A stretch of 40,256 bases of DNA from a virus (taxonomy: Duplodnaviria; Caudoviricetes): the IMG/VR virus record IMGVR_UViG_3300024309_000102, positions 1-40,256 of that record; one strand, written 5' to 3'. A model generated the notes under the pieces. It worked only from the letters and a program-made list of their open reading frames with translations. It did not search any database and had not been told where the DNA came from. Positions within the stretch are counted from its first letter, which is position 1; each line of letters opens with the position of its first letter. Of this stretch, positions 1-40,256 are shown piece after piece. A program made the translations under genes and the position numbers.

Positions 1-1257
1 TCAGGGTAAGGGTATAGGTTTTTTTGCCTTGGCGAGCTGCTCATCCAGGTAATCGGACCACCACTGCATCAGCTCGCGGCGCTCGTCCAGATACTGCGCA
101 TGGTTGTAGGCCCGGCGCACCTTGTTCTTGTCCTTATGGGCGAGCTGAGCTTCGATTGCTTTTTCCCGGAAGCGTCCCGATTCGTTCAAGATGGTGCTGG
201 CCAGGCCGCGGAAGCCGTGGCCGGTCTGCTGTTCCCCGTAGCCGAGAATTTCCAAAGCCCGGTTGATCGTCTCCCCGCTCATGGGGACAGAGTCGGGGCG
301 GCGGATCCCGGGAAACATCAACTCGTGGCGACCGGAATACACCTCCAGCTCATCGAGGAGCGCCAGAACCTGACGCGACAGCGGCACCAGGTGGGGCGGT
401 CCGCTCAGCTTCTGCAGGCGCGTACCCTTCATCCGCTCGGGCGGCACCGTCCACAGGGCGCCTGCGCGATCCCACTCCGTCCATTCCGCCCAGCGGAGTT
501 CGTTCGTCCGAACGAAGGTGCGCATCATGATCTTGATCGCAATGCGCGTTTCGGGCCGGCCGTGGTAGCCCTCCACGCGCTGCAGCAGCTCGGGAAGGTC
601 GGCCTGCTGAACGTGCGGGTGATGTTCTACCGGCGGCCTTGCTGCAAGGAATTGCTCCAGTCCGTAGGTGACGTCCGCATGCACGCGCCCGGTGCCGACA
701 GCGTATCGAAATACCATGCCGATGCTGCTCAGCACGCGGGCGGCCATTTCCAGGGCGCCACGGCGTTCGACCCGTCGGACTGCGTCGAGCACCATCTTTC
801 CTGAGACCTCGGTGACGGGCAGCTTGCCGAAGTAGGGAAAGGCGTCCCTCCTGAGCGCAGATGTCATGCGGTCGAGGTAGGCCGGGCTCCAGTGCTCGGC
901 GCGCGTGCCCAGCCATTCCTGCGCGATTGCTTCGAATGTGTCAGCGGCCGCCCTCGCGGCGGTGGCGCGCGCCAGCTCACGTTGCACGGCAGGGTCCAGG
1001 CCGGTGTCCAGGAGGGCCTGAGCCGCAGCGCGCTGCTCGCGCGCCTTGGCCAGGGGTATTTCGGGATATTCTCCGAACGTCACGGACGTCTCTTTCTTCG
1101 TGCCCGGCCGTCGGTACTTCATGCGCCAGAATTTGGAGCCGGACTTCGCCGTTTCCAGATACAGGCCGCCACCGTCGAATAAGCGGTTTCCACCGGCGGT
1201 CTTGTACTTTGCTTGCCGGCACTTCGCGTCTGTGAGGGGGACTACTTGGCGAGGCAT
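1..1257 (-). CDS. int: Tyrosine integrase with N-terminal arm-binding domain (P4-like)
   Basis: N-term LFDGGGLYL..GSKFWRMKYR..FGEYPEIPLAKAR; catalytic residues in FVRTNELR, HGFR, QLAH, AYNHAQY. Confidence 0.95.
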   Translation of the reverse strand: MPRQVVPLTDAKCRQAKYKTAGGNRLFDGGGLYLETAKSGSKFWRMKYRRPGTKKETSVTFGEYPEIPLAKAREQRAAAQALLDTGLDPAVQRELARATAARAAADTFEAIAQEWLGTRAEHWSPAYLDRMTSALRRDAFPYFGKLPVTEVSGKMVLDAVRRVERRGALEMAARVLSSIGMVFRYAVGTGRVHADVTYGLEQFLAARPPVEHHPHVQQADLPELLQRVEGYHGRPETRIAIKIMMRTFVRTNELRWAEWTEWDRAGALWTVPPERMKGTRLQKLSGPPHLVPLSRQVLALLDELEVYSGRHELMFPGIRRPDSVPMSGETINRALEILGYGEQQTGHGFRGLASTILNESGRFREKAIEAQLAHKDKNKVRRAYNHAQYLDERRELMQWWSDYLDEQLAKAKKPIPLP

Positions 1258-1264
1258 ACAGCCG

Positions 1265-1546
1265 CTACTCCTTTTCGGTGGTGGTTTGTGCTTCGTCGGC
1301 CTTGTAGCCGTCGGGATCCTGCAGCCAGGCTAGGATGTCCCGGCCGCGCCAGGCGGTGAAATGCCGGCCGCCTGTCGCCGGTTTGGGCGCGGTGCCATTG
1401 TTGATCTTGTAGCGCCAGCCTTCTCGCGTGTAGGGAATGCGGGGCTCGAGATCGCGCCAACGGTAGAGGCCGTCCGGGTAGATTGCTTCTGCCGGCTGGC
1501 GGCCGCCGCGCGGCGTGTCCGGGGTGTGAGTATCGGTGTGAGCCAC
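1265..1546 (-). CDS. AlpA-family regulator / excisionase
   Basis: 93 aa, directly upstream of int; YRWRDL...NGTAPKP...TAWRGRDILAW pattern typical of AlpA/Xis wHTH. Confidence 0.75.
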   Translation of the reverse strand: MAHTDTHTPDTPRGGRQPAEAIYPDGLYRWRDLEPRIPYTREGWRYKINNGTAPKPATGGRHFTAWRGRDILAWLQDPDGYKADEAQTTTEKE

Positions 1547-1547
1547 T

Positions 1548-2282
1548 TCATTGCTCCTTGTTGCTTTGCGGCACGGCCAGGGGTCGGAACTCGACCACCC
1601 ACACCCAGGGGTTGCCGTCCCAGGCGCCGGCGCCGTTGATCTGCTCCCACAATGCCCGGAACATGACGCGCGGCATCGATTCGCCCGCCGACGTGGTCAT
1701 GGTCAGGTCGGCGGCGGACGGATTCAGGCCGACGCCCTCAGCGAGTGCATCCATGTGGTTGATGGCCTGGAGCCGTTCCACACGCACGCGCGTGATCTCG
1801 AGCACCAGGCGGCACGCCCAGCGCGGCATGTGGATGCCAGGGCGCAGCTTTCCAGGCGTGGTGATCGTGGGCGGCGTATCGAAACCGTGCCAAGCACCGG
1901 CGCGGGTTCCGTCAGCCTCAAACTGGGTGGGGGCCCACGGCGTGTTGTAGCCGGCGTCCAGCGCTTTCTCCCCCACGTTGTTCGGTGAGAGGCGGTCCAG
2001 GCTCGCGGCGAAGCGGAACGCCTCTCGCACCCAAAGGCAGTCGCCGGGCTGGCCGTAGGGGCAGAGGAGCGCGTCACCCGTGCGGGTGTGCCAGATCGCG
2101 GGCTGGGCGGGGGCGGGCGTGCCGTCAGAGAAGCGCACTCCAGGGCCGCCCACCCTGGTCGGTTCCCATTGGCCGAGCGGGTTGTTGTGGGGAAGCTTCA
2201 CGGCCCGCCGCGTCTGCGTCTTGTCGCCGGCCAGCACGGCGCGGACCATGGCGCCGTTGAAAAGGATGGGGCGCTCTTTCAC
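1548..2282 (-). CDS. Conserved phage protein (ASCH/PUA-like, 'MKERPILF..MVRA..G.KTQTRR' family)
   Basis: GTG start at 2282 overlapping upstream stop; motifs KTQTRR, CPYGQPGD.LWVRE, IHMPRWA.RL.LEIT.VRVERLQ, NPWVWVVEF. Confidence 0.8.
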   Translation of the reverse strand: MKERPILFNGAMVRAVLAGDKTQTRRAVKLPHNNPLGQWEPTRVGGPGVRFSDGTPAPAQPAIWHTRTGDALLCPYGQPGDCLWVREAFRFAASLDRLSPNNVGEKALDAGYNTPWAPTQFEADGTRAGAWHGFDTPPTITTPGKLRPGIHMPRWACRLVLEITRVRVERLQAINHMDALAEGVGLNPSAADLTMTTSAGESMPRVMFRALWEQINGAGAWDGNPWVWVVEFRPLAVPQSNKEQ

Positions 2283-2761
2283 AGCAGGCCTCCCTGTAAG
2301 CTGACCGGGCGGACTTCGCTGCCGGTGTTGTAGTAGGCGACAGGCTCGCCGGCCTGTTCCATGAGGTAGCCGGCGCGCAGCGCGCGCCAGGCCGCGCCAC
2401 GAGGGCCGAAGACTTCGGCAACGCGGCGCAGGGATTCTTTGGACACGGGCGTCCACTCGATTTTGCTGTTCTCAGCCATGGGCACCCCCAGCAACACTGG
2501 ATGCGCGTGCCGCGGCGGACTGGCTGACCTCTGCCATGCTCGCGTGTCCATTAATGATTCATAAAGCCGGGCGGTGCAGTATCTATGCGCCATGCAGTGG
2601 CTTTCCGGCACCTTCCGGATCGTCACCAGGAATGCCATGGCGTCGGCGTATGCCCTCGACGCACGCATCGGGTCGGGGCGCTCATGGCCGAGGGCATGGG
2701 CGCATTCGAGGAGGAGGGAGGCGGCCTGGTCCAGGCGGTCGCGCAGGGTGGCGTCATTCAT
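2279..2761 (-). CDS. Hypothetical protein (possibly chimeric; internal MAENSKIEWT start at 2479)
   Basis: ATG at 2761 overlaps the end of the upstream gene; frame open to 2279. Confidence 0.45.
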   Translation of the reverse strand: MNDATLRDRLDQAASLLLECAHALGHERPDPMRASRAYADAMAFLVTIRKVPESHCMAHRYCTARLYESLMDTRAWQRSASPPRHAHPVLLGVPMAENSKIEWTPVSKESLRRVAEVFGPRGAAWRALRAGYLMEQAGEPVAYYNTGSEVRPVSLQGGLL

Positions 2762-3722
2762 AAACGGCCCCTCCGTCGGTGTGCGAAATGCCGCTATTCG
2801 GCAGGCCGGAAACGCTTTCCTGGCGCGGGCCCGAAGCGGTCGAGGTCGCAGAATTTGCCGGTTTTTCTGCCGGTTGCGTGGCCAGGGGAGCACCATAGAC
2901 TCGCTCCACCATCGGCGCTCGTCTTTCGGCGCTGGTACGCTTGCGCCCGGCGGGTGACTTGCCGGCGACCCGTTGCGCGGACAGGGCGGTAAGCTGCGAC
3001 TTGAGCTTGCGGATGTTCGCGTGGATGTTGCCCACGTCGGGATCGCCATTTTCATCGGGCGGGAACTCGCGCGCATATGCGATGCGGGCAGCTTCCAGTT
3101 GCTGAACGCGCACCGCCTCGCTGGCCTGGGGCGCGGCATAGAGCGGCATTTCGTCAGGCTCCGCGACATGGCCGGCTGGGCGCCAGTACACCCAGGCGTC
3201 GCTACCTTCGTCGCGCACGCCTTCAAGAACATCCTTCTCGATCCAGCAGACCGGCTTCGCCTCCCCGGCTACAGGGGCGCTTGCCAGGGCGGCGCGCTTC
3301 GCCCGTGCTTCGTCAATCGCGTCGAGGCACGCATTCCAGCCAAGCCGAAAGTCCAGCGACCTTTCGTACCGGTCGCGCCATTTGTCTTCACCGCACTCCT
3401 TGAAGAACGTATGAGCGCAGGCCACCAGGTCGCCGCCGGTCATGATGGCATCCAGGACGGTAGAGGCTCGCCGTGCATCCTGCACAAGATCGCCTGAGTC
3501 CAGTCCCGTGTCGATCTTGTTCACCAGCTCGTACAGCGCCTTTTCGAGAGGTAGCGTTGAATCGGCTACAGGGGCGCGCAGCTTGGACAGCACGGCGGCT
3601 TCGACGGCGCGCCACATCGGCAGCAACGCGACGCTGGGGCGCCCGTGCTTTGCGCCAATGTCCAAGAGTTCCAGGTCCGTCAGCACGGCTTCCTGCGCCG
3701 GGGCGGGGGTGTTGGTGGTCAT
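2754..3722 (-). CDS. Mosaic phage early hypothetical protein
   Basis: 322 aa ORF overlapping both neighbours; recurrent APVA linkers typical of modular early proteins. Confidence 0.7.
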   Translation of the reverse strand: MTTNTPAPAQEAVLTDLELLDIGAKHGRPSVALLPMWRAVEAAVLSKLRAPVADSTLPLEKALYELVNKIDTGLDSGDLVQDARRASTVLDAIMTGGDLVACAHTFFKECGEDKWRDRYERSLDFRLGWNACLDAIDEARAKRAALASAPVAGEAKPVCWIEKDVLEGVRDEGSDAWVYWRPAGHVAEPDEMPLYAAPQASEAVRVQQLEAARIAYAREFPPDENGDPDVGNIHANIRKLKSQLTALSAQRVAGKSPAGRKRTSAERRAPMVERVYGAPLATQPAEKPANSATSTASGPRQESVSGLPNSGISHTDGGAVYE

Positions 3723-4336
3723 GCGGCTTTCCTTTTCTCAGTGCGGCAGCGGCGCGCCAGCTCGACGAGCCACGCGGCCAATTGGGGGGGGGTATGCTCG
3801 CGCTCGGCATGCGTGACAAAAGGGCGCCATCCCAGATCGCCCCTTTGGAGGCGTCGTCCGCCATTGCCCTTACGGGTGTCCTGAGCGATTACGTGCGTAC
3901 CAGAACCGAGGGAAATTGAAGGTAGGTCGGGGATATCGCTGGGGCGGCAGCCGACGATGTACAGCAGGGTCTTCTTCTCCGCACGGTGCCCCCACCAGTG
4001 TTGCGATATCCCCAGCGTCCAGCCTCCGTATTGGTCGGCCGGGGCGCCAGGTGCGGGTAACTGCTGGTCTGCCCACAACTTGGATCCGTTCGGGTGTTCC
4101 AGGACGCCGCCATACTGGCGCAGTTGTGCTACGGCCCACCGGGCAAGATCTTTCTCGTCGGGCCGTGGCTTAGCCATATGCGATAAGCGGCCCCATGCAC
4201 GGCAAGGAGGATGGGCGACTACTGGCATGCCCCCGAGGAACGTACGAGCGTCCCGGTCAATGTCATACACGTCCACGCCTGGCAGCGTCTTGTAGGTGCT
4301 GTCCTGGCGGGCGAACAAGACGGCGACGTCCATCAC
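3719..4336 (-). CDS. Short C5-cytosine-methyltransferase-like phage protein
   Basis: VVAHPPC (PC motif IV-like), VLEHP (ENV/ENP-like); SAM-binding FxGxG motif degenerate. Confidence 0.55.
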   Translation of the reverse strand: MMDVAVLFARQDSTYKTLPGVDVYDIDRDARTFLGGMPVVAHPPCRAWGRLSHMAKPRPDEKDLARWAVAQLRQYGGVLEHPNGSKLWADQQLPAPGAPADQYGGWTLGISQHWWGHRAEKKTLLYIVGCRPSDIPDLPSISLGSGTHVIAQDTRKGNGGRRLQRGDLGWRPFVTHAEREHTPPQLAAWLVELARRCRTEKRKAA

Positions 4337-4821
4337 CCCTCCTGCTGCTGAGAGGCTGCACGGATCACGGTCTGAGCGTGCTCACGCATCGTCGCGCGGC
4401 CCTTCTCGGGCATGTGCGACCACGGGTAGTCCATGCATTCGGCCAACGCTTTCGCAGCGGCCTCGATGTTGAGGGCCAGCAGCCGCGCATCGCCAGCAGC
4501 GGGAGCGGCAATGGAAGCGCGCGCCTGCCATGCTTCCCAGGCGCGGCGGGCGTAGGTGAGGGAATAGGAATATCCGTGGCGCTCTGTGCCCAGGCCTTGT
4601 GATCGCATCCAGCTTTCGAACGCCTGGCGCTCGTCCTTCGCATCGTCCTGTGCGCTGGCGGGAGGGGTTGGAGCAGCGTCGAGCATGGCGGCGTAGGCGT
4701 CCTGCATGTCGTCGTCATCGATGCAGCGCACTTTGCTAAACCATGTTTCTGCAAAGGCAACGCTCATGTCTAGCGTTATGGTGGCGGGGACAAGCTTCCA
4801 GCCGGCGGGGAGGGTGGTCAT
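4333..4821 (-). CDS. Phage hypothetical protein
   Basis: ATG at 4821 (MTTLPAGWKLVP..), overlaps downstream gene; 'ERQAFESW..AWEAWQARA' module common in phage early genes. Confidence 0.7.
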   Translation of the reverse strand: MTTLPAGWKLVPATITLDMSVAFAETWFSKVRCIDDDDMQDAYAAMLDAAPTPPASAQDDAKDERQAFESWMRSQGLGTERHGYSYSLTYARRAWEAWQARASIAAPAAGDARLLALNIEAAAKALAECMDYPWSHMPEKGRATMREHAQTVIRAASQQQEG

Positions 4822-4823
4822 GA

Positions 4824-4970
4824 TCAGCTCCACAGGAAACGAGTGATAGCCATACTCACGATGGCGCAGAGGAACAGAAGGCCGGCGAAAGCCCCGACGA
4901 CCAGATAGCCCATCAGGCGGTCAGATGCGTCGTCATCCTCGTCGAGGAGCCGTTTATCTTCATTGGTCAT
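4824..4970 (-). CDS. Small single-pass membrane protein (48 aa; not in the ORF track)
   Basis: GGAG RBS; MTNEDKRLLDEDDDASDRLMGYLVVGAFAGLLFLCAIVSMAITRFLWS: acidic N-terminus plus hydrophobic helix. Confidence 0.65.
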   Translation of the reverse strand: MTNEDKRLLDEDDDASDRLMGYLVVGAFAGLLFLCAIVSMAITRFLWS

Positions 4971-5005
4971 GGCCATCTCCTGGCAAAGTGGTAGCCCATT
5001 GAGGG

Positions 5006-6091
5006 TTATCGGTATGCTTTGGTTAAATCAGCGCTTACGAAATGGCCACGCTTGCGCATGGCGTTCGCGATCAAGGCGCTGTCGTGGTGGCCGTCTGCAT
5101 GCCGCAGCAGGCCCAGATAGCTATTGCCCGTCTCGAAGACCTTTTCTTGGGGCAGCTCTTCAATGCGGCGCAAGGCGGTTCGGATAGATCGTCGGCGCAC
5201 TTCTCGCCGCCATGGTTTGATGACATGGCCGGCGAAATCGACGCCGCGGTCGATGGGCTGGAGGATGGTTTTGCGCGGGTTGAGTTCCAGGCCTAGCCGC
5301 GGCAGGTACGAGTTGACCGAAGCTAGGGCCTGTCCGAGCCACTGCGCGGACGGGTGAAGCAGAACAAAGTCATCCACATAGCGCACGTAATACTTGCCGC
5401 GCAGGCTATGCTTCACGTGCTTATCCAGACCATCCAGCAGGATGTTGGCGAAGAACTGGGACGACAGGTTTCCGATAGGCAGGCCGCAGTGGTCAGGAGC
5501 TTCACACAGACGCTTATGCCTTGGCACTAGGGCCAACGTCGCTCGGTTGCCGCGCACCTCTACGTCGGGCCTTGGGTCGTGGAACAGGATCTGGGCGGCC
5601 AATCGGCGCCACCAGTGTTCTGGAATCTTCCCGCCAACCCGAAGCCACAGATTGCGCTTGTCTATGCTGACGAAGAAATTGGCCAGATCCGCCTTCAGGT
5701 ACATGGCTTGGCGTGACCAGTTCTGCGTGACGCTCCGGATCTTAGATTCCAGGCGTTGGGCGGCGTACAACGTGCCTCGACCGGGAATGCAGGCGCACGA
5801 GTCGGCGATGAAGCTAGCTAGGAAGCGCGGGGCGATTTTGTTGTAAAGCAGGTGGTGAACCACTCGGTCCCGGAAATCGGCCGCCCACACCTCGCGCGGC
5901 TTGGGATGGGTTATCACAAAACAGATCGAGCGGCCGGGGCGGTAAACGCCGCTCCGAAGCTCGTCGTCCAGTTGGGCTAGGTTGCGCTCCAGGTTCATTT
6001 CAAAGCGCAGGGCGCTGGCCGTATTCCTTTTGAGCCGGCGACAGTCGAAGTAAGCCTGCACCAACTCCGCGAACGAATGGCAAGAATCCAT
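5006..6091 (-). CDS. DGR reverse transcriptase
   Basis: YVRYVDD active site, GLPIGNLSSQFFAN (DGR-type GxxxSQ), FRDRVVHH, LKADLANFF; no intron maturase/EN tail; GGAG RBS before ATG 6091 (alternative ATG 6106). Confidence 0.95.
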   Translation of the reverse strand: MDSCHSFAELVQAYFDCRRLKRNTASALRFEMNLERNLAQLDDELRSGVYRPGRSICFVITHPKPREVWAADFRDRVVHHLLYNKIAPRFLASFIADSCACIPGRGTLYAAQRLESKIRSVTQNWSRQAMYLKADLANFFVSIDKRNLWLRVGGKIPEHWWRRLAAQILFHDPRPDVEVRGNRATLALVPRHKRLCEAPDHCGLPIGNLSSQFFANILLDGLDKHVKHSLRGKYYVRYVDDFVLLHPSAQWLGQALASVNSYLPRLGLELNPRKTILQPIDRGVDFAGHVIKPWRREVRRRSIRTALRRIEELPQEKVFETGNSYLGLLRHADGHHDSALIANAMRKRGHFVSADLTKAYR

Positions 6092-6110
6092 AGAAACTCC
6101 GAGCATGATT

Positions 6111-6208
6111 TGCGGACGGGACGAACCCGGAACTCGTTGTTGCGGTTCCAGTTGTTGACGTTGCCGTTCTCGAAATTCACCGCCCAGGCGTTGTTGGAGC
6201 CGTAGGGC
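6111..6208 (-). repeat. DGR template repeat (TR), 98 bp
   Basis: Between avd and RT; reads PYGSNNAWAVNFENGNVNNWNRNNEFRVRPVR with 10 AAY codons; four copies elsewhere differ almost only at its adenines. Confidence 0.97.
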
Positions 6209-6350
6209 GAGATATCACGCTATCCACGTCGCCCCACCGAAGGTTTGCCGGATCAGCGGGGAAACTGCGCGGGACCTGGACGGCCGCAGCCGTTGGTTTC
6301 CACTAGTGCGCATATCGGTGGCCTTGTGGGCCAGCGGCGTGACCAGATCA

Positions 6351-6737
6351 TTAAGCGCGTTGGCCCGGCCGCCGTGACGACGGGGCAGCAAGCGCGTTCT
6401 CGGAGTGTTTCAGCCATCCTGTTGCCTGGCGGCCGATGTTATCGGTCAGCGCGATCGCTTCGCCGTATTGCCCGCGAGAGATCAACCGAAGGTCGGCCGC
6501 CAGCCGTAGCGACAGATTCGCCGCTTCTACCCCTTCCCGAAGGATTCGAATGATGGGCGGTCTGTCCGATGCCGAATTGGCCCGATACACCAGCATGACC
6601 AGCTCGAAGCACTGCTGGCGCAGGCCGGTCCCAAAGTCAGCCTTGTAGTTCCTGGGCATATTGGCCACCAGCTTCGTGACCAACAGGCTCAGGTCATAGG
6701 TAACCTTGAAAATCTTGGTGTCGGTGTGCAGGCTCAT
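6351..6737 (-). CDS. avd: DGR accessory variability determinant (four-helix bundle)
   Basis: 128 aa basic helical protein upstream of TR-RT; MPRNYK..G..LR and IGRQATGWLK motifs of Avd family. Confidence 0.9.
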   Translation of the reverse strand: MSLHTDTKIFKVTYDLSLLVTKLVANMPRNYKADFGTGLRQQCFELVMLVYRANSASDRPPIIRILREGVEAANLSLRLAADLRLISRGQYGEAIALTDNIGRQATGWLKHSENALAAPSSRRPGQRA

Positions 6738-6744
6738 GGCATCG

Positions 6745-6759
6745 GCGGGCTACGCCCGC
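6745..6759 (-). promoter_or_regulatory. DGR target-recognition hairpin after VR1
   Basis: GCGGGC-GTA-GCCCGC, 29 nt 3' of VR1. Confidence 0.8.
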
Positions 6760-6765
6760 AAAGGG

Positions 6766-7179
6766 TTAAAGGGATGAAGCGATGATGCTGCGGACGGGAC
6801 GAACCCGGAACTCGTGGCTGCGGTGCCAGACGTCGACGTTGCCGTGCACGAAATCCACCGCCCAGGCGAAGTAGGAGCCGTAGGGCTTGTTCGTCCAGTA
6901 CCAGTCGTCCTTATCGAACAGGTCCGGCACGTTGATGTAGGCCAGCATCATGTCTTCCTGGTCAGGGGCGCGCCAGTCGCAGTGGCCGTTGACTTCACCC
7001 CGCTCGGCCACGGCCGAAGCCAGATCCTCGAATTCGACGTCTACCAGGTCGAATTCAGCGACGCCGGGAATGATGATGTGATGGGTCACGCCGTCGATGA
7101 GGCGCGACCCGATGAAGACGCCGCCCTGCTCGGGCCATTCCTGCCCGATGGCGGGGGTGCTGGTTGCGGTTGCGGTCAT
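6766..7179 (-). CDS. DGR target protein 1, DUF1566/CLec-like
   Basis: 137 aa; QGGVFIG, DWRAP, WYWT, C-terminal VR ending FRVRPVR; AGGAG RBS. Confidence 0.9.
   Translation of the reverse strand: MTATATSTPAIGQEWPEQGGVFIGSRLIDGVTHHIIIPGVAEFDLVDVEFEDLASAVAERGEVNGHCDWRAPDQEDMMLAYINVPDLFDKDDWYWTNKPYGSYFAWAVDFVHGNVDVWHRSHEFRVRPVRSIIASSL
6789..6886 (-). repeat. Variable repeat VR1
   Basis: 98 bp vs TR: 12 mismatches, all at TR adenines (manual alignment). Confidence 0.95.
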
Positions 7180-7190
7180 GCAAGTCTCCT

Positions 7191-7205
7191 GCGGGCTGCG
7201 CCCGC
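7191..7205 (-). promoter_or_regulatory. DGR hairpin after VR2
   Basis: GCGGGC-GCA-GCCCGC, 30 nt 3' of VR2. Confidence 0.8.
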
Positions 7206-7221
7206 TTAAGGGGTAAATGGA

Positions 7222-7794
7222 TCAATAGGTGAATCTGCGGACGGGACGAACCCGGAACTCGGTGCTGCGGCCCCAGAGGCAGACGTTGCCGTTCTCGAAA
7301 TCCACCGCCCAGGCGTTGCAGGAGCCGTCGGGCGTAGAGGTCCAATAGACCTCCTTCTTGAACAGGTGGGGCAGATTTGCCGCGATGATCTGCTGTTCCC
7401 GCTTGGCGGGCAGGTAGAAGTCGGCGTGACCGTCTGCGCTATATGCCTTGGCGGCACGCGCTGCCGGGTAACTGGCGTTCAGACGGAGGAGGGTATTGGT
7501 GTTCACCAGGCCATCCCAGCTACTTGCTTGAATCTCGCCTTCGTCCGGGCTCCACAAATACTTGCCCTGCAGGTCATCCTCGGCCACGACCAGTCCGTAG
7601 ACAGTGCCGTCGTCGCCTAGGATGTCGCCAGCGTAGATACCGCCTTGGCCGGGCAGCGAAGCGCCGATCAACGCGGGGCGGGACAGTCGGGAGGGTGTGG
7701 AACTCAGGCGCTCGAGGAGCGCGTCAAGCGCGATGCGTGCAGGAACCTCCAGGCGCGAACCGCCGCCCAGATCCAACTGGATCGTGTCGTTCAT
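7222..7794 (-). CDS. DGR target protein 2, DUF1566/CLec-like
   Basis: ATG 7794 after AAGGAAAACC; GQGGIYAG, DFYLPAKRE, YWTST, VR at C-terminus. Confidence 0.9.
   Translation of the reverse strand: MNDTIQLDLGGGSRLEVPARIALDALLERLSSTPSRLSRPALIGASLPGQGGIYAGDILGDDGTVYGLVVAEDDLQGKYLWSPDEGEIQASSWDGLVNTNTLLRLNASYPAARAAKAYSADGHADFYLPAKREQQIIAANLPHLFKKEVYWTSTPDGSCNAWAVDFENGNVCLWGRSTEFRVRPVRRFTY
7236..7333 (-). repeat. Variable repeat VR2
   Basis: 98 bp vs TR: 11 mismatches at adenines plus one T>G near the 5' end. Confidence 0.95.
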
Positions 7795-7881
7795 GGTTTT
7801 CCTTGGGGATTTGCCGCGATTGCGGCGATGGGGCTTGCTCAAGGGCGCAGGAAGCCTTTCGGCGTTCGAGTTCCTGCGCCC

Positions 7882-8355
7882 TCAATCAAAAGGGATGTCG
7901 TCGTCCATGTCGGCGAGATTCGCCGAGGCTGGGGCTTGCTGTGCGGGCTGCCGTTACTGAGGGGCGGGACGTTGTGATGGCGCAGTGCGCTGCCGGCGTG
8001 GCGCGTCATCGTAACCGCCACTACCGCTGTCTTCGCGGGCGCCCAGCATCTGCATTTGGTCAGCAACGATTTCGGTGCTGTAGCGATCCTGGCCGCTGTC
8101 CTTGTCGGTCCATTTCCGCGTCGTCATGCGTCCGGAAACGTAGACCTGCTTGCCCTTGGTCAGGTACTCACCGCAAATCTCGCCCAGCTTTCCGAAGGCG
8201 ACGACGCGTACCCATTCAACGCCTTCCTTCTCTTTGGTCTTCCAGCCCACGGCCAAGGAGAAGTTGCAGACGGCTGCGCCATCGGGCGAATACCGAACGT
8301 CAGGGTCTTTGCCCAATCTCCCGATGAATTCGCATCGGTTGAGGTCATTACTCAT
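7882..8355 (-). pseudogene. ssb: Single-stranded DNA-binding protein with in-frame premature stop at 7954-7956
   Basis: LNRCEFIGRLGKDPDVRY.. OB fold; after TAA the same frame continues RQPAQQAPASANLADMDDDIPFD*. Confidence 0.85.
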
Positions 8356-9473
8356 GCAGGCTCCCCTTCAGGGATCAGGTTGGTTTGGTCCGGCTCTTCC
8401 TCGGGTTCGGTGGGTGCGTCGGGCTTCTCCCAGGCGTAATGCTTGCCTTCGAGCTTTACCCAGAGGTCGTCACGGAACATGTTGATGGTTGGCCAGTCGA
8501 AAGACTTGATACGTTCCCAGGAACGGCTACCGAATACGTCTTCCAGCAGGTCGCCCTTGGCCTTCTTGGCGTCAGCGGACTGCCCCGGGTGGTGCTTGCC
8601 GATGATCTCGGCAATCTCATCCAGAGCGATTTCCTTCATACGCTTCTCTTTCTGCCAGCGCGGCTCCCCGTCCTCTGCGAACAGTTCTTCGCTGGTCCGG
8701 CTGGTGTCGATCCCCAGATGCTCGCCGCCCAGGTTCAGGAACTCTATGTGCGGCAGGAAGTCGCGGAAGGCCGGGTTTTCGAACGTTTTGCCGTCTATGC
8801 GGGTGCTGCGGTCCTTGAGAACCGTAGCCGTGCGCCATACACGAGTACCGCCGCCCTCGACCAGCTCCTGGTTCTTCTCCATCAGGACCAAAATCGACGG
8901 CTCGTAGCCAGTCTCGGTTTCTGCCTTCATCTTGACCCCTGTCTTCGCGAGCTCCTTCTTGCCGGACTCGTTTTCGAAGAAGTCGTATTCGTAGCCAGCG
9001 CGGCCGCACATGATGATGTGGCACTTGCTGTTAACGAACAGGTCGGTGAACTTGCCCCACTCGGCCTTGAGCCATGCCCAGTCCTGAAATTCGAGGCCGC
9101 GCTTGCGATTCTTTCGCTGGGCGTATTCCTCGGTGAGGTTCCTCCAGAAGTGGCTAATGGAGTCGATCAGCAGCACGGACCCGGACGCCTCAGCTTCACG
9201 GATGGCGGTAAGAAGGTCCACGAATGCCCGAGTCTTGGCGGTGAACAGTTCGATATGGGCAGCATCAAAGCGCGGCTTCACCCAATCCGAGCCAGTCTCC
9301 GTGTCCAGAAACATGACCGGATTGTTTCCGGCCGGCAGTTCGCGCTGGCGCATCAGCTCTACCAATCCGATGGCGATCTCGGAAGCGGTGAAGGTTTTGC
9401 CGTCTCCGGCGAAGCCCATAATTCCAGCCTTCAAGTAGGCCTGGGTATTGGTGGCTCGTTGAAAGAGTGCCAT
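8352..9473 (-). CDS. AAA ATPase, Sak4-like phage recombination protein
   Basis: Walker A GFAGDGKT, LDTETGS, Walker B LLIDSISHFW; adjacent to ssb. Confidence 0.75.
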   Translation of the reverse strand: MALFQRATNTQAYLKAGIMGFAGDGKTFTASEIAIGLVELMRQRELPAGNNPVMFLDTETGSDWVKPRFDAAHIELFTAKTRAFVDLLTAIREAEASGSVLLIDSISHFWRNLTEEYAQRKNRKRGLEFQDWAWLKAEWGKFTDLFVNSKCHIIMCGRAGYEYDFFENESGKKELAKTGVKMKAETETGYEPSILVLMEKNQELVEGGGTRVWRTATVLKDRSTRIDGKTFENPAFRDFLPHIEFLNLGGEHLGIDTSRTSEELFAEDGEPRWQKEKRMKEIALDEIAEIIGKHHPGQSADAKKAKGDLLEDVFGSRSWERIKSFDWPTINMFRDDLWVKLEGKHYAWEKPDAPTEPEEEPDQTNLIPEGEPA

Positions 9474-9476
9474 GTC

Positions 9477-9638
9477 TTAATCCTTGGCGGCATAGGCCGT
9501 AGGGCGCCCGTCCTGGGCGATGGTTGTTTCGTCGCGCTGTTGGACTTCGCCGTAGCCGAAGAGCAGGGCAGTCAGAACAGCGGTGACGACGAAAGCGGAT
9601 AGGCGGGCGTCGCGGTCGCGCAGGAGGCGGCGGATCAT
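9477..9638 (-). CDS. Small membrane protein
   Basis: 53 aa, MIRRLLRDRDARLSAFVVTAVLTALLFGYG..; ATGA overlap with upstream gene. Confidence 0.6.
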   Translation of the reverse strand: MIRRLLRDRDARLSAFVVTAVLTALLFGYGEVQQRDETTIAQDGRPTAYAAKD

Positions 9639-9844
9639 TGGACGTCCCCTTCGGCGCGCGAGGGGAAGCAGCCTTCGCCGTCTTGACGGTCCAGATAGGC
9701 GCGGTGCTGACCAGTGCGGGCTTCCTGCTTGCGCGCCTTGCAGGACTTCGAGCATAAGCGCGCCCAGCCGCGTTTGCGGTCGGCCGTGCGCGCGGCGAAG
9801 GTGCCGCCGCACGCCAGGCACTTGTATTGGCCGGTGGAGATCAT
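9635..9844 (-). CDS. Small zinc-finger protein
   Basis: CLACGGTF..RGWARLCSKSC (CxxC...CxxxC); ATGA overlaps. Confidence 0.7.
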   Translation of the reverse strand: MISTGQYKCLACGGTFAARTADRKRGWARLCSKSCKARKQEARTGQHRAYLDRQDGEGCFPSRAEGDVQ

Positions 9845-10188
9845 TGGGCACCTCGGGCGGTCAGCGGGGTCTTGTCGTTGAACCATGCGTGGTCAAACGC
9901 ACGCATCGCGGCTTCGGGCGTATCGCCGAAGCCGGCCACGCCGTTCTGGAGGTTGTCGCCGTACAGCGCGCACCACTGGCTGCCGTCGATGCTCAGAACC
10001 GGACGAAACACCACGGCCGGGCGCTGCATTTCCGCGCCTGCAACGCCGAACTCTTGGGCGGCGCAGCGAATGATGTGGTCCGCATTGCCGAAAGCTTCGC
10101 GCAAGGCGCTTTCAACGGCTTGACCAACGTCGGCATGGCCAATGCGGCTGCGCACCGCGTCATAGATTGCTTGGTAGTTGTCGCTCAT
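9841..10188 (-). CDS. Phage hypothetical protein
   Basis: MSDNYQAIYDAVRS..DGSQWCALYGDNLQNGVAGFGDTPEAAMRAFD; coupled starts/stops. Confidence 0.75.
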   Translation of the reverse strand: MSDNYQAIYDAVRSRIGHADVGQAVESALREAFGNADHIIRCAAQEFGVAGAEMQRPAVVFRPVLSIDGSQWCALYGDNLQNGVAGFGDTPEAAMRAFDHAWFNDKTPLTARGAQ

Positions 10189-10511
10189 GCTCTGCTCCAT
10201 TCTGGCCAAAAGCCGCGCACGTATTGTTTGGTTTGGTAGTCGGCGACGTGGGCAATAGCCAGCGCCATCTGATCGCGACAAGAGATTCCGAGGATTCCGG
10301 ACGCCGCCAGTTCTAGGATCTTCTCGGGCCTGTCGGCGTCGCCTGCGATGAAAGCCAGCATGCGGGCGTCTGGGTTGTGCCATTCCCGCTCGAATGCTTC
10401 TATTACCGCCTGTCGATGCGTGAACAAGTCCCCCTCGATTTGCCGGTAAAGCTCCCCATACTTCTCGTCGTAGATTTCCTGGGGAGGGCTGAAGCTGAAT
10501 CGACTGCCCAT
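10185..10511 (-). CDS. Phage hypothetical protein
   Basis: 108 aa, AGGAGG RBS, ATGA overlap downstream. Confidence 0.7.
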   Translation of the reverse strand: MGSRFSFSPPQEIYDEKYGELYRQIEGDLFTHRQAVIEAFEREWHNPDARMLAFIAGDADRPEKILELAASGILGISCRDQMALAIAHVADYQTKQYVRGFWPEWSRA

Positions 10512-10527
10512 GTCGCCCTCCTGCAGC

Positions 10528-10544
10528 GCCAGCCTGCGGCTGGC
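10528..10544 (-). promoter_or_regulatory. DGR hairpin after VR3
   Basis: GCCAGCC-GCA-GGCTGGC, 29 nt 3' of VR3. Confidence 0.8.
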
Positions 10545-10559
10545 AAAGGGTTGAATTGA

Positions 10560-11033
10560 TTAAGGGATAAATCTGCGGACGGGACGAACCCGGAACTCGA
10601 GGTCGCGGCGCCAGTCGTCGACGTCGCCGTACTCGAAATGCACCGCCCAGGCGTCGCCGGAGCCGTAGGGCGTCGAGGTCCAGTAGTAGGATTTCTCGAA
10701 CAGTCCAGCGACCGCCGCAAGGCAAGCCATCCCTTCGTTCTTGGTAGGCAAGCGCCAGTCATAAAAGCCGCCGCCCTCGTATTCTTTTGCGTGTTGGCCG
10801 GCGACTTCCCATTCCTGCCGGCCCAGATTCTCATGAGCGACAATCAGGTGATGTACCTGGCCGTCTTCCACATAGGGACCTGCGTAGATGCCGCCCTGCA
10901 GTTCGGCTCCAATTCCCGCCGGCAGAGGGAAGGACGCTATCTCTTTCGGGGCCGTCGCCGTCGCGAGCAGCGTTTGAACCTGCTGGCGGATATGTTCCGC
11001 ATCGACGCCTTCGATATGAATCTGAATGCTCAT
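10560..11033 (-). CDS. DGR target protein 3 (remote), DUF1566/CLec-like
   Basis: ATG 11033 with GGAG RBS; LQGGIYAG, DWRLPTKNE, YYWTSTPYGS, VR at C-terminus. Confidence 0.9.
   Translation of the reverse strand: MSIQIHIEGVDAEHIRQQVQTLLATATAPKEIASFPLPAGIGAELQGGIYAGPYVEDGQVHHLIVAHENLGRQEWEVAGQHAKEYEGGGFYDWRLPTKNEGMACLAAVAGLFEKSYYWTSTPYGSGDAWAVHFEYGDVDDWRRDLEFRVRPVRRFIP
10574..10671 (-). repeat. Variable repeat VR3
   Basis: 98 bp vs TR: 13 mismatches, all at adenines. Confidence 0.95.
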
Positions 11034-11152
11034 GACTTCTCCATAGGGGAGTAGGTTGCTCAGGGCGGCGCACCCCCAGCCTTGGGTAAGGCTGACGGAG
11101 GGGCGTAGAGGAGGGAGTGGGATGCGCCGGCCTGAGCAGCCGAGGGAAGGAC

Positions 11153-11170
11153 GCCCCGGCAAGCCGGGGC
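11153..11170 (-). promoter_or_regulatory. DGR hairpin after VR4
   Basis: GCCCCGG-CTTG-CCGGGGC, 29 nt 3' of VR4. Confidence 0.75.
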
Positions 11171-11177
11171 AAAGGGA

Positions 11178-11639
11178 TTAATTGATCAAGCGATGATGCT
11201 GCGGACGGGACGAACCCGGAACTCGCTGCTGCGGTTCCAGGGGTAGACGCAGCCGTATCTCGAAACCCACCGCCCAGGCGTAGCTGGAGCCGTAGGGCGT
11301 CGAGGTCCACACATCGCCAACGTCTTCGCTGAACCCTTCGGCTGCCAACAGCAGCAGCGCTTCGCGATGGGAGGGCAGGTAGAAGTCCTTGTGGCCGTCG
11401 GCGCTGTATTCGGAAGCGGCCAGGGCTGCAGGATGGCCGCCGCGCTCCAGCAGCTTGCGGGTGTTCTCGGCGCCGTCCAGATCCGAGTAGCCTTCCAGCT
11501 TGTCGCCGCAGCCGCCAAATTCGAACTCGCCGTCCAGCAACTCTGCCGCGGCGAACAGGTGACGCCCCTGCGCGGTCTTGCCGATGTAGATGCCGCCCTG
11601 GCCCTCGGCGTATTGGCCAACTACGAATGCATTGCTCAT
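11178..11639 (-). CDS. DGR target protein 4 (remote), frameshifted inside its VR
   Basis: GQGGIYIG, DFYLPSHRE, WTSTPYGS; +1 nt at ~11257 moves the conserved FRVRPVRSIIA* end (stop at 11186) into another frame. Confidence 0.85.
   Translation of the reverse strand: MSNAFVVGQYAEGQGGIYIGKTAQGRHLFAAAELLDGEFEFGGCGDKLEGYSDLDGAENTRKLLERGGHPAALAASEYSADGHKDFYLPSHREALLLLAAEGFSEDVGDVWTSTPYGSSYAWAVGFEIRLRLPLEPQQRVPGSSRPQHHRLIN
11200..11298 (-). repeat. Variable repeat VR4 (99 bp)
   Basis: 11 mismatches at TR adenines plus a 1-nt insertion in an AAC codon. Confidence 0.93.
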
Positions 11640-11654
11640 TGAGTGATCTCCTAG

Positions 11655-12146
11655 TTATGCCGGGGTGCCGGCGTCGTAAGCTGGGTAGGGTGGCAAGGAG
11701 GCGACGATTGCTTGGCATGCAGCCAAGTCGCCGGCCCCGTAGTAGCGCATCTTTCCGCCTTCGCTTCGCTGGACGTTGTAACGACCAGGGCTTTTGGCTT
11801 GCCGATAGATGAAGGGATACCCAGACCTCGCAGCCTCGGCCCCTCTGTTCTGCATGTTGAGCAGATGGGGGACGTCGCGAAGGTTGCCGATTCTGTTATC
11901 GGAAGGGTTTCTGTTGATGTGGTCTATTTCATTCTTCGGCCAAGCACCGTGGCACATGAGCCATATGATCCGATGCTGGCGATAGGTCCGGCCGCCGATG
12001 CCGACGATCAGGTAACCCGCGCCGTCAATGGCTCGAAGGACCTTTCCGCTAGGCCCAGTCAATTCCCCGGTCTCTGGGTCATATCGGAACCTCTCAGCCA
12101 GGATGGACTTCAACTTTTCAAGATCCATTCCGCTCTCCTGTTTCAT
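11655..12146 (-). CDS. HNH homing endonuclease
   Basis: HRIIW..HG.WP..EIDHINRNPSDNRIGNLR..N; start may be ATG 12128. Confidence 0.88.
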   Translation of the reverse strand: MKQESGMDLEKLKSILAERFRYDPETGELTGPSGKVLRAIDGAGYLIVGIGGRTYRQHRIIWLMCHGAWPKNEIDHINRNPSDNRIGNLRDVPHLLNMQNRGAEAARSGYPFIYRQAKSPGRYNVQRSEGGKMRYYGAGDLAACQAIVASLPPYPAYDAGTPA

Positions 12147-12885
12147 TCAAAGCCCAGCACTCGGTGAATGGGGCTTCAGATGGACCGCTTACGCCCGGTC
12201 AGTCGGCAAAGTCACGCTATGCAGGTCGTCGCAACGCACAGAGTTGTCCGAACCGTCGGGCTCCACAATGTCCGGGTCACTGCATCCTGGGGAATCGGAG
12301 AAGAGGTAAGCGCCTTTGCTGCCGTTGATGGGTAGAACCGCGCTCTAACGGCTTACGCGTCCTGGCTATCCCGACTACGGGCCGCCCAGGCTGCGGTTTT
12401 GATCGTTCATTCGTCAGCCGGCGCTCCAAGAACGGGCTGACGGATGAAATTCCGGGGCAGTGCATGGCTTAGCTGTTCCCTCGCAACTATCCGGAAATTC
12501 CAGATAGTTGGTCATCGGCTCCAAGCCACGCACTGCCTCTTCAATCCACCGCAGGCCCAGCAACACAACTCGCCGAGCAAGGGAATGGATAGCCTCTGAT
12601 CTTTCGTCCGGGGTGGAGGGTTGCGCCCGGGGCCTAGCCACCTTTCGGTCATCGGCCTGTTCTATCGCTTTGCAGTCAGAGATCACGCAACATCCAGGTC
12701 TGGCGCCGGCCCGGGCCGCCATTCATGCCCGACATTCTTCCGACCCGGAATCGGCGTGGTGTACGTCACTGAGCGTCTACTTGGTATGGGCCTACCCACT
12801 CGAATGACCTAACAGCGCGCATGCCTGCGGCTGCTTTCGACGTTGCTGACACCAGCGCCAGACCTGGCTGCTCGTGATCTCTGGT

Positions 12886-12897
12886 TGTTAAAGAACG
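12886..12897 (-). promoter_or_regulatory. boxA antitermination element (nutL-like)
   Basis: CGTTCTTTAACA on minus strand, close to the boxA consensus, ~120 nt downstream of predicted PL. Confidence 0.6.
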
Positions 12898-13015
12898 GTG
12901 CTCGCCTTCCCCCATCCGACTTCGTGGCGGTACGTCTCCCTCTTGAGGCGATGCCCTGACTGCTGGCTGAGGGTCCGTGGGGGTCTTGCTGCGCCGTGTT
13001 TGCAGCGCGTAGGTG

Positions 13016-13057
13016 TAATGTGCCACAAGAAAAACTAGCATGCAAGAAAAACTAGTA
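13016..13057 (-). promoter_or_regulatory. PL promoter with two tandem 17-bp operators (OL)
   Basis: CACAAGAAAAACTAGCA (13024-13040) and TGCAAGAAAAACTAGTA (13041-13057) match the OR sites; minus strand TTGCAT-17-CACATT. Confidence 0.8.
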
Positions 13058-13184
13058 GATAAAGTTGTAACGGCTCCGCCTGGACGAAAAAAACCCGCTC
13101 GAGGCAGACTGTCGGAAGCACTTAAGGACTTTCAAGCTACGATGGGTTTGCCCAACCGTTTGCACCTCAACCGAAGGAGAGGAG

Positions 13185-13454
13185 ATGAAATACGAAGACG
13201 AATATGACGATGTCCCCGGCATGGATGACATCTCTTCAGAAGATATGTCGGAGCTGCTCGAGGAAGCTGTGGCAGACGGAGAGATCGAAGAGAATTTACC
13301 TGGCTATGGGATAGCCCTGGTTGTGCTTGATGGTGGATGGGATGCTCTATCTCCCAAGCAGCGAGCGATCTTTGACAAGCGCGTTCAGCCAATCTTGACG
13401 CGTCGGGCGGAGGCGCTGGCCGTGCAACGGATCCTCGATCGCGCGCCGGAGTAG
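13185..13454 (+). CDS. Small acidic hypothetical protein
   Basis: Strong GGAGAGGAG RBS; 89 aa. Confidence 0.75.
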   Translation: MKYEDEYDDVPGMDDISSEDMSELLEEAVADGEIEENLPGYGIALVVLDGGWDALSPKQRAIFDKRVQPILTRRAEALAVQRILDRAPE

Positions 13455-13529
13455 TAACGGACGGGCAACAGAAAGCCGCCCGGACGCATCGTGCGCCAAG
13501 GGGTGGGCTGCAGCTTTCCAGGGGGGGGC

Positions 13530-13778
13530 ATGGACAAGTCGACCATGCTGGCACTGATGATGACGGCTAAGAAGGGCGATCCCGGCGACTGGGAGTCGCT
13601 GCTTACCGTGTACGCTCAGCGCCTTGAACAGATCGCGCCGAAGCTGACCGAGGACGAGCTGTACTCGATGCTGGCAGTAGGGGCGGCCATCTATCAGCGG
13701 TGGTGTCAGCACACCGATTCGGAGAAGGAGGCCGCCGAAACGCTGCTGCGCCTGACTGGAGACAGGCCGCTGGAATGA
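13530..13778 (+). CDS. Hypothetical protein
   Basis: G-run RBS, MDKSTMLALMM.., 82 aa, followed by terminator. Confidence 0.65.
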   Translation: MDKSTMLALMMTAKKGDPGDWESLLTVYAQRLEQIAPKLTEDELYSMLAVGAAIYQRWCQHTDSEKEAAETLLRLTGDRPLE

Positions 13779-13806
13779 AAAAGCCACCCGAAGGTGGCTT
13801 CTTCTT
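13778..13806. terminator. Bidirectional intrinsic terminator
   Basis: AAAAAGCCACC-CGAA-GGTGGCTTCTTCTT between convergent genes. Confidence 0.75.
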
Positions 13807-14139
13807 ACTCGGGTCTAGGCCAATCAGGCTGGGCGTACCTTCGGTTGCACTGCTGTCGAGTGTCCGAACGGCCACCTTTGCCGCTTGATGTAGCTCGTCA
13901 ACTCTTGCTCCGACGATTGTTCCTGGCGCGACGCTGGGGCAGGGGAGCTCTCGGTTCTGCTATCCGTGGTGCCTCGGGAGGCGCGGTTGATCATAGGCTT
14001 CTCCATGCCGCTCGTTAGACGATAGCAACCAGCACCTACCGTATCTCAATATGTTGAAGCGTAAGAATACACCAAAATATATGCCCTATTTGTTGCAATT
14101 GAAAAGCGACAGGGCTGGCGAATGGGGAGCATGGGCGAT

Positions 14140-14168
14140 AAAAAAGCCACCCAGAGGTGGCTCTTCTT
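14140..14168 (-). terminator. Intrinsic terminator (near copy of 13778-13806)
   Basis: AAAAAAGCCACC-CAGA-GGTGGCTCTTCTT. Confidence 0.7.
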
Positions 14169-14187
14169 GGCAACAGCGGATTCCGCA

Positions 14188-14388
14188 CTACGCTCCGCTC
14201 AGGTCAAAGCGGTGGCCAAGCTTAAATTTGACGAATCCGCCACGCACAACATAGTGCGCACGCTCGCGCTCTGACTTAAGGATTTCATCAAGAGTGGCGG
14301 GTTCATCTTGGTTTCTGACGAGAACGGCCGGCAGATCGGACTTGCCGGCCGGTCGCGGGAACTGCGCGGGCTTCTGGCTTGTCTTCAT
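14188..14388 (-). CDS. Small hypothetical protein overlapping the protease 3' end
   Basis: AGGAAGAGAG upstream of ATG 14388; 66 aa; followed by terminator. Confidence 0.45.
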   Translation of the reverse strand: MKTSQKPAQFPRPAGKSDLPAVLVRNQDEPATLDEILKSERERAHYVVRGGFVKFKLGHRFDLSGA

Positions 14389-15277
14389 GGCTCTCTTCCT
14401 TTGCTTCAAAAAGTAACACAACCGGTTCGCGGCAAGGCGTGGTCGCCAGTGAACCCAATTCTATCAAAAGCTCATTCTCCGCGCTACTTGGCTGTCTGAC
14501 GGACTTGAACAGCCTTTGAGCTTCATCCCTGTCGATCACAAAGCTGTGAGAAGGATAGCCCATCAATAGATTCTCTAATGCTCGTGGAGCGAGGTTTTTA
14601 GGGCGTACATTCAATCTTTGTCCGTAAGCTCTTCCAACAGCCATTGATCGAGCGACTTCGCCAATTTTCTGAGGATCAATCTGGCGGTAGATCGGCTCGA
14701 AGAGCCCTTTGGCCACAGATGACGCAATGTCCGACGCGGTTTTAAGTGTTACTAGGCCCTGGCTATGGTCTTTGATTTGTCTCATGAAAGAGTCAAAGAA
14801 GCGGAATGCGTAATGCTCGAGATTGTCTAAGGCCTCGCTGATGACGAGGCCGGAGTCTCGTTCGTCGATCTCATCTCGCTTGGCCAGTTGAATATCAAGC
14901 GGGCCCAGTTCTGCCTCATCGCTCATAATTAAAGTATTGGCAGTGATTAAGAGCATAGTCCCAGCGCTTTTGCACCAGCCCGCGACAAGCGCTTCGCTTT
15001 GATCGTAAGTGTTCTGGATTGCTCGGCCAATACGAAATGCCACGTCCGGTGATCCACCTGGGGTAGCTAGAACAAAAATGAGTTTCTTTGGTCTGCTTTC
15101 GTTCGCGCGGCGGTCGCGAAGGATCTCCAATGCTCTTTCTTCTAGACCATTGAAGCAAGAGCCATTTATTAGCATGACGTCTGCATCGGACGCCCCGCAT
15201 AGAGCTAGCGCTTTTTCTTTTACCTGCTCAGGGTCTAGCGGCTTGGGCGCCGCTAAGAGATCGGTGGGCTCTTCCAT
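14303..15277 (-). CDS. ClpP-fold serine protease (SDH_sah/SppA-like), accessory gene
   Basis: LATPGGSPDVAFRI, CKSAGTML..AN.LIM...ELGPLDIQL, YPSHSFVIDRDEA; lower GC than phage core. Confidence 0.85.
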   Translation of the reverse strand: MEEPTDLLAAPKPLDPEQVKEKALALCGASDADVMLINGSCFNGLEERALEILRDRRANESRPKKLIFVLATPGGSPDVAFRIGRAIQNTYDQSEALVAGWCKSAGTMLLITANTLIMSDEAELGPLDIQLAKRDEIDERDSGLVISEALDNLEHYAFRFFDSFMRQIKDHSQGLVTLKTASDIASSVAKGLFEPIYRQIDPQKIGEVARSMAVGRAYGQRLNVRPKNLAPRALENLLMGYPSHSFVIDRDEAQRLFKSVRQPSSAENELLIELGSLATTPCREPVVLLFEAKEESHEDKPEARAVPATGRQVRSAGRSRQKPR

Positions 15278-15577
15278 GCTTTATGTTCTCCTCTTTCGAA
15301 TCCGTGTATTTTTCGAAAGGCTAGCCAGCCTGTCTTGCGCCTTACATCAATGGGCCGCGGTGTGCGGCCGCAAAATGCAATACTCTTAGTATCTGGTTAC
15401 GTGCATCGTTAAAGTGCCCAATTCTGCCGGCTTCTCTCACAGTTGGCCACCTTTCTAACTAGCGCATCATGTTATTCGGTGATCACGACCGCACCCACTG
15501 TCCCGCATCATCGTCGCGCAGCCTGGCGCCAGTTACGCCTAATGGCCCAGCCCCTTCAGTGCCTTGGTCGAGTCGAT

Positions 15578-16570
15578 TCAGGTTGCGGCAAAGCGGTTCC
15601 ATCGAAGTACATTTACCGTATGGGGAAATATGAGGAACTTCCCAATTCCCGCATACCCTTCAGCGGTCAAGTGTGCAGTGTCTTTGGCCAGTGAACCAGG
15701 AGGGATCCCTGCAGCCTGGTCCGCCAGGTCTTGTTGGCTGGGCGATTTCCCTAAATCTTCCCAAATTTGAGGAGACGTTAGCCATCCGCTGACGTCAATA
15801 AATCTGTCCCCATAACGCTGGGCATATATCTCATTGACGGCGTTCACCTGATACCGGGCCGGGTTAGACTCCCCGACGTTTCGATTTATGAAGTGGCCGA
15901 GCACGAGGATGCGCTTATTTCTAGCTGACATCCATTCATGCGCCTCATCGGTGTACCGCACGATTTTTTCGATGACCGCTTCTGAATCCCCATTAGGATC
16001 AATATCGTTTTTCCCCATCCAAAGCAACACTGGACCAGTTCGCTCTACCATCCCCTGTTCCGGAATGAATTCAGCGGGGCCATTGAGGCGGACGGGATCC
16101 CCCCCATTCTTTCTAGTAAATTCTAGCGGTCGATCTTCCCCTAGCCGTCGAAGCCTCCCATAGACCCCCTCAACGGTCCCCCAGTATTCGACATATCGAT
16201 AGAAATTGACGTTCGGCGCCGTTACTTCTATCGAGCCGGAAGCTGGGATGGTGTCGGCGGGGAATTTGAGCTTGGCAGCGTGACTACCAAGTCGTGCGCA
16301 TATCGTTTCCACACCTTGGCCAGATACCCCGCCGTTGAACATAGAGGCGCGGAACATGCTGCGTAGCTGAGCATCAAGGAGAGGGGCGGAAGACCAAGAA
16401 TGACTGTCTCCCCAGATTGCCCACTGTTCGGTTTCTTTTTCTTGTCGGGGAGGGATATCGACAGGTTCGGCAGGAGGGGATTTCGCCGCAAGTCGGAAAA
16501 AATAGGCGAGACCAGCTAGCCATGCGCCGCCCACTAGCACTGCCAACGTCAAAAAAATTGTAGTCTTCAT
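15578..16570 (-). CDS. Membrane-anchored SGNH/GDSL hydrolase
   Basis: N-terminal hydrophobic helix; blocks WGDS, NGGVSGQ, WMGKND, DTAH. Confidence 0.8.
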   Translation of the reverse strand: MKTTIFLTLAVLVGGAWLAGLAYFFRLAAKSPPAEPVDIPPRQEKETEQWAIWGDSHSWSSAPLLDAQLRSMFRASMFNGGVSGQGVETICARLGSHAAKLKFPADTIPASGSIEVTAPNVNFYRYVEYWGTVEGVYGRLRRLGEDRPLEFTRKNGGDPVRLNGPAEFIPEQGMVERTGPVLLWMGKNDIDPNGDSEAVIEKIVRYTDEAHEWMSARNKRILVLGHFINRNVGESNPARYQVNAVNEIYAQRYGDRFIDVSGWLTSPQIWEDLGKSPSQQDLADQAAGIPPGSLAKDTAHLTAEGYAGIGKFLIFPHTVNVLRWNRFAAT

Positions 16571-16787
16571 GCGATCAAGTTATAGATTGAAAGATATATC
16601 GTTTTTGCCGCATTTATTTGACAAGTGCCATATGTGGATTCCCGGTTTTCTCGATATTTAGCTGTTTGGCGGCAGCCTAGCGGCTAGGTTGCCGCAGATG
16701 TCGGTGCCAGCCTCATCATCTCGCCGCTTGGCGCCAGCCCAGCAATAGTCGTTCACCCACGTCATTCCGCAGGTCGCATATCCGCAG

Positions 16788-17132
16788 TCACTGCGACCAT
16801 TCATAGCCTCTGGCGGCCATCTTCTTGTAGGTCTCTCTGGCGCGGTCCAGCAATTGCGGCACGATCGGCTTCCCAAGATCATCAACCAGAACCACCACGA
16901 CGCCGCACTTACACCCCTCAATGTTTGAGGGGTCAGACCAAAACTCTCTTACTTGTTTGGCTGTGAATAGCTTCCCATGGCGTTCTGCGTGACTCTTCCT
17001 GGTCGTGGGAGAAAGCGCAGACAGGTGCATATACAACTGCTTTGAGCCAAATTTCTTGGCAGAAAGTTCCTCTTGGTCCAGGCGCCGCATACGCGACTCG
17101 TGCAGCGCATAGCTGGCTTCTGATGGGATCAC
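16788..17132 (-). CDS. Stand-alone MuF (head morphogenesis) C-terminal-domain paralog
   Basis: GTG start overlaps cI stop (GTGA); MHLSALSPTTR..H..RH.KLFT...CKC..V.VLVDD.GKP.VP aligns with 29989-30909 C-terminus. Confidence 0.8.
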   Translation of the reverse strand: MIPSEASYALHESRMRRLDQEELSAKKFGSKQLYMHLSALSPTTRKSHAERHGKLFTAKQVREFWSDPSNIEGCKCGVVVVLVDDLGKPIVPQLLDRARETYKKMAARGYEWSQ

Positions 17133-17758
17133 AGCTTGAATCCAACCCAAAACGCACGGCCAATGATCTCGATATCCGGGTCATCGAAGCTCAAGTGCAA
17201 GTCCTCATAAGCGGCAGCATTTTCGGACCGGGCGATGAATCCGCCGTTTCCCTTATATAGACGCTTTACCTTCACTTCATCGTGCTGACGGAAGGCGTAG
17301 ACCTTTCCGTTGACGATCGACGTCGCGCCACGGTTAACCAGGATCGTCGCGCCGTCCGGGATGAGGGTCTCCATACTGTCCCCTTTCACCGACACAGACA
17401 CTGTCTGTTCCGGGGTTGCTCCCGCGGATCGCAGGAAGTCTGCTCGGAACGATAGCCGAGTCATCTCGTCTTCGGTCAAAACAATCTCGCCATGACCGGC
17501 GGACAGGCGTACGTCCAGGCGCCTGATGGAGACAAATTCTTCGGTATCGGGGTCGGCCGTTGGCCCCACTGCCAAGTATTCGGGCGTTGTATTAAGCGCT
17601 TTTGCAACGGCCTCTAAGCGAGCACGTTTAGGCGCCGTTTTGCCGTTCTCCCACTGCTGGACGGTCTGCCAGGAAACGCGTACGCGATCGGCAAGCTGCT
17701 CCATCGACAGCCCGAGCTTTTCCCTAAGGTCTTTGATTCGTTTGTGGATCGTCGGCAT
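17129..17758 (-). CDS. cI: CI-like repressor (HTH + S24 autopeptidase)
   Basis: HTH RIKDLREKLGLSMEQLA..VSWQTVQQWENGK; LSAGHG cleavage site; GDSM serine and VKRL lysine. Confidence 0.93.
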   Translation of the reverse strand: MPTIHKRIKDLREKLGLSMEQLADRVRVSWQTVQQWENGKTAPKRARLEAVAKALNTTPEYLAVGPTADPDTEEFVSIRRLDVRLSAGHGEIVLTEDEMTRLSFRADFLRSAGATPEQTVSVSVKGDSMETLIPDGATILVNRGATSIVNGKVYAFRQHDEVKVKRLYKGNGGFIARSENAAAYEDLHLSFDDPDIEIIGRAFWVGFKL

Positions 17759-17773
17759 GCGCGCGAGGTTACC

Positions 17774-17835
17774 CACAAGAAAGGCTTGTGTCATTGCAGG
17801 AATTTCTTGCATTGCTAGTTTTTCTTGTATAGAGT
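17774..17835. promoter_or_regulatory. OR operator triplet with PR
   Basis: 17-bp imperfect palindromes CACAAGAAAGGCTTGTG (17774-17790), TGCAGGAATTTCTTGCA (17795-17811), TGCTAGTTTTTCTTGTA (17813-17829); TTGCAT-17-TAGAGT. Confidence 0.85.
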
Positions 17836-17842
17836 GGGCGTC

Positions 17843-18079
17843 ATGGACAAGAACTCCCACATCGCTCAAGCCATCACCAACGCCGGCGGCCCGGTGGCAA
17901 CAGCCAAAAAAACCGGCGCGAACAATTACCAGACCGTCCAGCAATGGGAGCGCTCCGGAAATGTTCCGGCCGAGTATGCCACTGCGTTAGAAGCGGCTTC
18001 CGGCATTTCTCGACGCCTGTTGTGCAAGCAATGGGCGAAGGTTTGGCCGGAACTGGCCAACGAGGCGAGGGCGGCATAA
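17843..18079 (+). CDS. cro: Cro-like HTH regulator
   Basis: 78 aa, divergent from cI; recognition helix QTVQQWE identical to that of CI. Confidence 0.88.
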   Translation: MDKNSHIAQAITNAGGPVATAKKTGANNYQTVQQWERSGNVPAEYATALEAASGISRRLLCKQWAKVWPELANEARAA

Positions 18080-18334
18080 ATGAACTCCGCCCATCGTCTT
18101 GCCCTCCCGGCTGCCTACATCGACCCAGCGTTCATTGCTTGCCTGGTTGCATCCATAAGCGAGCGCGAGCTGGTCGAGCAGTTTGACCGTCTCTACGGTG
18201 CGTCGTTGTCCATAGGGGAATTGTGCGACGGTGATTTGCGCTCCTTCTCCGAATTTGTCCACAACTGTGTCTATCTGCGCTTGCCTGACGAGGCGATTGT
18301 CTCGTTGCGCGTTTCGTCTCAGGAGGGAGCATGA
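18080..18334 (+). CDS. Hypothetical protein
   Basis: ATG directly after cro stop; 84 aa. Confidence 0.6.
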   Translation: MNSAHRLALPAAYIDPAFIACLVASISERELVEQFDRLYGASLSIGELCDGDLRSFSEFVHNCVYLRLPDEAIVSLRVSSQEGA

Positions 18335-18336
18335 CA

Positions 18337-18501
18337 TCAATGCATCGTTGCACTGTCGCGCCCATCGGTGGCCCACGCCATGCGGTCACGTTCGGCGCAC
18401 AGCTCCTTAAAGATTTCCAGCACCGCGTCTTCGGACGGATCCAGAAAGGTCCGTTTCGCAACCGCGGCGGCCTCCTTCAACAGCTTCTCGGTTTCGGTCA
18501 T
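18337..18501 (-). CDS. Small hypothetical protein (54 aa; not in the ORF track)
   Basis: MTETEKLLKEAAAVAKRTFLDPSEDAVLEIFKELCAERDRMAWATDGRDSATMH; ATGA-coupled to 18498-18653. Confidence 0.6.
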   Translation of the reverse strand: MTETEKLLKEAAAVAKRTFLDPSEDAVLEIFKELCAERDRMAWATDGRDSATMH

Positions 18502-18653
18502 TCCTTTGCCTCGGCCGGAGGCGCTTCGTCCGTGGGCGGTTCCTGGCGCGGGTCAGCTTCCGTCGGCCCCGGCTGAGGTACTAGTTGGAACGCCTCGATG
18601 CGTGCGAAGAGGTGCGCGCGGGTCACTTGCTTTGGGTCTTTGTTGTTTTCCAT
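18498..18653 (-). CDS. Small hypothetical protein (51 aa)
   Basis: MENNKDPKQVTRAHLFARIEAFQLV..; stop overlaps next ATG. Confidence 0.4.
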   Translation of the reverse strand: MENNKDPKQVTRAHLFARIEAFQLVPQPGPTEADPRQEPPTDEAPPAEAKE

Positions 18654-18715
18654 GGGCTGCATCTTAGGCCCGATGTTCGAGAACGGTAACGCTGAAATGT
18701 TGGATGGAATCAGTG

Positions 18716-19240
18716 ATGACGTGTAACTACTCCGAATTGCACTGGCGAGACGTCCTCTACAACGACGTGCGCAAGACGGACGGCGGCCTTCAGGACGCTG
18801 CCCGGTTCTTGACGGACCGCCGTGGTGTGTCCATGCATCCTGAGGCATTGCGGAGAAAGTTGCGCGGGCTGCCGGGCGAATCCGTTGATGTCGACTTGGC
18901 GCTCATGCTGTCGGAGTGGATGCAGTCCAAGGCTGACGTCGACTATTCCCACCGGTGGCTGCAGACGATCAACAGCCAAGAGGGCATGCATTGCGATTTG
19001 GTGCCGTCGGCCCCGCTCGGAGGCTGGGCGTGCGAGATCGGCGCCCTGAAGGACAAGTGCCTGAAGTTGGTGATGAAGCTGGGCAAGATTTCCGGCCTTA
19101 CTAGCGAAGCCGCCGAGGACGGGGAAATCACAGAAGAAGAAGCGGGGCCGCTCTTGGCGCTTATCCGCTCGGCCCGAGTCATCCTGCATCGCATGGAGCG
19201 GAACATCCTGCGCGCAGTTGCAAAGGGCGGGGGGATCTGA
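18716..19240 (+). CDS. CII-like phage regulatory protein
   Basis: Position after cro; HTH-like MHPEALRRKLRG and C-terminal AAEDGEITEEE helix typical of phage CII-family proteins. Confidence 0.65.
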   Translation: MTCNYSELHWRDVLYNDVRKTDGGLQDAARFLTDRRGVSMHPEALRRKLRGLPGESVDVDLALMLSEWMQSKADVDYSHRWLQTINSQEGMHCDLVPSAPLGGWACEIGALKDKCLKLVMKLGKISGLTSEAAEDGEITEEEAGPLLALIRSARVILHRMERNILRAVAKGGGI

Positions 19241-19650
19241 TGGACAAACAGGTCTTCGTTCTCTCCCATCCGTTGGCTCGGCGCAACGCTGCCCATGCCT
19301 GCGCCAATGCGCCGGAGGGCTATCGCGTGGAGATCAAGCCGCGGACTCGCTCCCTGGCCCAAAACGACATGCTCTGGTCGATCCTGACTGACATCAGCCG
19401 CCAGGTTGAGTTTGTCGTGAACGGTGGACTGGTGTCGGTGGCGCCCGAAGAGGTTAAGGACATCCTGACGGCCGGCTTGCGCCGTGAAACCCGCATGGCT
19501 ATGGGGATCGACGGCGGCATGGTGTTGCTCGGGCAGAGCACCAGCAAGATGACTGTGCGCGAGATGAAAGACCTGATCGACCTGGCCTACGCCTTTGGCA
19601 ATGAGCGGGGCGTGGAGTGGTCCAGGACTAGCCTGGGTAGGGATGCCTGA
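19240..19650 (+). CDS. ninB: NinB/Orf recombination protein
   Basis: RTRSLAQNDMLWSILTDISRQV, GQSTSKMTVREM.DLI...AFGNERGVEW. Confidence 0.85.
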   Translation: MDKQVFVLSHPLARRNAAHACANAPEGYRVEIKPRTRSLAQNDMLWSILTDISRQVEFVVNGGLVSVAPEEVKDILTAGLRRETRMAMGIDGGMVLLGQSTSKMTVREMKDLIDLAYAFGNERGVEWSRTSLGRDA

Positions 19651-20105
19651 TGCGTACGTCCACGCTGCAGCGGAAAACCCCCATGCGCCGGTCCAAGCCG
19701 AAGCGCGAGAAAGGCCTGGGCCACAAGGTGGAGGTTGTCATGGGCTTCTATCGGCCGCTCGGGCACAAGCTTCCGATTCTGCTGCGCAGCGAACAGCACC
19801 GCCGCAATGTCGTGGCGCTCGGGTGCCTGGTGACCGGGGCGCCTGCGCAGGCCTGCCACGTGAACATCACCAAGGGCACTGGTCTGAAGGCCTGCGACAG
19901 CCTGTGCTTCCCTTTGTCGCCGGAGCTGCACCGCCAGCACGATCAAGGCGGGATGCCGCGCGCCGAACGCTGGAAGCGTGAATGGGAATACGTGGACGCC
20001 ACCAGGGCCGCGCTGATCCAGAAGGGACAGTGGTCGGCCGAAGTTGAATTGCATTACCAGCGCGCCGTGGAGCCCCTGCGCCGCTTGGTGAAAGGTGACG
20101 AATGA
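19650..20105 (+). CDS. DUF968/Ref-like zinc-binding nuclease-type protein
   Basis: GCLVTG..QACH..G.GLKACD..CFPL..ELHRQHD. Confidence 0.6.
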   Translation: MRTSTLQRKTPMRRSKPKREKGLGHKVEVVMGFYRPLGHKLPILLRSEQHRRNVVALGCLVTGAPAQACHVNITKGTGLKACDSLCFPLSPELHRQHDQGGMPRAERWKREWEYVDATRAALIQKGQWSAEVELHYQRAVEPLRRLVKGDE

Positions 20106-20111
20106 GTTGTG

Positions 20112-20171
20112 TGCACACGCCTAGGGTAGCTCCCGAAAAGCCTGTCAGCCCGTCAGGCCTGGCGTTGTGCA
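20112..20171 (+). ncRNA. Candidate c4-like structured antisense RNA
   Basis: Outer stem TGCACACGCC/GGCGTTGTGCA enclosing hairpins GGG-TAGCT-CCC and GCCTG-TCAGCCCGT-CAGGC; loop GCCCGT complementary to ACGGGC at 20181-20186. Confidence 0.5.
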
Positions 20172-20201
20172 TTTTTCTTAACGGGCGGCAAAAGGGCAGC
20201 T

Positions 20202-20372
20202 ATGAAAATGCATGATCTGGAAGTGGCGGTATGCGGCGAGGGAATCATGATTGCTCAATCCGATGGCACGGGTGAGCAGGTAATTATCATGATTTCTGCT
20301 GAACAAGCGGAGCTCGTTTGCGAGTGGATTCGCGCCGCTTCGAACGCACCTCAAAAGAGCGGGAGCATGTAG
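20202..20372 (+). CDS. Small hypothetical protein (56 aa; not in the ORF track)
   Basis: MKMHDLEVAVCGEGIMIAQSDGTGEQVIIMISAEQAELVCEWIRAASN..; fills the gap before the replication gene. Confidence 0.5.
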   Translation: MKMHDLEVAVCGEGIMIAQSDGTGEQVIIMISAEQAELVCEWIRAASNAPQKSGSM

Positions 20373-20374
20373 CG

Positions 20375-21271
20375 ATGCGGGATTACGGGAAAGTATCCCC
20401 GCAATTCTGGATCGGGGAAACAGGAAAGCGTTTACGCAAGGCCGGAGCCGAAGCCCAGGTGGTTGCCTTGTATCTCATGACTTGCTCGCATTCCAACATG
20501 ATTGGCCTGTACTACCTGCCCGTCATGTACATCGCGCACGAGACTGGATTGGGAATGGAAGGAGCTTTGAAGGGGCTTCAAAGGGCCTCGGAAGCTGGGT
20601 TTTGTCAGTACGACGAGGCTTCTGAGATGGTTTGGGTCATTGAAATGGCCAAGTTCCAGATCGATGCGGAGCTTTCGGCTGCCGACAAGCGGTGCAAGGG
20701 TGTGCAAAACGAATATGACGCGCAGCCCGAGAACCCTTATTTGGCGCGGTTCTTCGAGCGTTACGGGGTGGCCTATCACATGACCAAAAAAAGAGGGGGG
20801 GGCAACGCAAAAATTAGCCCCTTGGAAGCCCCTTCGAAGCCCCTTGGAAGCCAAGAGCAAGAGCAAGAGCAAGAGCAAGAAAAGGATACCCCCTCTGGCT
20901 TGCCGCCAGAGCCGGTGCCTCCCGATGCTTCTGCAAAGCAGAAAGGGAAATCTGCTGTCACGCTGAAAACGTTCATGGACGACTGCCAGTCCAGAGGTGA
21001 GCCAGTCATCGAGGGCTACAAGCCCCTGCTGGAGTATGCCGAGAAAGTGGGGTTGCCGGAGGAAATGCTTAGTCTGTGTTGGGTTGAATTCAAGTCGAAA
21101 TATCTGCCGGGCGGGGTGAATGCATCGAAGAAATACAAGGATTGGCGCTTGGCGTTCCTCGGTTGTGTGCGCGATAACTGGTTCAAACTGTGGTGGGTTG
21201 GCGACCAGGGAGAGTTTGGCCTGACCTCACGCGGCAAACAGGCTGAATTGGTGCACAAGGAGGCTGCATGA
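20375..21271 (+). CDS. Phage replication initiator (O-like)
   Basis: MRDYGKVSPQFW N-terminus, internal iterons and QE repeat, KYKDW..AF C-terminal motif; upstream of DnaB. Confidence 0.8.
   Translation: MRDYGKVSPQFWIGETGKRLRKAGAEAQVVALYLMTCSHSNMIGLYYLPVMYIAHETGLGMEGALKGLQRASEAGFCQYDEASEMVWVIEMAKFQIDAELSAADKRCKGVQNEYDAQPENPYLARFFERYGVAYHMTKKRGGGNAKISPLEAPSKPLGSQEQEQEQEQEKDTPSGLPPEPVPPDASAKQKGKSAVTLKTFMDDCQSRGEPVIEGYKPLLEYAEKVGLPEEMLSLCWVEFKSKYLPGGVNASKKYKDWRLAFLGCVRDNWFKLWWVGDQGEFGLTSRGKQAELVHKEAA
20816..20880 (+). repeat. Probable replication origin iterons plus CAAGAG repeat
   Basis: AGCCCCTT(G/C)GA x3 tandem (20816-20848), then ~5 CAAGAG units; inverted copy near 20567-20580. Confidence 0.65.
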
Positions 21272-22656
21272 ACGCCATCGCCGCACGCGTGCCGCCGCAT
21301 TCCGTCGACGCCGAGCAGGGCGTGATCGGAGGGCTCCTGTTGGACAACCGCGCATGGGATCGCCTGGGCGACCTGCTAAGCGCGGAGGATTTCTACCGCC
21401 ACGACCACCGGCTGATCTTTGGTGCCGCATCCAGCTTGCTGAACGCGTCCAAGCCGGCCGACGTACTGACGGTCTTCGATTCGCTGCAGGCTTCCGGGCA
21501 GGCGGAGGATGCGGGCGGCTTGGCCTACCTGAACGCCATCGCCCACAACGTCCCTAGCAGCGCCAACGTGCGCAGCTACGCGGAGATCGTCCGCGCCCAC
21601 CGCGTGCGCCGCGACGTTCTGGCCGTGGGCCACGACATCGCCGAGCTCGCGGAAACTGCCGATCCGGCTGAGCTTGTGGAGCGCGCGACCGGCCTGGTCA
21701 TGGCGCTGGCGGACACGCGCACCGCGGGCCGCGACCCGGTTGAGGTTGGCGCGCTGCTGCGGAACGTACTCGAGCAACTTGAAGCCCGAGGGGAGCGTGA
21801 GGGCGGAGTTTCGGGCTTGGCCACTGGATTCGCTGACCTGGACGAGAAGACCAGCGGCTGCCAGGACGGAGACCTGATCATCGTGGCTGGCCGCCCGTCG
21901 ATGGGCAAGACGACGTTCGCGATCAACATCGCCGAGAACGTGACCGAGGATGAGGGCGTTGCCCTTGTGATCAGCTTGGAAATGGCTGCGGCCCAGTTGG
22001 CTGAACGCTCCATCGCCCGATACGGCGCGATCGACACCCAGCGCCTGCGCACCGGGAAATTGCACCAAGGCGACTGGCCGCGGCTGACGCACGCCATCCA
22101 GATGCTGGAGAACCAGCGCCTGATCATCGCAGACGATCCCAGTCTGGCCAACGTCGCACGGATCCGGCTGGCGGCTCGAAAGGTCAAGCAGCGGCAGGGC
22201 AGGCTGGACCTGATCGTGATCGATTACCTGCAGTTGATGCAGGGCGAGGGGTCCACGCGGAACGAGGACCTGGGCGGTATCACCCGGGCGATCAAGCTGC
22301 TGGCGCGCGAACTCGGCTGCCCGATCATCGTGCTGTCCCAACTATCGCGCAAGGTGGAGGAGCGCCCGAACAAGCGGCCGATCCTCAGCGACCTGCGCGA
22401 GTCCGGCGCGATCGAGCAGGACGCCGACGTCGTGATGATGGTCTACCGCGACGAGTATTACCACGAGGACAGCCCGTTCAAGGGCTTGGCCGAGATCCTG
22501 ATCCGCAAGCAGCGGATGGGCCCGCTGGGAGAAGTCTTTCTGACTTTCCAGGGGCAGCACTCCCGCTTCCTGGATGCAGACCAGCATGCGGTGGCCGAAG
22601 CGCGCAACGCCGTGCAGTTCAAACCGAAGCAGAAATACAGCCAGTTGAGGGACTGA
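21268..22656 (+). CDS. dnaB: Replicative DNA helicase
   Basis: PPHSVDAEQGVIGGLL, AGRPSMGKT, IVIDYLQLM, LSQLSR, SDLRESGAIEQDAD. Confidence 0.97.
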   Translation: MNAIAARVPPHSVDAEQGVIGGLLLDNRAWDRLGDLLSAEDFYRHDHRLIFGAASSLLNASKPADVLTVFDSLQASGQAEDAGGLAYLNAIAHNVPSSANVRSYAEIVRAHRVRRDVLAVGHDIAELAETADPAELVERATGLVMALADTRTAGRDPVEVGALLRNVLEQLEARGEREGGVSGLATGFADLDEKTSGCQDGDLIIVAGRPSMGKTTFAINIAENVTEDEGVALVISLEMAAAQLAERSIARYGAIDTQRLRTGKLHQGDWPRLTHAIQMLENQRLIIADDPSLANVARIRLAARKVKQRQGRLDLIVIDYLQLMQGEGSTRNEDLGGITRAIKLLARELGCPIIVLSQLSRKVEERPNKRPILSDLRESGAIEQDADVVMMVYRDEYYHEDSPFKGLAEILIRKQRMGPLGEVFLTFQGQHSRFLDADQHAVAEARNAVQFKPKQKYSQLRD

Positions 22657-22657
22657 G

Positions 22658-23023
22658 ATGATCGCTGTCGAACTTCCATGGCCGCCCAAGGAACTGAGCC
22701 CGAATCATCGCGGGCATTGGGCGCCGGTTTCCCAAGCGAAGAAGCGATATCGAACGGCTGCGCGTCTGGCGGCCCGCTCGGCGCTTTCCAAGGCGGACGG
22801 ATTCAACCAGTTCCGCGGCGTGCGTCTTGCATACGAGTTCTTCCCACCTGATGCACGTGCCTATGACCGCGACAACCTAGCGGCCCGGATGAAAGCAGCA
22901 ACGGACGGGATTGCGGATGCAATCGGGATGAACGACCGCGGTTTTCACTTCGCTCCGGCGGAGATCAGAGACAAGACCAAGGGCGGGATGGTCCGCGTCA
23001 CGATGGAACAGGTGGTTCTATGA
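22658..23023 (+). CDS. rusA: RusA-like Holliday junction resolvase
   Basis: LPWPPKELSPN, FFPPD.R.YDRDNL..RMKA..DGIAD..GMND. Confidence 0.8.
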   Translation: MIAVELPWPPKELSPNHRGHWAPVSQAKKRYRTAARLAARSALSKADGFNQFRGVRLAYEFFPPDARAYDRDNLAARMKAATDGIADAIGMNDRGFHFAPAEIRDKTKGGMVRVTMEQVVL

Positions 23024-23160
23024 CGATTATCGAAAAGCCCCGCGCTCGGAAGGAGGGCGGCATGTGGTTGGTGTGGTGCGCAAAGGTTGGCCCTAGCCCG
23101 CGAGCAACATTCGAGGCGGCGTACGTGGCGTGGGCCCGACGCCGTGGGTGGCTGGCATGA
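23020..23160 (+). CDS. Small hypothetical protein (46 aa)
   Basis: ATGA overlaps on both sides; MTIIEKPRARKEGGMWLVWC.. Confidence 0.55.
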   Translation: MTIIEKPRARKEGGMWLVWCAKVGPSPRATFEAAYVAWARRRGWLA

Positions 23161-23549
23161 CGGAGGGATTCCCCCGGTGGGTAGAGGACGAGATCCACAA
23201 CTGGGCAAGGTCCCAGTGGGAAGGGGATTGGCCTGGGCCGGGGCGCCCGATCCAAGACGAGCCAGCGATTTGCGCGTTTCCCCCGGAGCCCGGCCATGAG
23301 GACGGCGATGAGCCGGTGCGTATCCCAGTGAACCATGATAGGGCGCGTCAGGTGAATCGGGTTTATGAGGCGTTGCCACTGGTGGAGCAGCGTGTCGTTC
23401 AGGCGGAGTACACGCGCCGCAATGAGTATGGCGACCTGCCGGCGCACCTACGCCAGGACAAGGCGTGTCGGGTGATCGGGATCGCGCTGCCGTACTACAA
23501 GGTGGCGCTCGGCAGTTTCAAGCAGCAGGTTTGGAGGAAGTTCGAATGA
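23157..23549 (+). CDS. Putative late regulator / Q-like antiterminator
   Basis: Position at end of early right operon; ..IHNWAR.., YEALP..EQRVVQAEY, C-terminal HTH-like segment. Confidence 0.5.
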   Translation: MTEGFPRWVEDEIHNWARSQWEGDWPGPGRPIQDEPAICAFPPEPGHEDGDEPVRIPVNHDRARQVNRVYEALPLVEQRVVQAEYTRRNEYGDLPAHLRQDKACRVIGIALPYYKVALGSFKQQVWRKFE

Positions 23550-23839
23550 AGTACGCGCACGAAGTGATCGACCTGATGGCACCTTATCCGGGGCGCGCTT
23601 TTCGGCTTATGGAACTGGTCCGGCATGTGTCGCAAGGCCGCTGTATTACTGCAGCAGAGAAAACTCGTTTGCAACGCGGCATCCAACGAGCCATGGAGGC
23701 TTTACACGAGTGCGGCAGTGTTGTGATCGAGGAACCCGGCGAAGGTCGGCACGGCAGGCTATACAGTTGGCGTGTGACGGTTCCGTCACATAGCCCCACC
23801 ATATCCGCCACTCAATCAGTCACAATAGCTGCGGGGTAG
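23546..23839 (+). CDS. Hypothetical winged-helix protein
   Basis: MKYAHEVIDLMAPYPGRAFRLMELVRHV..; ATGA overlap. Confidence 0.6.
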   Translation: MKYAHEVIDLMAPYPGRAFRLMELVRHVSQGRCITAAEKTRLQRGIQRAMEALHECGSVVIEEPGEGRHGRLYSWRVTVPSHSPTISATQSVTIAAG

Positions 23840-23920
23840 TGCGCCCTTTGCTTCCCAGTGGAGAATATTCAACGATTGGATACAATTGTCGCTCACCACT
23901 ATCCGGCGAGCATCCCTCTC

Positions 23921-24922
23921 ATGGCATACGGCGATCCAACAAAATATTCCAAGGGTGAAGTGCGTAGGTCTGGGCTCGCACTTGTTCAAGGCGGAGACGC
24001 TCATGACCGAGAGGTCGTTAACAATTGGCGGAACGCCCATTCCTACATCATCAATACTTTCCAGGCTACATTACGCCTCTATATAAAGCGTAATGATGGC
24101 ATGGATGTTGTCATGGCGCAGCGCTTAAAGCGTCTTAAGACAATTGTTGACAAGTTAGCCACGGGCCGAGCCCGGGATTTGTCGACCATGCATGACCTAG
24201 CTGGATGCCGACTGATTTTCAATTCGATTGGGGATCTTCAGGAGTACCGGACCCAATTCCACGGGACGCGCGCCAAACATGAGCGGGTCGATGAGGATCG
24301 TTACGACTACATTGCTCACCCTAAGGCCACTGGGTACCGCGGTATTCATGAGGTATACAAATATGTGGCTTCCTCCGGAGGAGGGGAGAAGTACAACGGC
24401 CTGAAAATAGAGATCCAGTTTCGCACAAGAACTCAGCATGCTTGGGCCACAGCAGTAGAGATCAGCGATTTGCTCGACGGAGCTCGAATAAAGTTTGATC
24501 AAGGAGCAAACCCGAAGCGGGAGCGTCTATTTGTCTTGGCAAGTGAGTACTTGGCTCGTGTCAAAGAGGGGACATATGGGTACTGTCCTGATCTCACGGA
24601 TGCCCAGCTATGCGCCGAAATGCGTGGTCTAGAGAACGAGCTAGGAGTCATTCGCACTCTAGACATGGCTCGAAAAAGCAATACAGTCATTCCGCAGAAG
24701 AAGCATATTGTTCTACATTTCCACATGGACGAGCTTTCGGCAAAGGGGTTCAGCGACGCTAAGCAGGCAATGGAGTTCCGTGATGATGTGGAGAACGTTT
24801 ACCCCGAGGACGATATCGTGTACGTGAGTGCCGCCTCCCCCAGAGCAATCGCTGATGCATTTCGGAACTACTTCAGGGATGCCGTCGATTTCGTCGAGTA
24901 CGTGAAGCCAGCCCTTGGCTGA
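23921..24922 (+). CDS. capRel: RelA/SpoT-domain protein, CapRel-like fused toxSAS
   Basis: YSKGEV, NWRNAH, AQRLKR..TIVDKL, MHDLAGCR, DYIAHPK.TGYRGIH, IEIQFRT..QHAWATAVE; C-terminal DDIVYV..AFRNYF; start may be GTG 23858. Confidence 0.8.
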   Translation: MAYGDPTKYSKGEVRRSGLALVQGGDAHDREVVNNWRNAHSYIINTFQATLRLYIKRNDGMDVVMAQRLKRLKTIVDKLATGRARDLSTMHDLAGCRLIFNSIGDLQEYRTQFHGTRAKHERVDEDRYDYIAHPKATGYRGIHEVYKYVASSGGGEKYNGLKIEIQFRTRTQHAWATAVEISDLLDGARIKFDQGANPKRERLFVLASEYLARVKEGTYGYCPDLTDAQLCAEMRGLENELGVIRTLDMARKSNTVIPQKKHIVLHFHMDELSAKGFSDAKQAMEFRDDVENVYPEDDIVYVSAASPRAIADAFRNYFRDAVDFVEYVKPALG

Positions 24923-25207
24923 GCGATGGGCAGGCCGTTGAATGCGGCAGAGCGCGAGGCCGCGCGTAAGAGGGTAAAGCGCGTGCTCGATGCGCTGATC
25001 GCTACTGGTGCGGTGGCAGTCGCGCAGCCGGCAGAGGTGTCAGGAGCCTCGGCTGAGTACTCCGTGTCCCGCTTCCGGGACATGGGAGAGACAAGAAGCG
25101 GGACAATACGTGCAGGGCTCCTGCGCTCTGCGATAACGTAGAGGTGATTAATCATCGCCCCACGCCGTAAGGGTATGATAATCGAAGACATTCACACAGG
25201 AGGCTCC

Positions 25208-25417
25208 ATGGCGTATCCCAAGAACATTGAAAACCCTGGCATGTATATGGCCTGGGGTGTATTGAAGGATCGAGACGGATGGGATCTGCGCGGTCCTTAC
25301 GACTCCAAAGAAGCAGCAAGCCAAGTGTTTGAATTGTGCGGGGATCCATATGAAGTCGTATACGGATCGTGGCGCGCAGGTACCGACGAGTTCATCCGCA
25401 AGCCGAGCGATAACTAA
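25208..25417 (+). CDS. Small hypothetical moron protein
   Basis: AGGAGG RBS; 69 aa; followed by terminator. Confidence 0.7.
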   Translation: MAYPKNIENPGMYMAWGVLKDRDGWDLRGPYDSKEAASQVFELCGDPYEVVYGSWRAGTDEFIRKPSDN

Positions 25418-25426
25418 GAATCACTA

Positions 25427-25454
25427 GGCCGCCTCTCGGCGGCTTCTTTGTTTC
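25427..25454 (+). terminator. Intrinsic terminator
   Basis: GGCCGCC-TCTC-GGCGGCT followed by T-rich tract. Confidence 0.65.
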
Positions 25455-25680
25455 CAGAGAGCAGGGGCCAGAGAGAACCGTCCGCTGGACCGCATGGGCG
25501 CCGACTGGCAGACGTCATGTTCCGGCCTCTGCTCTGTGGGAACAGCCCCCGCGATCGACCAGCCTGCAGCGCGCCATGCCGTTCCTCACATCTCCCGGGG
25601 CTTGGTCATGGCGGTAGGGGCGCGCAAGTTTTCTATCAGGTGAGGAATGTGGGGAATGAACCGAATGGGGTAGCGGCCCA

Positions 25681-26577
25681 TTAGCTGTTTGGTTGGCTAT
25701 CAACGTCACTTCTTTCGGCTCGGGCAAGGTCAGAATTGAAAGCTCGAATTTCGAACGGAAACGAATTCATGTTCGTGCAGAGCCTTATGAACGCGTCACT
25801 GGATAGAGGAAGGTTGTCAAGTAATGCATACCGCTCCAGGTACAGTGTGAATGCGCGGCCCTGCGGGTAAAAGGCGTTGAAGAACAGAAAGCGAAGTTCT
25901 GGACTAGACAGCCGAGCCCTTACGATTGATACGTAGTCCCATTTTTCACTCTCCGTAAGGCCGGGGTGGCGGTCGACCCAGCGAACCAAAGTGAACAACG
26001 TCCGTATCAGGCGGCCGAGTTGAGGCTCATGCTCTCGGTAAACCAGCAACCACCAGTTGTGTATTTCAACGCGCAGCTCAACTCGTTGGTTTTCTTTGTT
26101 TTCCTCGCTGTTGCGTGAAAACTCGTTCAATCGGTACTCTGCGATCATGCCGTTGACCGCGCCGTCCGTTTCGATCATTTTTCCTAAGGCGTGAACGCCT
26201 GAGAGCCACTTGCCCGAGCGCTCAATTTCGAGCGAAGAAACCGCGTCGCTATAAGCAGCGAGCCAGGTGAAGAACGTCTGCTCGAATCCTTGCCGCGCAA
26301 TTTGAGTTCGTTGCTCCTCCAATTCGTCCTGCTGTGACCGCAGGGTTAAGACTAGGAGGATTATTGTGACGAGCCCGGCTACCGGGTTTACGACTCCACC
26401 TATGAAATCACCAAATTCTCCCCAGGTAGATGTGTTTGTCGAGAATGGCCCGTCGAAGTGATATCGGTAGACGGAGAACGCGGCTACCGCTGCTAAGAAT
26501 GGCAGCGTGATGGTGGCAGCAACCAGCTTAATGGTCCGCTTAGTTCGAGATGCTCTCTTTTGGCGCGATGTGGGCAT
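25681..26577 (-). CDS. Putative phage abortive infection protein (putAbiC-like), two TM helices
   Basis: WGEFGDFIGGVVNP, QQDEL, FEQTFF, YVSIVRARLSSPEL..LFFN, YALLDNL; opposite strand to late genes. Confidence 0.75.
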   Translation of the reverse strand: MPTSRQKRASRTKRTIKLVAATITLPFLAAVAAFSVYRYHFDGPFSTNTSTWGEFGDFIGGVVNPVAGLVTIILLVLTLRSQQDELEEQRTQIARQGFEQTFFTWLAAYSDAVSSLEIERSGKWLSGVHALGKMIETDGAVNGMIAEYRLNEFSRNSEENKENQRVELRVEIHNWWLLVYREHEPQLGRLIRTLFTLVRWVDRHPGLTESEKWDYVSIVRARLSSPELRFLFFNAFYPQGRAFTLYLERYALLDNLPLSSDAFIRLCTNMNSFPFEIRAFNSDLARAERSDVDSQPNS

Positions 26578-26620
26578 TCATATGCTCTGAAATGTGTTGT
26601 TACTTTGGACTATATTGAAA

Positions 26621-27193
26621 ATGGCGTTGACAGACAAACAGCGCCGCTTCGTGGATGAGTACCTCGTTGACCTCAACGCCACGCAAGCGGCGATAAGGGC
26701 GGGGTACAGCCGGAAGACAGCCCGGCAGATAGGGGACGAGAACCTGTCAAAACCTGACATCGCGAAGGCGATCCAGGAGGCACAGGCGGCTCGCTCTAGT
26801 CGCACCGAAATTACCCAGGACATGGTGCTGCGCGAGCTAGCCAAGATCGGCTTCAGCGACATCCGCAAGATTGTCCGCTGGGGGAAGACTGAGCTGCGCG
26901 TAACGGACGCTGACGATGACGAGGGCGAAGTGACCGAGGCCTATCACGGCCTGGCGTTGGTAAGCGCCGACGATATTGACGACGACACTGCCGCGGCAAT
27001 TTCAGAAATCTCGGAGGGCCGGGAGGGGCTGAAGGTGAAGCTCCACGACAAGAAGGGAGCACTGGTCGATATTGGCCGTCACCTAGGCATGTTCAAAGAT
27101 CGAGTCGAGCACTCCGGCCCCAACGGAGGCCCGATCCCGACGACGCCGACCGTTATTGAGTTGGTGGCCCCGAGTGTCGAAAGCAAGGATTGA
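26621..27193 (+). CDS. terS: Terminase small subunit
   Basis: LTDKQRRFVDEYLVDLNATQAAIRAGYS..TA..IG.ENL.KPDI. Confidence 0.95.
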   Translation: MALTDKQRRFVDEYLVDLNATQAAIRAGYSRKTARQIGDENLSKPDIAKAIQEAQAARSSRTEITQDMVLRELAKIGFSDIRKIVRWGKTELRVTDADDDEGEVTEAYHGLALVSADDIDDDTAAAISEISEGREGLKVKLHDKKGALVDIGRHLGMFKDRVEHSGPNGGPIPTTPTVIELVAPSVESKD

Positions 27194-28451
27194 GCTTCCG
27201 CCAAAGCTGATTCCGGTATTCAGCGGCACCGCCCGGTACCGTGGAGCACATGGTGGTCGGGGTTCGGCGAAGACGCGGTCCTTCGCCAAAATGACGGCCA
27301 TCCGCGGCTACATGTTCGCCGAGGCGGGAATCAGCGGCATGCTGCTGGGCGCGCGCGAGTACATGAATTCGCTCGACGAATCGTCGATGGAGGAAATCAA
27401 GGCTGCTATCCGCTCCGAGCCGTGGCTGGATGCCTACTACGACATCGGCGACAAGTACATCCGGACCAAGAACCGGCGCGTGTGGTACGGCTTCGCCGGT
27501 CTGCGCCACAACCTGGACAGCATCAAGTCCAAAGCCCGGATCCTGATCGCCTGGATCGACGAAGGCGAGAACGTCAGCGAAACAGCGTTCATCAAGCTGT
27601 TCCCCACGGTGCGCGAGGAAGGCCCAGGCTGGAATTCCGAAATCTGGGTCACCTGGAACCCTGAGAAGGACGGCAGCCCAATCGACGAGCGGTTCCGGAA
27701 AAATCCCCCGCCCGGCGCCAAGATCGTCGAAATGAACTACGCGGACAACCCCTGGTTTCCACAGGTCCTGGACGAAGAACGCCGCGCCGACCGGGAACGC
27801 ATGGACGACCAGACCTACGCCTGGGTGTGGGACGGTGCCTACCGCGAGAACAGCGAGGCCCAGATCCTGGCCGGCAAGTACCGAGTGACCGAGTTCCAGC
27901 CGGGGCCGGGCTGGGATGGTCCGTACTTCGGCATTGACTGGGGCTTCTCGCAGGATCCGACGGCAGGCGTCAAGTGCTGGATCCACGACGACAGGCTGTG
28001 GATCGAGTACGAGGCGGGCAAGGTCGGCCTCGAAAACGACGATATCGCCCAGTACATGATCGACCGGCTGCCCGGCATCGAACTGCACGCGGTGCGCGCC
28101 GATTCGGCCCGGCCGGAAACGATCAGCCACGTGAAGAGCAAGGGCAAGGAGGGGAGGCGCGCCAACCTGCCCCGCATCGAGGGCGCGGAGAAATGGCAGG
28201 GCAGCGTCGAGGATGGCATCGCCCACCTGCGCTCGTACAAGGAAATCATCCTGCACCCGCGGTGCACGAAGACCCTGCGCGAGGCGCGGCTCTACAGCTA
28301 CAAGGTCGACCGGCAGAGCAACGACGTGCTGACCGACATCATCGACAAGCACAACCACTTCTGGGATGCCACGCGCTACGCGCTGGCCCCGGTCATCAAA
28401 CGCAGCGGCTCGATGGGTCTGCTGCTGCCGAAACGATTGCAGGGCAGGTAA
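27174..28451 (+). CDS. terL: Terminase large subunit (PBSX-type)
   Basis: GGRGSAKT Walker A, WIDEGE Walker B, TWNP, GIDWGFSQDP, NHFWDATRYA. Confidence 0.95.
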   Translation: MSKARIELPPKLIPVFSGTARYRGAHGGRGSAKTRSFAKMTAIRGYMFAEAGISGMLLGAREYMNSLDESSMEEIKAAIRSEPWLDAYYDIGDKYIRTKNRRVWYGFAGLRHNLDSIKSKARILIAWIDEGENVSETAFIKLFPTVREEGPGWNSEIWVTWNPEKDGSPIDERFRKNPPPGAKIVEMNYADNPWFPQVLDEERRADRERMDDQTYAWVWDGAYRENSEAQILAGKYRVTEFQPGPGWDGPYFGIDWGFSQDPTAGVKCWIHDDRLWIEYEAGKVGLENDDIAQYMIDRLPGIELHAVRADSARPETISHVKSKGKEGRRANLPRIEGAEKWQGSVEDGIAHLRSYKEIILHPRCTKTLREARLYSYKVDRQSNDVLTDIIDKHNHFWDATRYALAPVIKRSGSMGLLLPKRLQGR

Positions 28452-28455
28452 CGGA

Positions 28456-28659
28456 ATGGCGATCTTCAAACTGGCGGCGCTGGACGGCACCGTGTCGATG
28501 GTCGTCCGCGCGCGCTGCATTAGCTGTGCCCGGGCCGTTGCGGTCGAACACGCCGGGCCCGAAGGTACGCGGGTCTGGCGCGATTCCAGCCTATCCAGCG
28601 TCGAGCTGGTGCGCGAAACGGATAAGACGGCCCTGATTCTCAGGGCGGAGTGGATATGA
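28456..28659 (+). CDS. Small hypothetical protein
   Basis: 67 aa with CxxC; ATGA overlap with portal. Confidence 0.6.
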   Translation: MAIFKLAALDGTVSMVVRARCISCARAVAVEHAGPEGTRVWRDSSLSSVELVRETDKTALILRAEWI

Positions 28660-30041
28660 CGGACAACCTTCAACTGGCGGTCAACCAAGCACTGGATGAC
28701 CTCCGGATGGCGCGCGCCCGTATGGGGCTGCTCAATCCGGGCGGCCTGGGCCTCGACCAGAAACGCAACATGGCGTGGTGCGAGTACGGGTTTCCGGAAA
28801 GTGTCAGCTACGAAATGCTGTTCAACCTCTACAAGCGGGGCGGCATCGCCCATGGTGCGGTGAATAAGCTGGCCGGGCTGTGCTGGAAGACGTCGCCGGA
28901 AGTCATTCAGGGCGGTGAGGAAGAGCGCTCCGAGGACGAAACGGCCTGGGAGAAGTCGGTCTCGGCGACGCTGACCCCGTCGCTGTGGCGGCAGTTCGCG
29001 GACGCCGACCGCCGCCGGCTGGTGGGCCGCTATGCCGGCATCATTCTGCGCCTGCGCGACGGCCGGGAATGGGATCAGCCCATCCAAGTCCGCGACAAAG
29101 GCCTGGCTGGCATGATCGTGTCATGGGCCGGTGCGCTCACAGTGGCGGAATGGGATACCGACCTCAAGTCGGACGCCTACGGCATGCCCAAGATGTGGCA
29201 GTACGCTGAGACTGGTATTAGCGGCCAGCCAGCACGAAAAGTCCGGATCCACCCCGATCGCGTGTTCATCCTGGGCGACTACGCGAACGATGCCGTGGGC
29301 TTTCTGGAGCCCGCTTACAACGCCTTCGTCAGCCTTGAAAAGGTGGAGGGAGGATCCGGCGAAGCCTTCCTGAAGAATGCCGCGCGCCAGGTGTCGGTCA
29401 ACTTCGACAAAGACGCCAATCTGATGTCCATTGCGGCATCCTACGGGGTCAAGATCGAAGATTTGCAGGAGAGGTTTAACGAGGCCGCCCGCGAGATCAA
29501 TCGCGGCAACGACGCCATGCTGATCACCCAGGGCGCCTCCGTCGCGCCGCTGGTGTCGCAGGTGCCTGATCCTCAGCCCACCTACAACGTGAACCTGCAG
29601 ACCGCCTGCGCGGCCATGGATATCCCGTCGAGGATCCTCATCGGCAACCAGTCGGGCGAGCGCGCCAGTACCGAAGACCAGCGGTATTTCAACGCCCGGT
29701 GCCAGGCGCGCCGAAATACGGAGCTGTCTTTCGAGATCCACGCCTTCGTCGCGCACCTGATCCGTATCGGGGTGCTGAAGGCCCAGACCGAATACTCGGT
29801 GATCTGGGACGACCTGAACGAGGCCACGCCGGCCGACAAGCTGGCCAGCGCCAAGCTGATGAGCGACGTCAACACGGCGGCAATGGGTACCGGCGAGCAG
29901 GTATTCGACACGAACGAGATCCGCACGGCCGCCGGCTTCGAGCCGCGCGACGAGGCCGAGCCGCTCCCTGACGATGATGAGGACGAGGATGGCCCGGGCG
30001 CCAATCCTGCCGACGAACCAGGCCGATCCGACCGGGGTTGA
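28656..30041 (+). CDS. Portal protein (DUF1073-type)
   Basis: 461 aa after terL; EYGFP, IHPDRVFI, IPSRILIG.QSGERASTED. Confidence 0.88.
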   Translation: MTDNLQLAVNQALDDLRMARARMGLLNPGGLGLDQKRNMAWCEYGFPESVSYEMLFNLYKRGGIAHGAVNKLAGLCWKTSPEVIQGGEEERSEDETAWEKSVSATLTPSLWRQFADADRRRLVGRYAGIILRLRDGREWDQPIQVRDKGLAGMIVSWAGALTVAEWDTDLKSDAYGMPKMWQYAETGISGQPARKVRIHPDRVFILGDYANDAVGFLEPAYNAFVSLEKVEGGSGEAFLKNAARQVSVNFDKDANLMSIAASYGVKIEDLQERFNEAAREINRGNDAMLITQGASVAPLVSQVPDPQPTYNVNLQTACAAMDIPSRILIGNQSGERASTEDQRYFNARCQARRNTELSFEIHAFVAHLIRIGVLKAQTEYSVIWDDLNEATPADKLASAKLMSDVNTAAMGTGEQVFDTNEIRTAAGFEPRDEAEPLPDDDEDEDGPGANPADEPGRSDRG

Positions 30042-30909
30042 CCGGCTGGAGCGCGGCGCGATCCGCGAACTGGCGCGCCGGGTGGCGCAGGTCCGCAGGG
30101 CATATGTCGGGGCCATCGACCGGTTCCAGCCCGAGCTGGCGGTCAACAAGCGCTACACCTTCCGGCTGGATCCGGCCGTCCTGGCCAGGGTCTACGACGA
30201 TCTGGACCGGCTGACGGACTCGGTCTTCCTGGAAGGCGGCCAGCAGCAGCTCTGGTTCTTCGACAGCTACGTTGGCGTGGCGTACCTGCGCGGCACCGCC
30301 CAGGAATTTGCCAACCTCGCACAGCAGTCGCCGGCGTACCAGGCCGGCCGCCAGGACCTGGCCAACCTGCTGCGCAGCCGCCCCTACCAGGATCGGATTG
30401 CGCTCATCCGGGCGCGCGAATTCGAGGAGATGAAGGGACTTTCCGGCCAGATGAAGGCCGATATGGGGCGGCTGCTGTCGGACGGCATGGCCCGCGGCTT
30501 GAATCCGCGGGAGATCGCTAGGAACCTGACGGAACAGGCAGGCATCGAGGAGCGGCGGGCGAAGCGCATCGCTCGGACCGAGATCACGACCGCACTGCGC
30601 CGGGCCCGGATGGACGAGGCAGACGACGCCGCCGACACCTACGGCACGCAGGCGAAGCAGATGCACATGTCGGCGCTCAGCCCGACCACGCGGGCCCACC
30701 ACGCCAGACGGCACGCCAAGCTGTTTACGACGGACCAGCAGCGCGCCTGGTGGGCCAAGGATGGGAATTCGATCAACTGCAAATGCAGCACGGTCACCGT
30801 GCTGGTGGACGACCATGGCAAGCCCCTGGTGCCCGGCATCGTGGAGCGGGCTCGCAAGAACTACCAGGTCATGAAATCCAAGGGCAAGGGCGCCTGGACG
30901 GAGAAATGA
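29989..30909 (+). CDS. MuF / SPP1 gp7-like head morphogenesis protein
   Basis: After portal; RAKRIARTE, TR..H..RH, INCKC. Confidence 0.9.
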   Translation: MARAPILPTNQADPTGVDRLERGAIRELARRVAQVRRAYVGAIDRFQPELAVNKRYTFRLDPAVLARVYDDLDRLTDSVFLEGGQQQLWFFDSYVGVAYLRGTAQEFANLAQQSPAYQAGRQDLANLLRSRPYQDRIALIRAREFEEMKGLSGQMKADMGRLLSDGMARGLNPREIARNLTEQAGIEERRAKRIARTEITTALRRARMDEADDAADTYGTQAKQMHMSALSPTTRAHHARRHAKLFTTDQQRAWWAKDGNSINCKCSTVTVLVDDHGKPLVPGIVERARKNYQVMKSKGKGAWTEK

Positions 30910-32273
30910 TGAAGATCAAACGCATACTGCTGGCCCTGGGCCTTGCGCTGCCCGGGTACGGGCACGGGGCCGTCGTGCTGCAGGTGAACTCGGGCGGCGC
31001 GGCCGATCGCATGCACGTCAACGTCACCACGCAGGTGAACGCCAAGGCAATCCGGCGCGAAACCTACAACGGCCGCGAGCACTGGGTGGTGCCCAGCTAC
31101 ACGCTGCCGGCCGACGTGGTGATGAACGGCGGCCTGTATCCGGCCGGTGAGATCGACGCCCACTACCAGAAGCTCGAGGGCACGCTGGCGCCGCTGGGCC
31201 ATCCCCAGGTCGACGGCAAGTTCGTGTCTGCGTTCAGCCCGGAGGGGATCAACGTCGGCCACGTCGGCGCCTGGAACCGCAACGTCAAGAAATCTCGCAA
31301 CCGCATCTATGTCGAAAAGTGGATCGACATCGAGGTCGCGGGGCAGAGCGAGGGCGGCAAACGGCTGCTCGAACGCCTGGAGGCCCTGGAACGGGGCGAC
31401 GACGTGCCGCCGATCCATACAAGCGTGGCGGTGCTGCTGGAACGCATCGCCGCCGTTCACAACGCCGGCAGCTACGACTGGGTCGCCAAGATCCACGGCA
31501 TGGACCACGACGCCATTCTGCTGGACCAGGTTGGCGCGGCCACGCCGGAGCAGGGCGTGGGCTTGATGGTCAACGCTGACCTGGCGGTGCCGCTGGCCGC
31601 GAATGCCGGCGTGCTGGTGGGCGAATCCTTCCGCGAGAAGGAAGCCCGCATCCAGGCGGCCGCCAAGGCGCGCTTTGCGCCGGGCCCGGACGAATACGTC
31701 TGGGTGGCGGATTTCACCGACAGCCAGGTCGTGATCGTCAAGAACGGCGGCGCGGCCGAGGCCTACGGCTACTCGTCCGAGGGCGGAAAGATCGTCTTCG
31801 ACGACACGGGCAGCCCGGTAGTGCGCCAGGAATCCTGGGTCGCCGCTGCATTCAATTCCCTGAAACGAGCTTTCAACCAGCAGGCCCGGCCTGCGCAAAC
31901 CAAGGAGGGCGATATGCCTCTCACCGCTGAAGAAAAGGCCGAGCTGACCACCGACATCAGCAAAGCCATCACCGCAAACATTGGCCAGGTCGTTGCCGAA
32001 GCCATGAAGCCGGTCTCGGCCGCCGTGGAAACGCTGCAGGCGAACCACAAGGCCCTGACCGACACGCTGACGGCCAACGCGCGCGCCGCGGAAGCCGACA
32101 AGCGCAAGGCCGTGGCCGCCAAGCACGGCGAGGTCGTGGCGAACGCGCTGTCCGGCGAGGCGCTGGAAGCCATGTTCAAGTCGCTGGGCGACGCCGCGAC
32201 GCTGGCCGGCAACTCCGGCCAGGGCCAGGACGCCGGCCTGACCGCGGACGTGTCCAACCTGCCGAAGGAGTAA
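30906..32273 (+). CDS. Prohead protease/scaffold protein (DUF2213-like)
   Basis: VVMNGGLYP, APLGHP, DHDAILL..GAATPEQGVG; Ala-rich helical C-terminus; real start may be ATG 31011. Confidence 0.75.
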   Translation: MMKIKRILLALGLALPGYGHGAVVLQVNSGGAADRMHVNVTTQVNAKAIRRETYNGREHWVVPSYTLPADVVMNGGLYPAGEIDAHYQKLEGTLAPLGHPQVDGKFVSAFSPEGINVGHVGAWNRNVKKSRNRIYVEKWIDIEVAGQSEGGKRLLERLEALERGDDVPPIHTSVAVLLERIAAVHNAGSYDWVAKIHGMDHDAILLDQVGAATPEQGVGLMVNADLAVPLAANAGVLVGESFREKEARIQAAAKARFAPGPDEYVWVADFTDSQVVIVKNGGAAEAYGYSSEGGKIVFDDTGSPVVRQESWVAAAFNSLKRAFNQQARPAQTKEGDMPLTAEEKAELTTDISKAITANIGQVVAEAMKPVSAAVETLQANHKALTDTLTANARAAEADKRKAVAAKHGEVVANALSGEALEAMFKSLGDAATLAGNSGQGQDAGLTADVSNLPKE

Positions 32274-32276
32274 GCC

Positions 32277-32732
32277 ATGAGCCGCTACCGCCGCGTCAAT
32301 ATCGACGGCCAGTCGCTGTACAAGACCGAAACCCGCCTCTCCGCGGCCGCGCTGCTGCCCGGCACCTTCGCCGTGATCAACGGCGACGACAAGTTCGCGC
32401 AGGCCGCGGAAACGGTCGGGCGTCTGTACGTCATCGACTGCGCCTACCACCAAGGCCTGGGCATCCGCGACGCCGTTCCCGCCAGCAATTCCGCCGTCGG
32501 CAACTACGTCGAGGAAGGCCGCGAGCTGGCCATTCTGTGCCCGGCCGGCACCTATGCCAAGGACACGCCCATCAAGCTGGGCGCCAATGGCCAGGGCGCC
32601 ATTGCCACGGACGACACCGACACCGTGCTGGGCTATAGCCAGGACGACGCCGTCATCGCCGCCAGCACCACCGACTTCATCCGCGTGCGCTTCCGCGTCG
32701 GCACCGTCGCCGCGGCCGCCGGCGAGCCTTAA
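32277..32732 (+). CDS. Head decoration/cement protein
   Basis: 151 aa between scaffold and capsid genes. Confidence 0.65.
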   Translation: MSRYRRVNIDGQSLYKTETRLSAAALLPGTFAVINGDDKFAQAAETVGRLYVIDCAYHQGLGIRDAVPASNSAVGNYVEEGRELAILCPAGTYAKDTPIKLGANGQGAIATDDTDTVLGYSQDDAVIAASTTDFIRVRFRVGTVAAAAGEP

Positions 32733-32749
32733 TCCGAGGAGAAGGCAAC

Positions 32750-33841
32750 ATGTATCTGACTCAATCCGCAATCGCCGCGCATCCGCGCCTGATGGGCCAC
32801 TATCAGGAGCTGCAGGCCAATCGCAACATTTGGAACCGCCAGAATGACGCCATGCTGGCGGCCAATCGGGCGTCCATGACACCGGAGATGCTGGCCGCCA
32901 ACGCGTTGGCTGGTCTGGGTCGCGACTTTTGGCAGGAAGTAGACCGCCAGGTCATCACCTTCCGCGACCAGGAAACCGGCATGGAGATCGTCAACGACCT
33001 GCTGGGCGTGCAAACCGTTCTGCCCATCGGCAAGACCGTCAAGCTGTACAACGTCTCCGGCGACATCGCCGACGACGTGTCGATCAGCATGGACGGCCAG
33101 CCGCCGTACTCTTTCGATCACACCGAGTACGACTCGGACGGCGACCCGATCCCCGTGTTCACGGCCGGTTATGGCGTGAACTGGCGCCATGCCGCCGGCC
33201 TGTCCACGGTGGGCATCGATTTGGTGCTGGACTCGCAGGCCGTCAAACTGCGCAAGTACAACAAGTTCCTGGTGAGCTACGTGCTCAGCGGCAGCGAAAA
33301 GATCGTGGTGGATGGCAAGCCTGGCCAGGGCATCAAGAACCACCGCAACACGATCAAGCTGAACCTGGGGTCGGGTGCCGGAGGCGCGAACATCGATCTG
33401 ACCAGCGCCAGCCAGGCCGACATTGCGGCATTCTTCACCAGCGGCGCCTTTGGCCAGGCGGCCCGAGACAACTTCGTCGAAGCCTACGACGTGATGTGGG
33501 TGTCGCCGCAGATCTGGGCGAACCTGATGAAGCCGGCCACGGTCACTATCGGCGGCAACACTCTCCTGTCGGGTGGCACGGTACTGAGCGTGATCCAGGG
33601 CTTTGTGCCGGCGCGCTCGATTCGTCAAACCTTCGCGCTGTCCGGCAACGAGTTCATCGCCTACCAACGCCGTCAGGACGTCATCTCGCCCTTGGTCGGC
33701 ATGGCGACCGGTGTTGTGCCGCTGCAGCGTCCGATGCCGCAGTCCAACTACAACTTCCAGATCATGGGAGCGATGGGCCTGCAGGTCAAACGCGATGGTG
33801 AAGGCAAGAGCGGCGTCATCTATGGCGCCAACCTGGCGTAA
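32750..33841 (+). CDS. Major capsid protein
   Basis: 363 aa, strong GAGGAG RBS, position in head module, biased codon use. Confidence 0.85.
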   Translation: MYLTQSAIAAHPRLMGHYQELQANRNIWNRQNDAMLAANRASMTPEMLAANALAGLGRDFWQEVDRQVITFRDQETGMEIVNDLLGVQTVLPIGKTVKLYNVSGDIADDVSISMDGQPPYSFDHTEYDSDGDPIPVFTAGYGVNWRHAAGLSTVGIDLVLDSQAVKLRKYNKFLVSYVLSGSEKIVVDGKPGQGIKNHRNTIKLNLGSGAGGANIDLTSASQADIAAFFTSGAFGQAARDNFVEAYDVMWVSPQIWANLMKPATVTIGGNTLLSGGTVLSVIQGFVPARSIRQTFALSGNEFIAYQRRQDVISPLVGMATGVVPLQRPMPQSNYNFQIMGAMGLQVKRDGEGKSGVIYGANLA

Positions 33842-33850
33842 GGAGCCGGC

Positions 33851-34048
33851 ATGCCTAAGTACGAAGTGATTCGCCCCTGGAACGGCGTCAAGGCGGGCGA
33901 CGTGCTCGAACTGAGCGACGTGCATCCGGCGCTGAAGGCCAACGTGCGCCAGTTGGGCGGCGAGGCGGCCGAGCTTGTCCCCGCAACGCCCGACGCACCG
34001 ACGCCTCGACGTGGGCGCCCTCCGAAAGCTGAAGATCGCGCCGAGTAA
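33851..34048 (+). CDS. Small head-associated protein
   Basis: AGGAG RBS; 65 aa ending RRGRPPK. Confidence 0.75.
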   Translation: MPKYEVIRPWNGVKAGDVLELSDVHPALKANVRQLGGEAAELVPATPDAPTPRRGRPPKAEDRAE

Positions 34049-34069
34049 GCCGCCCGAGGGCGGCTTTTC
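34049..34069 (+). terminator. Intrinsic terminator after capsid genes
   Basis: GCCGCCC-GA-GGGCGGC-TTTTC. Confidence 0.75.
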
Positions 34070-34117
34070 CTTGTGGCCTCGCCCAGCGCGGGGCCATCTT
34101 CATTCTGAGATCTGGAC

Positions 34118-34516
34118 ATGGTGACGGTTGAACAAGCGCAGAAATACCTGGAAGGCCAGGGAATCGTCCTGCCGGATTTCGTGCTGGTCGCTCTGGTGGA
34201 GCAGGCCAACAGCATCCAGGCGTGCCTGGACGAGCACTACGCGCCGGCGACGGCGCTGCTGATCCAGCTCTATGTCCTGGCCTTGATGGGCCTGGGCCAG
34301 GGCGACCGGTACATCAGCAGCCAGACTGCGCCCAGCGGCGCGTCACGGTCGTTCCGGTACCAGGGCTTTGCCGACCGCTGGCGCGGCGCGCTGGCGCTGC
34401 TGCGCGGGCTGGATACCTTCGGCTGTGCCGACGGCATCATCCCGCCGGACCCGACCCAGACGGCGCATGCCGGCATCTGGGTGGCGAAGGGCGGCTGCAT
34501 GGGTGGTGACCGCTGA
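34118..34516 (+). CDS. Head-tail adaptor
   Basis: 132 aa; ISSQTAPSGASRSF; position. Confidence 0.65.
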   Translation: MVTVEQAQKYLEGQGIVLPDFVLVALVEQANSIQACLDEHYAPATALLIQLYVLALMGLGQGDRYISSQTAPSGASRSFRYQGFADRWRGALALLRGLDTFGCADGIIPPDPTQTAHAGIWVAKGGCMGGDR

Positions 34517-34854
34517 TGTCGGCGACCGCCAACTGGAGCTACACGAACGTCGCCACGGTGCGGCCGTTCCTGTCCTTGGATCAGTGGACCGGCCAGGCCG
34601 TCTACGGCGAACCCTATGAGATCGCCTGCACCTGGACGGCCGACAACAGCCAGGAGCGGATGGCCGGCGGCCAGGGAGGCTCCCAGGGAGCCGAGTTCAT
34701 CGCCAAGCACACCATCTTCACCGAAGACCGGCGCCCCAAGTATCTCGATCTGATCATGTTCGATGGGTCGGATGGCTGGGAAGAAATCCGCGCCGTGACG
34801 ACCTGGGATATGTCGCCGTTCGGCGAAGAGCCCGATTTCAAGCTGGTGACCTGA
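34516..34854 (+). CDS. Head closure protein
   Basis: 112 aa beta-rich; coupled; position. Confidence 0.6.
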   Translation: MSATANWSYTNVATVRPFLSLDQWTGQAVYGEPYEIACTWTADNSQERMAGGQGGSQGAEFIAKHTIFTEDRRPKYLDLIMFDGSDGWEEIRAVTTWDMSPFGEEPDFKLVT

Positions 34855-35123
34855 TGAATGCGAAAGACATTATCCAGGCCGCATATCAGCGGCTCGCCGA
34901 CGAACACGACGAGGATCCGCGCAGTCCGCTGATGCGTGGCCTGTCGGCGCTGCTGAGCGCCGACGTCGACGTGCCCACGGGAGAAATCGAGCTGACCGCG
35001 ACCGTGCAGCCCGGCGGGGTATTCGCCGTAGTAGATCAGCATGGCCGTCCGGTGAAGGGCGTCAAGTCCGTCGCGGTGTTCCGCGACCAGGCCGGCCAGC
35101 CCGTGTTGCAGGTGAACCTCTGA
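34854..35123 (+). CDS. Hypothetical protein
   Basis: 89 aa, TGATG coupling on both sides. Confidence 0.65.
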   Translation: MNAKDIIQAAYQRLADEHDEDPRSPLMRGLSALLSADVDVPTGEIELTATVQPGGVFAVVDQHGRPVKGVKSVAVFRDQAGQPVLQVNL

Positions 35124-35527
35124 TGCCGGCCAAGGGCATCGAGCGCGTGCGGCGCGGATACCGCGTGGCGGTGGCTGAAATCGCCGGCGGCACGACTGAG
35201 CAGGCCGTGTACGAGATCCTCAGCCAGGTCGGCGCCATGGCGAACCTGATGGCGCCCATGGACACCTCGACGCTGGTCAACAGCCAGTACGCGCCGCAGA
35301 TCGAGCAGCGGGACGGCAAGACCACGGGAAGCATCGGGTACACGGCCGAGTATGCCGCTGCCGTGCATGACGCGCCGGGCACGCTGCGCGGGATGCCGCG
35401 CGACCCGAACGATCCGAGCCGCGGCGACTTCTGGGATCCGAACGCGGAGCCGGGTTTTCTGACGAAGGGCGGCGATCAGGTCCAGCCCGCGGTACCGGCC
35501 ATTCTGAAACGCCACTACCAGGTCTGA
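35123..35527 (+). CDS. Neck/tail-completion protein (HK97 gp10-like)
   Basis: APMDTSTLVNS, GYTAEYAAAVHD, PGFL. Confidence 0.75.
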   Translation: MPAKGIERVRRGYRVAVAEIAGGTTEQAVYEILSQVGAMANLMAPMDTSTLVNSQYAPQIEQRDGKTTGSIGYTAEYAAAVHDAPGTLRGMPRDPNDPSRGDFWDPNAEPGFLTKGGDQVQPAVPAILKRHYQV

Positions 35528-35529
35528 CC

Positions 35530-35901
35530 ATGTTCGAACAGTTCAAGGACTGGGTGGCGCTGACCATCCCGTCATCTCTCTACACGTACAGCCGCGGCAT
35601 GTGGCAGGACAGCCCCGCCGCGGCCGAAGGCTGGTTCTGCGCACTCTTGCAGATGGGCGGTCCGGCGCCGGACGTCGATGACCGCCGCCCGCGCTACCGC
35701 GTGCTGCTCCTGGGCCCTCGCAATGGTCGCCAGCACGCGGGCGAGATCCAGGCCCATGCCGAGGCTCTCGTCCAGGCCGCTATGGGCGATGTCGTGCCCT
35801 GCGGCGCCGCTTCCGTGCGCGCTATCGGGGAGCCGGTAGGGCCCGGATACACCACCGAGAACCGCCCCTGGTACTCGGTTGATTTTCAAGTCCTTTTTTG
35901 A
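35530..35901 (+). CDS. Tail terminator protein
   Basis: 123 aa directly before the tail tube gene. Confidence 0.6.
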   Translation: MFEQFKDWVALTIPSSLYTYSRGMWQDSPAAAEGWFCALLQMGGPAPDVDDRRPRYRVLLLGPRNGRQHAGEIQAHAEALVQAAMGDVVPCGAASVRAIGEPVGPGYTTENRPWYSVDFQVLF

Positions 35902-35916
35902 ACAGGAGGCCATGCG

Positions 35917-36660
35917 ATGGCTTGCGAAAAACAGAAGTACGTCGGCCGGGACGTGGTCCTGGAGTATTTCATCGGCTGCGGCGACCAACTGCCGAACCCC
36001 GCCGACTGGAAGCGCCTGGGCTCCATGCGCACCAAGGAATTCACCCTCGAATGGGAAACCGCCGATGCTACGGCCGACGATTCCATCGGCGCGCTGCGCG
36101 AGAACCTGGCCACGTTCCAGTCCCTGAGCGTCTCGGGCGACGGCACCCTGAAGGCATCGGGCGGCGGTTCGGCGAATCTGATCGAGGTCACCAAGCACGT
36201 GGCGAATCCCGTGGCGACCAGCGGTCAGCCGGTGGCCTGGATCCGCCTGACGTTCCCCGACCTGACCTTCATGGCGTTCATGATCCTCACGAACATGAGC
36301 CGGTCGGCGCCGCATGACGATGTGGCGTCCTACTCGTTCGAGGCCCAGGCGACCGCCTCGGACTTTGGTCTCATCGTGGAAGACACGCCGGATCCGGATG
36401 CCCCGGAGGTGGCGACCGTCACGGTGAGCCCCGATACGGCGTCCATCGTGGTGGGCGGCACGCAGCAGCTCACTGTAGTGGTGGCGCCGTCCGGCGCGCC
36501 GCAGGGTGTGGTCTGGCAGTCCTCGGACACGAACGTCGCCACGGTGAGCCAGAACGGCCTGGTGACGGCGCTGGTCGCGGGGGAGGCCGATATCACGGTC
36601 ACCAGCACCGTCGACGGCACGAAGTCGGATATCGCCGCGATCACCGTCACGTCGGCGTAA
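35917..36660 (+). CDS. Major tail (tube) protein with C-terminal Ig-like domain
   Basis: Tube motif (DATADDS, ASYSFE) plus VTVSP..VGGTQQLT..WQSSD..VATVS..GLVTA Big_2 pattern. Confidence 0.88.
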   Translation: MACEKQKYVGRDVVLEYFIGCGDQLPNPADWKRLGSMRTKEFTLEWETADATADDSIGALRENLATFQSLSVSGDGTLKASGGGSANLIEVTKHVANPVATSGQPVAWIRLTFPDLTFMAFMILTNMSRSAPHDDVASYSFEAQATASDFGLIVEDTPDPDAPEVATVTVSPDTASIVVGGTQQLTVVVAPSGAPQGVVWQSSDTNVATVSQNGLVTALVAGEADITVTSTVDGTKSDIAAITVTSA

Positions 36661-37266
36661 ATGATCCTCACCGAGGTTGGGGAGGTCGGCGTGCACGCGG
36701 GCGAGGCGCTGTATGTGCTTCGCCCGTCGCTTTATGCGATGTCCCGCATCGGCTCGCCAGCGGAGATCGTCGCTGTCTACGCCGCGGTCATGGCCGACGC
36801 GCCGGCCATCATCGACGCGCTGGGCGTGGTGTACGCGTGCTGCGACGACGACCTGTCCGACATCTTCGGCCATGTCGAAGCCGCGGCGGACGGCGGCCGC
36901 CTGACCTACGTGCCAGGCCGCGCGCCCGTCGAGCACGTCGTGCACATCGCTCGCTGCCTGCTGAGGCATGGGGTCACCGGTGCGCTGCCGGAGCTCCCGC
37001 GGCGCCCGGATGACGAGCCGGAATACATCAAGGAATTCGACGCCCGCGCCCACGTCGCCCTGGCGATGGCCCACTTGGGCATGTCGGAGCGCGAGGCATG
37101 GAACACCACAATGACCGCGCTCGTCGGCGCGCTGCGCGCCAAGTTCCCCAGGCCGGAGAGCAATGCGCCTGGCGCGAGGGCGCCGACGAAGGAAGAGCAC
37201 GAGGCCACAATGGCCTGGTTCGACCGGGTCGAAGCGGCCCGGAATAAGAAACAAGGATCCCGCTGA
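36661..37266 (+). CDS. Tail assembly chaperone
   Basis: Between tube and tape measure; AHLGMSEREAW..TMT motif. Confidence 0.7.
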   Translation: MILTEVGEVGVHAGEALYVLRPSLYAMSRIGSPAEIVAVYAAVMADAPAIIDALGVVYACCDDDLSDIFGHVEAAADGGRLTYVPGRAPVEHVVHIARCLLRHGVTGALPELPRRPDDEPEYIKEFDARAHVALAMAHLGMSEREAWNTTMTALVGALRAKFPRPESNAPGARAPTKEEHEATMAWFDRVEAARNKKQGSR

Positions 37267-40256
37267 TGGCGACTGGTCTGAACGTCGGCACCATCTACTA
37301 CGAGGTCGAATCCGACACCTCCAAGCTGGTCAACAGCTCGGGCGAAGTCGATTCATCCCTCGATAGGATGAACCGCCAGTTTTCCCGCACGGACAAGGCG
37401 GCGAATTCGGCGCAGTTCCAGATGACGAAGACGGCGGCGGCCGTCAAGGGCCTAGGGCGCGAAAGCGACGCGGCCACGGCCGCCATGCGCGGCCTGAGCG
37501 GCGTGATCGCCGGCCTGGTGACGCTGCAGGGCGCCCGGGGCCTGATCGAGATGGCCGAGGCGTACAACGAAATGGCCGAGCGCGTGCGCATGGCCACGAG
37601 CAGCCAACAGGAATATGAGCTGGTCCAGCAACGCCTGCTGAACACCGCCAACAAGACCTACCGGTCGCTGGCCGAGGCGCAGGAAGTCTATATTCGCACC
37701 GCCGACACCCTGCGCTCGATGGGCTACACCACGGCGGAAGCCCTAGACATCACGGACAGCCTGAGCTATTCGTTCGTCAAGAACGCGACCAGCGTGGATC
37801 GGGCGAATTCGGCCATCGGGGCCTTCACGAAGGCCGCCAACAAGGGCAAGGTGGAGGCCGACGCCTGGGAATCGATCCTTGCCGCGGTGCCCTCGGTCAT
37901 CAACGATATCGCCACCGCCAGCGGCAAGACCGCGGCGGAAATCCGGCAGATGGGTGTGTCCGGCGAGATCTCTGCCAGGATGCTCAACGAGGGCCTGCGC
38001 CAGTCTCTGGAATCCAACCGCGCGGCGGCCGATGGCATGGCGACGACGCTGAAGGATGCCTTCACGGCGCTGCGCAACAACCTGTCGGCCTATGTGGGCG
38101 AGGCAAACCAGGCCAGCGGCGCGACCGGCGTGCTTTCTTCCGCCGTGCTGGCGCTGGGCAACAACCTCGACACCATCGTGAAACTGCTGATGGCGGCCGG
38201 GGCTGGCGCCCTGGCAAAGTACGTCGCGCAGCTCACGGCGTCGGCGCTGGCCCAGGCGAAGGCGGCGCTGGCGGCTCGCGCCCATGCCGCCGAAGAGCTC
38301 CGCGCCGCGCAGGCCCAGGAGCGGGCTGCCGCCGCCGCCGCCGGCCAGGCTGCGGCGAATCTGCGGCTGGGCGGATCCCACGCCGAAGCGGCGGCTGCCG
38401 CACGTGCGCATCGCGTCGCTACGGACGCGCTGAATGCGGCGCAGGCACGCTCGGCCGGCGTGGGCGCCACACTGCTGGGCATCCTTGGCGGGCCGGCCGG
38501 GATCGTGGCGTTGGTGGCGTCGGCGGCGGCCGGCTTTCTGCTCTTCGGCACGAATGTGGGCACCGCCCGCCGCAGCACGCTCGATCTCGGTGTTTCTCTG
38601 GACGAGCTGATCAAGAAGTTCCGGGAGTTGGGCGAGCTTCAGCGGGCGAAGGAGCTCAGCACACTCGGCGATCTGATGGCCGAGCAAACGCGCAAGGCCA
38701 GCATGGCGGTCAGCGAGTTCGCAGATGACCTGCAGCCCTCGCTCGAAAAGGGTGCCCGCGGGGCGGCGCAATTCCGGGCGCAGTTCCGCTCGGAGTTGCA
38801 GGGGCTGGTCAGCGACACCTCGCTGTCCGCTTCCGAACTGGAAGCTGCGGTAAGCGCGCTGATCGACCGCTGGGCCGAGCAGCACGGATGGACCGCGCAG
38901 ACGGTGTTGCAGTACAAGGCCGCCGCGGCCGAGATGGTCACGACCCAGGCGGCGGCCAACAATACCTCGCAGAAGATCGCTGCGCTACGTGTGGAGCAAG
39001 AGCGCCTGGCCGGCGCCACCAGCGCGGCCGCCGCGGCGCAGCGCGACCTGAACAGCGCCTTCGATGACGCGCAGACCGACGACTACCTCAAGAAACTGAA
39101 GGATCGAAAGGCCGCGATCGAGGACGGCAACAGCGCGGTCAAAGCGGCGGAGCGCTATATCAAGTCGCTCAACAATGTCTCCCCGGAGCGTATTGAGGCC
39201 ATTCGCGCCGAGGCGAAAGCCGTTGACGCGGCAACGGCTGCTCAGTCGCGGTACAAGGCCGGCGCATCCTCCTCCACCAAGGCTGCGAACGAGCAGAAGA
39301 CGGCCGAAGAACAGAACCAGAAGGCTATTGCGGGCCTGGCCGAACAACTGTACCTGGCAGGCCTCAATGGCGAGGCACTCGCCGTGGCCAAGGCCAAGGC
39401 GAGCCTGAACGCCTTCGCTACTCCCGAAGAAATTGCGAATCTGGAAGGATTGGCCCGTGCACTATATGAGGTGCAGCAGGCGCAATCCCAGCGACAGGTG
39501 TTTGGCGCCACTGCGGCTGATGCGAACCAGTACATCATGGGGAACGTGTCGCCGCTGTCCGGTGGAGCGTTCGACGATCAGGTCGCTCGCTATGAAGCCG
39601 AGGCGCAGGCCGAGGAAAAGCGGTACGCGGACCAGTTGGCGCGCCTGCAGAAGGCACGGGAACTTCAGATCGAGACCGGCAAGTCCTATGACCAGATCGA
39701 GGAAGATGCGGCGCGTCAGCACGCGGATCGGATGAACCAGATCGAGCAGGCCAAGTACCAGGTGATGCTGGGGTCGGCCGCTGATGGACTGGGAGCGATT
39801 GCAGATCTCATGCGGGAGTCGAAGGGGGAGCAGTCCGGCGCCTACAAGGCGATGTTTGCGGTGAGCAAGGCGTTTGCGATAGCGCAGGCCGCGCTCAACC
39901 TTGGCACAGCGATGGGCAATGCGTGGCAACTGCCGTGGCCAGCGAACATCGCGGCTGCGGCGACGGCCGCCGCCAGCATGGCTACCATCATCGCTGGAAT
40001 TCAATCGGTTTCCATGGCGAGCGGTCGGCAGTATGGCGGCCCGGTGGCACCCGGCCAGATGCACCGCATCAATGAGAATGGACAGCCCGAAATCCTGAAC
40101 ACCGCGAGCGGCCGCCAGTACCTGCTACCGAACACGCGCGGCGAGGTGGTCAGCAACAAGGATGCCTCGGGAGGCGGCCAAGCGCAGGCGCCACGTGTCA
40201 CGGTGATCGTCAACAACGCCCCGCCTGGGACGCAGGTGGAGCAGAACCGCGTAAGC
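37266..40256 (+). CDS. Tape measure protein (3' truncated by window end)
   Basis: ATG overlapping upstream stop; MATGLNVGTIYYEVESDT..; long Ala-rich helical frame running off the window. Confidence 0.9.
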   Translation, partial: MATGLNVGTIYYEVESDTSKLVNSSGEVDSSLDRMNRQFSRTDKAANSAQFQMTKTAAAVKGLGRESDAATAAMRGLSGVIAGLVTLQGARGLIEMAEAYNEMAERVRMATSSQQEYELVQQRLLNTANKTYRSLAEAQEVYIRTADTLRSMGYTTAEALDITDSLSYSFVKNATSVDRANSAIGAFTKAANKGKVEADAWESILAAVPSVINDIATASGKTAAEIRQMGVSGEISARMLNEGLRQSLESNRAAADGMATTLKDAFTALRNNLSAYVGEANQASGATGVLSSAVLALGNNLDTIVKLLMAAGAGALAKYVAQLTASALAQAKAALAARAHAAEELRAAQAQERAAAAAAGQAAANLRLGGSHAEAAAAARAHRVATDALNAAQARSAGVGATLLGILGGPAGIVALVASAAAGFLLFGTNVGTARRSTLDLGVSLDELIKKFRELGELQRAKELSTLGDLMAEQTRKASMAVSEFADDLQPSLEKGARGAAQFRAQFRSELQGLVSDTSLSASELEAAVSALIDRWAEQHGWTAQTVLQYKAAAAEMVTTQAAANNTSQKIAALRVEQERLAGATSAAAAAQRDLNSAFDDAQTDDYLKKLKDRKAAIEDGNSAVKAAERYIKSLNNVSPERIEAIRAEAKAVDAATAAQSRYKAGASSSTKAANEQKTAEEQNQKAIAGLAEQLYLAGLNGEALAVAKAKASLNAFATPEEIANLEGLARALYEVQQAQSQRQVFGATAADANQYIMGNVSPLSGGAFDDQVARYEAEAQAEEKRYADQLARLQKARELQIETGKSYDQIEEDAARQHADRMNQIEQAKYQVMLGSAADGLGAIADLMRESKGEQSGAYKAMFAVSKAFAIAQAALNLGTAMGNAWQLPWPANIAAAATAAASMATIIAGIQSVSMASGRQYGGPVAPGQMHRINENGQPEILNTASGRQYLLPNTRGEVVSNKDASGGGQAQAPRVTVIVNNAPPGTQVEQNRVS

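Follow-up and report, generated by a model that had tools for sequence, protein, structure and literature searches.

The 40,256-nucleotide stretch of DNA analysed here (the window) holds a complete diversity-generating retroelement (DGR) of the CLec2 class, which belongs to a lambdoid prophage and lies in its leftward early arm (Table 1). The phage is temperate, with Achromobacter as its likely host genus; the reverse transcriptases (RTs) of Achromobacter prophages are 91-92% identical to that of the window. A preliminary description of this DNA had listed an RT with YVDD and GNLSSQ motifs, avd, a 98-bp template repeat (TR) and four variable repeats (VRs), and on re-examination every coordinate held. 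The RT matches PHROG 1423 at E 4e-108 and has GNLSSQ at residue 212 and an intact catalytic motif, YVDD, at residue 243. The cassette order is TG-(TG)-avd-TR-RT, and the RT-15 RNA, judging from its position, likely contributes the 5' part of the template RNA.

Table 1. Features of the DGR and its surroundings, with positions in the window
Feature	Position	Strand	Basis or remark
Integrase	1-1257		terminus of the leftward early arm
DGR reverse transcriptase, 366 aa from first ATG, likely start 6091	5006..6106	-	Pfam RVT_1, PHROG 1423
TR, 98 nt, 24 A, 10 AAY codons	6111..6208	-	repeat comparison
RT-15 structured RNA, between avd and TR	6208..6397	-	Rfam RF03018, 162.7 bits, full length
Avd accessory protein, 128 aa, gene adjoins TR	6351..6737	-	Pfam bAvd, PHROG 3206
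Target 1, 137 aa, bare CLec2/Lcl_C domain	6766..7179	-	Pfam PF07603, E 8e-9
VR1	6789..6886	-	12/12 mismatches at TR adenines; GC hairpin downstream at 6745-6759
Target 2, 190 aa, N-terminal beta-hairpin-helix module (residues 4-31) and CLec domain	7222..7794	-	AlphaFold model
VR2	7236..7333	-	11/12 mismatches at TR adenines, one T>G; GC hairpin at 7191-7205
ssb (premature stop) and Sak4-like recombinase	7954..9473	-	between the two target pairs; profile matches
Target 3, 157 aa, divergent class, short N-terminal extension	10560..11033	-	Pfam PF07603, E 1e-10
VR3	10574..10671	-	13/13 mismatches at TR adenines; GC hairpin at 10528-10544
Target 4, 153-aa product, frameshifted within VR, without last CLec strand	11178..11639	-	six intact 150-aa orthologues
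VR4	11200..11298	-	11/11 substitutions at adenines; 1 base inserted near 11257 opposite AAC; GC hairpin at 11153-11170
HNH endonuclease	11655..12146	-	adjoins target 4 on upstream side; profile matches
CI-like repressor	17129..17944	-	heads the leftward early arm; family profile and PHROG matches

The variable repeats

TR adenines account for 47 of the 48 VR substitutions in the window (hypergeometric P per VR 2e-7 to 5e-10). When the VRs of 75 related loci were included, 163 VRs had 1939 substitutions at A and 26 elsewhere, a ratio that the detection filter inflates; in a set of 29 close VRs, A sites were changed from the TR in 339 of 688 cases and other sites in 5 of 2154. The TR itself differs at 0-5 positions among ten close relatives. 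A recount confirmed the number of AAY codons, from which a library of 15^10 (~5.8e11) variants had been calculated; with the TAC and GAG codons the figure rises to 3.7e13, yet 28 of 29 related VRs retain the two Glu codons. The VRs lie at the C-terminus of the targets and are followed by a constant 3' region and a GC-rich hairpin. The hairpin is present 3' of all four window VRs and absent after the TR, and perfect stems of at least 6 pairs occur after 55 of 163 VRs vs 3 of 76 TRs.

Independent mutagenesis of each VR, as proposed initially, is supported by the similarity at the 24 adenine sites, where same-locus VRs are no closer to each other than VRs of different loci (11.1 vs 10.4, p=0.20). 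On the same comparison we rejected copying among the VRs of one genome. The possibility that the four repeats are an assembly error was also dismissed: the scaffolds share just 39-44% identity with target 2, and close orthologues of targets 1, 2 and 4 exist outside the window.

Although all four VRs have been rewritten, the claim of four diversified targets must be qualified, because the 1-nt insertion in VR4 shifts the reading frame and target 4 thus loses the conserved C-terminal FRVRPVR strand, leaving three targets intact. The insertion is also present in a contig of another sequencing run, possibly the source sample. Frameshifting indels occur in 4-5 of the 163 VRs. The contigs of a second study are identical to the window at VR1, VR2 and VR3, it being noted that assembled contigs drop rare variants; this identity and the lesions in target 4 and ssb were weighed against current activity of this copy. 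An RNA-labelled sequencing run had even coverage, leaving none of the 30 bins empty in either the early or the replication/late stretch, and because early and late genes were covered alike, we treated it as DNA-like and discarded it as expression evidence.

Target proteins, their neighbourhood and related loci

PHROG 4245 matches all four targets and Lcl_C (= DUF1566, PF07603) matches targets 1-3, target 2 slightly below the curated cut-off, in agreement with the original assignment of the targets to DUF1566/CLec. The AlphaFold model of target 2 (pLDDT 93) has as its top solved match the C-terminal domain of Legionella Lcl (8q4e; Z 13.9, rmsd 2.9, 120 residues), and its nearest solved folds are surface adhesins, namely Lcl, a fimbrial protein and Bd2740; Mtd (1yu0) scores Z 6.9. 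Among the viral structure matches, the CLec domain also terminates tail-fibre, collagen-repeat and S74-peptidase proteins (ranks 2, 10 and 11). The N-terminal module of target 2 had no Atlas match and no PDB sequence match, and its fold search (Z <=2.7) was uninformative. An Atlas search with target 3 returned viral Lcl_C clusters alone.

The targets are, as described before, 137-190 aa proteins with no signal for export; they are stand-alone domains, in which no fibre or anchor domain was detected. None of 162 targets has a lipobox, four proteins of the lineage show hydrophobic stretches that are no more than borderline, and PADLOC matched none of the targets. The 28 longer relatives selected contain Lcl_C, fn3 and Ig-like domains only, with no DNA-binding or effector fusion, which is weak evidence of absence; a search for longer homologues yielded two unrelated surface-type proteins.

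Profile matches place ssb, the Sak4-like ATPase and the HNH gene beside the targets, as had been stated. On the linear record the virion genes are indeed more than 15 kb away (terminase small subunit at 26594, portal at 28650), although this distance would have little meaning if the genome circularised. The tail-fibre genes of this phage are not seen, because the record stops within the tape-measure gene and lacks ~11 kb of the prophage. A promoter and terminator scan of the window was at chance level (2 promoter matches vs 5.8 expected), with none convincing and none internal. The prophage also carries defence-like cargo, a RelA/SpoT-like protein matching PDC-S33 and an AbiC-like protein.

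The lineage occurs in phages of Beta- and Gammaproteobacteria. Several of the loci are duplicates of one another (64 clusters at 95% RT identity). Excluded from the lineage counts were L078 and L082-L085, whose RTs (32-40% identical) belong to another lineage, as well as L058, L067, L069, L070 and L077, which are mostly short and in which no TR/VR pair was found. VR-based target counts are lower bounds, because our VR search overlooked some repeats in L004, L011 and L058. An early marker was found in 67 of the 75 related loci. On the same strand CI lies upstream in 22 and integrase downstream in 38 (on the opposite strand in 3), cro (14) and cII (9) lie upstream on the opposite strand, and ssb (16), exonuclease (16) and recombinase (14) are further neighbours. 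The recurring neighbours are early genes, which bears out the non-tail position of the targets, and a head or tail family was the best match for none of the 54 recurring neighbour families scanned. Throughout the lineage the targets are on the strand opposite the replication and late genes, and 15 whole records contained no extra target outside the early arm and none in the tail genes. TR and VR are present in all 49 viral loci. The layout in the phages Magia, Cruim01 and Haboob matches that of the window.

The four targets represent four old, stable classes of orthologues and paralogues, which persist across RTs just ~70% identical. For the three classes with close orthologues the scaffold dN/dS is 0.06-0.26, indicating purifying selection (0.10-0.20 for target 1 with ten orthologues, 0.06-0.23 for target 2), and target 3 clusters with remote targets of loci L016 and L022. 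Target size in the lineage has a median of 152 aa (5-95% range 121-207). Four paralogues were found in one of 77 loci, the window, which is the biggest set in the sample. The pairs are mostly asymmetric: in 54 of 65, an N-terminal module is carried by one target and lacking in its partner. Such a long-plus-short pair occasionally occurs as a tandem fusion.

Possible roles of the targets

All experimentally studied phage DGRs known to us diversify a receptor-binding tail protein; this lineage differs in that small early-arm proteins are diversified instead. In the BPP-1 model the TR RNA is copied by RT and Avd, which introduce errors at adenines, then the cDNA replaces the VR, which is recognised via its 3' constant region and hairpin. 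In the window the DGR has rewritten four small paralogous genes with a lectin fold at their C-terminal tips. The explanation that we favour, tentatively and with somewhat less than even confidence, is that the products of these genes are intracellular variable binders in phage-host conflict. The candidate ligands would be fast-evolving proteins, e.g. host defence factors or rival mobile elements. The mutator and the targets would be co-expressed on infection or induction, the target products would be cytoplasmic and their VR loops would bind the ligand stoichiometrically, while the N-terminal modules may provide multivalency. The frameshift in target 4 probably arose as an indel error of the RT, and a later round of retrohoming could overwrite it. 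A more ambitious version, which we find rather doubtful, is an antibody-like intracellular library, whose scaffolds would be re-randomised at each induction, with N-terminal modules assembling multivalent binders or, from the conserved long-plus-short pair, two-chain ones, so that inhibitors of host defence would evolve on demand.

The targets could also be small virion adhesins or tips, attached non-covalently to the fibres or the capsid, with the DGR tuning host range as in BPP-1. The same fold terminates tail-fibre-like proteins and adhesins are its nearest solved relatives, host-range change was suggested by the Magia authors (PMC7883833), and the parts of Roux et al. 2021 (PMC8144416) that deal with PC_00009 allow that it may include unrecognised structural proteins. 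We nevertheless consider this role unlikely, since all through the lineage the targets occupy the early arm and are encoded opposite to the replication and late genes, the whole records have no tail-module target, and the targets carry no fibre or anchor domain. Their position in the operon matches that of regulators of host takeover or lysis-lysogeny, such as CIII, N and Kil of lambda. If the targets were regulators that bind conserved host proteins, diversification would fit them to the alleles of each new host, and the maintenance of distinct classes under purifying selection suggests distinct fixed partners. However, ~1e12 variants would hardly be necessary for conserved host proteins, and nothing points to convergence towards a single ligand, because orthologous VRs are no closer than paralogous ones (10.5 vs 10.4 of the 24 adenine sites); a regulatory function thus also seems unlikely.

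It is quite improbable, in our judgement, that the targets are made from internal promoters to protect the lysogen by sensing or blocking incoming phages, either through superinfection exclusion or as a prophage-borne variable immune receptor. The RelA/SpoT-like and AbiC-like cargo would fit such a function, as would the signalling roles proposed for variable CLec domains in cyanobacteria (PMC7517822), but the arm holding the targets is normally silenced by CI, the longer relatives have no fused effector and the scan found no internal promoter. Finally, the frameshifted target, the truncated ssb and the frameshifting indels among the VRs could mean that this is a hitch-hiking retroelement whose minimal targets are of little use. 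The low dN/dS of the scaffolds, the persistence of the classes across diverged RTs and the presence of TR and VR in every viral locus make this very unlikely.

If the intracellular binders that we favour do bind defence proteins, phages would possess adaptive counter-immunity, and scaffolds of 120-190 aa would serve as compact binders evolvable in vivo. The window contributes the largest paralogue set in the sample as well as a natural frameshift, but it makes the question no easier to test than do Magia, Haboob and Cruim01, which are in culture.

Comparison with known systems

It is instructive to compare the window with the model DGR of Bordetella phage BPP-1 (mtd-avd-TR-brt). The two have the core parts and the adenine-specific rewriting of a C-type lectin fold in common, but BPP-1 has a single CLec1 target of 376 aa, its tail receptor-binding protein, whereas the window has four short CLec2 targets outside the virion module. 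An Mtd or tail-fibre target in the virion module, typical of BPP-1, is thus not what was found here.

The novelty implied by the preliminary description was overstated, as precedents exist in Table S1 of Wu et al. 2018 (PMC5758913), in Roux et al. 2021, in Magia and in Benler et al. 2021. In Table S1 of Wu et al., 18 of the 20 rows with the order TG-TG-avd-TR-RT are CLec2/d1, and the hosts given there for CLec2, category d1, architecture B1 are B. cenocepacia H111, Pseudomonas, Thauera, Polaromonas and others. The DGRs in these rows share with the window the gene order, short DUF1566-only targets, VRs at the C-terminus, further non-adjacent targets at a distance of 3-10 kb and indels beside AAC. 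They have 2-3 targets, in contrast to the four paralogues of four classes, one of them frameshifted, in the window, and in the part of the study that covers them the CLec2 cassettes are not linked to phage early operons.

The RT of Burkholderia phage Magia (MT701587; PMC7883833) is 64% identical to that of the window. Its DGR is likewise in the early arm, in the interval between repressor and integrase, with short lectin-fold targets near avd and a remote one; the host and the tail type are different, and our scan detected three targets/VRs where the authors, who suggested adaptation or host-range change, had named two. The relevant parts of Roux et al. 2021 (PMC8144416) assign PC_00009 to the non-structural/unknown class, with 15.8% predicted structural, and it also contains membrane-bound cellular targets. 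Clade 3 of the same work, as far as those parts describe it, resembles the window in comprising prophage-borne DGRs of Proteobacteria, those of the Legionella clade, with uncharacterised targets. From their class and host range, rather than by direct assignment, we infer that the window targets belong to PC_00009. The second DGR target of Quimbyvirus (Benler et al. 2021, PMC8008677) is far from the structural genes, as in the window, and a role in phage-host conflict was proposed for this non-structural target; unlike the window, Quimbyvirus is a Bacteroidetes phage with a frameshifted RT and one structural and one non-structural target. In the mainly open-access literature and the part of the Roux et al. 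supplement that we covered, no functional test of such targets was found. While this kind of cassette has already been catalogued, the four paralogues, found in one of 77 loci, and the asymmetric pair are new in the window.

The DGR and its record of activity

A scan of the window for repeats returned one family of five copies, at 6.1, 6.8, 7.2, 10.6 and 11.2 kb. The copy at 6.1 kb is the template repeat (TR; 98 nt, 24 adenines, 10 AAY codons) and lies between the genes for Avd and the reverse transcriptase (RVT_1; YVDD and GNLSSQ motifs). The variable repeats VR1-VR4, located in targets 1-4, differ from the TR at 12, 12, 13 and 11 positions, 47 of the 48 differences being at TR adenines (P between 2e-7 and 5e-10 for each VR), and a GC hairpin stands 3' of every VR (4/4), with none after the TR. 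The DGR is real and well-formed, and it has been shown that this complete system has acted on four genes of the early arm. The repeat and mismatch numbers of the preliminary description (copies, TR length, AAY codons, adenine changes) were correct, and so were its four targets with their VR positions and counts, but it overlooked the consequence of the one extra base in VR4: this base, near 11257 and opposite an AAC, shifts the frame, thus target 4 loses its last strand. Indels opposite AAC are illustrated by Wu et al. (PMC5758913) in their section on TR sequences. Among 163 VR alignments from the window and related loci eight had indels, three in frame and four to five frameshifting. The VR4 insertion is shared by a contig of sequencing run X1 (possibly the source sample) and is missing from divergent contigs of runs X2-X4. 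Record 20 of X3, a 5.5-kb contig matching window positions 10529-11639, has target-3-like and target-4-like genes in tandem without the insertion, and is a second, divergent element.

We compared 29 VRs belonging to 11 closely related prophages whose TRs are almost identical; in these VRs 339 of 688 adenine sites were changed vs. 5 of 2154 other sites. VRs of the same locus were not more similar than VRs of different loci (p=0.20), nor were orthologous VRs more similar than paralogous ones (p=0.44), thus each target was randomised separately and convergence is not visible. In one relative (L004:9896-10000) the TR has lost several adenines and resembles a VR, with three target genes still present; this template has either decayed or undergone conversion, or else the assembly is chimeric.

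Features of the window (DGR template, RNAs and neighbouring genes)
Feature	Position	Strand	Remark
Integrase	1-1257		
TR	6111-6208	-	
Rfam RT-15 RNA	6208-6397		
In-frame stop in ssb	7954-7956	-	SSB cut at 133 aa, acidic DDDIPF tail lost
Rfam Proteo-phage-1 RNA	12317-12396	-	upstream of HNH/target-4 block
ClpP-like SDH serine protease and GDSL/SGNH hydrolase	14303-15277, 15578-16570	-, -	between repressor and early arm
CI-like repressor	17129-17944		
Rfam int-alpA RNA	20114-20184	+	
Defence-like cargo	23858-24922, 25681-26577	+, -	

Prophage, lineage and target proteins

The window, a whole virus record of 40,256 bases, is a lambdoid prophage, which also encodes DnaB, terminase, portal, capsid and tail tube; its right end (40256) falls within the tape-measure gene, and a contig of X1 extends about 10.9 kb further. 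The premature ssb stop was found in X1 and X2 contigs (two studies) and not in four relatives with alignments covering that position. Two proteins form the defence-like cargo: one has a RelA/SpoT domain and matches PADLOC PDC-S33 (E 2e-91), and the other is putatively AbiC-like. Since relatives of the RT (91-92% identity) occur in Achromobacter genomes and relatives of target 2 carry the names of several Achromobacter species, the host is, judged from sequence, likely Achromobacter.

A TR with one to three VRs was found in 49/49 viral loci, 27/33 genome loci and 3/3 named phages. In a profile search of 77 loci, many of them truncated, the window alone had four paralogues within 10 kb; 53 loci had two, 17 three and six one. 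In 54 of 65 adjacent pairs an N-terminal extension is present on only one of the two targets (17/23 after 80% RT clustering; about half expected from random pairing). Five of the best 150 profile matches (P0139, P0140, P0147, P0153, P0189) carry two target-like domains in a single polypeptide, both domains ending in a VR-like segment, and some of these chains look like spacer read-through.

Pfam Lcl_C/DUF1566 matches targets 1-3 and PHROG 4245 all four; no fifth paralogue was found in the window. The model of target 2 (pLDDT 93) has a C-type lectin fold preceded by a beta-hairpin-helix module, and its nearest structural match is the C-terminal domain of Legionella Lcl (Foldseek E 1e-6; Z 13.9, rmsd 2.9, 120 residues). 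With the VR removed, 46 scaffolds formed four classes in a tree, corresponding to targets 1, 2, 3 and 4. Scaffold dN/dS against orthologues was 0.10-0.20, 0.06-0.23 and 0.12-0.26 for targets 1, 2 and 4; this comparison found no close orthologue of target 3. The separate classes and low dN/dS argue that the paralogues are old and kept by selection. Across the lineage the median target length is 152 aa, and a lipobox occurs in 0/162 targets.

What the targets may bind

In the BPP-1 model, of which Wu 2018 gives a summary, RT and Avd copy the TR RNA, erring at adenines, and the cDNA then replaces the VR. In our phage mutator and targets would be co-expressed upon infection or induction, and the proteins, having no export signals, would remain cytoplasmic. 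Binding loops fully re-randomised on a scaffold under purifying selection would suit a ligand that itself evolves rapidly, which points to partners in host defence or in rival elements; we favour this reading tentatively, giving it somewhat less than an even chance. Counted against it are the DNA-like coverage of X2, which gives no expression signal, the lack of a signal in the promoter scan, and contigs of a second study with identical VR1-VR3.

It is unlikely that the targets are virion adhesins. The same fold caps tail-fibre-like proteins, which speaks for such a role; as to the neighbourhood, 75 gene clusters were present in at least three loci (3 DGR parts, 54 scanned, 18 short or likely spurious ones left out), and none of the 54 had a head or tail family as best match, the best matches being integrases, repressors, recombinases, SSB, methyltransferases, ParB and one endolysin. 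A role as takeover or lysogeny regulators is about as unlikely. CI lies on the same strand upstream of the targets in 22 loci, cro on the opposite strand in 14, and the integrase gene follows downstream in 38, in the same orientation as the targets. No extra target was found beyond the early arm in 15 whole records, apart from two weak chromosomal matches (E 2e-5, 3e-4). That the targets serve in defence of the lysogen seems rather improbable, and that the DGR is a passenger element, very improbable.

Relation to known systems

A functional test of the CLec2 early-arm target class was not found in the literature searched. Benler 2021 (PMC8008677) proposed phage-host conflict for one non-structural DGR target, and Vallota-Eastman 2020 proposed intracellular, regulatory roles for cyanobacterial DGR targets; the class in the iLund4u preprint differs, being tail-linked. 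Wu 2018 (PMC5758913) lists 18 CLec2/d1 cassettes of the order TG-TG(-TG)-avd-TR-RT with two to three targets, the bare domain making up about half of category d targets, and Roux 2021 (PMC8144416) has clade 3 prophage DGRs whose PC_00009 targets are labelled non-structural/unknown. The layout of phage Magia (PMC7883833) is the same as that of the window. The window DGR is thus of an already catalogued kind, with an unusually large target set.

Follow-up and report, generated by a model that had tools for sequence, protein, structure and literature searches.

The window, a stretch of 40,256 nucleotides from a provirus record that is 83% complete, combines a lambdoid switch with an ES18/phi297-like head module and carries, behind its cI repressor gene, a stand-alone gene for the C-terminal domain of the MuF minor head protein. 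Our analysis indicates that the family to which this short gene belongs is real, under selection and apparently uncharacterised: cargo that descends from a virion protein and occupies positions where genes expressed in the lysogen are found. The best reading of its function, which we advance tentatively as a candidate, is a decoy made by the lysogen that leaves the progeny of MuF-using phages non-infectious; that the gene has some putative anti-phage role, of whatever kind, we consider about an even bet. The features on which the argument rests are collected in Table 1.

Table 1. Features of the window around the short gene, the immunity switch and the head module
Feature	Position	Strand	Details
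Stand-alone MuF C-terminal-domain gene	17132 to 16788	minus	114 aa, PHROG 22052 family; AlphaFold2 mean pLDDT 95.9; short-family clade
cI-type repressor	17129..17758	minus	209 aa from ATG 17758; HTH_3 and Peptidase_S24, phrog_4
Candidate PRM-like promoter	17766..17794	minus	ATGACA-17 nt-TAACCT, 7 nt before the cI ATG; by eye
Three 15-bp imperfect palindromes, candidate right operators between cI and cro	17775-17789, 17796-17810, 17814-17828		by eye
Divergent Cro-like gene	17843..18079	plus	phrog_35; YdaS-like below cut-off
Portal ORF (longest frame), directly upstream of MuF	28650..30041	plus	PF06381, phrog_146
Structural MuF, ES18 gp6/phi297-type head morphogenesis protein	29989..30909	plus	306 aa; PF04233 E 6e-14, phrog_758; model pLDDT 96.9

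The GTG start of the short frame (17132-17130) overlaps the TGA of cI (17131-17129) as GTGA, and the plus-strand reading of 16788-17132 has many stops. An earlier note on this DNA had described an intact 114-aa frame and the overlap without stating the strand; both are found on the minus strand, with the protein text that it quoted. Its claim of homology to the phage's own MuF is likewise borne out, as 50 of 106 aligned positions (47%) are identical between the short protein and MuF residues 197-299 (BLASTP E value, 1e-33). The top profile for the window protein is PHROG 22052 (E 6.5e-37, 102 of 115 positions, 8-108), which the Pseudomonas aeruginosa form matches over 115 of 115 positions, and phrog_758 comes second (E 1.2e-27). 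The cut-offs of PF04233 (18.4 bits against 29.6, over profile positions 56-111 only) and TIGR01641 (17.9 against 39.65) are not reached. MuF homology covers all 114 residues, and there is no toxin domain at the C terminus.

The claim that the gene is a truncated paralog arising from the phage's own MuF has to be given up. Profile and tree place it in a separate stand-alone family, and its nearest relative, 96% identical and with the same cI, comes from a phage with neither cognate MuF nor cognate portal. The two genes of the window share no DNA-level similarity (best blastn match, 11 nt) and differ in GC3 (0.635 in the short gene versus 0.883 in the MuF gene), and the short gene is therefore an old homologue; together with the tree, these results rule out a recent duplication. 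Its place behind cI is about 11.5 kb away from the portal gene.

A length-limited search returned 29 matches among 33 candidates, mostly of 97-124 aa and including proteins of Achromobacter, Corticimicrobacter and Lampropedia, and a profile search returned 357 representatives, with further solo forms among them. Several members have N-terminal extensions of ~50-140 aa, some of which start in an amphipathic-looking or hydrophobic way (P0031, P0036, P0041, and P0052), and the net charge of the family is modest (+2.8, sd 3.7). For phylogenetic trees, 137 rows were reduced to 102 distinct domains (44 short and 58 full-length), without near-copy proteins and two fragments from the length-limited search, and with two contig-cut loci assigned to the full-length class by hand. 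A single branch separates all 44 short rows from the 58 full-length rows (SH-aLRT, 98; quick LG+G4 tree on 113 columns). When helix 1 and columns 72-73 are left out, the whole short group needs 3 label changes, and a 30-row clade with the window gene has support of 95; with the diagnostic columns removed, a tree constrained to unite the short rows is not rejected and beats the free tree by 17 lnL units (p-AU, 0.73). These trees, which rest on 76-113 columns, allow a single origin of the short family but do not prove it.

Purifying selection is seen at the family level, in keeping with the earlier argument from the still-open frame. For two P. aeruginosa pairs, dN/dS (Nei-Gojobori) is 0.13 (L013-L041; Fisher p, 1e-8) and 0.20 (L041-L060; p, 2e-6), and the window gene gives 0.12-0.23 against L038, L014, and L017, at dS values of 1.6-2.9 that are near saturation; three other window pairs have saturated dS. 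The comparison with the nearest relative, L001, is uninformative (2 synonymous and 4 non-synonymous changes; dN/dS, 0.62; p, 0.63), as are three other close pairs at 0.30-0.36. A dN/dS comparison had been proposed as a check against neutral decay, and the informative pairs, at 0.12-0.23, lie well under 1.

Full-text searches of the literature yielded no account of a solo MuF C-terminal protein or of a MuF-derived defence; the gene could nevertheless be among those in supplementary P. aeruginosa moron or defence screens. The ESM Atlas gave MuF-like and hypothetical clusters and nothing new, and a plasmid search returned 17 records, mostly phage minor head genes. In NC_074664.1 (L012, 5980-6327), the short gene is labelled "oligosaccharide repeat unit polymerase," as is its upstream neighbour, which is likely an error.

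We find strong conservation of the MuF core, with S38, L40, T44, H48, R51, and C74 invariant in 44/44 short and 58/58 full-length rows, and H52 and C76 present in 43/44 and 58/58, respectively. Other full-length hallmarks are gone: the motif A-R-[TS]-E, found in 58/58 full-length rows, is absent from the short rows, and the Asn before CxC occurs in 54/58 full-length versus 0/44 short rows. The retention of His and Cys residues that the earlier note reported thus holds for the core, but not for all hallmarks, since ARTE and this Asn have been lost family-wide. The short family has residues of its own instead, H11 (36/44), M15 (38/44), and G73 (42/44), and the window protein shows the corresponding H-x-x-R-M helix and G-C-x-C. 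From the His and Cys residues, H48, H52, C74, and C76 may bind a metal in the short protein.

AlphaFold2 predicts the same elements, with similarly high confidence (Table 1), in the short protein and in MuF 198-297. The N-terminal helical arm is missing, as the short protein begins, in the predicted models, midway along MuF helix 173-218. The top BFVD matches of the short model are MuF and minor capsid proteins (best E, 0.015). Against solved structures, phmmer with MuF gave 0 matches, Foldseek gave nothing at E ≤ 0.001 for either the short or the full-length model, and a wide VIA search with the short model gave nothing clear (best Z, 4.8); this absence of a clear structural match does not show that the fold is new. 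When full-length MuF and the short protein were modelled as a complex, the score was 0.01, which counts neither for nor against binding.

Several full-length MuFs contain an intein-like element exactly between the Asn and the first Cys (junctions in 6 proteins, far end in 7), and Pfam intein matches were obtained in 4/4 full-length MuFs tested, one of them above cut-off. Inteins tend to sit at critical sites, and an insertion at Asn/Cys therefore suggests that the short family alters a likely functional center. The insertion at this N/C-x-C site of ES18-type MuFs was seen in P0054, P0063, P0095, P0098, P0113, P0124, and P0170 and in G009, G010, and G030; a literature search on it gave nothing.

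Genomic context was compared in 17 distinct short loci, hand-picked to avoid near copies. The earlier note had proposed looking for cI-linked short MuF homologs, and these exist: the gene stands directly behind an S24 repressor, with ORFs of ~210-380 aa, in 6 of the 17 (L014, L015, L037, L038, L039, and L040). Four further loci, of P. aeruginosa-type phages, have it between tail and lysis genes, upstream of the endolysin and in late-operon direction, and two have it between tail chaperone and tape measure (L016, in late-operon orientation, and L061, antisense). It lies near integrase or excisionase-like genes in three (L017, L085, and L086), antisense among early genes in L094, and between the chromosomal genes PhoX and YjbR in L024. 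Outside the six repressor-linked loci, its positions are slots of the moron type, and head genes were beside it in none of the 17 loci. A search upstream of the gene in P. aeruginosa loci gave MuF matches crossing a TGA, which were dismissed (best E, 0.12). A HIRAN-domain gene often comes next after the short gene in P. aeruginosa phages (L042, 5980-6735), and the two may form a unit.

The gene next in line is BstA in L038 (E 6e-120) and a PD-Lambda-5_A-like one in L015 (E 2e-20, partial match). Among 37 loci with a relative of the window cI, the short gene follows cI in 1 only, the record of L001. Slot proteins behind related cIs match PADLOC models in 6 of 22 cases, mostly candidate (PDC) systems; the same slot also holds non-defence cargo, such as BamE-like, tRNA_anti-like, and lipoprotein-looking proteins, and PADLOC has no model for the short gene. 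We conclude that the short gene forms an exchangeable cassette and that the hotspot in which it sits holds cargo that is defensive in part only.

Other contents of the slot and of the window were recorded alongside. Next behind the short gene is an SGNH/GDSL protein with an N-terminal hydrophobic segment (15578-16570, minus), which matches the tail-fibre region phrog_11419 (E 2e-42) and may be either a second cargo gene related to virions or a de-acetylase acting at the surface. At about 15483-15530 (minus) lies a stub that matches the C terminus of another type of repressor, the one seen in L002/L003; L216, L220, and L223 have similar DNA after cI, perhaps a recombination anchor for the slot. 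The same slot has a ClpP-like SDH protease gene of low GC (14303-15277, minus), and L218 (2501-4256) has tandem repressors, a window-type cI followed by a 356-aa HTH and S24 repressor. The early-left region of the window contains a diversity-generating retroelement (5006-7842, minus), with reverse transcriptase (5006-6106), Avd (6351-6737), a template repeat at about 6083-6222, and two Lcl_C-domain targets whose variable repeats lie at about 6761-6900 and 7208-7347; by eye, the core differences fall at template adenines. A RelA/SpoT-domain gene (23858-24922, plus) matches PADLOC PDC-S33 (E 2e-91), and a putative AbiC gene (25681-26577, minus) precedes the terminase.

The short gene is likely made together with cI in the lysogen, judging from its slot, the PRM-like site picked by eye, and the consensus scan, in which no terminator appeared on the minus strand from cI to the short ORF. 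A cI message from the PRM-like site would be near-leaderless, as in lambda. The consensus promoter scan did not flag the candidate site because its -10 box matches at 3/6 positions only, and promoter and terminator scans stayed at shuffle level in the window (2 versus 2.4 and 5 versus 5.1) and likewise in L042. The GTGA overlap by itself is weak proof of coupling, as GTGA or ATGA ends 8 of 20 related cI genes, in two of which unrelated ORFs start there, so that it is partly a property of related cI gene ends. The P. aeruginosa homologue L042 was present in 14 RNA library rows from 7 studies. Four of these rows were aligned, as assembled contigs with no DNA control: one 739-nt contig spans 5960-6698, two others stop at 6754 and 6787, and run X1 has no cover there. 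A terminator-like hairpin lies at 7022-7043 of L042, ahead of the endolysin.

Carriers of the gene were also searched for the head module. Among 35 carriers, 15 are virus records at least 90% complete, and 6 of these 15 encode both the cognate MuF and the cognate portal. The other 9, among them the 96%-identical relative that shares the window cI, have neither the cognate MuF nor a close homologue of the portal. Another MuF scores above cut-off in three of them and weakly in one, and five have no other PF04233 match. As 9/15 near-complete carriers are without the cognate head module, the short gene travels as cargo, with the limit that many P. aeruginosa records are near copies and the counts are thus not independent events. 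The same host family also offers possible MuF-bearing targets: matches were obtained in 15 of 301 genomes from the family of G031, at 3 short and 13 full-length places.

The defence idea of the earlier note, a dominant-negative decoy, is the leading candidate. Its observed part consists of the anatomy (no N-terminal arm, predicted elements as in MuF 198-297), a lineage of its own, purifying selection, and a distribution that does not depend on the head module. The short gene would be co-transcribed with cI from PRM and translationally coupled to it, and the arm-less domain, with its MuF core, would take up MuF's position in a rival's heads, at the portal vertex or at the DNA end. Rival particles with the decoy in MuF's place would infect poorly, giving defence at the population level, of the Tab/Tai type, and the carrier would avoid self-harm because PRM would shut off at induction. 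That this amounts to a prophage defence family from a virion protein, in which a repressor-coexpressed solo MuF domain poisons the portal-vertex step of competitors' heads, is conceivable though somewhat doubtful. By analogy, the MuF step can matter: in the TP901-1 results of PMC4493119, a mutant lacking the gp7-like MCP1 lysogenised at 2.7e2 versus 7.5e6 for wild type, a ~28,000-fold drop. In SPP1, where gp7 is brought into the procapsid by the portal, about 25% of the virions that lack it are still infectious (PMC6316719), so that protection by a decoy could be small; the TP901-1 analogue is by far the more important of the two. One survey puts MuF in 57% of 931 siphoviruses (PMC5576092), and a 2025 meeting report still calls its role unknown (PMC12254948). 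The main objections to the decoy are three: self-inhibition, which the window phage and 6/15 near-complete carriers, all with a cognate MuF, would risk; the late-operon orientation in P. aeruginosa phages; and the lost invariant residues, for if ARTE and the Asn before CxC form the partner surface, the short family cannot compete with MuF.

The lost residues lead directly to the strongest alternative, in our view rather unlikely, that the gene encodes a small protein that binds a metal or nucleic acid and has been exapted for a role in the lysogen unrelated to heads, be it a decoy for a host sensor of MuF, a regulator, or another fitness function. Replacement of MuF-invariant residues by H11, M15, and G73 is as expected for a new function, and the member among chromosomal genes in L024 and the five complete carriers without another MuF point the same way; the whole MuF core is nevertheless kept, which fits mimicry, and the variant in which the protein shields the phage's own MuF is countered by carriers without MuF. 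An unlikely alternative acts at entry, where binding of the incoming DNA end or of ejected MuF near the membrane would block delivery or circularisation and the cell would survive. It draws on the slot behind the window cI, which we take to be the rexAB position, and on the N-terminal extensions of several members, but a membrane segment is lacking in the window protein (best 19-residue hydropathy, 1.39), and the net charge is modest across the family. Gp7-type proteins are, in PMC4493119, proposed to bind DNA and control ejection, which would suit such exclusion.

The late-operon direction of the gene in L016 and the P. aeruginosa phages would instead suit a lytic-cycle accessory, an arm-less second MuF packaged in, or assisting, the carrier's own particles. 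We regard this as improbable, given the cI linkage in 6 loci, the antisense placement in L061 and L094, and the 9/15 near-complete carriers without cognate portal and MuF. A neutral MuF gene fragment left by recombination, already disfavored, is very improbable. Although the slot holds other relics, such as the repressor stub, and the closest pair has a dN/dS of 0.62 (on 6 changes), frames with their own starts are open across genera and have diagnostic residues in common, dN/dS is well under 1 in the informative pairs, and an upstream MuF remnant is absent from the 15 loci tested (best E, 0.12).

Should the decoy reading and its defensive role be true, bacteria would have an equivalent of the Fv1-like restriction factors, and the role of MuF could be approached genetically. 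The family could then influence the range of temperate phages able to infect lysogens of P. aeruginosa and Achromobacter, and a domesticated structural gene that interferes at the head stage would join the tail-stage action of Tab and Tai. A natural, selected, arm-less MuF divides the protein into two parts that can be tested separately and draws attention to ARTE and the N-C-x-C intein site.

Lambda rexAB, which is read through from cI, has a position like that of the short gene, with no sequence relation in a Pfam scan. PHROG 22052, a family with no assigned function, lies between tail and lysis genes in annotated phages, whereas the window member lies behind cI. With the MuF1 minor head proteins (SPP1 gp7, TP901-1 MCP1, and ES18 gp6), the short protein shares the C-terminal sequence and predicted fold, but it lacks ~195 N-terminal residues, ARTE, the Asn before CxC, and an adjoining portal. 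It also differs from the "short MuF" as defined in PMC5576092, a full MuF without a toxin extension, and from the "MuF-C" described in PMC5512222, a PBECR domain fused behind MuF. The working model here is Tab and Tai, presented in PMC10884400 and PMC11364771 as small lysogen-expressed prophage moron genes that block virion assembly by competitors; both act on tails, whereas the short gene, from a virion protein, would act on heads. Tab is stated to resemble no known domain, and it has a dedicated anti-Tab (PMC10884400). Fv1, enJSRV Gag, and itEBLN, reviewed in PMC6361761, are viral structural genes of which the host carries copies, and these copies restrict viruses related to them, in some cases likely as dominant negatives; they are eukaryotic and offer an analogy only.
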